From contig JAFXXW010000010.1 in assembly GCA_017542055.1 (NCBI GenBank), positions 11,438 to 75,437 of the forward strand: a stretch of 64,000 nt of DNA, in the 5' to 3' direction. The position numbers and the translations under genes were made by a program. This DNA is from Kiritimatiellia bacterium (lineage in GTDB: Bacteria; Verrucomicrobiota; Kiritimatiellia; RFP12; UBA1067). Positions 1-64,000 of this stretch are shown here, in pieces. Positions within the stretch are counted from its first letter, which is position 1. Every line of letters begins with the position of its first letter. The notes under the pieces were generated by a model. The model made no database searches. It was not told the DNA's origin and saw only the letters and a program-made list of their open reading frames with translations.

Positions 1-753
1 ACCACCAATCTCAATCAGCGCATCTACCAGCCCGGCGCCACTTTGGATTCGATCGCCCAGGAGGACAACGCGGAAATCACGGTCAGCGACTGGTTCTCGA
101 CCGATGGCGGCTATCAGGAAGGCTTCATGAAGTATGCGTTCCAGATCGCCCCCGGAGCCAAGGCGTTCAACGAGGCGGTGGCCGAACTCGATCCTTCTTC
201 GCCCGATCTGCGCTATGGCGTGGTGTCGAGCGCCAATGCGGTGTGGGTGATCGAGCGGGCGGATTCCAGTCCGGCGCACACGCCCACGTTGGAGGAGGCT
301 CGCGAGGCCATCCGTCCCCGGGTGACGAGGGCGCTCAAGGCGGACGCGTTCAAGGCGCAGGTGGAGGCGGTGATCGCCGCCGGCAAGGAGGCGGTGCTCG
401 CTTCGGGCAACGTTTCCACCAATCTCACCTTTGCCGTGTGCGATCTCAAGCCGGGCGATTTCGACGACATGGAGGCCATTTCCAAGGCGGCCAGCAAACT
501 GGAGAAAGACCAGATGTCCGGCTTTACGCTCACCGGCACCGGCAAGGCGTTGGTGGTGGTGTGCGAAAATCGCGAACCGGGCGACGTGGCCAAGGCAACT
601 TTGATGGCGGCCCAGTTGCGCGAAGACGCCGCCATGCCGGCCAAGGCGCAGTTGCCGCAGTTGTGGCTGAAATGGAATCTGGCGCGGATCGGCTTCGAAC
701 CGGGCGAAACCAATCCGGTGGCGGAAGAAGAAACCGACGAAGAGATTCAATGA
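1..753 (+). CDS. hypothetical protein, 5' end outside window (possibly C-terminal part of a PpiD/SurA-like periplasmic chaperone; function unproven)
   Basis: Frame 1 is open from nt 1 to TGA 751-753 (track ORF 43..753 is the in-window part). ATGA overlap with the dut start. Acidic tail EEETDEEIQ. No diagnostic catalytic motif seen. Confidence 0.5.
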
Positions 754-1181
754 CGCTCAAATTCAAGAAAATAAATCCCGACGCCATCATCCCCGCGTAT
801 GCCCATCCGAGCGACGCGGGGATGGATATTAGGAGCGTGGAGGATTTGACGATTCCGGCCGGCAAGCGCGCTTTGGTGCATACCGGGCTAGTGATGGCGT
901 TGCCGCCCAGATACGAGGCGCAGGTGCGTCCGCGTTCGGGGTTGGCGCTCAAGCACGGCATAACCGTGCTGAACACTCCGGGCACCATCGATGCCGGCTA
1001 TCGCGGCGAGGTGGGGGTGATTTTGGCCAATTTCGGCGACGAGGATTTCAAGGTGTCCAAAGGCGACAAGATCGCACAGGTGGTGATCGCGCCGGTGACG
1101 CAGCCGGACGAAATCGTCGAAATCGAGGAAATCGACGAAACCGACAGAGGAGCGGGCGGCTTTGGTTCTACGGGTATATAA
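750..1181 (+). CDS. dut: dUTP diphosphatase
   Basis: Inside track ORF 243..1181: [29 protein letters not shown]...[12 protein letters not shown]...[15 protein letters not shown]...[10 protein letters not shown] (dUTPase motifs). ATG at 750 is in frame and overlaps the upstream stop (ATGA). Confidence 0.93.
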
Positions 1182-1707
1182 GTACGGCGATCCGATTTTG
1201 CGCAAGAAGGCGGTTCCGGTGGCGGCGGTGGACGACCGGTTGCGCAAGCTGGCTGACGACATGATCGAAACCATGCACGACGCCGGCGGCGTGGGTCTGG
1301 CGGCTGAGCAGGTGGGACGGCAGGAGTCGGTTTGCGTCATCGACATTCCCGACGGTTGCGAAAACCAGGAAGACGCCATGTTCAACGCGCCGGTGCAGAT
1401 GCCGCTTAAATTGTTCAATCCGGAGATTTTGATGTCGGAGGGGACGCAGCGCGATCGCGAGGGATGCCTCAGTTTCCCCAAGATCGGCGGCACCATCGTG
1501 CGGGCCGAACAGGTGACCTGCAAGTACACCGACGAAAACAACCTGCCCCAGATCATCACCGTGCGCGGATTCCTGGCGCGGGCCATCCAGCACGAACTCG
1601 ACCATCTTGACGGCGTGCTGTACATCGACCACATGTCGGCGGTGGAGCGGCTGGAGTATGCCGGCAAGCTCAAAAAACTGGCCAAGGACAATGGCGGCGT
1701 TCGATAG
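1162..1707 (+). CDS. def: peptide deformylase
   Basis: Three deformylase motifs: [27 protein letters not shown]-terminus [16 protein letters not shown] is typical. The track start is a TTG overlapping the dut end, so the exact start is uncertain. Confidence 0.92.
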
Positions 1708-3724
1708 GATAGTCATAACCGCCGCCAACGAAGCGCAGGCCAAGGGCTACCGGGCCCAGACCGCCGGCGACAGCAGGGTGATGGTTATTCCGGATCCGGG
1801 CGACCGGCGCGTGGGGAGCTTGGGCGCCACCGTCAACGCCATCCGGGAACTGGGGTTGGACCAAGGCAGGATTTTGGTTTGCCATTCCGGCGGCGACGCC
1901 AGACGCACGCCCGGCTATGCGGCGATGGGCAAGGCGTTCGTGCCGATGCGCGACGGACGCAGCATGTTCGAGCATATCGTGGAACACATGGAACAGTTGC
2001 CGTTGCCGGAAGGGATGCTGGTGGTGTCGGGCGACGTGCTGCTGACGTTCGATTACCGGGCCACCGATTTTTCGCGGCCGGGCGTGATCGGAGTGGCCTA
2101 TCCTGACAATGCCTGGCAGGCGCGCCGGCACGGGGTGTACGTGGAAAAGGACGGACGGGTGGTGGATTTCCTGCAGAAGCCGCAGGTGGACGAGGGGACG
2201 TATTTGATCGATACGGGGATAATGTTCATCGATCCGCCTACCGTAGCCAAAATGAAGACTTTGCCGGTGTCGGGCGACATCTATACCGAATTTCCCGCCA
2301 TGCTGCTGAAAGGTTTCGCGCCGTTCAGCGTGAACGTGTGCCCGAGCTGCGAATTTTTCCATATCGGGTCGTCGCGGGAGCTGCTGGAGCGGCTGGGCGA
2401 CGGCAATACGTATGTCGACAAGGCGTTCTGCCGGCTGGAACTTGCGGGCGGGAATATCGTGACCAACATTCCGCCCGGAAGATTCGAAAAGGTGGTGCTG
2501 GGACCGAACGAGTGCCTTACCGTGTTACCGCTCGAAAACGGCGAGTGGTACGATCTCAAGTACATGCTGGACGACAATTTCAAGACCGACGGACTGTGGG
2601 AAAAGCACGGGCTCGGGGAAAAGATGAAGCGGGTGGACCATGCGAGGCTTCTGGCCGTGCGCGGAACGGGCAGCGCCAAATACTGCAAGGTTTCGGCGCC
2701 GGTGCGGATCGATTTCGCCGGCGGCTGGTCCGACACGCCGCCCATTTGCGAACTGGAAGGCGGCGCGGTAGTCAATGCAGCGGTGTTGCTGAACGGCAAG
2801 CGTCCGATCGAGGTGGTGGTCAAGGAGCGCAAAGACCGTTTCGTCAAGATCGTTTCCAAGGATCTGGGCAAGCGCCGGCTGGTCAAGAGCGCGGAGGAGA
2901 TCGCCGACCATGCCGATCCGCACGACTGGTGCGCACTCGTGAAAAGCGCGCTCGCGGTTACCGGTTTCCGTTTCGGCGAGCGGGGCATCGACATCACGAT
3001 CAGCGCCGATCTGCCCAAGGGGTCGGGCATGGGTACGAGTTCCGTGCTGGGGGCGGCCACGATAGCCGCTTTGCTGGGCACGGTAGAGCCCGATCTCATC
3101 AGCCGGCTCACGTTGCAGCTGGAACAGGAGATGCACACGGGTGGCGGCTGGCAGGATCAGCTGGGCGGACTGGTGGGCGGCTTCAAGTTGCTCAAGTCCA
3201 TGCCGGGTAAGCCGCAACGGGTGCAGGTGAGCCGGCTCGAGCCGGACCGGGCATGGCTAAAGGAACTCGAAAAGCGCGGACTTTTGTATTTCACCGGCCA
3301 GAAGCGCATGGCCCGCAACATTTTGCGCAAGGTGCTGGCTTTCTATGCGGAGAATCCCCACGATTTCGGCAAGATTCTGATCGCCTCGCTCAAGTCCGAC
3401 GCCAAGAAGTGCGCCAAGGCGATAGAGCGGGGTGATTTCGACGCGTTCGTGGAGTCGCTGAACGGTTACTGGCGCGACAAGAAACTGCTGGATCCGGGTT
3501 CCACCAACGAACGCGTGGAGGAGATGATCGAATCGATCCGCCCCTTGATTTCCGCAGTCACGCTGACCGGTGCGGGTGGAGGCGGCTTCATGTTCATCGT
3601 GGCCAAGTCGCCGCGCGATGCGGCCAAGATCCGCAAGATGTTTACGGAAAATCCGCCCAGCAAGTATTCCCGGTTCTACGATTTCGCGATCGATCCGGCG
3701 GGAATGTCGATCGAGGTAGGTTGA
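1691..3724 (+). CDS. fucokinase-like / GHMP-kinase bifunctional sugar-1-phosphate salvage enzyme (Fkp-like)
   Basis: ATG at 1691 ([20 protein letters not shown]) lies in track ORF 1607..3724. The N-terminal half has SGDVLLTF, as in fucokinase-type domains. The C-terminal half has GHMP kinase motifs PKGSGMGTSSVLGAATIAAL and TGAGGGGFMF. Confidence 0.78.
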   Translation: MAAFDRIVITAANEAQAKGYRAQTAGDSRVMVIPDPGDRRVGSLGATVNAIRELGLDQGRILVCHSGGDARRTPGYAAMGKAFVPMRDGRSMFEHIVEHMEQLPLPEGMLVVSGDVLLTFDYRATDFSRPGVIGVAYPDNAWQARRHGVYVEKDGRVVDFLQKPQVDEGTYLIDTGIMFIDPPTVAKMKTLPVSGDIYTEFPAMLLKGFAPFSVNVCPSCEFFHIGSSRELLERLGDGNTYVDKAFCRLELAGGNIVTNIPPGRFEKVVLGPNECLTVLPLENGEWYDLKYMLDDNFKTDGLWEKHGLGEKMKRVDHARLLAVRGTGSAKYCKVSAPVRIDFAGGWSDTPPICELEGGAVVNAAVLLNGKRPIEVVVKERKDRFVKIVSKDLGKRRLVKSAEEIADHADPHDWCALVKSALAVTGFRFGERGIDITISADLPKGSGMGTSSVLGAATIAALLGTVEPDLISRLTLQLEQEMHTGGGWQDQLGGLVGGFKLLKSMPGKPQRVQVSRLEPDRAWLKELEKRGLLYFTGQKRMARNILRKVLAFYAENPHDFGKILIASLKSDAKKCAKAIERGDFDAFVESLNGYWRDKKLLDPGSTNERVEEMIESIRPLISAVTLTGAGGGGFMFIVAKSPRDAAKIRKMFTENPPSKYSRFYDFAIDPAGMSIEVG

Positions 3725-3975
3725 TGCCGCGCTACGTCTACGAAGCTTGCGAGGAATCGAAGTCCTGCCCCAAATGCAGGAACGGATTCGAAATCGACCA
3801 ATCGCTCAACGAGCCCAAGCTGGATCACTGTCCGTATTGCCGGAACAAGGTGTTTCGCGTGATCCAGGCGCCGGGTCTCACCCATTCCAAAACGGATTTG
3901 CATTATCGCGCCAAGCGGGCCGGATTCCATACGCTCAAGAAGGTCGACAATGGAACTTTCGAAAAGCTCTATTGA
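3724..3975 (+). CDS. FmdB-family zinc-ribbon protein
   Basis: MPRYVYEACEESKSCPKCRNGFEI...DHCPYCRNKV gives two CxxC pairs and the typical MPxYxYxC N-terminus. TGATG overlap with the upstream stop. Confidence 0.8.
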   Translation: MPRYVYEACEESKSCPKCRNGFEIDQSLNEPKLDHCPYCRNKVFRVIQAPGLTHSKTDLHYRAKRAGFHTLKKVDNGTFEKLY

Positions 3976-4414
3976 CGAGCGGTTCATGCGCCTGGCGCTC
4001 ACCCAGGCGCAGATGGCGTCGGAAAGCGGCGAGGTGCCGACAGGTTGCGTAATCGTGGATGCGGAAGGCAATATCGTGGCCAAGGCCCACAACCAGACGG
4101 AAGTTTTGCACGACGCCACCGCCCATGCGGAGATGATCGCCCTCAGCCAGGCATTCGCGGCCATCGGCAACGAACGGCTGATCGGCACCACGCTTTACGT
4201 TACCAAAGAGCCTTGCCCGATGTGTGCCGGGGCGATTGCCCTCGCAAGGGTCTCGAGAGTGGTGTGGGGCGTTAGCGATCCCAAGCGCGGGGGCGCCTCG
4301 GTTTTCGATATCTTCGCCCATCCGGGAATGAACCACCACCCGGAAACTGTCGCGGGGTTGATGGAAAAGGAGTCGCTGGACGTTCTCCAGGCTTTTTTCC
4401 GCGCCCGCCGGTGA
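3950..4414 (+). CDS. tadA: tRNA adenosine(34) deaminase
   Basis: CDA zinc motifs HAEMIAL and PCPMCAGA, plus FMRLALTQAQMASESGEVPTGCVIV. Confidence 0.9.
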   Translation: MELSKSSIDERFMRLALTQAQMASESGEVPTGCVIVDAEGNIVAKAHNQTEVLHDATAHAEMIALSQAFAAIGNERLIGTTLYVTKEPCPMCAGAIALARVSRVVWGVSDPKRGGASVFDIFAHPGMNHHPETVAGLMEKESLDVLQAFFRARR

Positions 4415-4433
4415 AGGTTGTCGCAGATTTTCC

Positions 4434-4462
4434 TTGCTTTTTCGCCAGATTTATGGTATTAT
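4434..4462 (+). promoter_or_regulatory. sigma70-type promoter cassette P1 (TTGCTT-17-TATTAT), ATG 9 nt after -10
   Basis: ttgctt tttcgccagatttatgg tattat, then atatagaca ATG(4472). Member of the 7-copy conserved cassette (see findings). Confidence 0.6.
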
Positions 4463-4471
4463 ATATAGACA

Positions 4472-5443
4472 ATGAGTGAAAAACGTGCATTGGTCGCGGG
4501 CGGAGCCGGTTTTTTGGGCAGTCATCTTTGCGAAAGATTGCTGGCGGACGGGTATTCGGTCGTGGCGTTGGACAATCTCCACACCGGGAGCGAAGACAAT
4601 CTGGTTTCGTTCCGGGATCGTCCCCGTTTCGAATTCCGGCGCCAGAACGTGATCGATCCGCTCGCAGGCGAGTTCGACGAAATCTATTCTTTGGCCTGTC
4701 CCGCTTCGCCGGTCCATTACCAGGCCGATCCTATCGCCACTTGGGAAACATCGGTGCTGGGAGTGCGCAATCTGCTCAAACTGTCGGAAAAATGCGGCGC
4801 CCGGCTGTTGCACGCCTCCACCAGCGAGATTTACGGCGACCCCTTGATGCATCCGCAGGAAGAGCATTATTGGGGCAATGTGAACACCATCGGCATCCGT
4901 TCCTGTTACGATGAAGGCAAGCGCGCCGCCGAAACCCTGATCGCCGATTATCGCCGGGTGAAAAACGTCGATGCGCGGATGGTGCGCATTTTCAACACCT
5001 ACGGTCCCCGGATGCATCCGCAGGACGGGAGGGTGGTGTCCAATTTCATCATGCAGGCGCTGCACGACCGGCCCATCACCATCTATGGCGACGGCACCCA
5101 GACGCGTTCGTTCCAGTACGTGGACGATCTTATCCGGGCGATGCGGCTTTTTATGGACAAGCCGCGCGACGAGGTGGATGGATTTTTCGCCCGGCATAAG
5201 CTGGGGACGCCGGTGCTCAACACCGGGAATCCCGGCGAATACACCATGAAGCAGCTGGCGGAGGAGGTGCTGCGCCTCATTCCCGACTCCCGATCGCAAA
5301 TCGTGTACGAACCTTTGCCGGCCGACGACCCCAAGAAACGCAAACCCGACATCACTTTGGCCAAGGAGCTGCTAGGCTGGGAGCCACAAGTGCCGCTGAG
5401 TGAAGGTCTCAAATCTACCATTGCCTACTTTGTCACGCGGTAA
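4472..5443 (+). CDS. UDP-glucuronate decarboxylase (UDP-xylose synthase-type SDR)
   Basis: [14 protein letters not shown] Rossmann motif, YDEGKR (YxxxK), and STSEIYGDP...HPQ.E.YWG typical of UXS/ArnA-C enzymes. Confidence 0.87.
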
Positions 5444-5486
5444 ATTCAAATATCCCAAGCTGGACTTTTTCGACCAAGAGTTCGGC

Positions 5487-7364
5487 ATGAAGGAAGCCTA
5501 CGGCAGGATTTGGCGGTACATCCGTCCCTACCGTTTCCGGCTGGTCGTGGGACTGGTGTGCGGATTTCTCACCGCCGGCACGCTGGTGCCGATGTTCCAG
5601 CTCATCCAACCCGCCACCAAGAGCATCGAACAGCGGATCGTGGAGGTGGAGGAGGAGCCGGCCGGCGAAGAGTCCAAGGTGGAACCGGCCGATTCCGGCA
5701 CTGCGGCGCAAATGCCCAAGTGGTACGGCAAGGCGCAGAAGTACGCCGCCAAACTCGGACTCGAGCTGGTGGACGAAAAGGGCGCCTTGACGGGCGGTCT
5801 CCTGGCGTTGGTGCTTACGGTAGTGCCTATCCTCGCCGGCTTGCGTTTGCTGCTCAAGTTCCTCAATCTCTACTTCCTGTCCTACGTGGGCAATTACGCG
5901 ATCGCGGATCTCGTGTGCGATCTTTTGCGCCACACCCAGCGCCAGTCGCTCCAGTTCTTCTCGCGGGTGGATATGGGCCGGCTCATGTCGCGCATCATGG
6001 GCGACTCCCAGCAGGTGATGACGGTAGTTAAGACGGTAATCGTCGATTTCGCCGAAGCGCCGTTCGAGATTCTCGTGTCCGGCGGCTACGTGGTGTATTT
6101 CGCCGTCAAGAACGACATGGTCCCCACGCTGATTTTGATTCTCATCGCTTTTCCGCTGTTCACCATCCCCATTTCCATGCTCGCCAAGAAGATCCGCGAA
6201 TATTCGCAGGAGACGATGGCGCGGGCTTCGGTGGTGTTTTCGCGCCTGCATGAAGTGGTGACGTGCATCGGGCTCGTGAAAAGCTTCAACACCGAACGCT
6301 TCGAATGGAACAACTATCGCGAGGCCAACACCCGCATGGTCAAGATCCAGCTGCGCAACGCGCGGATTGGCGGCATGGTGGGCCCGACGCTCGAAATCAC
6401 GGGCGTACTCATCATTTGCGGCTTCGTCTGCTGGTGTTTCGTCCAGCATATCACGCTCGACCAGGTGTTGCCCATGCTCGCGCCGCTCCTGGTGATGTAC
6501 AAACCGCTCAAGAAGGTCAGCAACATCCAGGTGGCGTTGGAGAATTCGATGGCGTCGTTGTGCCGTATTTTCTCGTTGCAGGACATGCACGACGAGTTGC
6601 CGGAAAAGGCCGACGCCGTCCGCAAGACCACGTTCGACCGCGACATCCGCTTCGAAAACGTCACGTTCCGTTACGCCACCGCCGATCGCGATGCCGTTTC
6701 GGGCGCCTCCTTCACCATCGAAAAAGGCAAGAAGGTGGCGGTAGTGGGCGGTACCGGCAGCGGCAAGTCCACCATGTCGTATCTGCTGGCGCGTTTCGCC
6801 GATCCTTCCTCCGGACGCATCACCATCGACGGCATCGACCTGCGCGACATCGCCATCGACGATCTTCGCCGGATGGTGGGCGTCATCACCCAGGAGCCGC
6901 TCCTCTTCAACGACACCATCGCCTACAATCTGCGTTACGGCACGCCGGACGCCGATGAAGAGTCGGTCCGCAAGGCCGCGCGCCTGGCCAACGCCGAAGA
7001 CTTCATCCTGTCCCAGCCCGAAGGCTACGGACGCGTGGTGGGCGAAAAGGGCATGGCGCTTTCCGGCGGCGAAAAGCAGCGCGTGTCCATTGCCGCAGCC
7101 ATCCTCAGGAATCCGCCCATTCTCATTCTGGACGAGGCCACGAGCGCCCTCGACAACGTGACCGAGGCGCAGGTGCAGGAAGCGTTGGAGAAGTTGATGG
7201 AAAACCGCACCACGTTCGTCATCGCCCACCGGCTTTCGACCGTGCAGAACGCCGATCTCATCCTGGTGATGGATTCCGGCCGCATCGTGGAGTCCGGCAC
7301 GCATGACGTACTCTACGCGAAAAACGGCTACTACCGCCACCTTTGCGACATACAGGAGCGCTGA
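5487..7364 (+). CDS. ABC transporter permease/ATP-binding half-transporter (MsbA/type-I exporter-like)
   Basis: Six-TM N-terminal half. Walker A GGTGSGKST, signature LSGGEKQR, Walker B ILILDEATSALD. Start taken at MKEAYGRIWRYIRPYRF (ATG 5487) rather than track start 5400, which overlaps the upstream gene. Confidence 0.9.
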   Translation: MKEAYGRIWRYIRPYRFRLVVGLVCGFLTAGTLVPMFQLIQPATKSIEQRIVEVEEEPAGEESKVEPADSGTAAQMPKWYGKAQKYAAKLGLELVDEKGALTGGLLALVLTVVPILAGLRLLLKFLNLYFLSYVGNYAIADLVCDLLRHTQRQSLQFFSRVDMGRLMSRIMGDSQQVMTVVKTVIVDFAEAPFEILVSGGYVVYFAVKNDMVPTLILILIAFPLFTIPISMLAKKIREYSQETMARASVVFSRLHEVVTCIGLVKSFNTERFEWNNYREANTRMVKIQLRNARIGGMVGPTLEITGVLIICGFVCWCFVQHITLDQVLPMLAPLLVMYKPLKKVSNIQVALENSMASLCRIFSLQDMHDELPEKADAVRKTTFDRDIRFENVTFRYATADRDAVSGASFTIEKGKKVAVVGGTGSGKSTMSYLLARFADPSSGRITIDGIDLRDIAIDDLRRMVGVITQEPLLFNDTIAYNLRYGTPDADEESVRKAARLANAEDFILSQPEGYGRVVGEKGMALSGGEKQRVSIAAAILRNPPILILDEATSALDNVTEAQVQEALEKLMENRTTFVIAHRLSTVQNADLILVMDSGRIVESGTHDVLYAKNGYYRHLCDIQER

Positions 7365-9313
7365 TGACCAACGAATACCGCAAAGAGTTTTTCGATCGCG
7401 ACTACACGGTGCGCGAGTCGGTCGGTCGCATCTGGCACTACATGTCCAAGTACAAGTTCCGGGTCATACTGGGGCTCTTTTTCGGCCTCGTCAACGCCGG
7501 CGTGCTGGTGCCGTTCTATCAACTGCTGCAGCCTACCGTAGCGCAGGCGGGCGGCGAGATAACCGCTTCGGCCAAGGTGGAGCAGCCCCGGGAAGAAGCG
7601 TCCCCTAAGCCGCAGGCGCACGGCAAACTGGACAAAGCCCTCGTCCGGGCGGCGGAACTGCCGGGATGGTATCGCGATCTGGAGCGTTTCGCCGGCAAGT
7701 TCGGCGTGCGTTTCACCGACGACGAAGGCAATATGCAGTCGGGCATGCTGTTTCTGGTGACTGCGGTCATTCCCGCCATTCTCGTGTTCCGGCTGCTGCT
7801 CACGTTCCTTTTCACCTATTGTCTCACCTGGGCGGCGAGCAAGGCGGTGGCCGATTTGCGCTGCGACATGCTCAAGCACGTGGAGGCGCAGTCGATGGAG
7901 TTCTTCGGCCGCGTGGACATGGGCCAGATCATCATGCGCGTCAACTCCGATCCCGGCTATCTCCAGATCGTGATGACTACCGTGCTGGTGCAGCTGGTGT
8001 TGGCGCCGTTCGAGATTCTGGTTTCGGCCGGGTTCATCGTGCATTTCGCCATCCAGAACCATCTGGTGCAGACGCTGCTCCTCCTGGGACTGGGCGCGCC
8101 GCTCTTTTTCGGTCCGTTGATTTTCATCGCCCGGCGCTTGCGCAAATATTCCAAGAAGATGCTGGAGCAGGGCTCGCTCATCGGCGCCAAACTGCATGAA
8201 ATCCTAACCTGCCAGAAGCGCGTCAAGGCCTACCACACCGAAGAATTCGAAAACGTCAATTTCCGGCTGGCCTACAATCTCCAGCTCAAGAACATCAAGA
8301 AGGCGTTGAAGCTCGGCATGATGACTTCGCCGGCGGTGGAGTCGATCGGCATCCTCATCATCGGCGTGTTCGTCATCTGGTGCTTCCTCTTTTCGGTGCC
8401 GCTTTCCGCCATTCTGCCGATGATCGCGCCCTTGCTCATCATCTACAAGCCCATCAAGGAAATCGGCAAGCTGCAGGTGCAGGTGCAGGAGACGATGGCC
8501 GGAATTTCTCGCGTGCTGTCGCTTTTGGACGTGCACATGGAACTGCCGCTGTCGGCCAATCCGGTCCGCAAGGATTCGTTCGATCGCGAAATCGTCTTCG
8601 ATCACGTGACCTTCAAGTACCAGACGCAGGACGATCCTGCCGTCAAGGATGCCAGCCTCACCATCAAGAAGGGCCAGTTCGTGGCGGTCGTGGGCGGCAC
8701 TGGTAGCGGCAAAACCACGCTCAGCAACTTGTTGGCGCGCTTTTACGATCCGATGTCGGGCAGCGTCAGCATCGATGGCGTGGACGTGCGCGATTTCGAG
8801 GTGGCCTCGCTCCGCAAACTCATCGGCGCCGTCTTGCAGGACACCTTCATTTTCAACGACACTATCGCCAACAATATCGCCTACGGCATCGAAAACGTCA
8901 GCATGGACGACATCGTGGCTGCCGCCAAACTGGCCAAGGCGCACGACTTCATCATGTCCCAGCCGGGCGGCTACGGACGCATGTGCGGCGAAAAGGGCAA
9001 TGCCATCTCCGGCGGCGAACGGCAACGTATCGCCATCGCCCTCGCCATCCTCAAGAATCCGCCCATCCTCATTCTGGACGAGGCGACCAGCGCCCTCGAC
9101 ACCGTTACCGAAGCGCTCGTGCAGGAGGCCATCAACAATCTCATGCAAAACCGCACCACGCTGGCCATCGCCCACCGGCTTTCCACCATCCGCAAGGCCG
9201 ACTGCATCCTGGTGATGCATCAGGGCCGGATAGTGGAGCGCGGCACCCACGACGAACTTTACGCCATGGGCGGCAGATACACCGCACTTTGCAACAGGAG
9301 TACCGAGCAATGA
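7364..9313 (+). CDS. ABC transporter permease/ATP-binding half-transporter (MsbA-like), paralogue of the upstream gene
   Basis: Walker A GGTGSGKTT, signature ISGGERQR, Walker B ILILDEATSALD. ATG 7364 overlaps the upstream TGA (TGATG). Confidence 0.9.
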   Translation: MTNEYRKEFFDRDYTVRESVGRIWHYMSKYKFRVILGLFFGLVNAGVLVPFYQLLQPTVAQAGGEITASAKVEQPREEASPKPQAHGKLDKALVRAAELPGWYRDLERFAGKFGVRFTDDEGNMQSGMLFLVTAVIPAILVFRLLLTFLFTYCLTWAASKAVADLRCDMLKHVEAQSMEFFGRVDMGQIIMRVNSDPGYLQIVMTTVLVQLVLAPFEILVSAGFIVHFAIQNHLVQTLLLLGLGAPLFFGPLIFIARRLRKYSKKMLEQGSLIGAKLHEILTCQKRVKAYHTEEFENVNFRLAYNLQLKNIKKALKLGMMTSPAVESIGILIIGVFVIWCFLFSVPLSAILPMIAPLLIIYKPIKEIGKLQVQVQETMAGISRVLSLLDVHMELPLSANPVRKDSFDREIVFDHVTFKYQTQDDPAVKDASLTIKKGQFVAVVGGTGSGKTTLSNLLARFYDPMSGSVSIDGVDVRDFEVASLRKLIGAVLQDTFIFNDTIANNIAYGIENVSMDDIVAAAKLAKAHDFIMSQPGGYGRMCGEKGNAISGGERQRIAIALAILKNPPILILDEATSALDTVTEALVQEAINNLMQNRTTLAIAHRLSTIRKADCILVMHQGRIVERGTHDELYAMGGRYTALCNRSTEQ

Positions 9314-9777
9314 CGTTAGACTACAATATCGGACATGCTTTCATGCATCCTTGGTTCTGGTCGTCCTTTTTGAGCTGGATTCTGGCCCAGACCATCAAAA
9401 TGACCACCAACGCCTTCAAAACCCACACCTTCGATTTCGAATATCTGGTGTCCACCGGCGGAATGCCCAGCGCCCACTCGGCCATGGCCTCGGGGATGGC
9501 GTTTTCCATTGGCTTCACGGAGGGCTTCGGCACTCCGGTCGCCATGCTCGGGATCGGTTGGGCGGCAGTGACCATTTTCGATGCCGCCACCGTCCGCAAG
9601 GCCGCCGGCGACCAGGCCAAAGTGCTCAACCAGATCGTCAAGGAATTCAAGGAGAACCTCAAGTTCAATTCTGGCCATTTGAAAGAACTGCTCGGACACA
9701 CCCAGAAGGAGGTTTGGGCCGGAATGCTGACCGGCATCCTGGTGGCGTTGGCGGTGTGCAGTCTCTGGAGATATTGA
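9310..9777 (+). CDS. divergent PAP2 / DUF212 (acid phosphatase-vanadium haloperoxidase-related) membrane protein
   Basis: STGGMPSAHSAMASGMAF...IFDAATVRKAAGDQAKVLNQIV matches the DUF212 signature (GGMPSSHSA...YDA.GVR...G.QA..LN). ATGA overlap with the ABC gene. Confidence 0.78.
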   Translation: MTLDYNIGHAFMHPWFWSSFLSWILAQTIKMTTNAFKTHTFDFEYLVSTGGMPSAHSAMASGMAFSIGFTEGFGTPVAMLGIGWAAVTIFDAATVRKAAGDQAKVLNQIVKEFKENLKFNSGHLKELLGHTQKEVWAGMLTGILVALAVCSLWRY

Positions 9778-10745
9778 TGCTGGGTGCGCTGCTAGGACTG
9801 TTCGCGATCGTGGTGTGGGGGGTGACCGTAGTCAACACCCGCGCCTTGCTCGCCGACTTTTCCGCGCTGGAGATAATGGTCATCCGCTTCTTGCTGGCGT
9901 GGTTCGTTTTGTGGGTGATGAGTCCGCGCGAATTCAAGTTCGTCACGCTCTTCGGGGGGCGTCGCACCGTGCTCACCTATCGCATCTACGCCTGGATGGG
10001 TCTTTGCGGCGTGGCGTTGTACCAGTTCACCGAAAACTGCGCCATCCATTTCACCAACGCCAGCAACGTGGCCATTTTGATGTCTTTGAGCCCCATCGTG
10101 ACAGCGGTCATGGCCAAAGTCTTCCTCAAAGACCGCAACCTCGGCGTTTGGATGTGGGTGGGCTCGGCTATGGCGATTGCCGGAGGCGTCCTGGTGGGCG
10201 CCGACAACGTCCGCGATCTCCATCTCGACCCCCTTGGCGACTTCATGGTGCTGGTGACCATCGTCTGCTGGGGCGTGTATTCGCTATTGATGGACCGCAC
10301 CAACCACGTCCGGGTGAGCCCCCTCGTAGTGGTGCGCAAGGCGTTTTTCTGGTCGCTCGTGGCCATTTTGCCGGTTGCCGTCTGGGGTACCACCTCGTCC
10401 GGCCAAACGGCGCTTGACGGATCTTTCGCCATCAATCTCGATCCTGCCGTCAATCTGGCGCGGTTCGGCAAATTCTGGAATCTGTTCAATCTCGTCTTTC
10501 TCGGCGTATTCGCCTCGGCGCTCGCGTTTTCGGCGTGGAATCTGGCCAGCAAGCGGTTGGGGATGGTCAAGGCCAATATCGGGCTTTATCTGATGCCGGT
10601 GATGGGGGTGGTGGCGGCTGCGCTGTTCCTGGGCGAACGCATCACTTGGCCGGTAATACTGGGCGGCCTCCTCATTCTCGCGGGAGTGGCGGTGGCCAGC
10701 GTCAACCCTATGCGCAAAGTGGGATTTCAAGGAGCAAAGGAATAA
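9777..10745 (+). CDS. EamA/DMT-family transporter
   Basis: About 10 predicted TM helices in two EamA-like halves (MLGALLGLFAIVVWGVTVVNTR...). TGATG overlap upstream. Confidence 0.83.
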   Translation: MLGALLGLFAIVVWGVTVVNTRALLADFSALEIMVIRFLLAWFVLWVMSPREFKFVTLFGGRRTVLTYRIYAWMGLCGVALYQFTENCAIHFTNASNVAILMSLSPIVTAVMAKVFLKDRNLGVWMWVGSAMAIAGGVLVGADNVRDLHLDPLGDFMVLVTIVCWGVYSLLMDRTNHVRVSPLVVVRKAFFWSLVAILPVAVWGTTSSGQTALDGSFAINLDPAVNLARFGKFWNLFNLVFLGVFASALAFSAWNLASKRLGMVKANIGLYLMPVMGVVAAALFLGERITWPVILGGLLILAGVAVASVNPMRKVGFQGAKE

Positions 10746-10746
10746 T

Positions 10747-12048
10747 ATGACACAATTGCAAGCCGCACGTCAGGGAATCGTCACCGAAGCCATGAAAATC
10801 GTGGCGGAAGACGAGGGGCTCACCCCTGAAGCCGTGCGCGATGCCGTAGCCTCGGGCGAAGCGGTCATTCCGCTCAACATCCATCATGTCAATTGCCGTC
10901 CCGTCGGGGTGGGGCGCATGTTCACCACCAAGATCAACGCCAATCTGGGACGCAGCGTGACCCATTCCGGCAAGGGCGACGAGCTGGAAAAGCTGGCCAT
11001 CGCGCTTAAGGCCGGAGCCGACTTCGTGATGGACCTTTCGGTGGGCCAGGACATCCCCGCCATCCGTCAGGGCATGCTGGACGCCTCCAACCGACCCCTG
11101 GGCACGGTGCCGGTGTACGAAACCATTTCCCGGCTCGAGGGCGACATTCCGCAGATGGACCCCGCGTTTCTCGTTTCCGTCATCAAGGCGCAGGCCGAGC
11201 AGGGCGTGGACTTCATGACGCTGCATGCCGGACTTATGCTGGAGGACATCCCCAAGGCCATGAAGCGGCGCATGGGCATCGTGTCGCGCGGAGGCTCGAT
11301 CATGGCGGAGTGGATGATGGCCAACCACGCCCAAAATCCCCTGTGGGAGCGTTGGGACGAGATCATGGACATCCTCGCCGAGCATGACGTCACCGTGTCG
11401 TTGGGCGACGGGCTCCGGTCCGGCTGCCTGATGGACGGCTCGGACGAAGCGCAGTTTGCGGAACTGGCCAAGTTGGGCGAACTCGTCGAGCGGTGCCGGG
11501 CTCGCGGCGTGCAGGTGATGGTGGAAGGGCCCGGCCATATCGCGTTCGACCAGATCAAGATGAATATGGAGCGCGAACAGGAACTCTGCCACAAGGCGCC
11601 GTTCTATGTTTTGGGCCCCGTAGTGACCGACATCGCCCCCGGCTACGACCACATCGTTACCGCCATCGGCGCCACTGCCGCAGCCACTTACGGCGCGAGT
11701 CTCCTTTGCTACGTCACTCCGGCCGAACATCTGGGTCTGCCCGACGGCGACGAGGTGCATCAGGGGTGCATCGCCTACAAGATCGCCGCGCATGCCGGAG
11801 ACATCGCCCGCCACCATCCCCATGCACGCGATCGCGACGACCAGATGGCGCAGGCGCGGCACGATTTCTGCTGGGACGAACAGTTCGCCCTGGCGCTCGA
11901 TCCCGAACATGCCCGCAACCGTTGGCTCAAAACCCGCGCCAACGCCGACGTGGATCACGGCGACGACCATTGCTCGATGTGCGGCAAGCAGTTCTGCGCC
12001 GTGCGCACCTCAAAGCGCATCGAAAAACTCGCCGCCAACCAATCGTAA
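10747..12048 (+). CDS. thiC: phosphomethylpyrimidine synthase
   Basis: MTQLQAARQGIVTEAMK..., FTTKINANLG, VMVEGPGH, and the C-terminal Fe-S motif CSMCGKQFCAVR. Short (433 aa) ThiC form. Confidence 0.95.
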   Translation: MTQLQAARQGIVTEAMKIVAEDEGLTPEAVRDAVASGEAVIPLNIHHVNCRPVGVGRMFTTKINANLGRSVTHSGKGDELEKLAIALKAGADFVMDLSVGQDIPAIRQGMLDASNRPLGTVPVYETISRLEGDIPQMDPAFLVSVIKAQAEQGVDFMTLHAGLMLEDIPKAMKRRMGIVSRGGSIMAEWMMANHAQNPLWERWDEIMDILAEHDVTVSLGDGLRSGCLMDGSDEAQFAELAKLGELVERCRARGVQVMVEGPGHIAFDQIKMNMEREQELCHKAPFYVLGPVVTDIAPGYDHIVTAIGATAAATYGASLLCYVTPAEHLGLPDGDEVHQGCIAYKIAAHAGDIARHHPHARDRDDQMAQARHDFCWDEQFALALDPEHARNRWLKTRANADVDHGDDHCSMCGKQFCAVRTSKRIEKLAANQS

Positions 12049-12063
12049 ACGGAGGATAAAGAC

Positions 12064-12366
12064 ATGATCAAGAACATCGCTACCGAAGCCGAATTCGACG
12101 CCGCCACTTCGTCGGGCGTGCAATTGGTGGATTTTTGGGCCGTCTGGTGCGGTCCCTGCAAGATGATGGGCGCCGTCATCGACGCCAAAATCGTTCCCGT
12201 CCGTCCGGACCTGGACGTAATCAAGGTGGATGTGGACTCGTGTCCGCAATTGGCGGCGCGTTTTGGCGTGCAGTCCATCCCCACGCTCCTCGTCATGCAG
12301 GATGGCGCGGTCAAGGAAAAATTCATCGGCGTCACCCCGCCGGAAACCATTCTCGCCGCGCTCTAA
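12064..12366 (+). CDS. trxA: thioredoxin
   Basis: WAVWCGPCKMM active site; 100 aa. Confidence 0.93.
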   Translation: MIKNIATEAEFDAATSSGVQLVDFWAVWCGPCKMMGAVIDAKIVPVRPDLDVIKVDVDSCPQLAARFGVQSIPTLLVMQDGAVKEKFIGVTPPETILAAL

Positions 12367-12367
12367 G

Positions 12368-13234
12368 GTGGAACTCGACTTCCCCGAATACGCCTGTCCC
12401 TACGCCGCTCGTCTGGCGGAAAAATCTCGTCGTTTCCGGCTTCAGGTCAAGGCGGACAAGCGCGAACTGAAGGGCGGGGACGGCTTTTCGGCCGATCCTT
12501 TCGGGGAACTGTCCCGGGCCGGCAAACTCCCGGGACTCAAACAGCGCTTTCCGGATCGCGTGCTGGTGATGACGACGGACCGTTGTTTCATGACGTGCCG
12601 CCATTGCACCCGGAGGGGACTGTTCGGCCGGACGGCCATCGTGGACACCCCGGAAAAGCTCGCGGCCTGCGTCGAGTACGTCAAAGCCCATCCCAAAGTG
12701 CGCGACGTGCTCCTGTCTGGCGGGGACGTCCTTACCTTGCCCGATCGCCAGGTGATGGAATTCGTGAACGCGTTCGCCGCGCTGCCCCAGGTGGAAGTGG
12801 TGCGCGTGTGTTCGCGGGCCTTGAGCGCCAATCCGGGACGCATCACCGCACGCCTGGCCAAGCTCCTCGGACAAAGCGGCAAGGTGTGGTTCAACACCCA
12901 GTTCAACTGCGCCGACGAAGTCACCCCCGAAGCCGTCCATGCCGCCAAACTGCTGGTGGAGCGCGGCATCCCGGTGAGCTGCCAGACCGTGCTTTTGAAA
13001 GGCGTCAACGATTCCGGCCCAGAAATGCTCCGATTGCTCCGGAAGCTCTCGGTTGCGCGCATCCGTCCCTATTACGTCTTTTTGTGCGACCCCGTCTCCG
13101 GCATCGACCATTTCCGGGTGGATGCCGACCAAGCCCGCCAGATCGAAAACTATTGCGCCGAACGCATCGGGGGATTGGCGCTTCCTCGTTTCGTCCGGGA
13201 CGTGCCCGGCGCCAAAAGGAAACTCCCCGTATGA
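12368..13234 (+). CDS. KamA-family radical SAM protein (lysine 2,3-aminomutase-like)
   Basis: RFPDRVLVMTTDRCFMTCRHCTRR (CxxxCxxC) and LSGGDVLTL. GTG 12368 chosen as the first start after the trxA stop, in frame with track ORF 12230..13234. Confidence 0.83.
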   Translation: MELDFPEYACPYAARLAEKSRRFRLQVKADKRELKGGDGFSADPFGELSRAGKLPGLKQRFPDRVLVMTTDRCFMTCRHCTRRGLFGRTAIVDTPEKLAACVEYVKAHPKVRDVLLSGGDVLTLPDRQVMEFVNAFAALPQVEVVRVCSRALSANPGRITARLAKLLGQSGKVWFNTQFNCADEVTPEAVHAAKLLVERGIPVSCQTVLLKGVNDSGPEMLRLLRKLSVARIRPYYVFLCDPVSGIDHFRVDADQARQIENYCAERIGGLALPRFVRDVPGAKRKLPV

Positions 13235-13971
13235 ATACGCTCATCACCGGTGCTTCTTCCGGAATCGGCCAGGCGCTCGCGTTCGCTTGCGCCAAGCGCG
13301 GCGACCGGCTGTTCCTGTGCGGACGCGACCGGGCCCGACTGGACGAGGTGGCCGCCCGGTGCCGCGAACTGGGCGCCAAGGAAGTGGCCGCCGAAACGGT
13401 TGACGTCACCCAGCCGGCCACCACGCGCGACTTTATCGAACGCGCCGACGAATTGGCCGCGCTCGACTTGGTGTTCGCCAATGCCGGAGTTTCCACCGGA
13501 GCCGAAACCGAACGCAATGTCCGCAATACTTTTTCGGTCAACGTGATGGGCGTGGTCAACACCGTCTTGCCCGCCATCGACCTCATGACGGAGCGCGGAA
13601 GGGGACAAATCGCCATCACCGCTTCCATTGCGGGGTACGGTCCCCTGTTCGCCTGCCCCAGCTACAGCGCCACCAAAGCTTGCGTCAAGACGTGGGGCCT
13701 GGCGTTGCGCGGCTATTTGAAGCCCAAGGGCGTGGGCGTATCGGTGATTTGTCCCGGCTTCGTCCGCTCGCGCATCACGGACCGGAACACCTGTCCCATG
13801 CCGTTTTTCATGGAGGCCGACAAAGCCGCCCAGATCATTCTTAAAGGCGTATCCGCCAATCGGGCGCTTGTCGCCTTTCCTTGGATCATGCGGTTCGGCG
13901 CGTGGTTCATGGGCGCGGTTCCGTATGTTTTGAGCGAATTCGTCAACCGCTTCCTGCCCAAAAAGAACTGA
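13231..13971 (+). CDS. short-chain dehydrogenase/reductase
   Basis: TGASSGIGQALA (TGxxxGxG), NAGV, YSATKACV (YxxxK). ATGA overlap upstream. Confidence 0.87.
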   Translation: MNTLITGASSGIGQALAFACAKRGDRLFLCGRDRARLDEVAARCRELGAKEVAAETVDVTQPATTRDFIERADELAALDLVFANAGVSTGAETERNVRNTFSVNVMGVVNTVLPAIDLMTERGRGQIAITASIAGYGPLFACPSYSATKACVKTWGLALRGYLKPKGVGVSVICPGFVRSRITDRNTCPMPFFMEADKAAQIILKGVSANRALVAFPWIMRFGAWFMGAVPYVLSEFVNRFLPKKN

Positions 13972-13973
13972 CC

Positions 13974-15161
13974 ATGCTGCTGTTGTCGATTTTGCTGGCC
14001 GTTGTCGATTTGGCGGAAGTGTTCGAACACGATTCCGCCTGGGACCGTCCGCCTTCCGCCTACACCAAGCTTTCGCACCGTCATGACCTGGAGTGGAAGG
14101 GCGCCAAGATCGTCGATTGGCGGCTCGTGCCGGAAGGGAGCGGCGTAGGGCGGGTGGAGCTCAATCTCTACAATCGCGGCGACGACAAGACGGGGGCGGG
14201 CATGTCCGAAGCGGAACTCAAGGACCTGCTGGAGCGGAGCATTCCCGGTATCGATCTGTCCAAGGCCGTGCGGCGCAAAATCAAGGCCGGCTCCTTCCAG
14301 TACGAATGTTCGAGCGACAAGTCCAAGCCCGCCATCGAAGCCGGCTGGGGCGTTTCCGACGGCAAGGTGGACTATTTGCGGGTGTCGCTGATGAAGTCGG
14401 CCAAGAAAAAGTCGGCCGTCCAAAAATCCGTTTCCGGCAAGGCGTCCAAGGCCAAAATCGCCGCCAATGTCCGCAAGGAATCGAACGGCGACGTGTGGAT
14501 AAACAACATCCCGATGGTGGATCAGGGCGACAAAGGCTACTGCGCGGTTGCCACTTGCGAACGCGTCTTGCGCTATTACGGCGAGACGGTAGACGAGCAT
14601 CAGCTGGCCCAGATGGCGGGCACTACCGCCAAAGACGGCACTTCCTCGTCGGCGATGAAGGAAACGGTCAAGACCATCGGCAGCAAGTTCCGGCTGGGCT
14701 ACAACGATATTTTCTCCGCCATCGCCTCCCGCAAGGACATCCTCAAGGACCTGGAGCTCTACAACAAGTCCGCCAAGGCGCTCAAGCGTCCGGAACTGGA
14801 CGAGCGCGACTTTTATGTCGGCAACACGTTCATGGTGCCGATGATGCGCGAGGCGATGGAGCCGGAGGTGCTCTTGCGGATGCGCGCCAAAGACCCCCGC
14901 TTCAAGAAGTTTGTCGCTTCCGTCAAGTCCCGCATCGACGAGGGCATCCCGGTCTTTTGGGGCGTCACCTTGGGGATTTTCCCCGAGCCCGACATCCCCC
15001 AGGCCAATGGCGGCCACATGCGGCTCATCATCGGCTACAACGTCAAGACGGAAGAATTCATCTTTTCCGACAGTTGGGGCGATCGCCACGCCTTCAAGCG
15101 CATGCGCGCCGACCAGGCCTTCGCCATCACCAACAACGCCTACACGCTCCGCCCCCTTTGA
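13974..15161 (+). CDS. secreted/anchored papain-fold cysteine peptidase, C39-like
   Basis: N-terminal hydrophobic MLLLSILLAVV. Candidate Cys/His/Asp triad in C39-like contexts: QGDKGYCAVATCERVLRYYG, GGHMRLIIGYN, FSDSWG. The N-terminal ~190 aa are unassigned. Confidence 0.7.
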   Translation: MLLLSILLAVVDLAEVFEHDSAWDRPPSAYTKLSHRHDLEWKGAKIVDWRLVPEGSGVGRVELNLYNRGDDKTGAGMSEAELKDLLERSIPGIDLSKAVRRKIKAGSFQYECSSDKSKPAIEAGWGVSDGKVDYLRVSLMKSAKKKSAVQKSVSGKASKAKIAANVRKESNGDVWINNIPMVDQGDKGYCAVATCERVLRYYGETVDEHQLAQMAGTTAKDGTSSSAMKETVKTIGSKFRLGYNDIFSAIASRKDILKDLELYNKSAKALKRPELDERDFYVGNTFMVPMMREAMEPEVLLRMRAKDPRFKKFVASVKSRIDEGIPVFWGVTLGIFPEPDIPQANGGHMRLIIGYNVKTEEFIFSDSWGDRHAFKRMRADQAFAITNNAYTLRPL

Positions 15162-15207
15162 TTGCGCCGCGAGGGGCGTTTTTCCGCATCGAACCGGCAG
15201 ATTTCTC

Positions 15208-15236
15208 TTGCTTTTCGGGCGGAAATATGATATAAT
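15208..15236 (+). promoter_or_regulatory. promoter cassette P2 (TTGCTT-17-TATAAT) for the giant gene
   Basis: ttgctt ttcgggcggaaatatga tataat. AAGGAG Shine-Dalgarno at 15259-15264, ATG at 15273. Confidence 0.68.
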
Positions 15237-15272
15237 ATTTATAAATATGATTAAAAGCAAGGAGCCTAACCT

Positions 15273-18200
15273 ATGAAGAGACTTTTGCTGGCCGTTTTGC
15301 TTGCAAGCGCGGGTTTGCATACTTTTGCAGCCGAATACGCTTTCGATTACCGCAATCCCCAAGCCTGGGCGGGGAAGCCGTCCTTGGCAGTTGGCGACCA
15401 GGTGGCGCTCACCCTCGCCGAAGATCTGGCCTTCACGCTCCGGATCGTGTCCGCGCCGCCTCCCGGCATCGCCGGCCAGTCGTTCATCGCGAATGTGGAG
15501 GGCGCAGGCGCGTCCGCCATCCTGAAGGCCACCAAGAAGGGTCTCCGGGTGACGATCGACGACTTCGAGCACTCCAAACTCTATACCGCCACCTATCGTG
15601 ACGGCGAGGTTAAGGTGAAGATCGATGATACGTCTTCGAGCGGACCGGAAGAGTGCGGCACTTGCGGCGAGTCGCTTGAATTGCCGGCCATCGAGACGAC
15701 TGACACCACTCCCGTTACGGCCAAACGCAAGCTCCTTGCTACAAGCGGCGATGCATTTCAGATGGCTGCACAGAAAAGCGTGGTCGATATTCTCGTGGCA
15801 TTCGATCAGGGGGCGAAAGCGTGGGCGGAAAATGTTAGCAACTGGGGTGGACAGACTGACGATTCCATCGAGGAATTCGCCGATTATGCCGTAGGCAAGA
15901 TGAATACGGTGCTTGCGAACTCGCAGCTTGATGACAAGTTTTGCTATCGGTTGGTTGGGGTCATTGAGATTGATGGCACATGGACTGCAATCAACAATGC
16001 ACTGCTCTTGAGCATGCGCGCTCGCGAGGGCGCGTTCGCAAAACTTTCGCAGTTGCGGGATAAGTATGGAGCCGATACAATAACACTCCTCGTCAATCGG
16101 ACGAGCGGCACGACTTCGGGCATAGGGTTCGAATATGACGAGAAGTACCAATACCCTTCGAGTTTTGATGGAATGAATTACGCCTGTAACGTGTGCGACA
16201 GCAACACTGTTTATAGCCGCTACACGATGAGCCACGAGACAGGCCATAACATGGGTTGCGGACACAGCAACCGGCAGGGCGACAATTCCGGTCCCGGACG
16301 CTTTTCGTACTCGTGCGGCTACCATTTCACGGATACCAGCAATGTCAAACGACACACGGTTATGGCGTATGAATACGCTGGCGACGGTGATAACGATAAA
16401 CACATTGCTATCCCATATTTCTCTGCCCCCGGTATCTCGCCAACGGAGTATGGATGCGCATTGGGCGTAGAGGGAATAAATGACAACCGCCAGACACTGC
16501 AAATGACCCATGCCGATATTGCCAGTCTGCGCGAACATGTTTTGCCGTACGACTGGGATGTAAAGTTTCTGGACAATGATGGCAACGAAATTCCGGATGG
16601 TACGTACTATCCGTCATCATGCAATGTGACTTTTGCCCACTCGAATCCGGATGCCAAAATCTATTATACGCAAGATGGCACAACGCCGACTTCAGACTCT
16701 AGCCATTGTAGCCCAGGAGATAAGATTACGGTTTATCTGTACTCGCCCAAGACGATTACCGCCTGTGCCGTAACGAACAGCGTTGCTATTTCTACGCGTT
16801 CGATAACTTTAAAGGGTGGCTTGACATGGAGCGGCGACGAGAACGGCTATGGCGTTTGGGCGAGTAACGACAGTTCGAAGACGCCTTGGAGTGGCGAACA
16901 CTTTGGCGGCGACCCTGTTGTATTCCCCGATTTGGCTGATATTGCTTGCGCGACTGTGATGGTGCAAGATGCGGTGTCGCCGGAATCCGTGTGGTTCAGG
17001 GCGTGCGATACGGGCTATGTTTTCGACAAGGGCTCGAATGCGGCGCAGATCAATGTGCCAGATACTGCCTTCGCTCCTGCTGGCGATGTCACTTTCAATG
17101 TACCGGTTAAGTTGGAGGACGCGGTTGCGTTCACCAATCAGACGGGTACTGCGCTTACGTTCAACGCCCCATTCGGGCAGACGATCGATTCGAATGGCGG
17201 ATCCTTTGCCGGCAAGGTCAACATTGGTTCATACGGCACTCTGACCGTTGCGCCTGGTGCAGGCAAGACGCAGACCTTGGAAAAACTCAATAATGACAAC
17301 TGGTACTACGCCACTTCGACCTTCCGAGTGGGTGAAGGTACGGTTGTGTTCAATGGCACAATCAATGGCGGCAACGGAGTGACTGGCCGTACCAAACTGG
17401 AAGTAGGTAATGGCGGCAGCCTCATCTTCAATCAGGGAGGAGGAACTGGCTATGATATGGACAATACCTCGCTTACTGTCGAAAAAGGCGGGACAGTCAC
17501 ATTCAACGACATGGAACTCCTGAAGCGAACCTTGTACCTGAATGGCGGTACCATCTATGTCAACCGATTCGATCTAATGAGCAATCCGGGCATTTATGTT
17601 ACTGACGACTCTGCAATTGAAGATAATACTGAAGGCTATATCTATCTTCGAGGTTCCGATTCGGAAATCAACGTCTCGGACGGCAAGACGCTAATATTCG
17701 GTATTAGGACCGACAACAGAACTGACACAGCTGGCAATGGCATCGTCAAGAAGGGTGGCGGTACGCTTGTTGCGAACAAAGAGCTGAAGCACTCTGGCGT
17801 AACTAAAGTTGATAGTGGCACTATTGAGGTCGGCTATTCGTCTGGTTCGACCGTGTACGGTCAGGGCTGGACAGTTGCTTCAAACTCGACGCTTCGCGTG
17901 AAGAGCGGTTGTTCACTGAAGGTTCCGTCGCTCACGCTAGACCCGACTTCCATCATATCTCTTCCTGCGGCAACATCTGCTCCATTGGTCGTAAACGGCA
18001 ATGTCGATTTGACGGAAGTCAAGCTTTCGATTCAGGATATCGGCGACCTGTCGCTCGGTGCCAGCTATCCGCTCATTTCGGCGACTGGCGAAATATCGGG
18101 ACTTAAGGATTTTATCCGCCAAGACTGGCCGCGTCCCGCTGACGGACTTGGCTGGAAAGTGGCGGTGTTGGATGGCGTCCTTACCGCTTCAATCGTGGAT

Positions 18201-21200
18201 ATTGCAGACGCCGATCCGTATATTGATTTCACAACCAATATCTCCGGTCTTCGTCCGACTATTCCTGAAGATGCTACCATGTCGTCAGCTGGCGGACTCC
18301 AGATTGGATCCTCGCCGATTGTGATTGACGGACTTACCACGAATGCAGTCGGCGTAACCCTTGATGTGACAATTGGCGAACCGACGGCTGCAGAAAGGAC
18401 TATTTGCTCTTGGGTTGTTGATGGCAATATCGCAAGATGTGTTGTCACCAACGGGGTGCTTGATTGTTTTCATGGCACCGATGGCCATGTTAAAAATGAC
18501 GTGGACTTCCTCACGCTCTCGCCCGGTCGCCATGTGATCAATGTCGGCTACAAATCGCTCAACGATACCACATATGGTGGGACGTTCGTTTATGTGGATG
18601 GAACACTTGCCTATCGTGCAGCCGGTCTCAGATGGAGCGACAAGAGCGTTTCTAAATTTACAGTCGGCGCAACCGCAGCCGATACTCCCGACAAGCAGCC
18701 GTATACGGGTCTCGTTGTGCACAATTTTGCCCTAATGAACGAATCTTCGTCCGACCCGCTCCCCAACATGACTTCGTCTGGAGGAACGGTTGAGTACGAC
18801 TACTTTGCCGGCAAGCCGCCATGCGTGTTCGCGCTAACGCCTGATGGCGCATTCGAGACCTACGGCGCTATTCTTTCCGGTGCTTTCTCCGGCCAATATG
18901 ACGCGCTCTCGGTTTCGATAGTCGCTTCGTTCCCTGCAAATGCCACCGGCACTATCGTCAGTTCGGCCGTGCTGGATGGCTACTATGGGTACTCCACCCA
19001 GGTGGAGTATCGCGGCAACGGAGTCTTGGCTTTCCGCGACAATGGCAACGGTTCCTTGATTGCGTCGGTTCAGGTCTCTGCCGACATGTCTACCGAGCAC
19101 CTGTACACCTTGACTTATACGAATGGCACCGGCTACAAGCTTTACCTGGACGGCACCGAGGTATTGTCCAATGAAGACCATTACAAGGGCAACAATATGC
19201 CGATTATAAACCGGGTCGTATTCGGCTGTGGCTACTGGACCAACTGGATGACTAGCTACAACGACAATCCCAATCCCATTTCCAACCTGAAGGTTTATGC
19301 CTCGCATATCGCGCTTGGGACGGACGATCGGACCGTCTCGGAAACTCCGGTGAAAGAAGCGACTGGCTATGATTCAGAAGAGCCGGATCCGGAGCCGCCT
19401 GCGACACCGGCTGTGGTGGATGTGCTGGTGGCGTACGACAACGGGGCGTACAATTACGTGACGAGCCGTAGCCGGACGCTCGAGGAGTTTGCCCAGACGC
19501 AGATCGAGAGGATGAACAAAGTGCTGGTCACGAACAAGCTCGACCGGTTCTACTCTTACCGCTTGGTAGGGGTCTGCCGCGTCAATGAAGGTTATTCGGA
19601 TATCAACAATGTCGCCACTCTAGTCGCGGAAGGGGAAGGACCTTGCGCTTCGCTCAGGGCGGCGCGTGAAATGTGCGGCGCGGATACTGTCACATTGTTG
19701 GTGAATACAAGCGGCAGCACGCTTGGCAACAGTCTGCAAATCGACTACCGGGATGACGTTCCCGGTCAGCACGACTGCGCGTACAGCGTGTGCTCGATTG
19801 CTTGGGTGGACTCCAACGAGCAGTACACGATGCTTCATGAAAACGCCCACACGATGGGCTGCGGACACGCCAGAGCGCAATATACCGAAGACGATTTGGC
19901 CCAGGATCCCGACAAGTACTCGTACGGCTACTATTTCACCGACGAAAACAGCGTAAATCGCCACACCATTATGGCTTACGGCAATAACGCCTCGCCGTAT
20001 TTCTCGACCACCTCAAGCGAGTTCGGCTACAAGCTTGGCGACAGTACCAACAACAATGCCCGGGTCTTGAAAGAAACGTGTGCGGATGTGTCCAGGTGGC
20101 GCGATAACGTGAAGCCCTTGGGCGATGTAGTTGCCGCAACCGATGAAGACGGCAACGAAGTCTTTTCCGGTCGTTTGTTTAAAGATACCTTGAAAGTTAC
20201 CATTACTGCGCCAGTCGAAAATGCAACACTTTACTATACGTTTGATGGTACCGACCCAACCTTGAGCAATTATTTCTCCACCCAGCCGTCTCCATTCACT
20301 TTCAATTTCAATGTTACCAGTAATCTCAAGGTGGCCTATTATGACGGGGATAAGCTGTCTCCTGTACGTACGGTCAAAGTCACCAAGTGCGACAATATTC
20401 CCGGTGAGGGCGTTTGGCAGACTAGTCTCAAGTTCCCTTGGGCGGTAGAGGGAGATACGATCCGCAGCTACAACCATACCGATTATTCGGCGAAGAACAA
20501 AAATTGCACCACGCCGCTCTCGGCAACCATTGAAGGCCCCAAGGTGCTTTCGTTCAAGCACAAGTCGTACTTCTTTGGCTCTGATCTAGGCAGCAACTAT
20601 TCCCACTTTGAGGTGTTGCTGGACGATTCGATCGTACTCTCCGCCAACAACTACAACCTCGAATGGAGCGACGACGTAAAGGTATCGATTCCGGCCGGCA
20701 AACATACGGTGCAGTTTGTCTACTTGCAACGGAATGCCATGAACGATTCTTCCGACTACAAGGACGGCGATCCTAAAGCCAACGATGCCGTGTGGCTCAA
20801 AGATATCGTACTTTCCGACCCGGAGGAGCCGGAATCGGCAGATCCCTGCGACACCTTCTTCGAGTGGACGCCTGGCAGTGCGCCAACCGGTTGGTTCACC
20901 GAATGGGGCGGCGAGGATCAAGGCGGCACTCATAATGTTGTCGCACCAGACGGTAGTATGCAGGATCTGTACGTTACGTACTATGATGGCGATAGCAATT
21001 CCCAGAAGTGGATTCCTTGGGAAAGCAATGCCAACCCCGAATCGCTTGACAACTACACCTTTATGGTGTACGGCAATATCGACGATGTCAATCCTTCAAC
21101 CGGCAAGCTGGCCGTTCTTTGGGATATGGGCTTCAATGGCAAGCAGAATACTATCCTGGCCAAGGATGCTGCCGGCAATGTCAAACTTATCCAGGCCAAC

Positions 21201-24200
21201 AGCAACGTTATCAAGCGGTGCATCAATGCCGGGCAGGTGGAAGGTTACCACCTCTTTACGGTCCGGTTCAGCACAACTAGCGGCGCATCGCTCCAGATCG
21301 ATGATGGCGTAATTTATTCGGATTCCACGTTCACCCAAGTTTCCGACAAGGGTTTCCAAGTCGGTTCGGTTCTAGGCGGATTGCCTGCTTCCTTCGATCG
21401 TGGCACCGGCTTTGTGGTCGTCAAGATGTTGGCGTTTGATACCGATTCCATTCCAGCATCGCAGTACCGGCAGCTCTGCGAGGAATATCCTGCTGTAACC
21501 AATCGCGTACTGGCGACAGTCGGCGAAACTGAGTATTACCGTCTTCAATATCTGCTGGACGATCTCTCATCCAATTCTCTCACTTTTACCGCAACCGATG
21601 AGATGGTTGTCGATGTTAACGGACAGACGATTTCTGCTGCGATATCTGGCGAGGAGTTCTCGTTGGCGGATAACGGCTTATTGGTTGCCGCTACCGGGGA
21701 AAACACCTATATTATTGGCCGCAAGGCCGAGAGCGCGGTGTTAAGGATTAGCGAGATTATGCCCAAGCCGACGGATGCGCAGAATCATGGTGCACTGGAG
21801 GGGATGGATGTGAACGGCCTTGAGAGCGGCTGGGTGGAGGTTGAGAACACATCGCCCGACAAGTGGGCCAACCTTGCCGACTACAAGTTCATACGTTCGA
21901 ACCGGGGCAAAAAGACGGGGCAGGCCGACTACGGCAACTTCCCGTCCGTATTGATCGCGCCGCATGGCAGGGCCATCTTCTATACGTCCGAACGCTACTC
22001 TAATAGTGCCGATATGTCCGTGAGCGCATGGGCGACACCGGACGAGGGCGGAGTCAAGCCGAAGATTTATACCGATCTCGGCAATATTCTCGTGTGGCCG
22101 GACAAGGTGAATCCCAAGAAGTCGCCGTTCGTGCGTCTCACCTACACGCCCAGCAATACGATTGTCGATACCGTAATCATTCCGAGCGACGTGCCGGAAG
22201 GGTATTCGATTATCGTTGGTGAGACAAAACCTGGAGAAGCCACCCAGCGTTGGCTCTGCCCCACCCCGACGAGAGGTACGGTAAATACCGATGCCGGTCT
22301 TGTGAAGATCGGTCCCAATGTCGGCCCGCTCTACGAACTTACTACCGGCAAGAAACACGACAGCGCAAGCGAATTTGCGCGTCCCGTGCCGACTGCCCAG
22401 CCGGGTGAGGACTACGAAATCGTTTTCTCGCTCAACCCGGTTATGAGCCCGACTGTCGCGGGCGGCTTCCGCGACGAAGATGCGATAGCGAGCATAACGC
22501 TTGTATATCGCACCGACCTCGATGACACTACGCTTGATTCAGTGCCGGTGAGATTGTCCACAGATGTCAACGACACCAAAGATTGGGGGCACACCTATAA
22601 GGCCTATATACCAGCCGATGCGCTTCCTGCTGCCGGGCATCTCGTTCAGTGGAAGTTCGAGATTACCGATGCAAGCGGCAATAACTGGACCTCGCCCAGC
22701 TTCAATAACAAGGATGATGGCTACGAGTGGTATGGTACGATAGTCGAGCCTGACCCAGAGACGCAGATGAGCGCGACGCTGCCGACTTGGCATATGTTCG
22801 CGGATAGCGAAAGCCTTGAGCAGATGGATGTGGATGCATCGGATCAAACGCTGGCGAACAACGCCCGCGTCGCAATCTACGACAGCTCGACGTCAAACTA
22901 CTACGACTATGTTCGAATCGACCTGCGCGGCAATACTTCGGCAAAATTCACGAAGAAAAGCCACGGCCTGAGATTCGCGAAGGCGCATCCCTTGACGATG
23001 ACGGATGTGGTGACTGGTGAGCAGATCGAGGAGATCCGCAAGACGTCGCTCATCAGCGAGTTCGCCGACCCGAGCTACATGCGCCAGATGATGGCGTTCT
23101 GGCTGTGGCGCAAGATGGGGAACCTTGTGCCGTTCGACTTCCCGGTGAGGTGCAACCTGAACGGCGAGTTCTATCAGCTCGCGTTCAACTCCGAGCGCTT
23201 CACCGACGAACTCATCGAGGATGTCTACGGACTCGACAAGTTCGGCTACGGCTACAAGAACGTGGGAACGCTAAAGAGCGGATCGGGAACGACGGCTGGC
23301 GGTATCGAAAAGAAGACTCCGGACGACGAGGACGAGTCGAATATCACGGTGCTCCAGAACGAGCTGCGCGCCAAGATTACGGCAGCACAAGATGTCTCTA
23401 GCTCGCCGGATGGTGGCGATAAGGGACTCAACAATGCCGACCTTACCAAGTTCGTGGTCCAGAAGTTCAATCTTCCCGCGTGGCTCAACTACCTCGCTTC
23501 GGCCCGCATCACTCAGGAGATGGACGATGTCTGGGCGAACGTCTGCGCCTACTACGACAATGCCGAGATGAAAGAGGGTGTTCGCGGCACTGGAACTTGG
23601 ATGCCGCTCGGCTATGATTTCAACCTTTCGTTCGGACAGTACTACTATAACGACATAAAGGATTACGGCAACAACCGCGAAGGCCTGATGTCGAATCAGG
23701 ATTGGTTCAAGTCTCATCCGTTCTATGGCGGCAACCGCGTCAAAGCATACCGCAACAGCAATATGGTTGGTGAGATGAACGGCAATGACGGGTTCGAGTC
23801 TGTCCTGCAATCCTCAAAGTTCCGCCGACTCTTCCTGCGCCGTTTGCGGACGCTGATGGATCAGGAACTGAAGGAACCGAGCACGGAAGAAGAAGATACG
23901 CCATTCATGGCCAAGATGCGCGAAATGGCCGATCTGATGCGCGCCGATGCCGCAGATGATACCAGCAAGTGGGGTAATGACACCTCTGACAACTCCATTG
24001 ACGTGTGGACTAAGCGTCCCGCTGATATGGATGCGGGTATCAACGATATCTGGGAACACTATGTCGTGCCGCGCCGCGAACACCTCTATGTGACGCACTC
24101 CGCAACCAACACGACCAAGACGATTGGCTACGGCTCCAACCTCAATGCCGGCATCCCCGAAGCGCAGAGTCCGATTGAGACGCTTGCCCCGAATATCTAC

Positions 24201-25502
24201 GTATCCAACCTCACGCCGCTTGATACGGAACAGGCGGAAGCGCTTGGCGTTGCCGGGCAGTTCTATGATACTAAGGTTATCGTGATCCGGAACGACAACG
24301 ACGAGGTTGTAGATATGAGCGGATGGCGGCTTGCGTTCTCGGTCGACTTCACGTTCCCCGCCGGCACCGTGTGCGATGCAAACGACTCTATCTACATCGT
24401 TGCCGACCGCCGCACCTACATCGAAGCGCATAACACGGAGCTGACCGACCAGGTGATCGTCGGCAACGCCACGTTCACGGGCGCCGGTCCCATCGCGCTT
24501 TATGATGCGGACGGCACGCTTGTCTATTCGGCAATCCCGCAGACGAATGAGCTCAAGTATCTGCGGCTTCATTCCTTCTACGGCAACACCCTTGATGGCG
24601 GCGACGCGGGCGAATGGTTCACGCTCACGAACATTTCCGATGCCGTCACGCTCGACTTGGCCGATGTCACGGTCTGCTTCCTGAAGCAGGGGGACGACCA
24701 CGATACGACTGGCCATTGCCATGTGACGCTGACGAACAAGAAAGGCAAGGGCGACGTAAAGCCGTTGAAGTCGTGGACAGCGCAGCAATTGGACTATTCC
24801 GACAAGGGCTGGTTGAAGATTCAGAACAACAAGCAGCAGATCACGATCTACGACAAGTACGGTTCGGTCTGCCAGTCGCTAATGGTGGAACAGAAAAAAT
24901 TCCCGCTGGCGTATGGCAATGGTGGCTATCTGGTATGTGATTCGACCGATGCAAGTGTTACAAAGAACTCTCAGTGGCATGCGGCGCTGTATGAACTTGC
25001 GAATGACGGCGAACTGAGCGAGCCGTTCTCCGCCGAAGACCAGGAGGTGGCAAACGAACTGGTCGCGACTGCAAAGCCTGTCTTGAGCGAGGAGGATATT
25101 GCCGCCGGACTTAACGAGCAGTTTTTGCAGTACTTGACGATAGTTGCAGAGCCAGTCGAGGGTTCGTCTGGGCAATACAAGGCGGTTGTGGACGTCAATC
25201 CTGCCACTGTCGAAAAGCCGGCAGTAGATACCTCGTCTGCAGAACCGATGGAAATCGAAGACGATACGGAAGACCCGGACAAGAAGCAGGTTAGCGTCTC
25301 CATCTCCAATGCCACTCCCGGTCTGTGGTATGGCTACGAAGTTTCCACCTCGCTCGGTGACGACCAGAACTTCCAAAACGATATCGGTTCGTTCAAGCGC
25401 GCCACTAGCGCTGCGCACAAGGTAACGGGGTCGCCTCGCGACAAGACCGAAACAAGCGCCTTCTTCCGGGTGAAGGTGCTTCCCGCCAAGCCGACCGAGT
25501 AA
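15273..25502 (+). CDS. giant secreted multidomain protein (3409 aa): 2x reprolysin-like metzincin, PATR beta-strand repeats, LamG-like domains, LTD-CotH-LTD
   Basis: - Signal peptide MKRLLLAVLLASAGLHTFA.
- HETGHNMGCGH (nt 16233-16265) with TVMAY Met-turn; HENAHTMGCGH (nt 19836-19868) with TIMAY.
- Chitobiase-C-like IYYTQDGTTPT and LYYTFDGTDPT.
- KKGGGTLVANKELKHSGVTKVDSGTIEVG (PATR-like).
- LamG-like TFVYVDGTLAY, GYKLYLDGTEV, ASLQIDDGVIY.
- LRISEIMPKP (lamin-tail-like).
- RIDLRGNTSAKFTKKSHGLRF (CotH).
- Uninterrupted 10.2-kb ORF. Confidence 0.9.
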   Translation: MKRLLLAVLLASAGLHTFAAEYAFDYRNPQAWAGKPSLAVGDQVALTLAEDLAFTLRIVSAPPPGIAGQSFIANVEGAGASAILKATKKGLRVTIDDFEHSKLYTATYRDGEVKVKIDDTSSSGPEECGTCGESLELPAIETTDTTPVTAKRKLLATSGDAFQMAAQKSVVDILVAFDQGAKAWAENVSNWGGQTDDSIEEFADYAVGKMNTVLANSQLDDKFCYRLVGVIEIDGTWTAINNALLLSMRAREGAFAKLSQLRDKYGADTITLLVNRTSGTTSGIGFEYDEKYQYPSSFDGMNYACNVCDSNTVYSRYTMSHETGHNMGCGHSNRQGDNSGPGRFSYSCGYHFTDTSNVKRHTVMAYEYAGDGDNDKHIAIPYFSAPGISPTEYGCALGVEGINDNRQTLQMTHADIASLREHVLPYDWDVKFLDNDGNEIPDGTYYPSSCNVTFAHSNPDAKIYYTQDGTTPTSDSSHCSPGDKITVYLYSPKTITACAVTNSVAISTRSITLKGGLTWSGDENGYGVWASNDSSKTPWSGEHFGGDPVVFPDLADIACATVMVQDAVSPESVWFRACDTGYVFDKGSNAAQINVPDTAFAPAGDVTFNVPVKLEDAVAFTNQTGTALTFNAPFGQTIDSNGGSFAGKVNIGSYGTLTVAPGAGKTQTLEKLNNDNWYYATSTFRVGEGTVVFNGTINGGNGVTGRTKLEVGNGGSLIFNQGGGTGYDMDNTSLTVEKGGTVTFNDMELLKRTLYLNGGTIYVNRFDLMSNPGIYVTDDSAIEDNTEGYIYLRGSDSEINVSDGKTLIFGIRTDNRTDTAGNGIVKKGGGTLVANKELKHSGVTKVDSGTIEVGYSSGSTVYGQGWTVASNSTLRVKSGCSLKVPSLTLDPTSIISLPAATSAPLVVNGNVDLTEVKLSIQDIGDLSLGASYPLISATGEISGLKDFIRQDWPRPADGLGWKVAVLDGVLTASIVDIADADPYIDFTTNISGLRPTIPEDATMSSAGGLQIGSSPIVIDGLTTNAVGVTLDVTIGEPTAAERTICSWVVDGNIARCVVTNGVLDCFHGTDGHVKNDVDFLTLSPGRHVINVGYKSLNDTTYGGTFVYVDGTLAYRAAGLRWSDKSVSKFTVGATAADTPDKQPYTGLVVHNFALMNESSSDPLPNMTSSGGTVEYDYFAGKPPCVFALTPDGAFETYGAILSGAFSGQYDALSVSIVASFPANATGTIVSSAVLDGYYGYSTQVEYRGNGVLAFRDNGNGSLIASVQVSADMSTEHLYTLTYTNGTGYKLYLDGTEVLSNEDHYKGNNMPIINRVVFGCGYWTNWMTSYNDNPNPISNLKVYASHIALGTDDRTVSETPVKEATGYDSEEPDPEPPATPAVVDVLVAYDNGAYNYVTSRSRTLEEFAQTQIERMNKVLVTNKLDRFYSYRLVGVCRVNEGYSDINNVATLVAEGEGPCASLRAAREMCGADTVTLLVNTSGSTLGNSLQIDYRDDVPGQHDCAYSVCSIAWVDSNEQYTMLHENAHTMGCGHARAQYTEDDLAQDPDKYSYGYYFTDENSVNRHTIMAYGNNASPYFSTTSSEFGYKLGDSTNNNARVLKETCADVSRWRDNVKPLGDVVAATDEDGNEVFSGRLFKDTLKVTITAPVENATLYYTFDGTDPTLSNYFSTQPSPFTFNFNVTSNLKVAYYDGDKLSPVRTVKVTKCDNIPGEGVWQTSLKFPWAVEGDTIRSYNHTDYSAKNKNCTTPLSATIEGPKVLSFKHKSYFFGSDLGSNYSHFEVLLDDSIVLSANNYNLEWSDDVKVSIPAGKHTVQFVYLQRNAMNDSSDYKDGDPKANDAVWLKDIVLSDPEEPESADPCDTFFEWTPGSAPTGWFTEWGGEDQGGTHNVVAPDGSMQDLYVTYYDGDSNSQKWIPWESNANPESLDNYTFMVYGNIDDVNPSTGKLAVLWDMGFNGKQNTILAKDAAGNVKLIQANSNVIKRCINAGQVEGYHLFTVRFSTTSGASLQIDDGVIYSDSTFTQVSDKGFQVGSVLGGLPASFDRGTGFVVVKMLAFDTDSIPASQYRQLCEEYPAVTNRVLATVGETEYYRLQYLLDDLSSNSLTFTATDEMVVDVNGQTISAAISGEEFSLADNGLLVAATGENTYIIGRKAESAVLRISEIMPKPTDAQNHGALEGMDVNGLESGWVEVENTSPDKWANLADYKFIRSNRGKKTGQADYGNFPSVLIAPHGRAIFYTSERYSNSADMSVSAWATPDEGGVKPKIYTDLGNILVWPDKVNPKKSPFVRLTYTPSNTIVDTVIIPSDVPEGYSIIVGETKPGEATQRWLCPTPTRGTVNTDAGLVKIGPNVGPLYELTTGKKHDSASEFARPVPTAQPGEDYEIVFSLNPVMSPTVAGGFRDEDAIASITLVYRTDLDDTTLDSVPVRLSTDVNDTKDWGHTYKAYIPADALPAAGHLVQWKFEITDASGNNWTSPSFNNKDDGYEWYGTIVEPDPETQMSATLPTWHMFADSESLEQMDVDASDQTLANNARVAIYDSSTSNYYDYVRIDLRGNTSAKFTKKSHGLRFAKAHPLTMTDVVTGEQIEEIRKTSLISEFADPSYMRQMMAFWLWRKMGNLVPFDFPVRCNLNGEFYQLAFNSERFTDELIEDVYGLDKFGYGYKNVGTLKSGSGTTAGGIEKKTPDDEDESNITVLQNELRAKITAAQDVSSSPDGGDKGLNNADLTKFVVQKFNLPAWLNYLASARITQEMDDVWANVCAYYDNAEMKEGVRGTGTWMPLGYDFNLSFGQYYYNDIKDYGNNREGLMSNQDWFKSHPFYGGNRVKAYRNSNMVGEMNGNDGFESVLQSSKFRRLFLRRLRTLMDQELKEPSTEEEDTPFMAKMREMADLMRADAADDTSKWGNDTSDNSIDVWTKRPADMDAGINDIWEHYVVPRREHLYVTHSATNTTKTIGYGSNLNAGIPEAQSPIETLAPNIYVSNLTPLDTEQAEALGVAGQFYDTKVIVIRNDNDEVVDMSGWRLAFSVDFTFPAGTVCDANDSIYIVADRRTYIEAHNTELTDQVIVGNATFTGAGPIALYDADGTLVYSAIPQTNELKYLRLHSFYGNTLDGGDAGEWFTLTNISDAVTLDLADVTVCFLKQGDDHDTTGHCHVTLTNKKGKGDVKPLKSWTAQQLDYSDKGWLKIQNNKQQITIYDKYGSVCQSLMVEQKKFPLAYGNGGYLVCDSTDASVTKNSQWHAALYELANDGELSEPFSAEDQEVANELVATAKPVLSEEDIAAGLNEQFLQYLTIVAEPVEGSSGQYKAVVDVNPATVEKPAVDTSSAEPMEIEDDTEDPDKKQVSVSISNATPGLWYGYEVSTSLGDDQNFQNDIGSFKRATSAAHKVTGSPRDKTETSAFFRVKVLPAKPTE

Positions 25503-25518
25503 TCGAACGGGAAACGAT

Positions 25519-26337
25519 ATGGAACGCATACTGCAACTGATCCGGGATACGAGCTCGAGTCTGAGCGAGGACGTAGTCAAGGCGCTCAAAAAGTCGTATA
25601 GACGCGAGGCCGAGGGCACGCCCGGAAAGGTGGTCCTCAAGACTATCTTGGACAACATCAAGCTCGCGGCCAAGCAGGGTTCCCCGATGTGCCAGGACAC
25701 GGGCACCTTGACCTTCTTCGTGGACGAGAGTCTGCGCCGCAAAGTGACTCCCGCCAAGATCAAATCTGCCGTCAAGGAGGCGACCAAACTCGGCTTTCTC
25801 CGCAAGAACACGCTCGAGGCCGTAAGCGGCAAGAGCTTCGACGACAACGTGTGCGAGGGGGCTCCCGTAATCCATTATTGCGAGAACCGAAATGACGAAG
25901 ACCAGGCGCAGGTGACGCTCCTTATGAAGGGGGGCGGGAGCGAGAATATGAGCCGGCAATACTCCCTCCCGGATGCGGACCTCAATGCGGGACGCGACTG
26001 GGAAGGCGTCAAAAAGTGCGTCCTCGATGCCGTCTACCGGGCACAGGGCTATGGCTGCGCGCCGGGCATTTTGGGCGTATGCGTGGGGGGAGACCGGGCC
26101 ACCGGCTACGAAACGGCCAAGGAACAGCTCCTGCGGAGCCTCGACGAAAAGCCGTCCCAGCTGGAGGCGGAACTTCTAACCCAAGCGAACGAGCTTAAAA
26201 TCGGTCCGATGGGCCTCGGTGGCGCCACCACGCTCCTAGGAGTGAAGGTGGCGGAGCGACCCCGGGTCCCCGCGAGCTTTTTCGTGACGGTTGCCTACAT
26301 GTGCTGGGCGGCGAGGAGAAGGAGCGTTGCGCTATGA
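25519..26337 (+). CDS. class I (Fe-S) fumarate/tartrate hydro-lyase, alpha subunit
   Basis: SPMCQDTGTLTFFV and KGGGSENMS motifs of Fe-S type hydro-lyases. Confidence 0.87.
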   Translation: MERILQLIRDTSSSLSEDVVKALKKSYRREAEGTPGKVVLKTILDNIKLAAKQGSPMCQDTGTLTFFVDESLRRKVTPAKIKSAVKEATKLGFLRKNTLEAVSGKSFDDNVCEGAPVIHYCENRNDEDQAQVTLLMKGGGSENMSRQYSLPDADLNAGRDWEGVKKCVLDAVYRAQGYGCAPGILGVCVGGDRATGYETAKEQLLRSLDEKPSQLEAELLTQANELKIGPMGLGGATTLLGVKVAERPRVPASFFVTVAYMCWAARRRSVAL

Positions 26338-26906
26338 AGGAACTTAAGTATCCCTTTGGCGCAGAGGCGGTGCGGAGTCTCCAGGCGGGCGAGACGGTCC
26401 GGATTTCCGGCAAGGTGTTTACGGGCCGGGACAAGTTCCACAAGTTTTTCGCCGATGGCGGCAAGCTCCCGGTCGATTTCCGGGATGGCGCCCTCTATCA
26501 TTGCGGACCGGTGATCGTGAAGGACGGCGCCAATTGGAAGGTGATGGCGGCAGGTCCCACCACTTCGGTACGCGAAAATCCCTACGAGCCGGACTTTATC
26601 CGCCAAAGCGGCGTGCGCCTCATCATCGGCAAGGGCGGAATGGACGAATCTACGCAAAAGGCCATGCAGGAATGCGGCTGCGTGTACGTTCAGGCGGTTG
26701 GCGGAGCGGCAGCCGTGAGCGCCTCTACCGTCAAGCGCGTTTCCGGGGTGTACATGCTCCAAGAATTTGGCGCGGCCGAAGCGGTGTGGGAATTCGAGCT
26801 TGACGGCTTTACCGGAGTGGTGGCGATGGACGCCCAAGGGCGCAATCTTTTTGCCGAAGTGGCCCAAAAGTCGCGCCAGGCATTGGAGGCGATGAATGGA
26901 CGCTGA
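26334..26906 (+). CDS. class I fumarate/tartrate hydro-lyase, beta subunit
   Basis: MKELKYPF...ISGKVFTGRDKFHKF...RLIIGKGGM. ATGA overlap with the alpha subunit. Confidence 0.87.
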   Translation: MKELKYPFGAEAVRSLQAGETVRISGKVFTGRDKFHKFFADGGKLPVDFRDGALYHCGPVIVKDGANWKVMAAGPTTSVRENPYEPDFIRQSGVRLIIGKGGMDESTQKAMQECGCVYVQAVGGAAAVSASTVKRVSGVYMLQEFGAAEAVWEFELDGFTGVVAMDAQGRNLFAEVAQKSRQALEAMNGR

Positions 26907-28890
26907 TCCGCTTGCGCTCATGCGGCAACTCGTAGACCGCCTGAACGAGGCGGCCGACGCCTACTATAACGGCAGGGGCGAGCTCATGACCGACTTCGAG
27001 TGGGACGCCATGTTCGACCAAGTGAAGGCGCTCGAGGCGTCAACCGGCATCGTCCTCCCCGATTCGCCCACCCAGAAAGTTTCGGCCGACAACGCGCAGG
27101 GACAGAAGGAGTCGCACGAATTTCCCGCGCTCAGTCTCGCCAAGACCAAACAGCCGCTCGACATCGTCAAGTGGGCGGAGGGTCGTCCCGTCTGGCTCAG
27201 CTGGAAACTGGACGGCCTCACCCTCGTCGTCACCTATGATGGCGGGAAACTAAGTAAAGTGGTCACGCGGGGCGACGGGCACGTGGGAACCAACATCACC
27301 CAACTCGCACCCGGCATCGGGGGTCTCCCCAAAACGATTGCGGAAACGGGTCACCTGGTGGTGCGCGGCGAGGCAGTCATCGCCTATCGCGACTTTGCGG
27401 AATTCGTGGCCGAGTCGCAAGAGGACTACGCCAATCCGCGCAATCTCGCGAGCGGATCGTTGACGCTCAAGGACGTGAACGAACTTAAAGCCCGCAAGCT
27501 CGTCTGGAAGCCGTTTTCGCTTGTCTATAGCGAGAACGGGCTTGGGGCAGGCAGTTGGGGCGGGGCGCTCGACGCTTTGGACGCGCTTGGCTTTAATTGC
27601 GTGGAGCGCGAACTCGTCCGCGAGCCGGATCTCGCCCACCTCGAGGCCGCCATCGACCGTTGGACGCACAAGGTGACGGACAAGATCTGCCCTTATCCGG
27701 TCGACGGGCTCGTCATCACCTACGACGATGCCGCCTACGCCAAAACGGGCTCGGTGACCGGCCATCACGCCACGCGCGAAGGTCTGGCGTTCAAGTGGCA
27801 GGACGAAGCCGCCCGGACCAAGCTCGACCATATCGAATGGTCTTGCGCGGTAGGGTCTATTTCGCCGGTTGCCGTATTCGAGCCCGTCGAGCTGGAAGGT
27901 ACCACCGTCAAGCGCGCCAATCTCTGCAATATTTCCGAGTGCGAACGGCTCGGGATGGGCGGCAAGGGTACGGAAATAAGCGTAATCAAGGCCAACAAGA
28001 TCATCCCCAAAGTGATCGCGGTAGAACGGCGCGAAGGGGAATTGACCATCCCGGACGCCTGTCCCGTCTGCGGAGGGAGTACGCGCATCGAAGTCTCGGA
28101 CTCGGGCACGCGCAAACTCGTCTGCACCAATCCGGGCTGCGCCGCCAAAGCGCTCCGGAAGTTCATGCGGTTCGTGGGCAAGGAGGGCATGGACATTGAC
28201 GGCCTTGCCGGCGAAACGATTGCCCGGTTCGTGCGCGAGGGGTTCATCCGCACTGCGGGAGACATCTATCGTCTGCCGGAACATCGGGACGAAATCGCGG
28301 CGATGGAAGGCTTTGGCGCCAAGTCGGCCGACAATCTGGTGCAGGCGATCTCTGCCGCCCAAAAGGACCGCAAGCCGGAGCAGTTTCTGGTGGCGCTCTC
28401 GATTCCCCTCGTGGGGGTGGAGGTGGCGAAGCTCCTCTTGAACGAATGTCCCGATTTGAAGCAACTCTTCGAAATGGCGTCGGCCAGTCCCGATCCGGAG
28501 ATGTTCGTTTCGGTGGACGGCATCGGCGCGGCCAAGTCGGCTGCGTTCGTGGCGTGGTGCCGCGATCCCGTCAACATGGAGCTCGTCGAGGACGTGATGG
28601 CGCAGGTGGAGTTTCTGCCGTTCAAGCCCAAGGCCGTTTCCGGCCGGTGTGCGGGGCTCACCTTTGTCATCACGGGCGACCTGGAGGCGGAGGGTCGGTT
28701 CAAAACCCGGAGCGTCCTTAAGGCTTATATCGAAAGCGAGGGCGGCAAGGTGACGGGTTCGGTGACCAAGGCGACCGATTATCTCATCAACAACGACGTC
28801 GCTTCCACTAGCGGCAAAAACAAGAAAGCCAAGGAACTGGGCATCGAAATCATTTCCGAGGCGGTTTTCGTGGAGCGGTTTGCGGTATGA
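26896..28890 (+). CDS. ligA: NAD-dependent DNA ligase
   Basis: Adenylation motif SWKLDGLT, TRGDGHVG, NPRNLASGSL, Zn finger CPVCGGS...CTNPGC, C-terminal BRCT (GLTFVITGDL). Confidence 0.92.
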   Translation: MDADPLALMRQLVDRLNEAADAYYNGRGELMTDFEWDAMFDQVKALEASTGIVLPDSPTQKVSADNAQGQKESHEFPALSLAKTKQPLDIVKWAEGRPVWLSWKLDGLTLVVTYDGGKLSKVVTRGDGHVGTNITQLAPGIGGLPKTIAETGHLVVRGEAVIAYRDFAEFVAESQEDYANPRNLASGSLTLKDVNELKARKLVWKPFSLVYSENGLGAGSWGGALDALDALGFNCVERELVREPDLAHLEAAIDRWTHKVTDKICPYPVDGLVITYDDAAYAKTGSVTGHHATREGLAFKWQDEAARTKLDHIEWSCAVGSISPVAVFEPVELEGTTVKRANLCNISECERLGMGGKGTEISVIKANKIIPKVIAVERREGELTIPDACPVCGGSTRIEVSDSGTRKLVCTNPGCAAKALRKFMRFVGKEGMDIDGLAGETIARFVREGFIRTAGDIYRLPEHRDEIAAMEGFGAKSADNLVQAISAAQKDRKPEQFLVALSIPLVGVEVAKLLLNECPDLKQLFEMASASPDPEMFVSVDGIGAAKSAAFVAWCRDPVNMELVEDVMAQVEFLPFKPKAVSGRCAGLTFVITGDLEAEGRFKTRSVLKAYIESEGGKVTGSVTKATDYLINNDVASTSGKNKKAKELGIEIISEAVFVERFAV

Positions 28891-30158
28891 AACTTAAAGG
28901 ATGGCTGGGTCTCGCGGCGCTGTTGGCGGTTTCTTCCGCCGGGGCCAAACCGATGCTGGCGGGACAATACGAGCTCGCGGACGAGGGCAAGGTCAAGCTC
29001 AAGGTGTTGGCGCACTCGCGCGGAATTCCCCCGCCCACGCCGTCCGCGAGAATCATGACCTACACGCGGGGAGCCGAAAAGCGCACCGAAAAAGTCTACG
29101 ACGAGCTGGAAGTCGCCTACGCCAAGGAGCTGGTGGGCATGTGGCGCGACAAGAACGGCAACGAAATGCGCCTGGCGCGTCCCGGCAAGTATCCTTGGGG
29201 CGACAACGTCAAGTACAAGACGGAGCGTACGATGCCGGACGGCACCGTGTATTATATCGACTTTTCCTTTGCGGAAGACGTTCCGGCGGCCCAGGCGGAG
29301 CGACTTTTGAAGGACGCGGCCGCCTCGCTTTCCGCCAAGACTACCGGTATGAACACCGCCTATTCGGCCATGAAGTGGTGGACGTCCGAAAACGAGCTCT
29401 ACAAGTTCATGACCGACCTAGACAAGGCCAAGGGCGGCAAGTTCGTCACCGACACGATGCGACTCATGGCCGCCATGCGCAAGAGCTACGAGTTTTACGT
29501 GCCGCCCACGAACCAGGTGGGACTGAGTACGGTGCGCGTATTCAAGACCAAGGCCGGCTACGACGAGTATTTGAAGGAGATCGACTGCGACATGGAGTGG
29601 AGCATCGGTCTCTGGTCGCCGGCCCGGGAGGAGTTGTTGGTGGCGGCCGAGGATCGGCAACAGGCGCTCAAAACGATGCGCCACGAAGCGTTCCACCAGT
29701 ATCTCTACTATGCGCGGGGCGTGGGTCACGCCACCTGGTTCAACGAGGGCCATGCTTGCTTTTTCGAGAACGTCAAGTACAATCCCGCGCAGAACACGGT
29801 GAAGATCACCGACCAGAGCGAGCGCGCCAAGTGGGTGGACCGCAACCCCAAGATGTATGCGGCCAACATCAAGAAGATTCTCGCCATGTCGCGCGAGGAG
29901 TTTTATGCCGGCGACGCCAACCGCAACTATTGCACGGCTTGGGCGCTCGTCTATTTTCTGGAGAAGGGCGCCTACACCTCTCCCGTATTCGAGCCCTACC
30001 GGCAAATCGTGCCCAAATATCTGGAACTTACCGCATCCGGCATGGACGGACTCTCCGCCACCGCCCAAGCCTGGCAACTCGTGGCCGATCGCGACGTCGA
30101 GGCCGACTTCCTCAAGTTCTGGAAAGAAAAGCGCAAAGCCGCCCTCAACGCCCGCTAA
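28887..30158 (+). CDS. secreted DUF1570-like putative zinc metallopeptidase
   Basis: Signal peptide MKLKGWLGLAALLAVSSAGA. HExxH in MRHEAFHQYLYY followed by WFNEGHA, as in DUF1570-type proteins. Confidence 0.7.
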   Translation: MKLKGWLGLAALLAVSSAGAKPMLAGQYELADEGKVKLKVLAHSRGIPPPTPSARIMTYTRGAEKRTEKVYDELEVAYAKELVGMWRDKNGNEMRLARPGKYPWGDNVKYKTERTMPDGTVYYIDFSFAEDVPAAQAERLLKDAAASLSAKTTGMNTAYSAMKWWTSENELYKFMTDLDKAKGGKFVTDTMRLMAAMRKSYEFYVPPTNQVGLSTVRVFKTKAGYDEYLKEIDCDMEWSIGLWSPAREELLVAAEDRQQALKTMRHEAFHQYLYYARGVGHATWFNEGHACFFENVKYNPAQNTVKITDQSERAKWVDRNPKMYAANIKKILAMSREEFYAGDANRNYCTAWALVYFLEKGAYTSPVFEPYRQIVPKYLELTASGMDGLSATAQAWQLVADRDVEADFLKFWKEKRKAALNAR

Positions 30159-30170
30159 CCCGTTTCCCCC

Positions 30171-30232
30171 CACTTTCCGCTTGACGGGGAGGGGAGTTGG
30201 GGAGTTTTTGCACTTTCCGGTTGACGGGGAGG
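30171..30232 (+). repeat. two copies of CACTTTCCGSTTGACGGGGAGG (40-bp period), promoter 5'-half remnants
   Basis: 30171-30192 and 30211-30232. The CACTTTCCGCTTGA part is also found immediately upstream of and including the -35 of the rmuC promoter (minus strand, 48023-48007). Confidence 0.75.
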
Positions 30233-30233
30233 A

Positions 30234-30842
30234 TTGCCGCCCCAAGCGGAAATTATTTCTCCCCAACCGGCAACTATCGCCCCTAAGGGAGAGGAAAAAA
30301 GTTCCGCCCAGGAGGAAAAAAGTTCCGCCCAAACGGAAAAAAGTTCCGCCCATCAACATAAAGAACAAATCTTAGAACATAGCACCCCCACCAGTATAGA
30401 CAATTCCAGTAAAGAGGAACGGAAAGACGGGCAGGAAGGGTCGGTAAAGAGGATTAGCATAAAGGGTATTTTTGATGATGAAGACAATCAGCATCTGTCG
30501 GTAGATGTATTGGTAAGTCGAGTCTGTGCGATATGTCGCGATTTTAACGGCGCAGCCTTGCGAAATCTGCATATACCTACCGCATACCTGCCGTATGTGC
30601 GCGATGCTATCGATATGTTTGCCAAAATGCCCAAGGAATCGATAACAAATCACGCCAAGTATCTATACTCCATGTGTAAAAACGCGGCGCAAGGCAAGGC
30701 ACCGATTCCGAACGACAAGATAGTCGAAGAAGTGGGCCAGCTGGAATGCGAGCGGCAGAACAAAATCTCCCATATGCGAGCAACGGTGCTGGCGAGCCAG
30801 CTTAGCATAATTTCCGGCCATAAGTATCCGCAGAACGCCTAA
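30234..30842 (+). CDS. hypothetical protein in a low-GC islet (possible mobile-element remnant; start unclear)
   Basis: Track ORF with a TTG start. The N-terminal third coincides with the DNA tandem repeats. The C-terminal part (..ESITNHAKYLYSMCKNAA..) loosely resembles tails of plasmid/phage replication-organiser HTH proteins; that is my recollection only. Visibly lower G+C than its flanks. Confidence 0.35.
   Translation: MPPQAEIISPQPATIAPKGEEKSSAQEEKSSAQTEKSSAHQHKEQILEHSTPTSIDNSSKEERKDGQEGSVKRISIKGIFDDEDNQHLSVDVLVSRVCAICRDFNGAALRNLHIPTAYLPYVRDAIDMFAKMPKESITNHAKYLYSMCKNAAQGKAPIPNDKIVEEVGQLECERQNKISHMRATVLASQLSIISGHKYPQNA
30293..30352 (+). repeat. 3 x 21-bp direct repeat (core GGAAAAAAGTTCCGCCCA)
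   Basis: Identical 18-nt cores at 30293-30310, 30314-30331 and 30335-30352, giving a period of 21 bp (two helical turns). Confidence 0.9.
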
Positions 30843-30857
30843 GAGGGGTAGGGGCGA

Positions 30858-30944
30858 GGGGGGTGCGTACCCCCCGGGGTGTCGCCCTATAGGGCGAGGG
30901 GGTGACGCCCTATTGGGCGATAGGGGGAGGGGGTGCGCACCCCC
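30858..30944. repeat. cluster of four GC-rich palindromes (REP/BIME-like)
   Basis: GGGGGGTGCGTACCCCCC (30858-30875), CGCCCTATAGGGCG (30883-30896), CGCCCTATTGGGCG (30906-30919), GGGGGTGCGCACCCCC (30929-30944). A related GGGGGGTGCCCACCCCCC lies at 61546-61563. Confidence 0.8.
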
Positions 30945-30970
30945 CCTATGATTTAGGATTTACGATTTTA

Positions 30971-31066
30971 GATTTAGGATTGTATTGAGGGATTGTCGAT
31001 TGGACAATCGCAAATCGAAAATCCAAGATTTTGCTTGATTTTTCGGGCGGAATATGATATAATATA
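30971..31066 (+). repeat. left copy of inverted homologous block (promoter plus upstream region)
   Basis: gatttaggattgtattgagggattgtcgattgg (30971-31003) is identical to the reverse complement of 61407-61439. Homology continues through caatcgcaaatcgaaaa...tccaagatt and the promoter cassette. Confidence 0.9.
31035..31063 (+). promoter_or_regulatory. promoter cassette P3 (TTGATT-17-TATAAT)
   Basis: ttgatt tttcgggcggaatatga tataat. Palindrome CGATTGgaCAATCG at 30997-31010 upstream. Confidence 0.68.
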
Positions 31067-31109
31067 TATTCAACAATGGACAATTGTGTCTGTTGCACGA
31101 AAGGGTAAA

Positions 31110-32081
31110 ATGAGCGAAAGAAACCTGATGACGTACTGTCCGGAAATCAGGACGGTGGACGCCACCTTGCGAGATGGTGGCTTGGTGAACAACTTTGGCT
31201 TCACGGAGGAGTTCGTGAAGGACCTGTATGAAGCCAATATCGCGGCCGGCGTGGACTATATGGAATTCGGCTACCGAGCCAGCAAGAAGATGTTCGACCC
31301 CAAGGATTTCGGCAAGTGGAAATTCTGCGACGAGGCGGACCTTCGCGCGGTCGTGGGCGAGAACGACAGCCCCATGAAGATCGCGGTGATGGCCGATGCG
31401 GGTCGCTGCGACTACAAGACGGACATCCTCGAGCGCAAGGACAGCGTGGTGGACATGATCCGCGTGGCGTGCTACATCCATCAGATTCCGCTCGCCTTGG
31501 ACATGATCGAGGACGCCAAGGCCAAGGGCTACGAGGTGACATGCAACCTGATGGCGGTTTCCAAGGTGAGCACGGAAGACCTGGACCAGGGGCTCAAGAT
31601 TCTCGCCGAGAGCAAGGCCGACGCGGTGTACGTGGTGGACAGTTTCGGCAACTACTACCCCGAGCAGATGCGCAAGCTGGTGGCCAAGTACGTGGACGTG
31701 ATCTGCGGCGCGGGCAAGCAGGTGGGCTTTCACGGCCACAACAACCAGCAGCTCGCTTTCGCCAACACGATCGAAGCGTGCCGGGTGGGCGCGAACTATC
31801 TGGACATGACGGTAAACGGCATGGGCCGGGGCGCGGGCAACTGCTTTTCGGAGCAGCTTTTGAGTTTCCTCAAGAACCCCAAGTACACCGCCATCCCGAT
31901 CATCAACTTCGTGGCCAAGCACATGCTGAAGCTGAAGGCCGAGGGCGTGGTGTGGGGCTACGACATCCCGTACATGCTTACGGGCGTCCTCAACTGCCAT
32001 CCGTCTACCGCCATCAAGTTCATCAAGGACAAGCGCACCGACTACGCGCGGCTGTACGCGGAACTGTCGGAAATGTCGTGA
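31110..32081 (+). CDS. HMGL-like (pyruvate carboxyltransferase-fold) aldolase-family protein
   Basis: VDATLRDGGLVNNF...GVDYMEFGY, a DRE-TIM metallolyase-type N-terminus. ATG 31110 is in frame within track ORF 30993..32081. Confidence 0.78.
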   Translation: MSERNLMTYCPEIRTVDATLRDGGLVNNFGFTEEFVKDLYEANIAAGVDYMEFGYRASKKMFDPKDFGKWKFCDEADLRAVVGENDSPMKIAVMADAGRCDYKTDILERKDSVVDMIRVACYIHQIPLALDMIEDAKAKGYEVTCNLMAVSKVSTEDLDQGLKILAESKADAVYVVDSFGNYYPEQMRKLVAKYVDVICGAGKQVGFHGHNNQQLAFANTIEACRVGANYLDMTVNGMGRGAGNCFSEQLLSFLKNPKYTAIPIINFVAKHMLKLKAEGVVWGYDIPYMLTGVLNCHPSTAIKFIKDKRTDYARLYAELSEMS

Positions 32082-32112
32082 CGGCAAACAACTTAAAACA
32101 AGGAGAACAACC

Positions 32113-33474
32113 ATGAAATTCATGAATCAGGATCAGTATTGCAAAGAGTATATGCGCTATCTCGGCATCGCCAAGACCGAGCGCCGGAGCTATGCGGAGA
32201 GCGAGCGGCTGTTGAAGGCGCGCGGCTTCAAGGAGCTTTCCACCTTCAAGACGCTGAAGCCGGGCGACAAGGTGTATCGCGGCTGGCTGGATCGCACGAT
32301 CATGGCGGCGGTGATCGGCAAGAAGCCCATCAGCGAGGTGGGTCTCAAAGTGGTGGGCCGCCATACCGACGCGCCCCGGCTCGACCTCAAACCGAAACCC
32401 ATCTACGAGAAGGGCGGCTACATCTATTTCGACTGCCACATCTACGGCGGCATCAAGAAGTACCAGTGGCTGGTGAGGCCGCTCGCGATCTACGGCACGA
32501 TCGTGCGCAAGGACGGATCGAAGGTGCAGGTGGAAGTGGGCGACAAGCCCGGCGACCCCATCTTCATGATTTCCGACATCCTGCCGCACCTCGGCTACGA
32601 CCAGGCCAAGAAGACGCGCGACGAGTTCTTCCCGGCCGAGGATCTGGACGTGGTGGCGTGGACCACGCAGAAGAAGGATCCCAAGAAAAAGGTCGAGGAC
32701 AAGGCCGACAAGGACGGTTTCGTGAAGTTCCTCAAGAAGGAATACAACGTGACGGAGGAGGATCTCCTCTCGGCCGAACTCGAGATGGTGCCGGCCGGCA
32801 TGCCCGCCGAATGCGGCTTCGATCGCGCGCTCATCGCCGGCTACGGCCATGACGATCGCGTGTGCTCGTTCGCGGGGCTGCAGGCGCTCCTCGACGCGTC
32901 GGACGAGGTGCCGGAGAAGACGGCCTCGATTTTGATGTGCGACAAGGAGGAGATCGGCTCGGTGGGGTCCACCGGCATGCAGTCGAGCTTCTTCGAGAAC
33001 ACGGTAGCGGAGCTCGTGGAGCGCCAGGAGAAGAACGCCAAGGACATCATGGTGCGGCGCGCGCTCGAGAAGAGCAGCATGCTCTCGGCCGACGTCACCG
33101 CCACCGCCGATCCGCACTTCAGCGATCAGGATTCCACCGGCAACGGCGCCCGGTTCCACAAGGGTCCGGCCGCCAGCAAGTACACGGGCGGCACCTCCAA
33201 GGGCGGCTCGAGCGATTGCAGTCCCGAATTCGTGGCGACGGTGCGCAAGATCATGGACGAGGGCGAGGTGACGTGGCAGATGGCCGAACTCGGCAAGATG
33301 GAGAAGGGCGGCGGCGGAACGATCGCGCAGTACATGGCGCGCTTCGGCATGGACGTGCTGGACATGGGCACCCCGCTCTGGAATATGCATGCGCCGTGCG
33401 AACTCGCGAGCAAATTCGACTGCTACATGACGTACAAGGCGTACAGCGCCTACCTGCGGAGCAAGCTGGGCTGA
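32113..33474 (+). CDS. M18-family aminopeptidase
   Basis: GRHTDAPRLDLKPKP, GYGHDDRVC, CDKEEIGS, MHAPCE, as in aspartyl aminopeptidase-type M18 enzymes. SD AAGGAGAA precedes the ATG. Confidence 0.87.
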   Translation: MKFMNQDQYCKEYMRYLGIAKTERRSYAESERLLKARGFKELSTFKTLKPGDKVYRGWLDRTIMAAVIGKKPISEVGLKVVGRHTDAPRLDLKPKPIYEKGGYIYFDCHIYGGIKKYQWLVRPLAIYGTIVRKDGSKVQVEVGDKPGDPIFMISDILPHLGYDQAKKTRDEFFPAEDLDVVAWTTQKKDPKKKVEDKADKDGFVKFLKKEYNVTEEDLLSAELEMVPAGMPAECGFDRALIAGYGHDDRVCSFAGLQALLDASDEVPEKTASILMCDKEEIGSVGSTGMQSSFFENTVAELVERQEKNAKDIMVRRALEKSSMLSADVTATADPHFSDQDSTGNGARFHKGPAASKYTGGTSKGGSSDCSPEFVATVRKIMDEGEVTWQMAELGKMEKGGGGTIAQYMARFGMDVLDMGTPLWNMHAPCELASKFDCYMTYKAYSAYLRSKLG

Positions 33475-34550
33475 TGCCGATACGGACGATACTGCTCGGC
33501 AACGGCAACCGGGGCCGGGTCTACGCCGACTACATCCGGCGCCATCCCGACCAGTTCGAGCTGGTGGCGGTGGCCGATACGAACGGCAGCGGCGATTACG
33601 GCGATTGGCGCAAGGCTTTGAGCAAGAAGCTGCGCGCCGAGCTGGTGATCGTGGCGCTGCCGGACCGTCTCCACTACGCAGCCGGCAAGCTGGCGCTCAA
33701 AAAAGGGTGCCACGTCCTCATGGAAAAGCCCATCGGCTGCACCTGGGACGAGTGCCGGGGGCTCAAGATGCTGGTGGAGCGGACGGGAAAGTATCTGATT
33801 CCGGGCTATGTGCTCAGGCATACCGACCAGTATCGCAAGGTCAAGGAAATCCTGGAGGCGGGGACGATCGGCGAGGTGCTGAGCATCCACCACCTCAACG
33901 CGGTGAGCTATCCCAAGACGGCGCAGTCGTTCTGTCGCGGACAGTGGGCCAAGACGGACGAGAGCGGGCCGATGATTCTCACCAAGTGCTCGCACGATCT
34001 GGACCTCATCGCGTGGTGGCTGGGCGACAAGGCGATATCGCGCGTGGTCAGCATGGGCCGGACCAAACTGTTCAAGCCGGAGAACGCGCCGGAGGGGTCG
34101 GCCGACACGTGCGGCAGCGACTGTCCGGCCCAGTGCGCGTTCCGGGAGGACGGGGAAAAGTGCGTCTACAAGTGCGGGGCCGACGTGGTGGACTACCAGT
34201 CGACGCTGATCGAGACGGCAGACGGGCCCTTGGTCAACTTCGAGCTGGAGGCCATCACCGCCAGGCGAGGACGGTTCACGCGGTTCTTCGGCTCCAAAGG
34301 GACGATGCTGGTGGACGAGGGGCTCGTACGGGTGCGCGAGTTCGGCAAGGACGAGGTGCAGTACGAGTTCCAGGCGGAAACCGATGCGCATGGAGGCGGG
34401 GACGACGGTATCATGAAGTTCATTTACGAAGAGCTTAAGAGCGGCCGGAACCGGGCCAAGGAGATAGTGGAAGAAACGGTGCTCAGCCACTATCTGGCGT
34501 TCATGGCGGAACTGAGCCGGCGAATCCACAAGGTGGTATGCAAACTGTAA
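33474..34550 (+). CDS. Gfo/Idh/MocA-family oxidoreductase
   Basis: N-terminal Rossmann ILLGNGNRGRVYA and LMEKPIG motif. TGATG overlap upstream. Confidence 0.84.
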   Translation: MPIRTILLGNGNRGRVYADYIRRHPDQFELVAVADTNGSGDYGDWRKALSKKLRAELVIVALPDRLHYAAGKLALKKGCHVLMEKPIGCTWDECRGLKMLVERTGKYLIPGYVLRHTDQYRKVKEILEAGTIGEVLSIHHLNAVSYPKTAQSFCRGQWAKTDESGPMILTKCSHDLDLIAWWLGDKAISRVVSMGRTKLFKPENAPEGSADTCGSDCPAQCAFREDGEKCVYKCGADVVDYQSTLIETADGPLVNFELEAITARRGRFTRFFGSKGTMLVDEGLVRVREFGKDEVQYEFQAETDAHGGGDDGIMKFIYEELKSGRNRAKEIVEETVLSHYLAFMAELSRRIHKVVCKL

Positions 34551-35728
34551 ACGATGGCTTTGCGGCTGCGGCCGGCAAGAGCAGCTTCATCCGCAAGATG
34601 TTCGAAAAGGGACTGGAGCTCAAGGCGCAGTTCGGCGAGGATGCCGTATGCGATTTCAGTCTCGGCAATCCCGACGTGCCTCCGCCTTTGGCGGCGCGTC
34701 CCGCATTGGAAAAAATCGCCCGGGAAGCGGTTGAACCGCTGGGCCTGGGGTACTGTCCCAATGCCGGCATCCCCTACGTGCGCGAGGCGATCGCGTCTTT
34801 CCTGTCCAAGCAGCAGGGAATGGAGCTCGAGGGCCAGGACGTCATCATGACGGTAGGGGCGGCAGGAGCGCTTGTCTGCATCTTTCGCGCCATTCTGGAG
34901 CCGGGCGACGAAGTGCTGGTGCCGAGTCCCTATTTCGTCGAGTACGGCAATTATTGCGGACACTTTGGCGGAACGCTGAGGCCGGTCGAGAGTCGCGAGG
35001 ATTTCAGTCTGGACATGGCGGCGATGAAGGCGGCGATCGGACCCAAGACGCGCGCCATCATCATCAATTCGCCCAACAATCCGACGGGCGCCATCTACGG
35101 CGAGGCGGAACTCGACGAGCTCTGCCGGCTCGTGGAGGAGGAGAACGCCAAGCGCGAAAAGCCGATTTTCCTTTTGAGCGACGAGCCTTACCGGGCGTTC
35201 GCGTTCGACGGGGCTTCAGTTCCGGCCATCCTGCCCAAGACCAAGTTCGCATTGGTGGTGGGGAGTTTCTCGAAGACGCTGTCGATGGCGGGCGAACGCT
35301 TGGGGTATATCGGGGTCAACCCGGCCTTGAGCGAAGCGGATGGCGGCGTACTCGTCTCCACCCTCATCCTCGTCAACCGCACGCTCGGCTTTGTCAATGC
35401 TCCGGTGGTGGGGCAGAAGCTCGCAGCCGAAATCTGCCACGAGACGGTAGACCTGTCCATCTATGCGCGTCGTCGCCAGTTGATGGCGGAAGTGCTGACC
35501 GGAGCCGGCATCGACTTCATCATGCCCAAAGGCGCGTTCTATTTCTTCCCCAAGGCGCCGGGCGGGGATGACGGCAAGTTCGTGGATGCGCTTTTAAAGG
35601 AGCGAATCCTGGCCGTGCCCGGATCGGGCTTTGGACGGGCGGGATATTTCCGTTTGAGTTCGAGCGTGGACGAAAAAATCATCGCCCGTTCGGCCGAAGG
35701 TTTCAAGCGCGCCGTCCAAAATGTATAA
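34538..35728 (+). CDS. class I/II pyridoxal-phosphate aminotransferase (aspartate/alanine type)
   Basis: FSLGNPD, NSPNNPTG, SFSKTLSMAGERLGY (PLP lysine). Confidence 0.9.
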   Translation: MQTVNDGFAAAAGKSSFIRKMFEKGLELKAQFGEDAVCDFSLGNPDVPPPLAARPALEKIAREAVEPLGLGYCPNAGIPYVREAIASFLSKQQGMELEGQDVIMTVGAAGALVCIFRAILEPGDEVLVPSPYFVEYGNYCGHFGGTLRPVESREDFSLDMAAMKAAIGPKTRAIIINSPNNPTGAIYGEAELDELCRLVEEENAKREKPIFLLSDEPYRAFAFDGASVPAILPKTKFALVVGSFSKTLSMAGERLGYIGVNPALSEADGGVLVSTLILVNRTLGFVNAPVVGQKLAAEICHETVDLSIYARRRQLMAEVLTGAGIDFIMPKGAFYFFPKAPGGDDGKFVDALLKERILAVPGSGFGRAGYFRLSSSVDEKIIARSAEGFKRAVQNV

Positions 35729-36998
35729 TCCGTCCGAGCCGCTTGCCGCGAGAATGCGCCCTAGGACCATTGACGAGGTGGTGGGGCAGGAGCACATTCT
35801 GGGCGCGGGCAAGCTCTTGCGGCGCGTGGTCGAGGCCGACCGGCTCACCAACATAATCCTGTACGGACCGCCCGGTTGCGGCAAGACCACATTGGCGGAA
35901 GTGATCGCGCGCTCCACCAAGCGCAATTTCGTGCGGGCGAGCGGAGTTATCAGCAACGTGGCGGAGATTCGCAAAATCTGCGAGCGGGCCATGACCGAAC
36001 TTGGGGGGATGGGCACCATTCTCTTCGTGGACGAGATCCATCGCTTCAACAAGAGCCAGCAGGACGTGCTCCTCCCTTACGTGGAAAACGGCACCGTAGT
36101 GCTCATTGGCGCCACCACCCACAATCCCAATTTCTTCATCAATACGCCGCTTACTTCGCGCAGTCTCGTCTTCGAGCTGAAAGGGCTTTCGCCGGACGAC
36201 ATCGCCAAACTGCTGGACCGGGCGATCGCCGACGAGGAGCGAGGCTACGGCAAGCTCAAGGTGCGGCTGCAGGACGACGCCAAGCGTTTTCTCGCCGAGA
36301 TCTGCGACGGCGATGCGCGCCATGCGTTGACGGCGCTCGAGATCGCGGTCAAGTCCACGCCGGAAAACGCCGAAGGGGAGATCGTGCTCGATCTGGACGC
36401 GATCCAGGAATGCGTGCAGCGCCGCCAGGTGCGGTACGACAAGAAAGAAGACGGCCATTACGATACGATCAGCGCGTTCATCAAGTCCATTCGCGGCACC
36501 GACCCCGATGCGGCCATCTATTGGCTGGGGAAGATGCTGGTGGCGGGCGAAGACCCCCGGTTCATCGCGCGGCGACTCGTGATCAGCGCGTCGGAGGATA
36601 TCGGCAACGCCGATCCCCGGGGACTCAGCGTGGCTGTAGCGGCGATGCAGGCGTGCGAATTCGTCGGTATGCCGGAATGCGCCATCAATCTGGCGCAGGC
36701 CACCACTTATCTCGCGAGCGCGCCCAAGTCCAACGCCAGTTGCCAGGCGATCCACGAGGCGATGGCGGACGTGGAGTCGGGCCGGGTGCAGCCGGTGCCG
36801 GAACACCTCAAGAACAAGCACGTGCGGGCCATCGGGTCGAACGAAGTGACGGAATACAAGTACCCGCACGATTTCGCCAACCATTACGTCAAGCAGGCTT
36901 ATCTGGGCGCGCCGAAGCAATACTATCGTCCTTCGGGGCTCGGGTACGAAGCCACCATTCTCAAAATGCTTTCGCTGCGCAAAGGAGAAAACCAATGA
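35721..36998 (+). CDS. rarA: replication-associated recombination protein A
   Basis: RPRTIDEVVGQEHILG, GPPGCGKTTLA, FVDEIHRFNK, MgsA C-terminal AIYWLGKMLVAGEDPRFIARR. Confidence 0.93.
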   Translation: MYNPSEPLAARMRPRTIDEVVGQEHILGAGKLLRRVVEADRLTNIILYGPPGCGKTTLAEVIARSTKRNFVRASGVISNVAEIRKICERAMTELGGMGTILFVDEIHRFNKSQQDVLLPYVENGTVVLIGATTHNPNFFINTPLTSRSLVFELKGLSPDDIAKLLDRAIADEERGYGKLKVRLQDDAKRFLAEICDGDARHALTALEIAVKSTPENAEGEIVLDLDAIQECVQRRQVRYDKKEDGHYDTISAFIKSIRGTDPDAAIYWLGKMLVAGEDPRFIARRLVISASEDIGNADPRGLSVAVAAMQACEFVGMPECAINLAQATTYLASAPKSNASCQAIHEAMADVESGRVQPVPEHLKNKHVRAIGSNEVTEYKYPHDFANHYVKQAYLGAPKQYYRPSGLGYEATILKMLSLRKGENQ

Positions 36999-38344
36999 AC
37001 AAGTACGCTACCAGACTCAGGAACGGAAAAGACGTGGCCGCGTTGTTGGAGGCGGACCCGAGAGACTTCCAGGTGTTGTCGATGCCGATCGACGGGGTGC
37101 GGTTCGATCGGCGCATGCTGGAGTTGATGGACTCCGACCACGACGGACGCATCCGGGTGGCGGAAGTGCTGGGCGCCATCCGCTTTCTCCTGGATCGGGG
37201 CGTGGATCTGGAGACGCTCTTCGCGCCGGACGAGGCGGACCGGACGAGACTTGACGAGCTCGTGAAGCACCAGCCGCCCACGCCCGAACCCACCAAGGCG
37301 CAACAGGCGGTTTGGGCGGCCGAGTCGATTCTGGACCGGTATTTCGCGGTACCGGAAGATCTGCCGCTAGTCATGGAGACGCCCGACCGTCCTTTGCCGT
37401 TGGGGGCCGATCTCAATCCGCGCTTCGCTCCGGCGATCCGCAATCTGGTGGAGGAGTGCGGACTCGCGGACCGGACGGAACTCAAGCGCGAAGACTGGGC
37501 CAAGCTCAAGGCCGCACATCCGCATCTGCCGCCCGCGCCCAAGCCGGACGAAAACGAAGAGCGGATTCTCCGCTACAAGCTCAATCTCCTGGAGCTGCTG
37601 CAGAACTTCATCAACATGAAAAAGCTCTACACCAAGGGCGAGTGGGCGATTTTCCAGACCGGCACCTTGCGCATCGCCGCGCGGGAGATGCGGCTATGCT
37701 TCCATGTGGACAACGTGGGGGCGCATGCGGCGTTGGCGGACAAGTCGAATTGCTGCGTGATTTATCTCGCGCTCAAGCGTCCGGGCGAGGGCAAGGAGCG
37801 GACGATTTGCGCGGTTGTCACGGCCGGAGCCATTTCGGGTCTGTATGTGGGGAGGAACGGCGTGTTCCAGGATCGAGACGGACAGGATTGGGAGGCGGTT
37901 GTCACCAAAGTGGTGGAAGCGCAAGTGTCGCTGTGGGAGGCGTTCTGGTCGCCTTGGCGCAAGGTTGGCGAGGGCATCGCCGACGCGGTCAAGAAGTTCA
38001 TGGGCGACAAGCAGTCCAAGGCGCTCGGCAACGTAAACCAAACCAATACCGCCAACAGCGGCGCAGCGTTGGCCAGCAGCGTGGCGGCCATCGGCATCGG
38101 AATCGGCATGGTGGGCGCGGCGTTCGCCAGCATCATGGCGGCCATCGGCAGCCTGCCGGCTTGGAAGATCGCGCTCGGGGTGGTGATGATCGTCCTTTTG
38201 GTGTCGGTGCCGAGCATGGTCCTTTGCTGGTTCAAACTCCGCAAACGCGATTTGGGCGCCATCCTCAACGCTTCGGGCTGGGCCGTCAACCGGCCCATGC
38301 GCATGTCGACGCTGCTGGCCAAAAGTTTCACTCGCGTCCGGTAA
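36995..38344 (+). CDS. hypothetical membrane protein with a canonical EF-hand loop
   Basis: DSDHDGRIRVAE (nt 37130-37165) fits DxDxDGxIxxxE. Two C-terminal TM helices. ATGA overlap with rarA; uvrB starts directly after its stop. Confidence 0.7.
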   Translation: MNKYATRLRNGKDVAALLEADPRDFQVLSMPIDGVRFDRRMLELMDSDHDGRIRVAEVLGAIRFLLDRGVDLETLFAPDEADRTRLDELVKHQPPTPEPTKAQQAVWAAESILDRYFAVPEDLPLVMETPDRPLPLGADLNPRFAPAIRNLVEECGLADRTELKREDWAKLKAAHPHLPPAPKPDENEERILRYKLNLLELLQNFINMKKLYTKGEWAIFQTGTLRIAAREMRLCFHVDNVGAHAALADKSNCCVIYLALKRPGEGKERTICAVVTAGAISGLYVGRNGVFQDRDGQDWEAVVTKVVEAQVSLWEAFWSPWRKVGEGIADAVKKFMGDKQSKALGNVNQTNTANSGAALASSVAAIGIGIGMVGAAFASIMAAIGSLPAWKIALGVVMIVLLVSVPSMVLCWFKLRKRDLGAILNASGWAVNRPMRMSTLLAKSFTRVR

Positions 38345-40318
38345 ATGGAAAGTCGCTTCAAGCTCCATAGCGCCTTCAAGCCCACCGGCGACCAGCCGGA
38401 AGCCATCCAGGCGCTGTACGAAGGGCTCAAAAAGGGCGACAACCGGCTCGTGTTGCAGGGCGTGACGGGGTCGGGCAAGACGTTCACTTTGGCCAACCTG
38501 ATCCAAAAATGGAACCGGCCCACGCTGATCCTGTCGCACAACAAGACTTTGGCGGCGCAGCTCTTCGCGGAGCTGAAGGAGTTTTTTCCAGAGAACGCGG
38601 TAGAGTATTTCATCAGCTATTACGACTACTACCAGCCCGAAGCCTACATTCCCCAGACCGACACCTACATCGAAAAAGACGCGTCCATCAACGAGGAGAT
38701 CGAGCGGTATCGGCTCGCGGCCACGAATGCGCTCATCGCGCGCAAGGACGTGATCGTGGTGTCGTCCGTGAGTTGCATCTACGGCTTGGGCGAGTCGGAC
38801 GAATACCGTAATCTGGCGGTAGGTTTCAAGGTGGGGGAGCAACTTGGGCGCGGCAAATTGATCGAGCGGCTCGTCGAGGCGCAGTACGTGCGCAACCAGC
38901 TGGGTTTCGAGCCGGGCGTTTTCCGGGTCAAGGGGGACGTGATCGACATTTTCCCCGCGTACGAGACGAAGGCGGTGCGGGTGGAGTTTTTCGGGGACGA
39001 GATCGATCGCATCTGCGAGCTCGACCCCTTGACCGGCAAGTGCGGAGTCAAGATGCCGGCCTATGTGGTGACGCCGGCCAAGCAGTTCGTGATGGGCAAG
39101 GACAAGTTCGAGGCGGCGTTCAAACGGATCGAGGCGGAACTAGCCGAGAGGCTCAAGTTTTTCGAAGGGAAGGGCAAGCTCCTCGAGGCGCAGCGACTTA
39201 AAGAACGCACCGAATACGACATCGAAATGATGCGCGAACTCGGCTACTGCAACGGCATCGAAAACTATTCCCGTCCCTTGACCGGACGCCAGCCCGGATC
39301 GGCCGGCGAGTGCCTCATCGATTATTTCCCGGACGATTTCCTGACTATCATCGACGAAAGCCACGTGAGCGTGCCGCAACTCCGGGCCATGTACAACGGC
39401 GACCAGGCGCGCAAGCAGATGCTGGTGGATTACGGTTTCCGGCTGCCGAGCGCCAAGGACAACCGACCCTTGAAGTTCGAGGAGTTCAACGGGAAAGTCC
39501 ATCAAATCGTCTACTGCTCCGCCACGCCGGGCGCGTTCGAGTATTCCGAGGCCCAAACGATCGCCGAGCAGGTGATCCGTCCGACGGGGTTGTTGGATCC
39601 GGTGGTGGAGATTCGCCCCTTGAAGAACCAGATCGATGATCTGATCGCGGAGATCCGCCAAACCGTCGAGGCGGGGGACCGGGTGTTCGTGACCACGCTG
39701 ACCAAGAAGAGTTCGGAAGATCTGACGGACTATCTGCACAATCTGGGCATCCGGGTGGAGTATCTCCATTCCGACATCGACGCCATCGAGCGCGTAGCCA
39801 TCTTGCAGCGGCTGCGGAAAGGGGAGTTCGACGTACTGGTGGGCATCAATCTGTTGCGCGAGGGTCTGGACCTCCCGGAAGTGGCGTTGGTTGCCATTCT
39901 CGACGCCGACAAGGAAGGGTTCTTGCGCTCCACCACCTCGCTGGTGCAGACGGCAGGGCGAACCGCCCGGCATGTGAAGGGCAGGGTGATTTTGTATGCC
40001 GACCACGAGACCGAGGCCATCAAAGACCTCGTAAGGATTACCCGGCATCATCGCGACAAACAGATCGCCTACAACGAGGCGCACGGCATCACGCCTAGGA
40101 GCGTCAAGCGCGCCATCAACGAAAGTTCGTATCTCTTCGGCAAGGAGAAGTCGGTCGATACGTCTAAGCCGGTCTATGCGATGGCCGGGAGCAAAGAAGA
40201 TATTATCGCCGAAATGACCCGCGACATGCTGGAGGCGGCCGACAAGCTGGAATTCGAGCGGGCCGCGTTCCTGCGCGACCAGATCAAGCGTTTTAAGCAG
40301 GGGAAGGGTGCCGGTTAA
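38345..40318 (+). CDS. uvrB: excinuclease ABC subunit B
   Basis: GVTGSGKTFTLANLI, DESHV, helicase motifs and the C-terminal UVR domain (LEFERAAFLRDQIKRF). Confidence 0.96.
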   Translation: MESRFKLHSAFKPTGDQPEAIQALYEGLKKGDNRLVLQGVTGSGKTFTLANLIQKWNRPTLILSHNKTLAAQLFAELKEFFPENAVEYFISYYDYYQPEAYIPQTDTYIEKDASINEEIERYRLAATNALIARKDVIVVSSVSCIYGLGESDEYRNLAVGFKVGEQLGRGKLIERLVEAQYVRNQLGFEPGVFRVKGDVIDIFPAYETKAVRVEFFGDEIDRICELDPLTGKCGVKMPAYVVTPAKQFVMGKDKFEAAFKRIEAELAERLKFFEGKGKLLEAQRLKERTEYDIEMMRELGYCNGIENYSRPLTGRQPGSAGECLIDYFPDDFLTIIDESHVSVPQLRAMYNGDQARKQMLVDYGFRLPSAKDNRPLKFEEFNGKVHQIVYCSATPGAFEYSEAQTIAEQVIRPTGLLDPVVEIRPLKNQIDDLIAEIRQTVEAGDRVFVTTLTKKSSEDLTDYLHNLGIRVEYLHSDIDAIERVAILQRLRKGEFDVLVGINLLREGLDLPEVALVAILDADKEGFLRSTTSLVQTAGRTARHVKGRVILYADHETEAIKDLVRITRHHRDKQIAYNEAHGITPRSVKRAINESSYLFGKEKSVDTSKPVYAMAGSKEDIIAEMTRDMLEAADKLEFERAAFLRDQIKRFKQGKGAG

Positions 40319-41205
40319 TCCAACGGCACGCGCCACTTGGCGTCGCCGTCCGACAATTTGAGCGGCATTTCGTAAGCGCCAGCCTCGTCTTCGGCTTCGT
40401 TATCGTCCTCTTCGTCGAAATACGTGACGGCAGGCAGATCGTCGTCATCCTCGTCGGCTTCGGACTTTTCCAGGATTTCGTCCACTTCCTTGAGGAGCTG
40501 CGCCAGTTCCGTTTCCGACATCGAAGTGCGCGGTTTGGCCGGGGCGGCTACCGGCTGGGGCGCTACCGGAGCCGGGGCAGGGGGCTGAACGGGAGCGACA
40601 GCCGGAGCGGGTTGCTCGCCGGCCGCTTCCGCATCGAGCCGGGCATAATATTCCGGATAGAGGCGACGGCGATGACGTTCGATCTCTTCCTGGCGTTTGC
40701 GTTCGTTCTCTTCCGCGATCCGACGGCGCTCTTCGGCGATGCGGCGCTGACGTTCCTCCTCCTGACGCTGCCGTTCCGCTTCCTGGCGCTTCAGATCGTC
40801 CGCCTCCTGTGCCTTCCGGGCGATTTCCTGCTGCTGCTCGGCCAATTGGCGCTGCAACGCGGCAAGCGCTTCGGTCATGGCCTTGAGTTCCGCGTTTTCG
40901 GCTGGCGGCGCGGGAACCTGCGGCTGCTGGACGATTACCGGAGCTTGTTGCTGCTGGGTGCGTTCGCGCATGGCAAACTCGATCAGCCGATCGTTGAGCT
41001 GCTGGTTGCGGGTGGTCATCGACATCATCATGGTGATGAAGAGAATCACCACCATCATCATCAGCACCGTAAAGAAGATGCACAGCCCCAGCATCCGCTT
41101 GCGGGCCTTGTTCTGTTCTTCGTTGATGAACTGCTGGAAGGCCTTGAGCACGGGGAATTCTTCGCTGAAATCTCCCTGATAGACGGCTACTTGGTTATTC
41201 TCCAT
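40315..41205 (-). CDS. hypothetical single-pass membrane protein with Glu/Arg-rich coiled coil and Pro/Ala-rich, acidic C-terminus
   Basis: TM LGLCIFFTVLMMMVVILFITMMM, then QEAERQRQEEERQRRIAEERRRIAEENERKRQEE. The 3' end overlaps the uvrB 3' end by 4 nt (convergent). Confidence 0.68.
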   Translation of the reverse strand: MENNQVAVYQGDFSEEFPVLKAFQQFINEEQNKARKRMLGLCIFFTVLMMMVVILFITMMMSMTTRNQQLNDRLIEFAMRERTQQQQAPVIVQQPQVPAPPAENAELKAMTEALAALQRQLAEQQQEIARKAQEADDLKRQEAERQRQEEERQRRIAEERRRIAEENERKRQEEIERHRRRLYPEYYARLDAEAAGEQPAPAVAPVQPPAPAPVAPQPVAAPAKPRTSMSETELAQLLKEVDEILEKSEADEDDDDLPAVTYFDEEDDNEAEDEAGAYEMPLKLSDGDAKWRVPLD

Positions 41206-41250
41206 AACGGATGCTCCTGTGTTTAGTTCTCATAAGACGGCTTAGACGGG

Positions 41251-42708
41251 TTAGGGCTTGGACTCCAAAATTCCAATCGAAACTGCTTCCTCGATGCGTC
41301 GGGACATCCATCCGCTCCGCAACAGCGACTTCGTCTTGCTGGTTTTGTTCTTTTCCAGTTTGGACTGCTCCACCAGATCGGCGATCACCGAATAGGCGCC
41401 GGTCTTGTCGGAATGTTTGAGCCCGATGCCGTAATAAAGCGAAAACGCATAGATGAAACCGGCTTCGAGATTGCCTTGATTGTACGCCAGCTTCAACATG
41501 TCCGTGCCTTTGGCCAAATTGGCTTGCATCTGTCCGGACGTGACGCCCAGGAAAATACACGCGCCAACTTCGCCGCAAGCATCGGGAATTTTGCGTCGCG
41601 TCAGACTCTGCATCGTGTCGAAGCCGTCCATGAAGCCAGGTGGCACCGCCAGCCTACAGCCTTCCTGGCGCGACTTCCGAACGGCGGTCGGACGCGACAA
41701 AGTGGAAATCTTGCCGCCCATCTTCGCCATGTCCTTGCTGAAATCCACGTTGATGTACGTGTAGCCGGTTTCGTTGAGACCATTGCCGCAGCAACCCGAC
41801 GGCTGCACCCGGATGCCGCCTACTTTGCCCGAAATCGACTCGACCGCCCTTACGCGCGCCACCGGACCCGAAGCCGCCAATTTGGCATCCGTCAAGGCGT
41901 TCAGCTTTTGCGCGAGCGGAGTCAAAACCGACCCGCCCATTTGCGAAAGCGCATCGAAATACTTGATTTTGTCGCTCTGGCTTTCGTCGGCCGCGAGACC
42001 GGTAGAGCCCGTTCCTAGCAACAAAAGTGCCAAAAGGGCTTTGGCCAACATGCACTTGACCGACTTGCTGCCTATCCCCAGCCGGTCCACCCCCATCGAC
42101 AGCAACTCGAGCGCCTGTTCGCGCGTCCGGATTTGGCCGCTGGCCTTAACCTTGCATTTGCCTCGCGCCGCCTTAAGCATCACCGCCACTTTGGATGGAG
42201 ACGCGCCTACCGCTTCGGGCGAGGCGTAAAAGCCGGTGCTGGTCTTGACGAAATCCGCCCCGGCCGCGATCGCGCAGTCGCAACCTTGACGGATCTGTTC
42301 GTCGTTCAAGGCATCGGTTTCAAGAATCACCTTAAGCGACTTGCCGTTTTCGCGCACGGCCTTCACGCATTCGACCATATCTTGCGTCACTTCGTCCAGC
42401 AACCCTTCCCGGAGCTTGCCGTACTGGCAGACGATATCGATTTCCTTGACGGCGTCGAACTTGGCCACCGACCGGATCTGCGCCACCCGGCTTTCGGTGG
42501 ACGATGCGCCGAAGGGAAAATCGACGACCGGACAGATCGAGGTGGATTTTCCCGCGACGATAGGCGAGAGGCATGCGCAATAGGCGGGATTGACGCACAC
42601 GGTGGCGCACCCGAGCTCGACCGCCCTCTTCGCCTCCTCCGCGATTTCGGACGGGGTCAGTTCCGGATTCAACACCGCATAATCGATATAGGCCGCCAGT
42701 TTGTCCAT
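41251..42708 (-). CDS. deoC: deoxyribose-phosphate aldolase domain fused in frame to a signal-peptide/Sel1-like domain
   Basis: aa 1-215 are DeoC-like (DFVKTSTGF Schiff-base Lys; KASGQIRT). There is no stop before an in-frame ATG at 42051 (MLAKALLALLLLGTGSTGLAA), which opens a 267-aa region with a Sel1-like repeat (GNLEAGFIYAFSLYYGIG). Confidence 0.78.
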   Translation of the reverse strand: MDKLAAYIDYAVLNPELTPSEIAEEAKRAVELGCATVCVNPAYCACLSPIVAGKSTSICPVVDFPFGASSTESRVAQIRSVAKFDAVKEIDIVCQYGKLREGLLDEVTQDMVECVKAVRENGKSLKVILETDALNDEQIRQGCDCAIAAGADFVKTSTGFYASPEAVGASPSKVAVMLKAARGKCKVKASGQIRTREQALELLSMGVDRLGIGSKSVKCMLAKALLALLLLGTGSTGLAADESQSDKIKYFDALSQMGGSVLTPLAQKLNALTDAKLAASGPVARVRAVESISGKVGGIRVQPSGCCGNGLNETGYTYINVDFSKDMAKMGGKISTLSRPTAVRKSRQEGCRLAVPPGFMDGFDTMQSLTRRKIPDACGEVGACIFLGVTSGQMQANLAKGTDMLKLAYNQGNLEAGFIYAFSLYYGIGLKHSDKTGAYSVIADLVEQSKLEKNKTSKTKSLLRSGWMSRRIEEAVSIGILESKP

Positions 42709-42709
42709 C

Positions 42710-43372
42710 TTACCTTCCCATCACGTACCACAACACGCAGAAGAAATGGCAGATGCTGCCTGCCAGCACGAAAAGATGCCACACCATGTGCGCGTACGGG
42801 AGCGACTTCCAGAGATAGAACACGCACCCGATGGTGTACGCCAGGCCGCCCGTCGCGAGCCACATCGTCCCCAGCCCGGTCAGCCCTTTCACCAACGGCA
42901 CGATCGCCGCCAAGGCCATCCAGCCCATCGCCACGTACGCCAAAGTGGACACCACGCGGAATTTGCCGGTAGTGAACACCTTGAAACTCGTGCCGATCAA
43001 GGTGGCGCCCCATTCCACGCCGAAAATGGTCCACGCGAGTCCCGGATGTTCGGGTCGCAGCGTCACCAGGCAAAACGGCGTGTAGCACCCCGCGATCAGG
43101 AAGTAGATGGCGCTATGGTCCATCACGTGCATGATCCGTTTGGCGGTAGCGTTGCGTACGCTGTGGTACGTGCCGGAAATCACGTACATGAGAATGAGAC
43201 TCGCCCCCATGATCGAGGCGCTCGTGACCTTCCACCCCACGTCCACGCCGCTTTGGCACCCTTCCCAAATCATCAGCGCGGTGGCGGCCGCGCTCAAGTG
43301 CGACCCCACGAAATGGGTGACGGCGTGGGAAATTTCTTCGCCGTCGGTATATTGGCGAACGGTTTTTCTCAT
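42710..43372 (-). CDS. hemolysin III / PAQR-family membrane protein
   Basis: EEISHAVTH..., YFLIAGCYTP, HMVWHLFVLAGSICHF; 7 TM. ATG at 43372 inside track ORF 42710..43609. Confidence 0.87.
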   Translation of the reverse strand: MRKTVRQYTDGEEISHAVTHFVGSHLSAAATALMIWEGCQSGVDVGWKVTSASIMGASLILMYVISGTYHSVRNATAKRIMHVMDHSAIYFLIAGCYTPFCLVTLRPEHPGLAWTIFGVEWGATLIGTSFKVFTTGKFRVVSTLAYVAMGWMALAAIVPLVKGLTGLGTMWLATGGLAYTIGCVFYLWKSLPYAHMVWHLFVLAGSICHFFCVLWYVMGR

Positions 43373-43677
43373 GGCAGCGTATCGATCGTCGGACGGTTGG
43401 CGATTTCCAGAATCCGGTCGAGCTTGTCTTCGATCCGGTCGAGCTTCCGGTCCATCGCGTCGATGCGGAAATAGACTTCTTCTACCTTTCCGTCCACCTG
43501 GTCCACCTTTTCGTCCACCCCGTCCACTTTGACGTTGATGGCAGCCGCCTCCCGGTCGATCTGGCGCTCCAGCCGCCAATGCGACACGCCGTCGTTGAAG
43601 AAATACCACAACGCCGCCAACGCGCCGATCACGCCGAGATCCCGTACGAGCCGGCCGAATGCTTTTTTAACGTTCAT
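43369..43677 (-). CDS. small N-terminally anchored coiled-coil protein
   Basis: TM LGVIGALAALWYFF, then VDGVDEKVDQVDGKVEEV...LDRIEDKLDRILEI. ATGA coupling to the downstream hlyIII-like gene. Confidence 0.55.
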   Translation of the reverse strand: MNVKKAFGRLVRDLGVIGALAALWYFFNDGVSHWRLERQIDREAAAINVKVDGVDEKVDQVDGKVEEVYFRIDAMDRKLDRIEDKLDRILEIANRPTIDTLP

Positions 43678-45316
43678 CCAATGCCCCCTGATAGACTCCC
43701 CGCTTGATTTTCATGGTGCCCGTACGTTCCAGCGGATCGAAACGCACGTCGTATTTGCGCGGTTGCTTGTAGTCCGCCACGCTTGCCCGGCAGACGCCCT
43801 GCGCATACTCCACGATAAAAGCCGTCAAATCCTCGCGCGTCATCAGCTTCTGCTTGAGATGCGCCTTGACCGCGTCTTCGTCCGGCACGATAATGGCCCC
43901 GATATGCTCGCCCACGTCGTTCCCCACGTGATAGCCGATCACGATCGCGTCCTTGATGAGCGGGGCGTGCTCCAACGCGTGCTCGATCTCTTCCGGGTAG
44001 ATGTTCTTGCCCTCGCGATTGACGATCAGCGCCTTGCTCCGTCCGCAGATCTTGATGTTGCCGTCCACGATCTTGACGATGTCGCCCGTCTTGTAAAAGC
44101 CCTCTTCGTCGAACGCTTCGGCGGTCTGTTCCGGATTGTGCCAGTAGCCGCGCATCACGTTGTCGCCCTTGACGAGCAGCTCGCCCGCGCCGTTGTCGTC
44201 CAGCTGTCCGAGCTTCCATTCCATGCCGTCCAGCACCGGACCCACCGTGCCCGGCACGAAGTTTTCCGGATCCGGATACGCCACGCCCGGCGAGCATTCG
44301 GTGATGCCGTACCCTTCCAGCACGAAGAGTCCGATCTTGCGGAAGCCCTCCAAGGTTTCGATGGCGGTAGGCGCCCCGCCGATACCGATAAGCCGCATCC
44401 GTCCGCCAAACCGCTCCACGATCAGTTTGGCGATGAGTTTGCGCGAATACTTGAGCTTGAAGAGTCCCGTCGCGATCACCGAATTGCTGATCTTCTGCTC
44501 GATCCGTCCGTAGAGCTTTTCCGCCAACAGCGGCACCGCCAGGAGAATCGTGGGCCGGATTTCCATCATGTCGTCGGCGATCGTCCGCAAAGTGCGCATG
44601 AACCCTACCGTCGCGCCCACCTTGACCGGCAACAGGAAGTTGCCCAGGAAGGAAAACGCATGGAACAGCGGCAGCACGTTGAGGAAGACGTCCTCGTGAT
44701 ACATCTTGACGCGCTTCAGGGTCTGCTCCACGTTGGCCGTAAAGCACTTGTGGGTGAGCATGGCGCCTTTGGGCCGGCCGGTAGTGCCGCTAGTGTAGAT
44801 GAGCGAAGCGAGATCCTCCTCGCCGGGACCGCGCTCCCTAAGCCATTCTTCCGCCATCCGCGCCGCTTCGGGTTTGACCATATCGATGACGTCCGAGGGA
44901 TCATCGATCTTCACGATCGGATATTCGCCCTCGACGGAAGTGGCTTCCACCACCACGCCCAACTGTTTGCCGCCACAGAAAATCGCCTTGGCGCCCGAAT
45001 CCGCAAGAATATGATGCACCTCGCCCGCGCGCAGTTTGGGGTCGATCGGCACCACCACGAAGCCCGCTCCGGTGATGGCCAGATACAGCAACTGCCAGTC
45101 CGGCGAATTCTCCATCATGATCGCCACGCGCGGCTGCACGCCTGCTTCGTCGCGTCCGCCCAGATTGAGCCGCTGCACGATAGATGCCGCCTTGAGCATC
45201 CGTTCGTGCGCTTCCCGATAGGTGCGTCCCGTCCACGCCGAGCCGTCGTAATAGCGTTGGAAAATCGAATCCGGAAATTCCCGCACCGTTTTTTCGAACA
45301 TTTCGCGAATGGTCAT
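43667..45316 (-). CDS. AMP-dependent synthetase/ligase (long-chain acyl-CoA synthetase-like)
   Basis: LIYTSGTTGRPKGAMLTH, EGYGITEC, YKTGDIV, GTMKIKR. ATG 45316 (MTIREMFEKTV) is in frame within track ORF 43667..46234. Confidence 0.9.
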   Translation of the reverse strand: MTIREMFEKTVREFPDSIFQRYYDGSAWTGRTYREAHERMLKAASIVQRLNLGGRDEAGVQPRVAIMMENSPDWQLLYLAITGAGFVVVPIDPKLRAGEVHHILADSGAKAIFCGGKQLGVVVEATSVEGEYPIVKIDDPSDVIDMVKPEAARMAEEWLRERGPGEEDLASLIYTSGTTGRPKGAMLTHKCFTANVEQTLKRVKMYHEDVFLNVLPLFHAFSFLGNFLLPVKVGATVGFMRTLRTIADDMMEIRPTILLAVPLLAEKLYGRIEQKISNSVIATGLFKLKYSRKLIAKLIVERFGGRMRLIGIGGAPTAIETLEGFRKIGLFVLEGYGITECSPGVAYPDPENFVPGTVGPVLDGMEWKLGQLDDNGAGELLVKGDNVMRGYWHNPEQTAEAFDEEGFYKTGDIVKIVDGNIKICGRSKALIVNREGKNIYPEEIEHALEHAPLIKDAIVIGYHVGNDVGEHIGAIIVPDEDAVKAHLKQKLMTREDLTAFIVEYAQGVCRASVADYKQPRKYDVRFDPLERTGTMKIKRGVYQGALDER

Positions 45317-46611
45317 TTTATCTCCTCCTTGGTGCCTTCGAGGCGACTCTTTTCCCCGCAAAATCCCATCAGGTGCGATTCCACGCTCTCGTCGATCGAC
45401 GAGGTGAGCACGCCGAAATCGTCCCGGTCCACCGCCTCCAGCAAATCGCGGATAAGCGCCAGATCCCCGCCCGCGTGGCCGCTGTCCTTGTAGTTCGCCA
45501 GCTCGCTCGCGTCGAAATCCCACTTGCTCTCCTTGCCCGTCCGGAACTCGTGCACCGTAAACGACTTGCCGTCTCCCTCGATGTAGCCCAAAGTCCCCAT
45601 CACCCGGGTTTTCCGGCCGCCCCAAGGCGTGAACGCGTCCATCGTGAAGCTGGCCGTAGCGCCGCCCTCGAAGACGAGCGTATGGACGAGATGGTCGGGT
45701 TGGTCGTTGTCCATATCGTATACGCAACGTCCGTAATCGGTGGTCCGGAGTTTTTCCAGGATCGCCTCGGACGGACAATCGCGCTTCAGATCGAACACGT
45801 ACAGGAACCAACGTTTGCGTTCGTAGATGTCGAGCGCCGAATAGGGACACGTCGCCTCGTGCGGGCACCCGTCCGTGCACCGGTGCGTGGCGCCTTGTGG
45901 CATGCGGTCGTGGCGGAACAGATAGACGCCCCCTTCCGTCGAAATCCTTTCGCACCGCTTGCCCACGAGCCACTTGAGGATATCCAGATCGTGGCAGGTC
46001 TTGGCGAGAATCATCGGCGTGGTGGCCTTGGAGTTGTGCCAGTTGCCGCGCACGAACGAATGCGCCATGTGCGCGTACATCACCGGCTCCATGTGCTGGA
46101 TGTTCACCACCTCGCCCACTTTGCCGTCCTGGATCGCCTGCTTGAGCGCGATGAAATACGGCGCGTACCGGAGCACGTGCCCCACCGCCACTTTGACTCC
46201 CGTCTCGTGCTGGCGTTCGCGCAACTTTAGACACTCTTCGCGCGTCCGGGCCATCGGTTTTTCGAGGAGGAGATGATACCCCTGGCGCATCGCCTCCATC
46301 GCCGGCTCGAAGTGGAGATCGTCCGGCAACCCGATGATCATGATGTCCGCGAGTTTTCCCTTCTTGCCCGCCTCCAGCATCTCGTGGAAGTCGCCGAAGC
46401 GCCTATCCTCCGGCACGTTCCACTCGTCCGCCAAAGTCCGGCACCGGTCGGGATTGATGTCGGATACCGCCACCACCTTCATCGTGCCGGGATAAAGCTT
46501 GCCGTACGCGGAATATTCCCTTCCGCGCGCCCCCGCCCCCATCACCGCTACCGTGAGTTCGCGCGAGGTGGAGATTTCCAGCGGTTTTACCGGATAGTCA
46601 AGCGTTTCCAT
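45313..46611 (-). CDS. Gfo/Idh/MocA-family oxidoreductase
   Basis: VAVMGAGARGREYS Rossmann motif and LLEKPMA. ATG 46611 (METLDYPV). Confidence 0.84.
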   Translation of the reverse strand: METLDYPVKPLEISTSRELTVAVMGAGARGREYSAYGKLYPGTMKVVAVSDINPDRCRTLADEWNVPEDRRFGDFHEMLEAGKKGKLADIMIIGLPDDLHFEPAMEAMRQGYHLLLEKPMARTREECLKLRERQHETGVKVAVGHVLRYAPYFIALKQAIQDGKVGEVVNIQHMEPVMYAHMAHSFVRGNWHNSKATTPMILAKTCHDLDILKWLVGKRCERISTEGGVYLFRHDRMPQGATHRCTDGCPHEATCPYSALDIYERKRWFLYVFDLKRDCPSEAILEKLRTTDYGRCVYDMDNDQPDHLVHTLVFEGGATASFTMDAFTPWGGRKTRVMGTLGYIEGDGKSFTVHEFRTGKESKWDFDASELANYKDSGHAGGDLALIRDLLEAVDRDDFGVLTSSIDESVESHLMGFCGEKSRLEGTKEEIK

Positions 46612-47941
46612 ACGTGGCCTTCGCCTCCAACACTTCCGGTTCCGCCACTTTGGCGGCTGCCGGCACACCCAGATCCTTGAGGTCGCCCAACTTCTTCATG
46701 ATGTTGCCCGGACCCGCGCACAGCTGACGCACCGACGTATTGTACTGCTCGTTGACTTTGGCGATCTGCTTGCCCAATTCCTGGAATCCGTTCACGAACG
46801 TGTTGAACTTGTCCACCAGACTCTCCGCCGCCTCTTTGATCCGGACCGCCTTCTTGTCCATGTTGTAGTTGATCCACATTTCCTCGATGAGCTTCACGAG
46901 CGGCACCACCGACGATCCGTTGACGATCGCGATGCCGTGTTCGCGCGCATATTCCCGGAGCAGCACCTGATCGTCCTGACCGTTCGCCCGCACCTTGATC
47001 CGCGCCTTCATGGCCACTAGGTAGACTTCGTCGAAAGGAATGTACATGAGCATGGTGGGCAGTAGCTTGTGCCCCGTCGCGATATTGAGGCTCTTCACGT
47101 AGTCGGCCCGGATCATCTCGTCCACATGCGCCTTCACGCTCTCCACGATCCGCGCTTTCGCGCTTTCCTTGACCGCTCCGTCCTCCGCGCTGTGATACTC
47201 CGCATAGGCCTCGACCGTCGCCTTCGAATCGATGATCAGCCAACGGTCCTCCGGCAGCTTGACGAGAAAGTCCAACCGCTTGTCCTTCCGCTGCGACCCC
47301 TCCGACGCGAAAGTTTCCTGGTAGACGTAATCCGACTCTTCCTTCAGCCCCGCCAGTTCCAGCACGCGCTTGAGCTGCAGTTCAGACCACTCGCCCGTCA
47401 CTACCGCCTCGCCCCGAATGGCGCTCGCCAGTTCGTTGGCCTTGGCCGAAACCTGGTTGGTGTCCGCCACCAGCCGTTTGATGCGCTCGTCCAGCTGACC
47501 GGCCCGGTGCGCGTCCTCCGAATTCACCTCGTCAATGCGCCGACGGAACTTGCCGATCTCGTCCTGCAACGGTTTCAACAGCCGCTCGATGTTTTCGGTG
47601 CCCTCTTCCTTGAGCTTGCGCGCATTCTCGCCCAGAATCCGCTCCGACAGCTCCTTGATGCGGGCATAGTTGATTTCCTGCTCGTGCTTGTACCGGAGCT
47701 CCCGTTCGCGATTGGACGCCTCGATGGCCTTCACTTCCGCTTCGGCCGTGATTTTGGCCTCTTCCAGACCCCGCACCCACTCGCGTTCGGTCTCGGCCGC
47801 CACCAATGCGTCGTTCAACCTTTCGTTGAGATTGGACACTTGCGATTCGTAAGCCTTGCGCGTGGCCGATAGCATCATAAACGCCATTATAGCCACCAAC
47901 GCGATAATGGCCACTCCCACCAGAATTGCCGTAATTGTCAT
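46598..47941 (-). CDS. rmuC: DNA recombination protein RmuC
   Basis: N-terminal TM, long coiled coil, RmuC nuclease-like core RLDFLVKLPEDRWLIIDSKATVEAY. Confidence 0.88.
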   Translation of the reverse strand: MTITAILVGVAIIALVAIMAFMMLSATRKAYESQVSNLNERLNDALVAAETEREWVRGLEEAKITAEAEVKAIEASNRERELRYKHEQEINYARIKELSERILGENARKLKEEGTENIERLLKPLQDEIGKFRRRIDEVNSEDAHRAGQLDERIKRLVADTNQVSAKANELASAIRGEAVVTGEWSELQLKRVLELAGLKEESDYVYQETFASEGSQRKDKRLDFLVKLPEDRWLIIDSKATVEAYAEYHSAEDGAVKESAKARIVESVKAHVDEMIRADYVKSLNIATGHKLLPTMLMYIPFDEVYLVAMKARIKVRANGQDDQVLLREYAREHGIAIVNGSSVVPLVKLIEEMWINYNMDKKAVRIKEAAESLVDKFNTFVNGFQELGKQIAKVNEQYNTSVRQLCAGPGNIMKKLGDLKDLGVPAAAKVAEPEVLEAKATYGNA

Positions 47942-47983
47942 GTTGTTTCCGTGCTTGTCTGCAATTTCAGTTGCTTATGATAT

Positions 47984-48012
47984 ATTATATCATATTTCCG
48001 CCGGAAAATCAA
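47984..48012 (-). promoter_or_regulatory. promoter cassette P4 (TTGATT-17-TATAAT) for the rmuC operon
   Basis: The minus strand reads ttgatt ttccggcggaaatatga tataat. The -10 region lies in the 19-nt palindrome tatgatatattatatcata (47976-47994). Confidence 0.65.
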
Positions 48013-48028
48013 GCGGAAAGTGCAACTG

Positions 48029-48757
48029 TTATACGTGAAGTATGGCGCGGGCGCGGGCGAGAACGTCTTCGGAAGGAGGTTCCACCCCTTCCAGATCGTA
48101 GGAAAGTCCCAGCCGGTGCCACTTTTCCACCCCGAACGTATGGTAGGGCAAAACGTCCACCCGCTCGATATTGGACATGGGGCGGATAAAGTCGTCCAGC
48201 CGCTTCCAATCGTCCTCGCCGTCGGTCCAGCCGGGCACCAGCACGTGACGGAGCCAAACCGGTTTGCCGATTTCGGCCAAATAGTTGGCGCAGTCGAGTA
48301 CGGGAGCGAGATCCCCGCCCGTCAATTCCCGGTGCTTGACGGGATCGATGTGCTTGATGTCGAGGAGTACCGTGTCCGCAAAATCTACGAGCCGCAAAAT
48401 ATCGGCGTTCTCCCGCGAAAAGACGCCTGCGCACGTGTCGATGCAGGTGGACACTCCCCGCTCCCGGCACAGCCGGAAAAGCTCGGACACGAACGGCGCC
48501 TGCAGCATCGGCTCGCCCCCGGAAACGGTAATGCCTCCCTCGGAGCCCCAATATTCGCGATACCGGATCGCGCGGTCCAGCACTTCCCGGGGTGTGGCGG
48601 AAAGTCCCCCCTGCCCCGCCCAGGTGTCGGGATTGTGGCAATAGCGGCACCGGAAGGGACAGCCGCGCAAAAAGACCATAAAACGAACGCCGGGGCCGTC
48701 AGCGGCCCCGAACGTTTCGTAGGAATGTACAAGTCCCTTTAGAGGCTCTTGTGGCAT
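48029..48757 (-). CDS. pflA: pyruvate formate-lyase activating enzyme
   Basis: [36 protein letters not shown] and [13 protein letters not shown] 48757 lies in track ORF 48029..50011. Confidence 0.93.
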
Positions 48758-51000
48758 GTACGCTTGATGACGTCCAGCTGCTGTTCGCGGGTGAGGTCGA
48801 TGAACTTGACCGCATAACCCGAAACGCGAATCGTGAAGTTGGCGTACTCCGGCTTTTCCGGATGCTCCATGCAGTCGATCAGCTTTTCGGTGCCGAACAC
48901 GTTGACGTTCAGGTGGTGCGCACCCTTGTCGAAGTATCCGTCCATGACGGAAACGAGCGTGTTGACGCGGTCTTCCATCGTGTTGCCGAGCGCCGAAGGA
49001 TGGATGGTCTGCGTGTTGGAGATGCCGTCCAAGGCGTATTCGTAGGGAATCTTGGCCACCGAATTGAGCGACGCCAAAAGACCGTTCTGTTCCGCCCCGT
49101 AGCTGGGATTGGCGCCGGGCGCGAACGGCGCGCCGGCCTGACGTCCGTCGGGCGTGGTGCCCGTAGCCTTGCCGTACACCACATTGGAGGTGATGGTAAG
49201 GATGGAGGTGGTGGGCTCGGCGTTGCGATAGGTGTGGTGGCTCTTGATCTTGGCGAGGAACTCGGTGAGGAGCCACTCGGCGATCTCGTCCGCCCGGTCG
49301 TCGTCGTTGCCGTACTTGGGATAATCGCCCTCGGTCTTGTAATCCACCACGATGCCGTTTTCGTCGCGAATGGCGGTCACCTTGGCGTACTTGATGGCGC
49401 AGAGCGAATCGACCGTGTGCGAGAAGCCCGCGATGCCGGTGGCGAAGGTGCGCCGGACGTCGGTGTCGATGAGCGCCATTTCGGCCGACTCGTAGTAGTA
49501 CTTGTCGTGCATGTAATGAATGAGATTGAGGATATGCACGTACAAGGCCGCGAGCCAATCCATCATGATGTCGAAGCGCTTCATGACTTCGCCGTACTCG
49601 AGCACTTCGGACGTGATCTTGGGATACTCGGGCGCCACCTGCACCTTGCTCTTTTCGTCCACGCCGCCATTGATGGCGTAGAGGAGACACTTGGCCAGAT
49701 TGGCGCGCGCGCCGAAGAACTGCATTTCCTTGCCGGTCTGGGTGGCGGACACGCAACAGCAAATGGCGTAGTCGTCGCCCCAGACGCGACGCATCACGCA
49801 GTCGTTTTCGTACTGGACGCTGGAGGTGTTGATGGACACCTTGGCGGCGTAGTCCTTGAACGGCTTGGGGAGCCGGCGCGAATAGAGCACCGTCATGTTG
49901 GGCTCGGGGCTGGGACCCATCGTCTCGAGCGTATGGAGGAAGCGGAAGCAGTTCTTGGTGACCATGCTCCGGCCGTCGCTGCCCAAACCTCCGATCGACA
50001 AGGTGGCCCATACGGGATCGCCCGAAAAGAGCTCGTTGTAGCTGGGGATCCGGGCGAACTTGACCATGCGCAAATGGAGCACAAGATGGTCGATGAGCTC
50101 CTGCGCCTCCTTTTCGGTGAGGATGCCGCGCTTAAGGTCGCGCTCGATGTAGATGTCGAGGAAGGTGGAGATGCGACCGATGGACATCGCCGCGCCGTTC
50201 TGCGTCTTGATGGCGGCGAGATAGCCGAAATACGTCCACTGGACGGCCTCGCGGGCGTTCATGGCCGGATGCGAAATGTCGAAACCGTAGCTCCGGGCCA
50301 TTTCCTTCATGGCGTAAAGCGCCTTGATCTGCTCGGCCACTTCCTCGCGCAGGCGAATGACGTCTTCCGCCATCGACCCCATGCCGCTATGGAGCTTGTC
50401 GTACTCCTTGGCCTCGATCAGCCGGTCGATGCCGTACAGCGCCACGCGCCGGTAGTCGCCCACAATGCGTCCGCGACCGTACGTGTCCGGCAGACCCGTG
50501 ATGATGTGCGACTTTCTCGCCGCGCGCATCTCCGGGGTGTAGCAGTCGAACACGGCCTGGTTGTGCGTCTTGTGGTAGGTGTTGAAAATCTTGTGCAGCT
50601 CGGCGCTCGGGGTGTAGCCGTAGGTGGTGCAGGCTTCCTCCGCCATCTTGATGCCGCCATAAGGCATGAACGCGCGCTTGAGCGGCTTGTCGGTCTGGAG
50701 GCCCACCACCTTCTCGAGGTCCTTGTCGAGGTAGCCCGGGCCATGCGAGACGATGGAGGACGCCACGTCCGTATCCATATCCAGCACGCCGCCTTTGGCC
50801 CGCTCTTCCTTCTGCAGCTCCTGAAGCTTGGCCCAGAGTCGATCGGTGGAGGGCGACGCCTCCGCCAGGAACGACGCATCGCCATCGTACGGCGTGTAGT
50901 TGAGCCGAATGAACTCGCGGACGTTGATGTCCTTGGTCCACCTGCCGCCGACGAATCCCGCCCAAGCGGGACATTTGGCTTCGTCAATGATTCCGTTCAT
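48739..51000 (-). CDS. pflB: formate C-acetyltransferase (pyruvate formate-lyase)
   Basis: Catalytic ICCCVSAT and glycyl-radical motif RVSGYAVKF; 753 aa. Confidence 0.96.
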
Positions 51001-51033
51001 GCTTTTTGCCCTTTTTTGAAAGTTATACCAGAT

Positions 51034-51062
51034 AGTATATCATATCGTGGGCCAAAAGTCAA
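51034..51062 (-). promoter_or_regulatory. promoter cassette P5 (TTGACT-17-TATACT) for pflBA
   Basis: The minus strand reads ttgact tttggcccacgatatga tatact; ATG 27 nt beyond the predicted TSS. Confidence 0.65.
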
Positions 51063-51071
51063 GGGGTAAAA

Positions 51072-52136
51072 TCATCTATATACAATATCTGCCCATTCGT
51101 ACGGTTCGCTATACCGTATATTGTATAAGGTCTCCACCATGAACTTCAAAACCCGCTCGCCGGAGAAGATCCGGTGATACTTGGCCCTACCGGCAGCCGC
51201 CACCTTCCGGCGCGCCTCGTCGTGGGTTTGGTAGTAGAGAATCTTTTCCGCCAGATCCCCCGCCTCCGAAAAGTACACCGTCTCCTCGGGCGTGAAGAAG
51301 CGGTCCATCTGGTTCTTGTCGGACTGGAAAGTCAGGATGCCGTACCCCATCAGGTGCGCGATACGGTCGGACGAATACCACATGTCGCCCTCTTTGCGGT
51401 TGAGATTGAGCGACATCTTGGAGGTGGAGAGCACCTCTTCGTACCGGGCACCCCAGATGGAAGGCGAAAGATCGAGCTTGACCCCTTCCAGCTTGCCGGA
51501 CCCGAACAGCTCCAGTTTGAGCTTGCCCTCGATTTTCGGCAAGAGTTCCGCCAAGAGCTGCCAACGCGGATCGCTGGGCCGGGGATTGCCGGCAAAGAAG
51601 AGGTCGCGCCGAAACTCCGTCTTGCGGCTGTTGTCGCCATGCTCCATCGACGGATCCGACGGATTCGGCATGTACGCCATGAAGTTTTTGCCGGTGAGCC
51701 AGGTTTTGAGTTCCTCGCCGGCCGTCGTCACGAAGACGCCGTCGCAGCTGTCCATCCGTTCCGCGATCTGGGCACGAGTGGGCGCCTGCCAGATGGGGTC
51801 CACGTTGAAATGCGCGATCTTGATGTCCGGCAGGAGACGCCGGATCTCGTAGAGCGTTTCGTTGGTGATGTAGTCGCAATGCCCCAAGAGCATCACGTCG
51901 GGGCGGAAATTCTTGGCGCACTTGACCAGCTTCTGGTTGGCGATCACCCCGCCCAACGCCCTAATGCCCAGCGGCGCGAGGAGTCGGGCCATGTCGCGAT
52001 CGGAATATTCGCACAGCCGCCAGTTGTTGCGGATGGCGCCGCACATCAGCTTGCGTCCCGGTCCCATCCTGAGATTGCCGTAGCGGCGAATCATCAGGTT
52101 GTCGACGAGGAGAATTCTCAGTTCGCTCAGGTCCAT
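51072..52136 (-). CDS. glycosyltransferase, CgeB/DUF3880-like
   Basis: Overall resemblance to CgeB-type GT1-like proteins (..FAGNPRP..; C-terminal ..EARRKVAAAGRAKYHRIFSGERV..). No sharp motif, so assignment is by recollection of the family. Confidence 0.6.
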   Translation of the reverse strand: MDLSELRILLVDNLMIRRYGNLRMGPGRKLMCGAIRNNWRLCEYSDRDMARLLAPLGIRALGGVIANQKLVKCAKNFRPDVMLLGHCDYITNETLYEIRRLLPDIKIAHFNVDPIWQAPTRAQIAERMDSCDGVFVTTAGEELKTWLTGKNFMAYMPNPSDPSMEHGDNSRKTEFRRDLFFAGNPRPSDPRWQLLAELLPKIEGKLKLELFGSGKLEGVKLDLSPSIWGARYEEVLSTSKMSLNLNRKEGDMWYSSDRIAHLMGYGILTFQSDKNQMDRFFTPEETVYFSEAGDLAEKILYYQTHDEARRKVAAAGRAKYHRIFSGERVLKFMVETLYNIRYSEPYEWADIVYR

Positions 52137-52140
52137 AGTC

Positions 52141-53193
52141 TCAGAATCCCATTTTGCCCAACACTTTTTCGAGCTGGCCCCGGCACACTTTCATGGCCAG
52201 TTCGCGCTCGAAGAAGTCGCGCGCGGCCTTGAAGTATTCGTCGCGGTTGGCCCAGTCGGCGCGATACTCCTCCACCGCCCGGATGATGGCGTCGGGGTCG
52301 CCCGGCGGCACGAACTTGATGGCCTTGCAATCCTTGGCCGAAGGCGGATAGCCCGTGCAGAACTCGTTGATCGTCGGCCGACCGCACGCCATGCACTCGA
52401 ACACCTTGTTGCCGATCACGCGGCTCGCCTTTTCGGTCGTGCCGAAAACGCCCACCACCACGTCGTTGGCGCCGATCACTTCCGGCACTTTCACATACGG
52501 CACCTTGTCCAGAAAGCGCACGTTCTTGAGCCCCTTGGCCGAAGCTTCGGTTTCCGCCTTGTACGCGCCCCACCCGAGGAAGTTCCATTCGATTGGCAGA
52601 TCCTGGGTGCGCCGCGCCGCCTCCACCAGAAACTTGGTGCCGTGCAAGGGCAGATACGCGCCGTGATAAAGTACGCGGAACTTGCCGTCCTTGGGGATAT
52701 TGTCGCCATTCTGGAAGGTAAACACCTTCTCGTCGGTGCCGGTGAAAACCTCCTGCATTTTTTCCATCGGCACGCCGAACATGCGATGCGCGAAATCCAC
52801 ATGGCAGCTCGTGTCCCAAATGACAAAGTCGGGCGCGTTCATCATCTTGGTTTCGAGCTTGAGCAGCTTCTTGGCGCGCGACTCTTCCGTTTTCCACTTC
52901 TGCTGCTCCAGCACCTTCTTGTCCCACGCGGAAATCATGGGGTCGAAGAGCACCTTCACGCCCCGGCGATGCGCCCAACGGCACGCGGCCAGAATGTCGC
53001 GTTGGCGGCAGACGGGCACGAAGACGAGATCCGGTTTCTTGACGCGACGGATCATCGCCTCCAAGTCGCCGAACTTGGGCGACACCTTGACGATGAAGTA
53101 CTCCACCTCCCAACCCAGATCCCGGAAGAGCTGGGCCGCCACCCGGGTACGCGAATAGCCCGGATCAAACCTTCCCCAAAACAAGACTTTCAT
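52141..53193 (-). CDS. glycosyltransferase (GT-B fold, group 1-like)
   Basis: MKVLFWGRFDPGYSRTRV...; C-terminal NKVFECMACGRPTI resembles the GT1 nucleotide-sugar-binding region. Confidence 0.72.
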   Translation of the reverse strand: MKVLFWGRFDPGYSRTRVAAQLFRDLGWEVEYFIVKVSPKFGDLEAMIRRVKKPDLVFVPVCRQRDILAACRWAHRRGVKVLFDPMISAWDKKVLEQQKWKTEESRAKKLLKLETKMMNAPDFVIWDTSCHVDFAHRMFGVPMEKMQEVFTGTDEKVFTFQNGDNIPKDGKFRVLYHGAYLPLHGTKFLVEAARRTQDLPIEWNFLGWGAYKAETEASAKGLKNVRFLDKVPYVKVPEVIGANDVVVGVFGTTEKASRVIGNKVFECMACGRPTINEFCTGYPPSAKDCKAIKFVPPGDPDAIIRAVEEYRADWANRDEYFKAARDFFERELAMKVCRGQLEKVLGKMGF

Positions 53194-54274
53194 ACGTTTC
53201 GAGCCCTTTCTTGATCATATTGGCAAAAGAGAACTTTTCGATGGCCGGCGTGCGCAGATCGCCGTATTCCGTTTCCAGCACCGTCTTGATGGCCTGGGCG
53301 AAACCTTCGGGTCCGGCCGACTCCACCGGCACCAGCATGCCGTTCTTGCCGTTCTCCACGATGTCCAACGCGCCTCCGAACGCGGTCGCCACCACCGGCT
53401 TGTTCATGGCGAGCGCCTCGGCCATGCTCCGACCGAACGCTTCGGGCTTTTTCGTGTTGGCGCTCACCACCACGTCTGCGAGCGACAGACACTCGGCCAC
53501 CTTTTGCTGGTTGCCCGCAAAAACCACCGTGTCCTCGAGCCTCAGCTCCTGGACGAGCGCCTTGAGCCCCTCCTCCACGTCTTTGCGCAGCGCCTCGGCC
53601 TCGCCCACGATGACCGTGCGAATGGACGGCATCGATTTTTTGAGGATGGCGGTTGCGCGGATGAGCGTATCGTAGCCTTTCAATTGGGTGATGCGCCCCA
53701 CTCCCATCACCACCTTGCGACCCTCCGTGCGCCACTTGAGCTTCATTTCCTCCGTGAACTCGCGATCGAGTCTAGCGGGGTCGAATTTGTCCCGATCGAT
53801 GGCGCGCGGAATGACCCGGATTTTTTCTTCTTCAAGCCCGTACGCCGCCTTGAGATAGTCGGCGATGTACCTCGAGGGCGTCACCGTAACCGTACCGAAG
53901 GTCATCACCTTGGAGTAGGCGGAAACGGAATTGGCCCCGTGCGCGAAGGAGATCCAAGGCAGGCGCAACTTGCGGTTGGCGATCACGAACAGCCACGCGG
54001 GAACGCGGCTATGCACGTTCACCACGTCGGGCCGTTCGCGCTCCAAGAGTTTCCTCAGCTCCCGCGCCCGCCACAACGCGGTCAGGGGATTTTTGGATTT
54101 CACGTCCAGCCGCGCCACCCTACCGCCATCGCGCTCGATCTGGTCCAGCAGCCGTCCGTTCTTGGCCACCACCAGATTGTCCCAGCCTTGCGCGACGATG
54201 GCCCGGTTCATCTCCACCACGCCGCGCTCGACTCCGCCCTGCTCCATCGCAGGCACCAGCTGGACGATCTTCAT
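53165..54274 (-). CDS. glycosyltransferase family 4 (group 1)
   Basis: MKIVQLVPAMEQGGVERGVVE...; EX7E-type motif PEAFGRSMAEALAMNKPVVAT. Confidence 0.85.
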   Translation of the reverse strand: MKIVQLVPAMEQGGVERGVVEMNRAIVAQGWDNLVVAKNGRLLDQIERDGGRVARLDVKSKNPLTALWRARELRKLLERERPDVVNVHSRVPAWLFVIANRKLRLPWISFAHGANSVSAYSKVMTFGTVTVTPSRYIADYLKAAYGLEEEKIRVIPRAIDRDKFDPARLDREFTEEMKLKWRTEGRKVVMGVGRITQLKGYDTLIRATAILKKSMPSIRTVIVGEAEALRKDVEEGLKALVQELRLEDTVVFAGNQQKVAECLSLADVVVSANTKKPEAFGRSMAEALAMNKPVVATAFGGALDIVENGKNGMLVPVESAGPEGFAQAIKTVLETEYGDLRTPAIEKFSFANMIKKGLETYESLVLGKV

Positions 54275-54277
54275 GGT

Positions 54278-55033
54278 TTAAATATGCTCCTCGAAGCCCC
54301 GGAAGTGGACGTTCAGCTCATGGAGCGGCGCCAGCAATTTGCCGAGCGGCTGGCCGGCCGTCATCATGGCGAACGCGTTGACGTCTTTGGGGAAGCACTT
54401 GCCGCCATAGCCGCGCTTGCCGTCGGGTCCGGGCACGTAGGTGTGGGTGTCGTTGATGTAGCCGGAGAGCAGGACTCCCGTATGCACGTTGGCCCAGTCG
54501 GCCCCCATCTTTTCGCAGTATTCCCTGACCGCGTTGAAGTACGTCACCTTGTACGCGCCGAACACGTTGTGGGCGTACTTGGTGATTTCCGCTTCCAAGG
54601 GCGTCATCACCGCGAACTTCTTGCCCTTGAAGATCTTGGCCAGCAGCTCCACCGCGCCGGTGAAGACCATCGTCTGCTTCTTGAAGTCCTCGATGTGCGT
54701 GCGCTCGGTGAGAAACTCGGGCATGTAGCACACCTGATGGTCCGTTTCCCGGCTCAGCATGTCCGAAGTGCCCGGGAGAATCGTGGTGCGCACGAACACC
54801 GGCACTTTGGGGAGCTTGCGGATGAGCTCTTTCATCAAGGTCAGATCCTGCGTGCCGTCGTCCTCGGTGGGCACGTGGATCTGCAGAAACGCCACGTCGA
54901 CGTCCGACAGATCGTCGTTGTATCCCTTGGGGGGATCGGACACGAAAATCTTGACGTCCGGATTGTTTTCCTCCAGCCACGCCTTCAAGGCGCCGCCCAC
55001 GAAACCGCAACCGATGATACCCACTTTGATCAT
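54278..55033 (-). CDS. short UDP-glucose/GDP-mannose dehydrogenase-family protein lacking the C-terminal domain
   Basis: MIKVGIIGCGFVGGAL (NAD fold) and catalytic-Cys motif GYGGKCFPKD. Only 251 aa; the next gene starts 4 nt after its stop. Confidence 0.75.
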   Translation of the reverse strand: MIKVGIIGCGFVGGALKAWLEENNPDVKIFVSDPPKGYNDDLSDVDVAFLQIHVPTEDDGTQDLTLMKELIRKLPKVPVFVRTTILPGTSDMLSRETDHQVCYMPEFLTERTHIEDFKKQTMVFTGAVELLAKIFKGKKFAVMTPLEAEITKYAHNVFGAYKVTYFNAVREYCEKMGADWANVHTGVLLSGYINDTHTYVPGPDGKRGYGGKCFPKDVNAFAMMTAGQPLGKLLAPLHELNVHFRGFEEHI

Positions 55034-56109
55034 TTGTTTTCCTCCAGATATTGCCGCGCCGTGTTGAGCGCCGCTTCGATTGATTTGTCCATGTCGAAAT
55101 ACTTGTAGGCCCCCAACCGTCCGCCCACGACGAGTTTGGGATGGTTGGCCGCCTCCGCCTGATAGCGCGACAGCAGCGCCGCACTTTCCTCGTTGTTGAC
55201 GGGATAGTACGGTTCGTCGCCCGGCTGCCACGCGGCCGAATACTCCCGGCAGACGATCGTTTCCGGATGCTCCATCACGCTCTTCTGCTCGGGGTGGTAA
55301 TGCTTGTACTCGTGCTGGCGCGTATAGGGCACGTCCGCGTCCACGTAGTTGACCACGCTCGTCCCCTGCGCGTCGGCGATCGGCAACCGCTCCGTCTCGA
55401 AACGCAAAGTGCGCCAAGGCAGCGGACCGAACTTGAAGCCGAAAAGTTCGTCGATGGGGCCGGAATAGAATACCGTCTTCTCACCCAGATCCTCCAGCCG
55501 GAACGTTTTCCCGGTCGTCACCTTGATATTGGGATGGTCCAAAAGCCGCTCGAAGAGACTGTTGTAGCCCGACTCCGGAATCCCCTGCCAGTAGTCGTTG
55601 AAATAGTTGACGTCGTAGGTGGCGCGAACCGGCACGCGCTTGATGATGGTGGGGTCGATCTCCTCCGGCGCCTTGCCCCACTGCTTGGACGTGTAGTTGC
55701 GGAAGAAGGCGTCGAAGATGGCTTTGGAATGCGCCTCGTCGCGCATGAAGTCGGGCAGTTCCGACGGCTTCAGCTCCACCCCGAAAAACGCGTTGACCAA
55801 AGTCAGTCCCAGCGGCAGGAAGTACGTCTTGCCGTCATGCCGCGCCAACACCTTGTGCTGGTAGCCGTTCATGCGCACGAAGCGATTGACGAACTCCCAC
55901 ACTTCCGGCAGATGCGTATGGAAAATGTGCGACCCGTACGTATGCACCTCGATGCCGGTCTTTTCGTCCGTTTCGCACCGGACATTGCCGCCCGTGACGG
56001 GACGCTTTTCCCACACTTCCACTTGGCGACCTGCCTCCGCCAGCACCCGGGCCACCGTGCAGCCCCAAATGCCCGCACCGGCCACGATTATTGTTTCGGA
56101 ACTGTCCAT
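55030..56109 (-). CDS. glf: UDP-galactopyranose mutase
   Basis: IIVAGAGIWGCTVARVLAE (FAD) and TYGSHIFHT. 359 aa from ATG 56109 in track ORF 55030..56706. Confidence 0.93.
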   Translation of the reverse strand: MDSSETIIVAGAGIWGCTVARVLAEAGRQVEVWEKRPVTGGNVRCETDEKTGIEVHTYGSHIFHTHLPEVWEFVNRFVRMNGYQHKVLARHDGKTYFLPLGLTLVNAFFGVELKPSELPDFMRDEAHSKAIFDAFFRNYTSKQWGKAPEEIDPTIIKRVPVRATYDVNYFNDYWQGIPESGYNSLFERLLDHPNIKVTTGKTFRLEDLGEKTVFYSGPIDELFGFKFGPLPWRTLRFETERLPIADAQGTSVVNYVDADVPYTRQHEYKHYHPEQKSVMEHPETIVCREYSAAWQPGDEPYYPVNNEESAALLSRYQAEAANHPKLVVGGRLGAYKYFDMDKSIEAALNTARQYLEENK

Positions 56110-56714
56110 GTTATGGCTCCCTTGTTGAATTCTTCCACGATTTTTTCCGCTGCCGCCAAAGGGCTCATGACCGGCGGACGCATCGCCTCCGGCAGCTTGT
56201 CCCGCCACTTGCGCGTCATCTTGGTGTCCACCGGCCCCAGACTCACGATCGACAGCCTCACGCCCTGCGCTTCCAGTTCGGCCGAGGCGCTCAGCGCCAT
56301 CGACTCCAATGCGCCCTTGGCAGCCGCATACGCCACGTGGCCTTTCGACACCTCGTGCGCGGCCCGGGACGAAACGAGCACCGCCGACGCCCCCTCGCCA
56401 TGATTGCGCTTTTTGCCCATCCAGCCCAAAAACAGCATGGGGAAGATTACGTGCACCCGGTAAAGATCGTCCGCGATCAAGGGGTCGATCATCCCCAAAG
56501 GCGCCGGCGCGTCGAAACCCGCGCAATGGACGAATCCGTCCACGCCGTCGTACCCGCTTTTGATGAAGCTTTCCACTTCTCCGAGCGCTTCCGGGTTGGC
56601 CAGATCGATCTCGTGCCCCAACCGCAACACCGTCCTGCCCTCGGCCTCCAGCAAGTTCGCCACTTCCCGCCCGATTCCTCCGGTCGCTCCCGTCACCAAA
56701 GTGCAATATTTCAT
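56088..56714 (-). CDS. short-chain dehydrogenase/reductase (ketoacyl-reductase-like)
   Basis: VTGATGGIGREVA and YAAAKGAL (YxxxK). Confidence 0.8.
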   Translation of the reverse strand: MKYCTLVTGATGGIGREVANLLEAEGRTVLRLGHEIDLANPEALGEVESFIKSGYDGVDGFVHCAGFDAPAPLGMIDPLIADDLYRVHVIFPMLFLGWMGKKRNHGEGASAVLVSSRAAHEVSKGHVAYAAAKGALESMALSASAELEAQGVRLSIVSLGPVDTKMTRKWRDKLPEAMRPPVMSPLAAAEKIVEEFNKGAITWTVPKQ

Positions 56715-57892
56715 CCCTGCATCTCCTTCACGAACCGTCCGGCCGGAACGTTTTTGGCGGTCGCCCTAAAGTCGAGCGGCAACTTGCCAAGCGCCGCGTA
56801 AAGCTCGTATTCGTGACGCCGACCCATCGCCCGGCAACTGAGGACCAAGTCGGAGATCCGGCCTTTCTCCGCCACGCCATACCCCACGAGACCCAAGTCG
56901 CCGTACTTGTCGCGCGTATACAGCACCTGGAAATCCACTCCGGGCCTTTCCGCGAGCTCTTTCACATCCCCTTCGCTCCAACGCCGCGTCGTCAAATTGA
57001 ACTGGTTGGCGCGCTGCGAAAGTTCCGCCACCCGCGCATATTCGTCCGGTCGGACTAAATGGAGGTCGCTGACGATCTCGAGACTCTCCAGATACTCGCC
57101 GTACCGCTTGAACTGCATCCGGTAGTCTTGCGTCCGGTCCTGGGCGCCGGGCTTCAAATGGCACGCGAACGCCCGACGGATCGCCTCGAGATCTCCGGGA
57201 TCGAGCACCGTCATTTCGGGATGGGCCATCTTCATCCGCTCGCGCTCGATAGCCCGATCGTCCGCGAAGACGAAACTTTCCAGCCCCAAGTTGAGCGCTT
57301 CGGCCAGATCCTCGGCGTTGACGCTTTTCGCCTCCCAATTGACGCGCACGGCCACAAAATCTTCCGCCTTGAGCCGCATGTCGGCGCGACGCCAAACTCC
57401 CGCCACGTCCTCCGGGTTGTTCTTGGAAATCCCTACGAGCAGCACTCCCTGCGCTTTCAGTTCGAGCGCCAATTCCTGCAGCGGCAGATTGGATCTCACG
57501 TTGTCAGCCCCCACCTCGCCCACGATGCCGCGCCAAAGCGTGTTGTCGAAGTCGAGCGCCAGGACTTTCTTGGGGGTCAGCGCCCGGCGAATCTCGTCGA
57601 CCAAGAATTCCAGTCCCTCCAGCGACCAGGGGCTCCCCGAAAGCGCCTCGCTCTTTTCGTCCCAATATTTCGCCTCGTCCGGTGCGCGCACGATCGGTAC
57701 GGTAACCGGCACCGGAATGCGCGGCTCGTCTTTCAATACCAGCACCGTATAGTCGCATTCGGGCAACTTGGGCTCCAGCAGCTCCTGCGCATACGAGCCA
57801 AAACCTTCCGCTTCCGTCACGTCGAACTCGTCCTTCAGCATTCTCGCCAAAAGCGCCGTTGTCGCATCCGAAAGTAGCTTCAGTTTGATCAT
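56711..57892 (-). CDS. FkbH-like HAD-IIIC family protein
   Basis: HAD motif I LALDFDNTLWRGIVGE, ISKNN, and FkbH-type LVLSCRAMGRRHE. ATG 57892 (MIKLKLL). Confidence 0.84.
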   Translation of the reverse strand: MIKLKLLSDATTALLARMLKDEFDVTEAEGFGSYAQELLEPKLPECDYTVLVLKDEPRIPVPVTVPIVRAPDEAKYWDEKSEALSGSPWSLEGLEFLVDEIRRALTPKKVLALDFDNTLWRGIVGEVGADNVRSNLPLQELALELKAQGVLLVGISKNNPEDVAGVWRRADMRLKAEDFVAVRVNWEAKSVNAEDLAEALNLGLESFVFADDRAIERERMKMAHPEMTVLDPGDLEAIRRAFACHLKPGAQDRTQDYRMQFKRYGEYLESLEIVSDLHLVRPDEYARVAELSQRANQFNLTTRRWSEGDVKELAERPGVDFQVLYTRDKYGDLGLVGYGVAEKGRISDLVLSCRAMGRRHEYELYAALGKLPLDFRATAKNVPAGRFVKEMQG

Positions 57893-58110
57893 CGGGTCAA
57901 AAGTCCGTAAAAATCCCGCAAGGTTTTGAGTTCCGGCACTTTTTTGATCGGCACGTCTACGCCATACTCGGCCTGGAACTTCATGACGAACAAAAGGTGC
58001 ATCACGCTGTCCCATTCCGGCACGTCGCCATAGCCCAAGTCGAGCGTGGGCGCCGACACCTTGAGCGTCTTGGCGGCAAATGCCAGAAATGCTGTTTCGT
58101 CCGGTTTCAT
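57889..58110 (-). CDS. acyl carrier protein
   Basis: 73 aa with a candidate phosphopantetheine site in VPEWDSVMHL. ATGA-coupled on both sides. Confidence 0.8.
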   Translation of the reverse strand: MKPDETAFLAFAAKTLKVSAPTLDLGYGDVPEWDSVMHLLFVMKFQAEYGVDVPIKKVPELKTLRDFYGLLTR

Positions 58111-59015
58111 GCGTAAATCAGCGCCATCGACGCCGACAGCCCTCCTCCAAATCCCGCGAGAAAACACCGTTTGGGCTTGCCCGGCTCGATCACCTTGCCG
58201 AGCGTCACCGGAATGGACGCCGATGCGCAATTGCCCGTTTCGTCGCCCGAAATCGCCAGTTTTTCTTCGAGCCCCAACCCGCGCGCCAGTTCCTTCACCA
58301 TGTACACGTTGGCCTGATGCGGCACGAACGCGTCCACTTGCTCGCCCGCGATAAACTCTTCCGCCCAACGGCTCACGTCGGACGCCGCAAAACGGAATAC
58401 GCCAAAGCCGTTCATCCGGAGCTTCCCGCCCGATACTTTAAGCTCGTCCGCCCGCGACCCGTCCGTCCAGAACGCGAATTTCCACGCTTCCTCTCCCCCG
58501 GGACCGATTAGCGTGGCGCTGCCGGCATCGGACAACAGCGCGGCAGTAGTGTTGTCCGCGAGCCTGGTCTGCACGTCACCGTCCAACACCAGCACCTTGC
58601 CGCCCAAATCTCCCGCGAGCCGAGCCGCCAAATACAGCGCGTAGGGATAGCCCGCGCACGCATGGCTAAGATCGAACGCCGCCGCGTCTTCCTTGAGGCC
58701 CAACTCCGCCTGCGCCAATTGCGCATTGCCCGGCATGGCGAGCTGGGGCGTGAAACTTACGCTCACGACCGCCACGATCTCTTCCGGCTTGACCGCGAGG
58801 CGCTCCAGCAATCGCCGCGCCGCCTGGACGCAGAGCGAGAGCGACGTTTCCCCTTCGCCCGCCACGCGCCGCTTCAGGATGCCCGTCGTCTTCAAAATCG
58901 CTTCCGCCTTGTCCCCGAAAAGCGTCCGGCAGGTGAGGAAATTGTCCACCTCGCGTTCGCCCAGTTGGACCTCCACGCCCAGAAATTCCGCGCCGCGCAC
59001 CTGAAAACTCTTCAT
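58107..59015 (-). CDS. KAS III (FabH)-like ketosynthase/acyltransferase
   Basis: Cys-His-Asn triad contexts DLSHACAGY, VPHQANVYM, GNCASASIP; 302 aa. Confidence 0.87.
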   Translation of the reverse strand: MKSFQVRGAEFLGVEVQLGEREVDNFLTCRTLFGDKAEAILKTTGILKRRVAGEGETSLSLCVQAARRLLERLAVKPEEIVAVVSVSFTPQLAMPGNAQLAQAELGLKEDAAAFDLSHACAGYPYALYLAARLAGDLGGKVLVLDGDVQTRLADNTTAALLSDAGSATLIGPGGEEAWKFAFWTDGSRADELKVSGGKLRMNGFGVFRFAASDVSRWAEEFIAGEQVDAFVPHQANVYMVKELARGLGLEEKLAISGDETGNCASASIPVTLGKVIEPGKPKRCFLAGFGGGLSASMALIYA

Positions 59016-59728
59016 CTGAGCGCCTCCAGTTCCTGCGCCGTAAGATCCCGCCATTCGCCGGGCTTGAGCCGGGGGTCCAGTTCCACTTTCCCCACCTTCG
59101 TCCGCTTGAGACTCAGCACCACCAGATGCGCCGCCGAGCACATATAGCGAATCTGCCGCTTGCGTCCCTCGCCCAACCGGAACACGAGGTCGGCCGTGTT
59201 GTTTTCGAGTACGCGCTTCACCTCCACCGGGCAAGGCCGCGTCCGGTAGCCGTCCGGCATCTCCACGCTCCCGCGCAAAATCGCGAGCTTCTCCTCGTTC
59301 CAACGACCCGCCACGCGCACTTCGTACGTCTTTTCGTGCTCGAATCTGGGGTGGGTGAGCCGGTTCACCAGCTCGCCGTCGTTGGACATGAGGAGCATCC
59401 CCTCGCTCTCCTTGTCGAGCCGACCCACCGGCACCAGCCGTTCCTTTACCTGGCCGCCCAGCAAGTCCGCTACCGTCTTTTCGCCAAAGGGATCGCTCAT
59501 CGTGGAGACCACCCCCACCGGCTTGTAGAGCATGATCGTACGATGCTTTTCCGCGCCGCCAATAGGCCTTCCGTCCACGCAAATCTTCACTTTCCCGGAC
59601 TCGAAACGCGCGCCCGGCTCCTTCACCACGAGACCGTCCACCGTCACCCGGCCGGACTCGACAAGCTCCGCCGCGTGACGCCTCGACGCCACTCCCGCAT
59701 GCGAAAGTATGTTCTGCAACCGTTCCAT
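59012..59728 (-). CDS. RsuA/RluB-family pseudouridine synthase
   Basis: S4 domain LQNILSHAGVASRR and catalytic VGRLDKESEGMLLMSNDG. Confidence 0.9.
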   Translation of the reverse strand: MERLQNILSHAGVASRRHAAELVESGRVTVDGLVVKEPGARFESGKVKICVDGRPIGGAEKHRTIMLYKPVGVVSTMSDPFGEKTVADLLGGQVKERLVPVGRLDKESEGMLLMSNDGELVNRLTHPRFEHEKTYEVRVAGRWNEEKLAILRGSVEMPDGYRTRPCPVEVKRVLENNTADLVFRLGEGRKRQIRYMCSAAHLVVLSLKRTKVGKVELDPRLKPGEWRDLTAQELEALR

Positions 59729-60426
59729 CACGCGCAATGTTTGGGGTTGCCCGTCGGCACGCCCACGATTCCCTTCGAAAGTCCCGTCCGCACCATCACG
59801 TACCGCTTGTTGCCGTCCGCGTCGATGAGCGTCGCCGCGCCGTCCAGAAAGCGCACCCAGTTTCCCGGCACGTACGGCTCGCTCCGGTTTTTGGCGCAGA
59901 GGAACGCGGCGATGTAAAGGTCGTGCGTGGTGGCGATGAGGAGCTGCTTTTGCCTCCGCTCCTCCAGCCACCGGTCGAGCGCCTCGGTGGCCGAATAGAG
60001 ATTGTTGAAGCCCGGCAGCTCCCCCGTCTCCATGTACGTCTTGCAGGCCGGGAAGAAATTCTCCACCTTGAACACCTCCAGCACTATCGACGCGTCCCGG
60101 TAATAGAAACTTTCGTTGCCCAAGAGACCCGACTCCGGAATCTTGAACGCCTGCAGCCCCATCCCGCTCGCGATGAGTTCGGCCGTCATCGTGGTGCGCC
60201 GCAAGGGCGAGGAGATGAAGTCCGTGTCGTACCGGAAATCCTGCAATTCCTCGCCCAACTTGCGTGCGGTCCGGCAGCCTTCTTCCGTCAGCGGCAGCGC
60301 ATCCCCGAAACTCGGGTCGTCCGGGTCCATCTTGGGCCGCTCGGCATGGCGGATCTGCAGAATGGCGCGCGTCCCCTTCTTGAGTTCCGCCTTGAATTCT
60401 TCGAGCGTCATCTCCGGCGGCATCAT
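59728..60426 (-). CDS. histidine phosphatase-family protein
   Basis: ILQIRHAERP (RHxxR/E motif) and later ATTHD. ATG 60426 overlaps the thiD stop. Confidence 0.72.
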   Translation of the reverse strand: MMPPEMTLEEFKAELKKGTRAILQIRHAERPKMDPDDPSFGDALPLTEEGCRTARKLGEELQDFRYDTDFISSPLRRTTMTAELIASGMGLQAFKIPESGLLGNESFYYRDASIVLEVFKVENFFPACKTYMETGELPGFNNLYSATEALDRWLEERRQKQLLIATTHDLYIAAFLCAKNRSEPYVPGNWVRFLDGAATLIDADGNKRYVMVRTGLSKGIVGVPTGNPKHCA

Positions 60427-61223
60427 CCCCGCATCCTTTCGAAACCCAAGACTCCGCAATCTTTCCCCACCCAATACGAATCGCGGATGGCTTTAAAAAC
60501 GTATTCCTTGGCGCCTTTTACCGCCTCTTTCAGCGTGGCCCCGAGCGTCAGTTCCGCCGCCATCGCCGCCGCAAAGGAGCAGCCCGTACCGTGCGTGGAA
60601 ACGGGGTTTTCCAGTCTCGGCGCGCCGAATTCGCTGAGCTCTTGTCCATCGTACAGCACGTCGATCGATTCCTTCCGGTCCTCCGAGTGCCCGCCCTTCA
60701 CGATCACGCCCACGCCGTACCGGTCGTACAGCGCCCGGGCCAAGAGTCTCGCGTCGTCCTCGCCGACCCTTCCCGCCAGTTCGCGCGCCTCCAGGAGATT
60801 GGGCGTGATCACGGTCGCGAGGGGCAAAAGTTCGCGCTTCAGCACCGCGATCGCCGACTCCTCGATAAGTTTCGCGCCCGAGGTGGCGATCATCACGGGG
60901 TCGATCACCTTCTTGATTTCCGGACGGGTTTTCAGACCCTCCGCCACCGCCTCGATGAGTTCGCCCGTCGCCAGCATTCCCGTCTTCAACGCGCCGATAT
61001 CGTACACGCCCAGCACCGCCTCCATTTGCGCGCGAACGAATTCCGGCGTGACGGGATAGATGGCGCTTACGCCAAAGGGATTTTGGGCCGTCAAAGCCGC
61101 GAAAACCGTACAGCCGTGAACTCCGTACGCATGGAACGCGCGCAAGTCGGCCTGCACCCCGGCATTGCCGCCGGAGTCGCTGCCTGCTATGGTTAGCGCG
61201 CAACTCTTCCCCGCCTTTTCCAT
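60423..61223 (-). CDS. thiD: hydroxymethylpyrimidine/phosphomethylpyrimidine kinase
   Basis: LTIAGSDSGGNAGVQADL, KTGML, and GTGCSFAAA at the C-terminus. Confidence 0.93.
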   Translation of the reverse strand: MEKAGKSCALTIAGSDSGGNAGVQADLRAFHAYGVHGCTVFAALTAQNPFGVSAIYPVTPEFVRAQMEAVLGVYDIGALKTGMLATGELIEAVAEGLKTRPEIKKVIDPVMIATSGAKLIEESAIAVLKRELLPLATVITPNLLEARELAGRVGEDDARLLARALYDRYGVGVIVKGGHSEDRKESIDVLYDGQELSEFGAPRLENPVSTHGTGCSFAAAMAAELTLGATLKEAVKGAKEYVFKAIRDSYWVGKDCGVLGFERMRG

Positions 61224-61234
61224 TATTTTCTAAT

Positions 61235-61263
61235 ATTATATCATATTCCCGCCCAAAAATCAA
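61235..61263 (-). promoter_or_regulatory. promoter cassette P6 (TTGATT-17-TATAAT), ATG 11 nt after -10
   Basis: The minus strand reads ttgatt tttgggcgggaatatga tataat attagaaaata ATG(61223). Confidence 0.68.
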
Positions 61264-61270
61264 GCAGAAT

Positions 61271-61417
61271 CTTGGATTTTCGATTTATGATTTTCGATTT
61301 GCGATTGTCCAATCGACATCTTGGATTTTCGATTTATGATTTTCGATTTGCGATTGCCCAATCGACATCTTGGATTTTCGATTTATGATTTTCGATTTGC
61401 GATTGCCCAATCGACAA
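61271..61417. repeat. 3 x 49-bp tandem repeat, each unit carrying palindrome CGATTG-NN-CAATCG
   Basis: Units at 61271-61319, 61320-61368 and 61369-61417 (cttggattttcgatttatgattttcgatttgcgattgYccaatcgaca). Palindromes at 61302-61315, 61351-61364 and 61400-61413. Confidence 0.92.
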
Positions 61418-61440
61418 TCCCTCAATACAATCCTAAATCC

Positions 61441-61477
61441 AATCGGTAAATCGATAAATCGGTAAATCGGTAAATCC
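61441..61477. repeat. 8-bp microsatellite (AATCGGTA)n
   Basis: aatcggta aatcgata aatcggta aatcggta aatcc; two further units at 61524-61542. Confidence 0.85.
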
Positions 61478-61667
61478 TACCCAAATGCAATCTTAAATCG
61501 TAAATCTAAAATCCAAAATCCCCAATCGGTAAATCGGTAAATGCCGGGGGGTGCCCACCCCCCTCGCCCATACCCCCCTTGAGCTTTTGGCAATTGGCAT
61601 ATTTGCGCTTATTATATAAGCGCTTGCAAATCTGCAAACAAAATCGCAACAATTGATAATGTATAAA

Positions 61668-62456
61668 TCATATGCGGCTTATGACTCGATTAAAAACGTC
61701 GCACCAGGCCGACTTGACGTCGAACTCGATATTGTCGCGCAATATTGGCATGGTATCAAGTTGGTAATCGCTCATCGCGAGTTTTAGCTCCATATTGGCA
61801 ACAAACTCTTTCTGGCTGGGCACGCTTCCGCACGAAGCAAGCATGAATCGTCGCCAACACTGCAACAGCCGGTCGACATCAACCTTGCCGCTATTGAGTG
61901 CGAGATGCATATCGTACAAATCCCGCCCCTTCCTGCGCTGATACATCGCCCGCAGTTTCGATCCTATAAGTTCATCCAGCCAATAGGTGTTTATGCCGCA
62001 TCCTCCCGAAAACCAACTGTTCTGAACCGAAAACGGAACTTCCACATATCCAAGTTCCGCAAAATGCTCGCTGGTGTTGACCTCTAGTTTTATGCGCATG
62101 GACTCCACCGGCATTATTTCGCTCTCGTAACGGAATTTCATCCGAAAGCCAAACCGGCGCTGCTCGAAAGTCTTGCCCGGCAACCACGACAACACTTCAT
62201 CCAATCGTTCCACTATCGGCTTTATCGCTCCCGCCTTGACCTGCACGAGATCAATATCTTCCGAATAGCGAGACTGCGGGCTCAAGTACAATTTATGTAG
62301 CGCCGTTCCGCCCCTGAACGCAAGATTCTCCCGCAGAAAATCGTCGGAAAAGATGGCCACGAGCGCCCGGCAGATAACCAGATCCTGCTCCACGAAACTC
62401 TTGCGCGACCAAGGATGCCCGGCGCTCCACTCGTTTATGCTATTGGCGCTGATCAT
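61668..62456 (-). CDS. abiEii: AbiEii/AbiGii-family nucleotidyltransferase toxin (type IV TA)
   Basis: LAFRGGTALHKLYL...RYSEDIDL, the DUF1814 nucleotidyltransferase signature. ATGA overlap with the upstream antitoxin gene. Confidence 0.88.
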   Translation of the reverse strand: MISANSINEWSAGHPWSRKSFVEQDLVICRALVAIFSDDFLRENLAFRGGTALHKLYLSPQSRYSEDIDLVQVKAGAIKPIVERLDEVLSWLPGKTFEQRRFGFRMKFRYESEIMPVESMRIKLEVNTSEHFAELGYVEVPFSVQNSWFSGGCGINTYWLDELIGSKLRAMYQRRKGRDLYDMHLALNSGKVDVDRLLQCWRRFMLASCGSVPSQKEFVANMELKLAMSDYQLDTMPILRDNIEFDVKSAWCDVFNRVISRI

Positions 62457-63286
62457 ACGTCCTCCACCTCTACTTCCACATTCGGCATTATCTTCCAGCG
62501 GTTGCTGCCGGAATCAAGCGTGTTCGCCGGGGAATGCTGATCAAGCAAGCGAACCGTCATTCGTCGACCGCACCCCTTCAACCCTTCGTACAACATATCG
62601 GCAAGCCGCTTGTCCTCCAGCGGATACTCCAACAAATATCCCAGCCGCTGCGCATCGACGATGCCGATCTTGCGCAACAATTCCGGACTCTGATTGAAAT
62701 CCAATTGCTCCTTCAATTCCGCAATCACCGTGGCAACATTCGAGAGCCCCCCGCAAATCGAATGGAAGCGCACCAGATCGAATGCGGTCAGCGCGGCATT
62801 CGAGAACCTGATCGTGCCGCCCTCGCCATTGCGCACAAATGTGGCGCTGTCGATAATTTCGCTTCGATACGCAAACTCCAAGGCGGCCTTCTTCAGTCTC
62901 GGCAAATGCAGTCTGGCGCCCGATGCCACCACATAGTCGCGCATCGCTCGCTGATGTCCCGCGCCCAAAACCGAGGCGGCGCTCAATAGTCCCACATAAT
63001 AAGGTCGCTTCAAATACTTCATCAGCTCGTCAATATAGAAAAATGGCGGAACCTTGCCATGCAACTTGTACGCCACCGGAATCTTCACGTAAAAACCGTT
63101 GCAGGGCGAAAAAACCTCCCCAGCCAACACCAAGCGCTTGATAGCAGTGGCTATATGTCCATTCTTGGCATCTGGAAATGCCTGCTTCAACTCAATGAGT
63201 GTGGTCATCGACCGACCCTTGAGTTCTTGATCGATAATATAATCTGCTACTGTCATTGCATTTCTGTTGTCATTAATGGTCGCCAC
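62453..63286 (-). CDS. abiEi: AbiEi-family antitoxin / transcriptional regulator (type IV TA)
   Basis: N-terminal wHTH-like region and the conserved RPYYVGLLSAASVLGAGHQ block typical of AbiEi. GTG start at 63286; alternative ATG at 63256. Confidence 0.84.
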   Translation of the reverse strand: MATINDNRNAMTVADYIIDQELKGRSMTTLIELKQAFPDAKNGHIATAIKRLVLAGEVFSPCNGFYVKIPVAYKLHGKVPPFFYIDELMKYLKRPYYVGLLSAASVLGAGHQRAMRDYVVASGARLHLPRLKKAALEFAYRSEIIDSATFVRNGEGGTIRFSNAALTAFDLVRFHSICGGLSNVATVIAELKEQLDFNQSPELLRKIGIVDAQRLGYLLEYPLEDKRLADMLYEGLKGCGRRMTVRLLDQHSPANTLDSGSNRWKIMPNVEVEVEDV

Positions 63287-63314
63287 CTGTCCATTTCTGA
63301 TTAGGTTTGTGCAT

Positions 63315-63344
63315 ATTATATCATATTCCAGCCCGAAAAGTCAA
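63315..63344 (-). promoter_or_regulatory. promoter cassette P7 (TTGACT-18-TATAAT) for abiEi-abiEii
   Basis: The minus strand reads ttgact tttcgggctggaatatga tataat. Confidence 0.62.
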
Positions 63345-63366
63345 GCGTTTTCTTGCCTAATTTGTT

Positions 63367-63518
63367 TCGCAAAGTCCCTGAAAACCTCTCGCAAAGTCCC
63401 CAAGAATGCTCCGCAAAGCCGCCCGCCACGCTCCGCGGTGAGGGACTTTGGTCTCCACGGAGAGGGACTTTACTCTCCGCGGTGAGGGACTTTGGTCTCC
63501 GCGGTGAGCCGCACCTTT
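63367..63518. repeat. seven 22-bp tandem units in two inverted sub-arrays (iteron-like / operator array)
   Basis: TCGCAAAGTCCC cores at 63367 and 63389, with a degenerate copy at 63411. Then CTCCGCGGTGAGGGACTTTGGT-type units at 63431, 63453, 63475 and 63497. AAAGTCCCT and AGGGACTTT are reverse complements. Confidence 0.88.
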
Positions 63519-63561
63519 CTCCGGGCGAAGGCTTGATTCCACCGGAAGATTACACAAGGCT

Positions 63562-63802
63562 GTGCTATCTTGGAGCGTTTTTAGCCAGTTTTGACCTCAA
63601 GATAGCACAAAGCTTGTGCTATCATTGTGCTATCTTCCGAAAAGAGATAATTTAGTTTTTATTAGAGAATTTAATATATTATTATAATATATATCTATCT
63701 CTATTTTCAAGATAGCACAAAATACCTATTCCCGCACACACTGATTTTTTGGCCTTTTTTAGCCCCTATTTGCAGGTGCCTTGTGCTATCTGTGCTATCT
63801 TG
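63562..63802. repeat. seven GTGCTATCTTG-type sites flanking a ~65-bp AT-rich tract (origin/partition/operator-like)
   Basis: Forward sites at 63562, 63616 (partial), 63627, 63783 (partial) and 63792. Reverse sites CAAGATAGCAC at 63598 and 63708. GATAGCAC-aaagctt-GTGCTATC dyad at 63601-63623. AT-rich tract at 63641-63707. Confidence 0.85.
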
Positions 63803-64000
63803 ACTTCAAGCCTTCCACCAGCCACTCGTAATATAGCTGTTTCAGAAGCGAATTTAGCTTTTCGGCATATTTGCGCGCTTCTTCCTCGCTTTCGAACACA
63901 AACATGCGTTCATGCCGGTCATAGAGCGACCTTAGTAGTGTAAGGTGCTCCATCAAAGGCGCATACACTGCCGCGTGAATGTCTTTAGCCACGCGTCCGG
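63795..64000 (-). CDS. hypothetical protein, probably 5'-truncated by window edge
   Basis: Track ORF 63795..63992 (GTG). The frame stays open to nt 64000. No recognisable motif. The 3' end overlaps the last GTGCTATCTTG sites. Confidence 0.35.
   Translation of the reverse strand, partial: GRVAKDIHAAVYAPLMEHLTLLRSLYDRHERMFVFESEEEARKYAEKLNSLLKQLYYEWLVEGLKSR

Follow-up and report, generated by a model that had tools for sequence, protein, structure and literature searches.

The 22 bp repeat array at positions 63367–63518 of the window (the whole 64 kb stretch of DNA analysed, to which coordinates without a contig label refer) appears from sequence comparison to be one of two phased arrays that bracket a small integrated but integrase-less replicon of ~3–5 kb carrying a defence cargo, either AbiE or RhuM. 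Every copy of this element consisted of a left array, a helicase gene, a second gene (orf2), a candidate origin, a right array and an optional cargo, and spanned 3–5 kb. No integrase or transposase gene was found in any copy. With slightly less than even confidence, we read the array as a multi-site protein-binding element that controls or bounds the replicon and is paired with a promoter-proximal array.

Contigs that overlap or extend the window were obtained by exact-protein look-ups and one DNA-pattern match, and these metagenome contigs are labelled L002–L024. The overlapping contigs recovered through exact-protein look-ups are near-identical to the window and run on beyond nt 64000. Searches of genome contigs, of metagenome contigs (by protein) and of viral contigs returned no extension. 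Three element types are distinguished by the type of helicase, namely type A, type B (L014) and type C (L017).

The 22 bp array

The array is strictly phased at 22 bp and is made up as follows.

63431–63518, − strand: distal (origin-side) sub-array, three good 22 bp units (AAAGTCCCTCACCGCGGAGACC) and one degenerate unit (63497–63518)
63367–63430, + strand: proximal (abiE-side) sub-array, two good units in which the core is inverted (AAAGTCC at 63371 and 63393) and a degenerate unit (63411–63430)

Tandem Repeats Finder reported the repeats as 63367–63418 (period 22, 2.4 copies, 80 % matches, score 60) and 63431–63508 (period 22, 3.5 copies, 85 % matches, score 128). Together with the sequence itself, this confirmed the unit starts listed in an earlier note on this DNA, which was also right that the core of one sub-array is the reverse complement of that of the other, that 22 nt separate the array from the −35 of the abiE promoter (TTGACT at 63344–63339) and that an AT-rich tract lies ~120 bp from the array. 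The same note counted seven units in two opposed sub-arrays. Seven phased positions can be recognized by a GCGGAG-type motif, but only five units have a good AAAGTCC(C) core (two on the + strand and three on the − strand), with units 3 (63411) and 7 (63497) degenerate. Likewise, the AAAGTCC cores are inverted between the sub-arrays, but the second motif, G(C/T)GGAG, keeps the same orientation from the first unit to the seventh. Read in the direction of the helicase gene (− strand), it recurs at an exact 22 bp step at 63502, 63480, 63458, 63436 and 63414, then as GCGAGAG at 63392 and GCGAAAC at 63370, and the 22 bp phase of the distal sub-array is maintained through the proximal one. Because of this single orientation and exact step, one phased array of seven units describes the repeats as well as two opposed sub-arrays do. 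The AAAGT/ACTTT half-sites have one common dyad near 63432, and the 20 nt offset between the two sub-arrays is explained by the flip of the AAAGTCC half-site around it.

The distal cores lie on the − strand at 63443–63449, 63465–63471 and 63487–63493, and each distal unit includes the near-palindrome CTCnCCGCGGnGAG. There are four exact copies of AAAGTCCCT in the 64 kb window, all of them within the array (63371 on the + strand; 63441, 63463 and 63485 on the − strand), and a fifth copy with one mismatch is at 63393. The AAAGTCC heptamer was found 18 times in the window, where 6.5 occurrences are expected, and five of the 18 fall within a 123 bp stretch inside the array. A coding repeat was ruled out by the period, which is not a multiple of 3, and an RNA element was ruled out by Rfam, which had no match in 60500–64000 at E≤1. 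Predicted RNA folding of the two strands was not significant (z = −1.8 and −1.2).

Among the type A variants, none of 77 core positions varied, compared with 7 of 91 spacer positions. One whole 22 bp unit is absent from L004, L007–L011 and L020, a clean deletion that leaves two rather than three direct units, and the copy number of the array changes by whole units. Types B and C have CYGCGGAG units at a 22–23 bp step in the same position, without abiE. Both right arrays have three such units, the last of which is inverted in type C, and both lack the AAAGTCC core. Where the right array starts, types A and B can be aligned over 37 bp (86 % identical). On the basis of these comparisons, we consider it firmly established that the 22 bp repeats are real and constrained.

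The variability in unit number would also be seen if the array were a by-product of slippage or duplication, or belonged to a host REP-like family of extragenic repeats, with no sequence-specific role. The host intergenic DNA is rich in repeats (G-rich hairpins, GATTT-type arrays and a 49 bp unit present three times), and a different 21 bp array of A-tract/palindrome units is found upstream of thiD in L024. However, variation is seen in the spacers and not in the cores, the position is kept in three diverged element types, and there are no comparable arrays in 64 kb of host DNA save one 21 bp repeat that is maybe coding. A search of the window for a REP-like family found no AAAGT..ACTTT units outside the element. 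We therefore consider a functionless repeat improbable.

The abiE cassette and its boundary with the array

The array lies next to an abiE operon, the features of which are listed below.

61593–63369, − strand: abiE cargo cassette, between the array and a host-type intergenic cassette
61668–62456, − strand: abiEii, nucleotidyltransferase toxin (Pfam PF08843, 3.6e-33; PADLOC AbiEii, 1.8e-100)
62453–63286, − strand: abiEi, antitoxin/transcriptional regulator (Pfam PF09407, 6.9e-19; PADLOC AbiEi, 4.7e-71), with an alternative ATG start at 63256
63315–63344, − strand: abiE promoter, TTGACT (63344–63339), 18 nt, TGATATAAT (TATAAT at 63320–63315)
63300–63361, no strand assigned: candidate AbiEi operator, an inverted repeat ATTAGG (63300–63305)/CCTAAT (63356–63361) that brackets the core promoter
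63369/63370, no strand assigned: junction between replicon backbone (63370 and above) and abiE cassette (63369 and below)

L007 and L008 contain the same array in the same place without abiE, and a RhuM gene is found next to it instead. In these contigs, the helicase gene, orf2 and the intergenic DNA are ~97 % identical to the abiE-bearing version, and homology stops exactly after the last unit of the array. Across the junction, the abiE loci have ...CAGGGACTTTG|CGAAAC. The RhuM locus has ...CAGGGACTTTG|TTTGGAC, beyond which a host-type intergenic cassette and then the RhuM/PDC-S05 gene follow. The presence of the array without abiE, and the end of homology at its last unit, place the array in the backbone of the helicase replicon. 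At the level of sequence, we regard it as firmly established that the array is part of the replicon backbone and is not a feature of abiE. The abiE cassette (61593–63369) is cargo inserted beside it. The RhuM-family gene (L007 12994–14082) stands where abiE would be and matches the defence family candidate PDC-S05 (9e-130), so the position adjacent to the array behaves as a slot for defence cargo.

These observations bear directly on the proposal in the earlier note that the array is an expanded AbiEi operator, in which AbiEi would bind the opposed sub-arrays for autoregulation of abiE. Known operators of the AbiEi family (AbiEi/Rv2827c) are 23 bp inverted repeats that overlap the promoter within the toxin–antitoxin locus, and up to four are possible (PMC7319586). 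The array resembles them in having inverted repeats of ~22–23 bp near the abiE promoter, only 22 nt from its −35. However, it ends upstream of the −35 and overlaps neither the promoter nor the transcription start, the cassette boundary falls between array and promoter, and the array is not co-inherited with abiEi, as it is present without abiE not only in L007/L008 but also in types B and C (L014 and L017). A sister array is also found upstream of the helicase promoter (see below). The proposal has to be abandoned as very improbable. The ATTAGG/CCTAAT repeat inside the cassette is a better candidate, and resembles the arrangement in L021, where a locus encoding a 50 %-identical AbiEi has GATTAGGAC-N7-GTCCTGATTGG just after the −10 (L021 3674–3705). 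We suggest, with low confidence, that this repeat rather than the 22 bp array is the true AbiEi operator.

Near-identical promoters are widespread in the host, and the abiE promoter is one such copy. An identical stretch of 35 nt lies ahead of fabD in L017. In L021, the promoter of the related abiE operon is directly preceded by seven tandem 7 bp units (TAGTGCA/TAGTGCT; L021 3558–3606).

A second array at the helicase promoter

Upstream of the helicase promoter (TTGACA..TATAAT), L007, L009 and L017 contain 4–9 units of 22–23 bp. The units of this sister array are 23 bp long (AAAGTCCYGCGGGAG; in the layout, AAAGTCCYGCGGGAGATTT). The four nearest the promoter are AAAGTCC(Y)GCGGGAGATTT at a strict 23 bp step, and the last of them adjoins the −35 at a distance of 16 bp. 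The outer left units in L007 are 18 bp palindromes, AAGTCT-N6-AGACTT. The left and right arrays have AAAGTCC, the GCGG(G)AG motif and the phase in common, and a search in either orientation found no substring of at least 9 bp common to the two.

In the comparison of type A with type C, strong conservation of the DNA is confined to a 164 bp block comprising the left array and the promoter (86 % identity). The left array is thus conserved at this level between types in which the helicases are ~35 % and the orf2 products ~30 % identical.

Replication genes and the candidate origin

On the − strand, the order is a gene for a 590/598 aa protein, a gene for a 178 aa protein (orf2; stop codon at 63795–63797), the intergenic region and then abiE. 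The helicase gene lies beyond nt 64000, upstream of orf2. The features of this region that fall within the window are as follows.

63795–64000, − strand: orf2, 3′ part, orphan 178 aa all-helical protein; the stop codon lies within the first TGTGCTATC box
63547–63802, no strand assigned: probable replication origin, seven exact TGTGCTATC boxes and one degenerate box (63547) around an AT-rich tract

The large protein matches PHROG 3022 (‘DNA primase’; 3.7e-52) over its helicase part, its relatives carry DUF3987, and it is 23–29 % identical to phage replicative primase/helicases (tblastn). Its AF2 model (pLDDT 78) matches MCM and DnaB chains and winged-helix proteins in Foldseek. From these matches and the model, we predict that the 590 aa protein is a DUF3987/MCM-like helicase with a DnaB_N-like N-terminus, an AAA+/MCM-like core and a C-terminal winged helix. 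The predicted structure of residues ~517–590 is a helix–strand winged-helix fold, a feature of SaPI/P4-type replication proteins. PADLOC did not match the helicase to a defence protein. For the orf2 product, there was no match in Pfam, PHROG, NCBIfam, PADLOC or the PDB and no homologue among 1.84 billion representatives, and its AF2 model (pLDDT 47) is unreliable. The corresponding protein clusters include NCBI sequences of a Kiritimatiellae MAG, with the locus tags IKP97_02440 and IKP97_02450.

Relative to type A, the helicases of L014 and L017 are ~45 % and ~35 % identical, respectively. The N-terminal module (~140 aa, DnaB_N-like) recombines independently of the remainder: the L006 helicase differs only in this part and the L014 helicase is conserved only there. 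The source contig of the window and L002 (helicase part L002 1–1413) both break at helicase residue 121, which suggests that several variants coexist in one sample. Protein P0126, from a 7.5 kb Logan contig, is a 218 aa chimera of 39 unrelated N-terminal residues and the last ~180 residues of the helicase, indicating that a copy of the element has been truncated or rearranged.

The exact TGTGCTATC boxes are at 63561, 63615, 63626, 63782 and 63791 on the + strand and at 63601 and 63711 on the − strand, and no others were found in the 64 kb window. The AT-rich tract (~63640–63710) reaches 92 % A+T over 40 nt from 63647. The 9 bp boxes lie between this tract and the 22 bp array, which are ~120 bp apart. 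A promoter-like sequence (TTGAAA, 18 nt, TATAAT; 11/12 matches) lies inside the AT-rich tract at 63681–63710 on the − strand, pointing towards the array and abiE.

The boxes change with the helicase type, from TGTGCTATC in type A to TCTACAGT in type B and GAATGCACA in type C, while their layout is kept. No such covariation with the replication proteins is seen for the 22 bp motif. Relatives of the helicase in viral contigs, 786 aa primase-helicases, have short boxes and an AT-rich tract right 3′ of the gene, and no 22 bp arrays were found at these loci. In SaPIs, Rep has a winged helix and the origin consists of 6–12 short iterons, in opposite orientations around an AT-rich centre, directly 3′ of rep (PMC9371898). 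The TGTGCTATC boxes likewise flank an AT-rich centre in both orientations, 3′ of the helicase gene. Given this SaPI-like architecture and the tracking of helicase type by the boxes, the TGTGCTATC cluster, and not the 22-mers, is the likelier site of an initiator-binding origin and, by sequence, the best candidate for it.

The earlier note had proposed plasmid-type iterons and an origin of an integrated element, and had recommended looking for a rep or integrase gene beyond nt 64000. A replication gene is indeed adjacent, namely that for the DUF3987/MCM-like helicase, accompanied by the orphan 178 aa gene, and the array does lie in the backbone of a replicon. However, there is no Rep_3-type initiator and no integrase gene, and it is the boxes, which the note does not mention, that covary with the helicase. 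This second proposal is therefore supported in part.

If the array were composed of classical Rep-type iterons, it would be the primary binding site of the element's own initiator, the winged helix or the orf2 product, and opening of the AT-rich tract would depend on it. Rep-dependent iterons (R6K gamma, P1, F, RK2 and pPS10) are direct tandem repeats of 17–22 bp at a ~22 bp step that adjoin an AT-rich unwinding element, and the period here is exactly 22 bp. R6K gamma has seven 22 bp iterons and an operator iteron, and P1 has the arrangement incC-repA-incA. The phase and the seven units match R6K gamma, and the layout of iterons, replication gene and iterons matches P1 and F. The AAAGTCC core, present in the right array of type A, is lost in types B and C, the proteins of which differ. 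However, searches of Pfam, NCBIfam and PHROGs found no Rep family match, and hence no adjacent initiator of the Rep_3, RepA, pi or TrfA type, at the locus. Further, the AT-rich tract is directly flanked by the 9 bp boxes, which covary fully with helicase type, and the 22-mers are 120 bp off; the GCGGAG motif and the left array are kept across types despite the divergence of the helicase and orf2 products; and the phage relatives have short boxes only. We consider primary iterons unlikely.

Genomic context and the ends of the element

The GC content of ~60 % falls to 46–55 % over 61–64 kb. An integration site of the tRNA/att kind was ruled out, as the window contains no tRNA gene and the two arrays have no att-like core of at least 9 bp in common. 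The genes that follow the element are thiD in the window, gyrB in L009, RhuM and a thioredoxin-like gene in L007, and fabD in L017, giving at least three chromosomal contexts (thiD, gyrB/thioredoxin and fabD). L007/L018 and L009 have a wider left-hand neighbourhood in common, so some of these contexts do not represent independent insertions.

Each copy is closely followed by a repeated host intergenic module, which consists of G-rich hairpins (GGGGGTGGGCACCCCC type), short repeats of the GATTT/AATCG type and then a near-identical promoter, TTGAYT..GGAATATGATATAAT. Copies of the module are found at 61235–61562 and 30843–31063 of the window (the latter without the element), at L007 12730–12990 and 14150–14345, at L009 14540–14780 and at L017 7360–7610, and precede unrelated genes (thiD, gyrB, fabD, thioredoxin-like, HMGL-like and RhuM). 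Most assemblies break within this module. An empty site at thiD was not found among the other contigs, all of which break inside the repeated promoter cassette. The module upstream of thiD includes a 49 bp unit three times (61269–61416, 98 % identity). The unit is present only once in the modules that precede gyrB (L009) and RhuM (L007), and on this comparison the triplication looks like a recent expansion.

Two further repeats were noted in the host DNA. A low-GC insert (30160–30842), between a DUF1570 gene and the second copy of the module, contains three 21 bp repeats GAAAAAAGTTCCGCCCA (30290–30352) that resemble the units at the helicase promoter and would translate as (E)EKSSAQ ×3 at the start of an orphan 202 aa ORF. 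TTCCGSTTGACGGGGAGG is found twice just upstream of them. In L024 (1–407), which has the same thiD gene but is from another sample, four 21 bp units AAAAGTSCCGGSMTTTT replace the GATTT module and abiE, and GGGACTTT/AAGTCCC motifs lie ahead of an identical thiD promoter. This may be the end of another element type.

The two arrays enclose a variable interior between conserved ends, as judged by alignment of the types. The conserved block begins with the first left unit and finishes with the last right unit, and arrays placed exactly at its edges fit a role in end recognition equally well. They would then be cis-acting end sites of a non-autonomous, integrase-less element served in trans by a helper recombinase, excisionase, terminase or transposase, comparable to arm-type/Cox-box arrays or to the 22 bp end sites of TnsB or MuA. 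The 22 bp TnsB sites of Tn7 and the MuA sites form arrays at transposon ends. As in Tn7 and Mu, several sites of ~22 bp are found at each edge, and the orientation of the outermost right units is opposite to that of the left array. An element comprising only a helicase gene, orf2 and cargo, found in at least three contexts, would also be in keeping with mobilization by others. Unlike Tn7 and Mu, however, the element lacks a transposase, a target-site duplication and a terminal inverted sequence, as no stretch of at least 9 bp is common to the arrays, and there are additional direct units in the right array. The left array varies from 4 to 9 units, making the homology boundary ragged, and abiE, although it moves with the element, is located outside the arrays. 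Some of the contexts may be rearrangements at repeated host cassettes, since L007 and L009 have the same wider left neighbourhood. Neither unit was found as an array in the phage contigs of IMG/VR, where the search for a helper phage returned only single chance matches. We regard this explanation as doubtful, although by weight it comes first among the rivals, ahead of primary iterons, functionless repeats and the AbiEi operator, in that order.

A broader form of the same idea, which we hold to be similarly doubtful, is that the arrays are recognition ends of undescribed minimal, integrase-less replicative islands (~3 kb) in Kiritimatiellia, mobilized or switched on by a host or helper-phage factor that acts in trans and reads AAAGTCC/GCGGAG. 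Such islands would consist of helicase, orphan and origin, would sit just upstream of the repeated host promoter cassette and would carry interchangeable defence cassettes (AbiE and RhuM/PDC-S05).

Proposed role of the arrays

The reading that we tentatively prefer, of the arrays as accessory control or boundary elements, takes in the whole layout, which on the − strand is left 23 bp array, helicase, orf2, candidate origin (9 bp boxes and AT-rich tract), 22 bp array and defence cargo. The helicase would load at the 9 bp boxes via its winged helix. Each 22 bp unit, equal to two helical turns, would be a site for a sequence-specific and probably dimeric DNA-binding protein, and the bound copies would be aligned on one face of the DNA. 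The 22/23 bp arrays could then serve as a platform that ties the activity of the origin to that of the helicase promoter. The second iteron set of P1 (incA) and the operator iteron of R6K are comparable. The winged helix of the helicase, which differs from type to type, is a less likely binder than a host or helper protein that all types would share, because the GCGGAG-phased motif and the left array are kept between types whose helicase and orf2 products are only distantly related. A point against the preferred reading is that the orf2 product is an orphan with a poor structure model.

The absence of AAAGTCC from the right arrays of types B and C is a further point against this reading, and implies that this part of the motif is dispensable or type-specific. 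Conservation of the arrays could also result from recombination or gene conversion rather than selection, as the helicase N-terminal module and the promoter block clearly recombine.

Comparison with known systems and significance

The arrays resemble the iterons of P1, F and R6K in their tandem repeats at a step of two helical turns (22–23 bp), in the use of both orientations, in the variable number of units and in the placement of one set at the promoter of the replication gene and a second beyond the gene, near an AT-rich region. They differ in that the replication protein here is an MCM/DUF3987-type winged-helix helicase rather than a Rep_3, RepA or pi initiator, and in that the 22-mers do not covary with it and separate 9 bp boxes lie beside the AT-rich tract.

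The likeness to SaPI and P4 origins (PMC9371898) lies in an origin immediately 3′ of the helicase gene, short opposed repeats, an AT-rich centre, a C-terminal winged helix and a small island with accessory (defence) genes. However, it holds for the TGTGCTATC boxes and not for the 22 bp array, as SaPI origins are without such phased arrays, and the element has no integrase, repressor or packaging genes and no primase domain or gene.

A literature search for DUF3987 together with iterons found no paper. The parts are familiar (a helicase origin, phased arrays and defence cargo), and we have not found the combination described.

A large repeat array beside a toxin–antitoxin promoter thus turns out not to be its operator, which corrects an attractive link. 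What the array belongs to appears to be a compact replicon of ~3–5 kb that carries anti-phage genes in an uncultured rumen/gut lineage of Kiritimatiellia, and that has two plasmid-like phased arrays in addition to a SaPI-like helicase origin, without an integrase. If the arrays are control or mobilization sites, the element would show how a minimal island can couple its replication to an outside signal, and also how defence cassettes are shuttled.

Follow-up and report, generated by a model that had tools for sequence, protein, structure and literature searches.

Near one edge of a 64-kb stretch of Kiritimatiellia DNA (the window, C16:11438-75437, from a 1.35-Mb assembly of 31 contigs), short repeats in both orientations crowd around a block of A/T-rich DNA, raising the question of what reads them and for what function. 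A first-pass annotation had suggested a DNA-unwinding element accompanied by initiator, partition or repressor sites. The initiator reading has stood up: the cluster lies 3' of a replicative-helicase operon, its grammar of sites is kept with different words in related elements, and it surrounds the most meltable tract of the assembly. The other two find no support, par genes being absent and the promoter-like hexamers in the tract not being conserved in relatives. Very probably, 63562-63802 serves as the origin of replication for a small module driven by a helicase, which comprises a promoter, a 590-aa helicase, orfX and the origin, with arrays of a 22-bp unit as its bounds.

Repeat sites and the A/T-rich tract

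A motif search of the 64-kb window returns GTGCTATC seven times, five copies forward and two reverse, all of them inside 63562-63799 and within 241 bp, against 0.98 ± 1.01 copies and a maximum of four in 100 dinucleotide shuffles of the window. The forward copies start at 63562, 63616, 63627, 63783 and 63792, and the reverse copies occupy 63601-63608 and 63711-63718 (63598 and 63708 when taken as 11-mers); these positions and orientations agree with the first-pass annotation throughout, as does the dyad GATAGCAC-aaagctt-GTGCTATC at 63601-63623. An exact scan of metagenome contigs for this 23-nt dyad gave no match. The longer 11-mer GTGCTATCTTG is exact in four of the seven copies and carries one mismatch in a fifth, the remaining two retaining the 8-bp core only, and the sites can be summarised as 11-bp, element-specific iterons with the consensus yTGTGCTATCTTG. 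Elsewhere in the 1.35-Mb assembly there are 14 further copies of GTGCTATC, scattered singly and nowhere clustered, where a composition-based estimate predicts about 34. The motif is therefore not a dispersed genomic repeat, and this reading, which the annotation had named as the one that would undo its proposal, is ruled out.

The set of iterons distal to the helicase operon begins with iteron 1 (63562-63572, plus strand), an exact GTGCTATCTTG that forms a 12-nt inverted pair with iteron 2 (63598-63608, minus strand, GTGCTATCTTG). Iteron 2 in turn makes an 8-7-8 dyad with iteron 3 (63616-63626, plus strand, GTGCTATCatt, the 8-bp core), the first of a tandem pair spaced 11 bp apart whose second member, iteron 4 (63627-63637, plus strand, GTGCTATCTTc, a single mismatch), adjoins the AT tract. 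On the operon side the tract is adjoined by iteron 5 (63708-63718, minus strand, GTGCTATCTTG), beyond which lie iteron 6 (63783-63793, plus strand, GTGCTATCtgt, the 8-bp core) and iteron 7 (63792-63802, plus strand), an exact GTGCTATCTTG overlapping the stop codon of a 178-aa ORF. The orientations thus run + - + + in the left set and - + + in the right. None of the five SNPs of 63552-63802 falls in an iteron core, an outcome that chance would give at about 0.28 with so few SNPs.

Between the two sets lies the proposed DNA-unwinding element (63641-63707), which had been described as nearly pure A/T and has an A+T content of about 87%. Nearest-neighbour energies give a dG of -61.7 kcal/mol for the 65-mer that starts at 63642, compared with a window mean of -99.3 (sd 5.6), and it is the least stable 65-bp duplex in all 31 contigs (1.35 Mb); the second and third least stable are the corresponding tract of a related element on another contig, C13, and an origin copy on C11. 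The inverted iterons 4 and 5 bracket the tract with 25-nt arms that are 84% complementary, and because of this arrangement 63550-63810, folded as a single strand, is much more structured than its shuffles (z = -7.3). Two phased T6/A6 tracts (ttttttggccttttttagcc) can be read at 63747-63767 on the operon side, where they likely form a static bend. Within the AT tract a promoter-like TTGAAA-18-TATAAT (63681-63710, minus strand), its -35 hexamer fused to iteron 5, may be a chance product of A/T-rich DNA. No DnaA box within one mismatch occurs in 63300-64000, in line with the annotation, and a DnaA-dependent origin is ruled out on this ground; no Rfam family was found in 61200-64000.

The helicase module and its relatives

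The cluster lies just 3' of a two-gene minus-strand operon encoding a 590-aa DUF3987/MCM-like helicase and the 178-aa orfX product. In descending coordinates the minus strand carries the helicase gene (cut by the contig end), orfX, the repeat/AT cluster, an array of 22-bp units with a CTCCGCGG-type core (63367-63518), a host-type promoter, abiEi, abiEii, a block of dispersed host repeat and thiD. The annotation had advised looking at the genes beyond nt 64000, and doing so ties the motif to replication genes: the minus-strand ORF at the window edge, of which 63795-64000 is the 3' part, is complete at 178 aa when read past the window, starting at window-equivalent 64331, where it overlaps the helicase stop by ATGA, and ending with the stop codon at 63795-63797. 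Sites 63783 and 63792 overlap that stop codon, just as the last sites had been said to overlap the 3' end of a partial ORF. The helicase gene itself lies outside the window, at the equivalent of 64328 to about 66100, and the contig end cuts it at 65740. Its missing N-terminus and promoter are supplied by a 98.8% identical ENA contig of 4,617 bp (L032), on which the complete unit consists of the promoter, the 590-aa helicase, orfX, the origin, the 22-bp array, abiEi and abiEii. The only genes of this full 4.6-kb copy are those of helicase, orfX, abiEi and abiEii, and the 3.1-kb copy on C13 holds helicase and orfX only; neither par genes nor recombinase or integrase genes were found in the module copies.

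The whole helicase-origin module measures about 2.7 kb and is framed by the 22-bp repeat arrays, which also coincide with the module boundaries in assembly unitigs. The CTCCGCGG(AG)-type core of the arrays is common to elements with different iterons, and a different, conserved reader is therefore expected for it. The copy number of the 22-bp unit varies at 63431-63457 in several metagenome runs, one unit being omitted at 63431 or 63436. Beyond the array, abiEi (62453-63286, minus strand; PF09407, E 7e-19) and abiEii (61668-62456, minus strand; PF08843, E 4e-33) are cargo of the window's copy, with a host-type promoter of their own before abiEi (63344-63315), and the pair is not present in the type B, C and D copies introduced below. 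Further out, near 61200, the G+C fraction drops from about 0.62 to roughly 0.5. The 64-kb window contains no tRNA gene, which rules out a tRNA-linked island.

The modules on C16, C13 and C11 all adjoin the same dispersed host repeat (61271-61580; C13:29370-29560; C11:1-166), made of a 49-bp CGATTG..CAATCG unit and GGGGTGCCCACCCC palindromes. The repeat occurs elsewhere too (also C1, C8, C9 and C15), with BLAST matches at eight or more other loci of the assembly; modules may insert preferentially beside it, or recombination may use it as a substrate. The element genes have the extended promoter cassette of host genes (63315-63344, 61225-61263 and the helicase promoter of L032), TTGAC/T followed by about 18 nt ending in ..GGAATATGATATAAT, and from this shared cassette it follows that the module is adapted to the host transcription machinery.

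The helicase fragment matches PHROG 3022 ("DNA primase") over positions 342-716 of 788 (E 4e-52), a partial match indicating that the helicase part is present and the primase part absent. Pfam DUF3987 is matched in five of the eight members of the 577-615-aa subfamily (best E 2.5e-14), the helicase of the window's copy being itself without a Pfam match and a helicase profile giving nothing significant against PDB sequences; about 110 homologues of 786-790 aa are annotated as DUF3987 (PF13148). These relatives came from genome and protein searches, and back-translated pattern scans of genome and viral contigs found none. Together with the profile match, the GVGKQ and LVDEVD motifs readable in the sequence as Walker A and B and a predicted C-terminal wHTH place the protein in the DUF3987/SF6 (MCM-related) group. 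DUF3987 proteins have been described as MCM-related (SF6) replicative helicases with a C-terminal wHTH (PMC4889955), and DNA unwinding has been demonstrated for one PriCT-DUF3987 protein (PMC11724360). In the AlphaFold model, which is of medium confidence (pLDDT 71), the N-terminal domain is helical and weakly similar to DnaB-N, the AAA+ core finds its best PDB matches in MCM2-7 and archaeal MCM subunits (Foldseek E 2e-4 to 1e-2), and residues 517-580 form a C-terminal helix-helix-helix-beta-hairpin that matches winged-helix domains. The candidate initiator is accordingly predicted to be a ring helicase that ends in a winged helix.

The helicase is a mosaic, its first 120 aa together with the promoter being about 80% identical between type A and types C/D (P0001 vs P0006/P0007) and the remainder 27-39% identical, which probably explains why contig C16 and the unitigs of metagenome runs X1 and X2 end within the helicase gene. 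Yet another DUF3987-type helicase gene, the third and a different one, is truncated by the end of C15 (C15:68183-69132). The last ~140 nt of that contig recur as their reverse complement at the start of C14 (C14:1-194), which is either an inverted duplicate or a fork in the assembly.

Four further, diverged members of the family, one of them on C13, share the site layout of the window's cluster with different repeat words. The iteron word is GTGCTATCTTG in type A (C16, L032 and L034), GTGTATTGAA in type B (C13 and L037), TCTACAGTAAA in type C (metagenome contig L038), TCTACTGTAAA in type D (metagenome contig L039) and CCAACTTCGCA in a fifth type, E, found in a genome of the same genus (L021). 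The elements on C13 and C16 have helicases that are 34% identical and orfX proteins that are 31% identical, and between types the identity of orfX is 22-29%. When each element's own word, with up to two mismatches, is mapped relative to the AT centre in the helicase sense, the same grammar, > ... < [AT] > > < >, appears in all five types. A forward site sits on the orfX stop codon at -103 to -130 and a reverse site adjoins the AT tract at -28 to -45; on the far side follow a tandem forward pair, 11-12 bp apart, at +36 to +74, a reverse site at +62 to +91, a forward site at +101 to +117, which is missing in L021, and in three of the five types (C13, L038 and L039) another reverse site at +119 to +134. 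An A-tract block can be read at the equivalent position in the type B, C and D origins. Kept positions combined with jointly changed words are the signature of sites read by an element-encoded factor.

More distant helicases without orfX (L022, L023, L025, L026, L029 and L031) have repeat clusters of their own directly after the stop codon, for example GAATCTGTCACC in L029, GGGAATCGAGT in L023 and ACCTTCAA in L031, and an AT-richer patch 100-140 nt past it. Many of the distant relatives without orfX are proteins of 750-840 aa, presumably primase-helicase fusions to judge from their length and the PHROG 3022 profile. At C11:1-576 the type B origin is found in a copy that has no genes, neither orfX nor a helicase following it. 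In this copy a host repeat unit and a GC-rich palindrome are joined by a 22-bp array, the complete set of GTGTATTGAA sites, the AT tract and the A-tract block. Its overall identity to C13:29390-29988 is about 90%, rising to near-identity from the last two 22-bp units through the origin, where none of five differences falls in an iteron. The copy may be a remnant, or else the C13 helicase may serve it as an origin in trans.

Proposed origin function and the probable reader of the iterons

The proposed mechanism would begin with the C-terminal winged-helix domains of a helicase ring recognising the element-specific 11-bp iterons, which form two mixed-orientation sets, one to either side of the 65-bp A/T tract. 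Two helicase assemblies would form, one per side, helped on the operon side by the phased A-tract bend, and would distort and open the A/T tract and load themselves, with priming and synthesis falling to the host, since no primase is encoded by the element. Which protein binds, the melting of the tract and the self-loading of the helicase, as well as firing of the origin in the window's host, are inferred.

The winged helix of the helicase is most likely the reader of the iterons. The sequences of the recognition helix and wing differ among types A, B and C, and the winged helix is nearly identical between types C and D, whose iterons differ at the central base only. The N-terminal 120 aa of the helicase are 80% identical between types A and C although their iterons differ, and the N-terminal domain is thus not the reader; AbiEi and AbiEii are ruled out as readers, as is an AbiEi operator, by the occurrence of the same origin without abiE. 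Sliding-window identity shows the C-terminal domain to be not clearly more variable than the rest of the helicase. The iteron word, which is element-specific, changes along with the helicase, and orfX co-varies as well. Since the two genes always co-vary, the reader is not assignable from sequence alone.

It is conceivable, if unlikely, that the same origin is read instead by the orfX product, acting as a separate initiator or loader that recruits the helicase. All members of the short-helicase subfamily have orfX conserved beside the origin, with its stop codon inside an iteron, and it diverges at the pace of the helicase (between types, 22-29% identity), so that it could carry the specificity; its model is confident (pLDDT 83), indicating a real folded protein, helical with one hairpin. 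That fold, however, is not an HTH, winged helix or ribbon-helix-helix; no PDB structure matches it (best E 0.13), and orfX falls into no Pfam or PHROG family. In relatives that lack orfX, clusters of iterons and an AT patch still follow the helicase gene directly. The helicase also has, by prediction, the canonical winged helix with which SaPI Reps read their iterons.

Regulation offers a distinctly less probable account, in which the TTGAAA-18-TATAAT match (minus strand, 63710-63681) would be a promoter and the repeats its operators, controlling downstream genes such as abiE. The match scores 11 of 12, merges its -35 hexamer with iteron 5 and has a counterpart in type B, where a similar TTGAAA can be read after the equivalent site. 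Against this, the hexamers are missing in the type C, D and E origins and arise easily in A/T-rich DNA, a host-type promoter at 63344-63315 already serves abiEi, the other copies do not have abiE, and the element contains no candidate repressor gene. Seven sites spread over 240 bp around the genome's most meltable DNA resemble an origin rather than an operator. Slightly weaker still is the idea of a centromere or an att-like site with arm-type repeats for a host recombinase: inverted repeats around an AT core do resemble some recombination sites, and a module that has no integrase yet is present or absent between strains (type B in run X20, depth 0-4.7 against 304-357) must have some site that mediates its movement, but the words differ between elements in one genome where a host-encoded reader would need a conserved sequence, the unitig boundaries of the module are the 22-bp arrays outside 63562-63802, and neither par genes nor a recombinase gene is present.

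The carrier module compared with known replicons

With the cluster taken as an origin, the sequencing depth of the module around it bears on how it is carried. In Logan unitigs from seven gut or rumen metagenome runs, the depths of chromosome flank, abiE unit and helicase-origin unit are, in that order, 12.6, 10.5 and 24.0 in X1; 20.1, 16.6 and 34.4 in X2; 9.2, 12.7 and 20.6 in X5; 6.9, 7.0 and 13.2 in X6; 5.6, 8.4 and 9.2 in X9; 13.0, 13.8 and 13.8 in X12, where both units are on one contig; and 348.7, 321.8 and 618.3 in X20. The helicase-origin unit (63369 to about 65783) thus stands at 1.06-2.2 times the chromosome, and at 1.6-2.2 times in six of the seven runs, whereas the adjacent abiE unit (61547-63398), at 0.8-1.5 times, does not share the excess, which is bounded by the 22-bp arrays. 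That the abiE cargo shows no excess argues against in-situ onion-skin replication. Either a low-copy circle or a second insertion fits the excess, which a second chromosomal copy explains equally well; no circular junction was found in the seven runs, in which the Logan unitigs break in the 22-bp arrays, and the depths give no evidence of a firing origin.

The type B module (L001, equal to C13:29169-33278) has an interior depth of 0-4.7 in X20, where its flanks reach 304-357, and is present at about 1x in X1 and X5. Absent or replaced in one run and present in others, it shows that modules differ between strains. The apparent empty-site joints of type B have short sides (22-29 nt) that lie within repeats. 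In a sheep-gut metatranscriptome (X25), a 215-nt contig of depth 3.5 corresponds to 63717-63931, reaching from the 3' end of orfX across iterons 6 and 7 to the margin of the AT tract; DNA carry-over is possible, and this weak trace suggests that the operon transcript probably runs through the proximal iterons to the AT tract.

The carrier may consist of a promoter, the MCM-like helicase, orfX, a SaPI-type origin and directly repeated 22-bp arrays as a frame. Tentatively, it could represent, in gut bacteria of the PVC group, a hitherto undescribed mobile replicon about 2.7 kb long, free of both recombinase and primase, which would exist integrated and as a low-copy circle, move or excise via its flanking arrays, recruit host primase through the DnaB-N-like domain or orfX, and diversify its origin code by swapping helicase segments. 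The roughly twofold depth of the helicase-origin unit, above both chromosome and abiE cargo, the presence or absence of a sister element between strains and the gene-less origin copy on C11 fit such a replicon without proving it. For an intergenic repeat cluster in an uncultured phylum that lacks genetic tools, the analysis provides a concrete function and a testable DNA-protein code. The five natural pairs of word and protein under one grammar are a ready specificity-swap series for studying how MCM-like self-loading helicases read origins, a self-contained 2.7-kb replicon is a possible seed for plasmid vectors in Kiritimatiellia and other PVC bacteria, and the question of how a helicase module persists and spreads without integrase or primase becomes testable.

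The closest comparison is with the Rep-ori replicons of SaPI/PICI elements, for which SaPI1 Rep1, the MCM-like Rep of SaPIbov1/SaPI2 and SaPI5 PriRep5 were considered. Origins of the SaPI class are melted by iteron-bound Rep without ATP and support replication. SaPI origins lie directly after rep and measure about 300 bp; an AT-rich region in the middle divides their 6-12 short iterons, each side having two or more in opposite orientations (PMC9371898; bioRxiv 10.64898/2026.10.17.759575). These iterons are bound by the C-terminal winged helix of Rep, one self-loading hexamer being thought to assemble per side and melt the DNA (PMC9371898; bioRxiv 10.64898/2026.10.17.759575). The window's origin, likewise downstream of an initiator-helicase operon and about 240-300 bp long, has a number of short element-specific iterons within the 6-12 range, in two sets around a central AT tract, with at least two iterons per side and both orientations on each. 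It has neither DnaA box nor separate loader, and its ring AAA+ helicase (SF6/MCM-like in SaPIbov1) is predicted to end in a C-terminal winged helix. The two differ in that the window's iterons are 8-11 bp long rather than 5-7 bp, and in that a 537-bp orfX separates helicase gene and origin here, whereas the SaPI origin follows rep directly. Unlike SaPIs, the module has no primase, integrase, Stl-type repressor or packaging gene, is an approximately 2.7-kb unit framed by 22-bp arrays, and resides in an uncultured gut Kiritimatiellia host for which no helper phage is known. Integrase, master repressor and genes for packaging or capsid redirection are absent from the L032 and C13 copies, and a SaPI/PICI phage satellite as a whole is rejected.

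Phage P4 offers another replication protein that reads origin iterons by a C-terminal winged helix, a domain which is predicted here: its alpha protein uses it to bind octamer repeats (type I iterons), direct and inverted, at ori. Alpha, however, is a primase-helicase fusion of another helicase lineage that needs a second, distant site, crr, and P4 is an 11.6-kb satellite with an integrase. The minimal replicon of pRN1 (orf56/orf904) also places an essential cis element just downstream of the gene for its replication protein (PMC4234260). pRN1 differs in being an archaeal plasmid with a prim-pol/helicase fusion and in having a stem-loop for an origin instead of an AT tract flanked by two sets of iterons.

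Classical iteron plasmids (P1, F, R6K, pSC101 and RK2) share with the window's origin the placing of element-specific repeats by an AT-rich unwinding element, and the neighbouring 22-bp array superficially resembles their iterons. Their repeats, however, are tandem, 17-22 bp long and in one orientation, their Rep is a dimeric non-helicase protein, and they need DnaA boxes and loading of the host DnaB, whereas the window's sites are of mixed orientation, flank the tract and have no DnaA box, and the candidate initiator is a helicase. The mixed orientation of the 11-mers, together with the absence of a DnaA box and of a Rep_3-type gene, rules out a classical iteron plasmid origin of the Rep_3/pi/TrfA type. 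By its architecture, then, the origin is SaPI-type, in an element outside the SaPI/PICI group. It belongs to a known kind of origin, and the module that carries it is the more unusual part.
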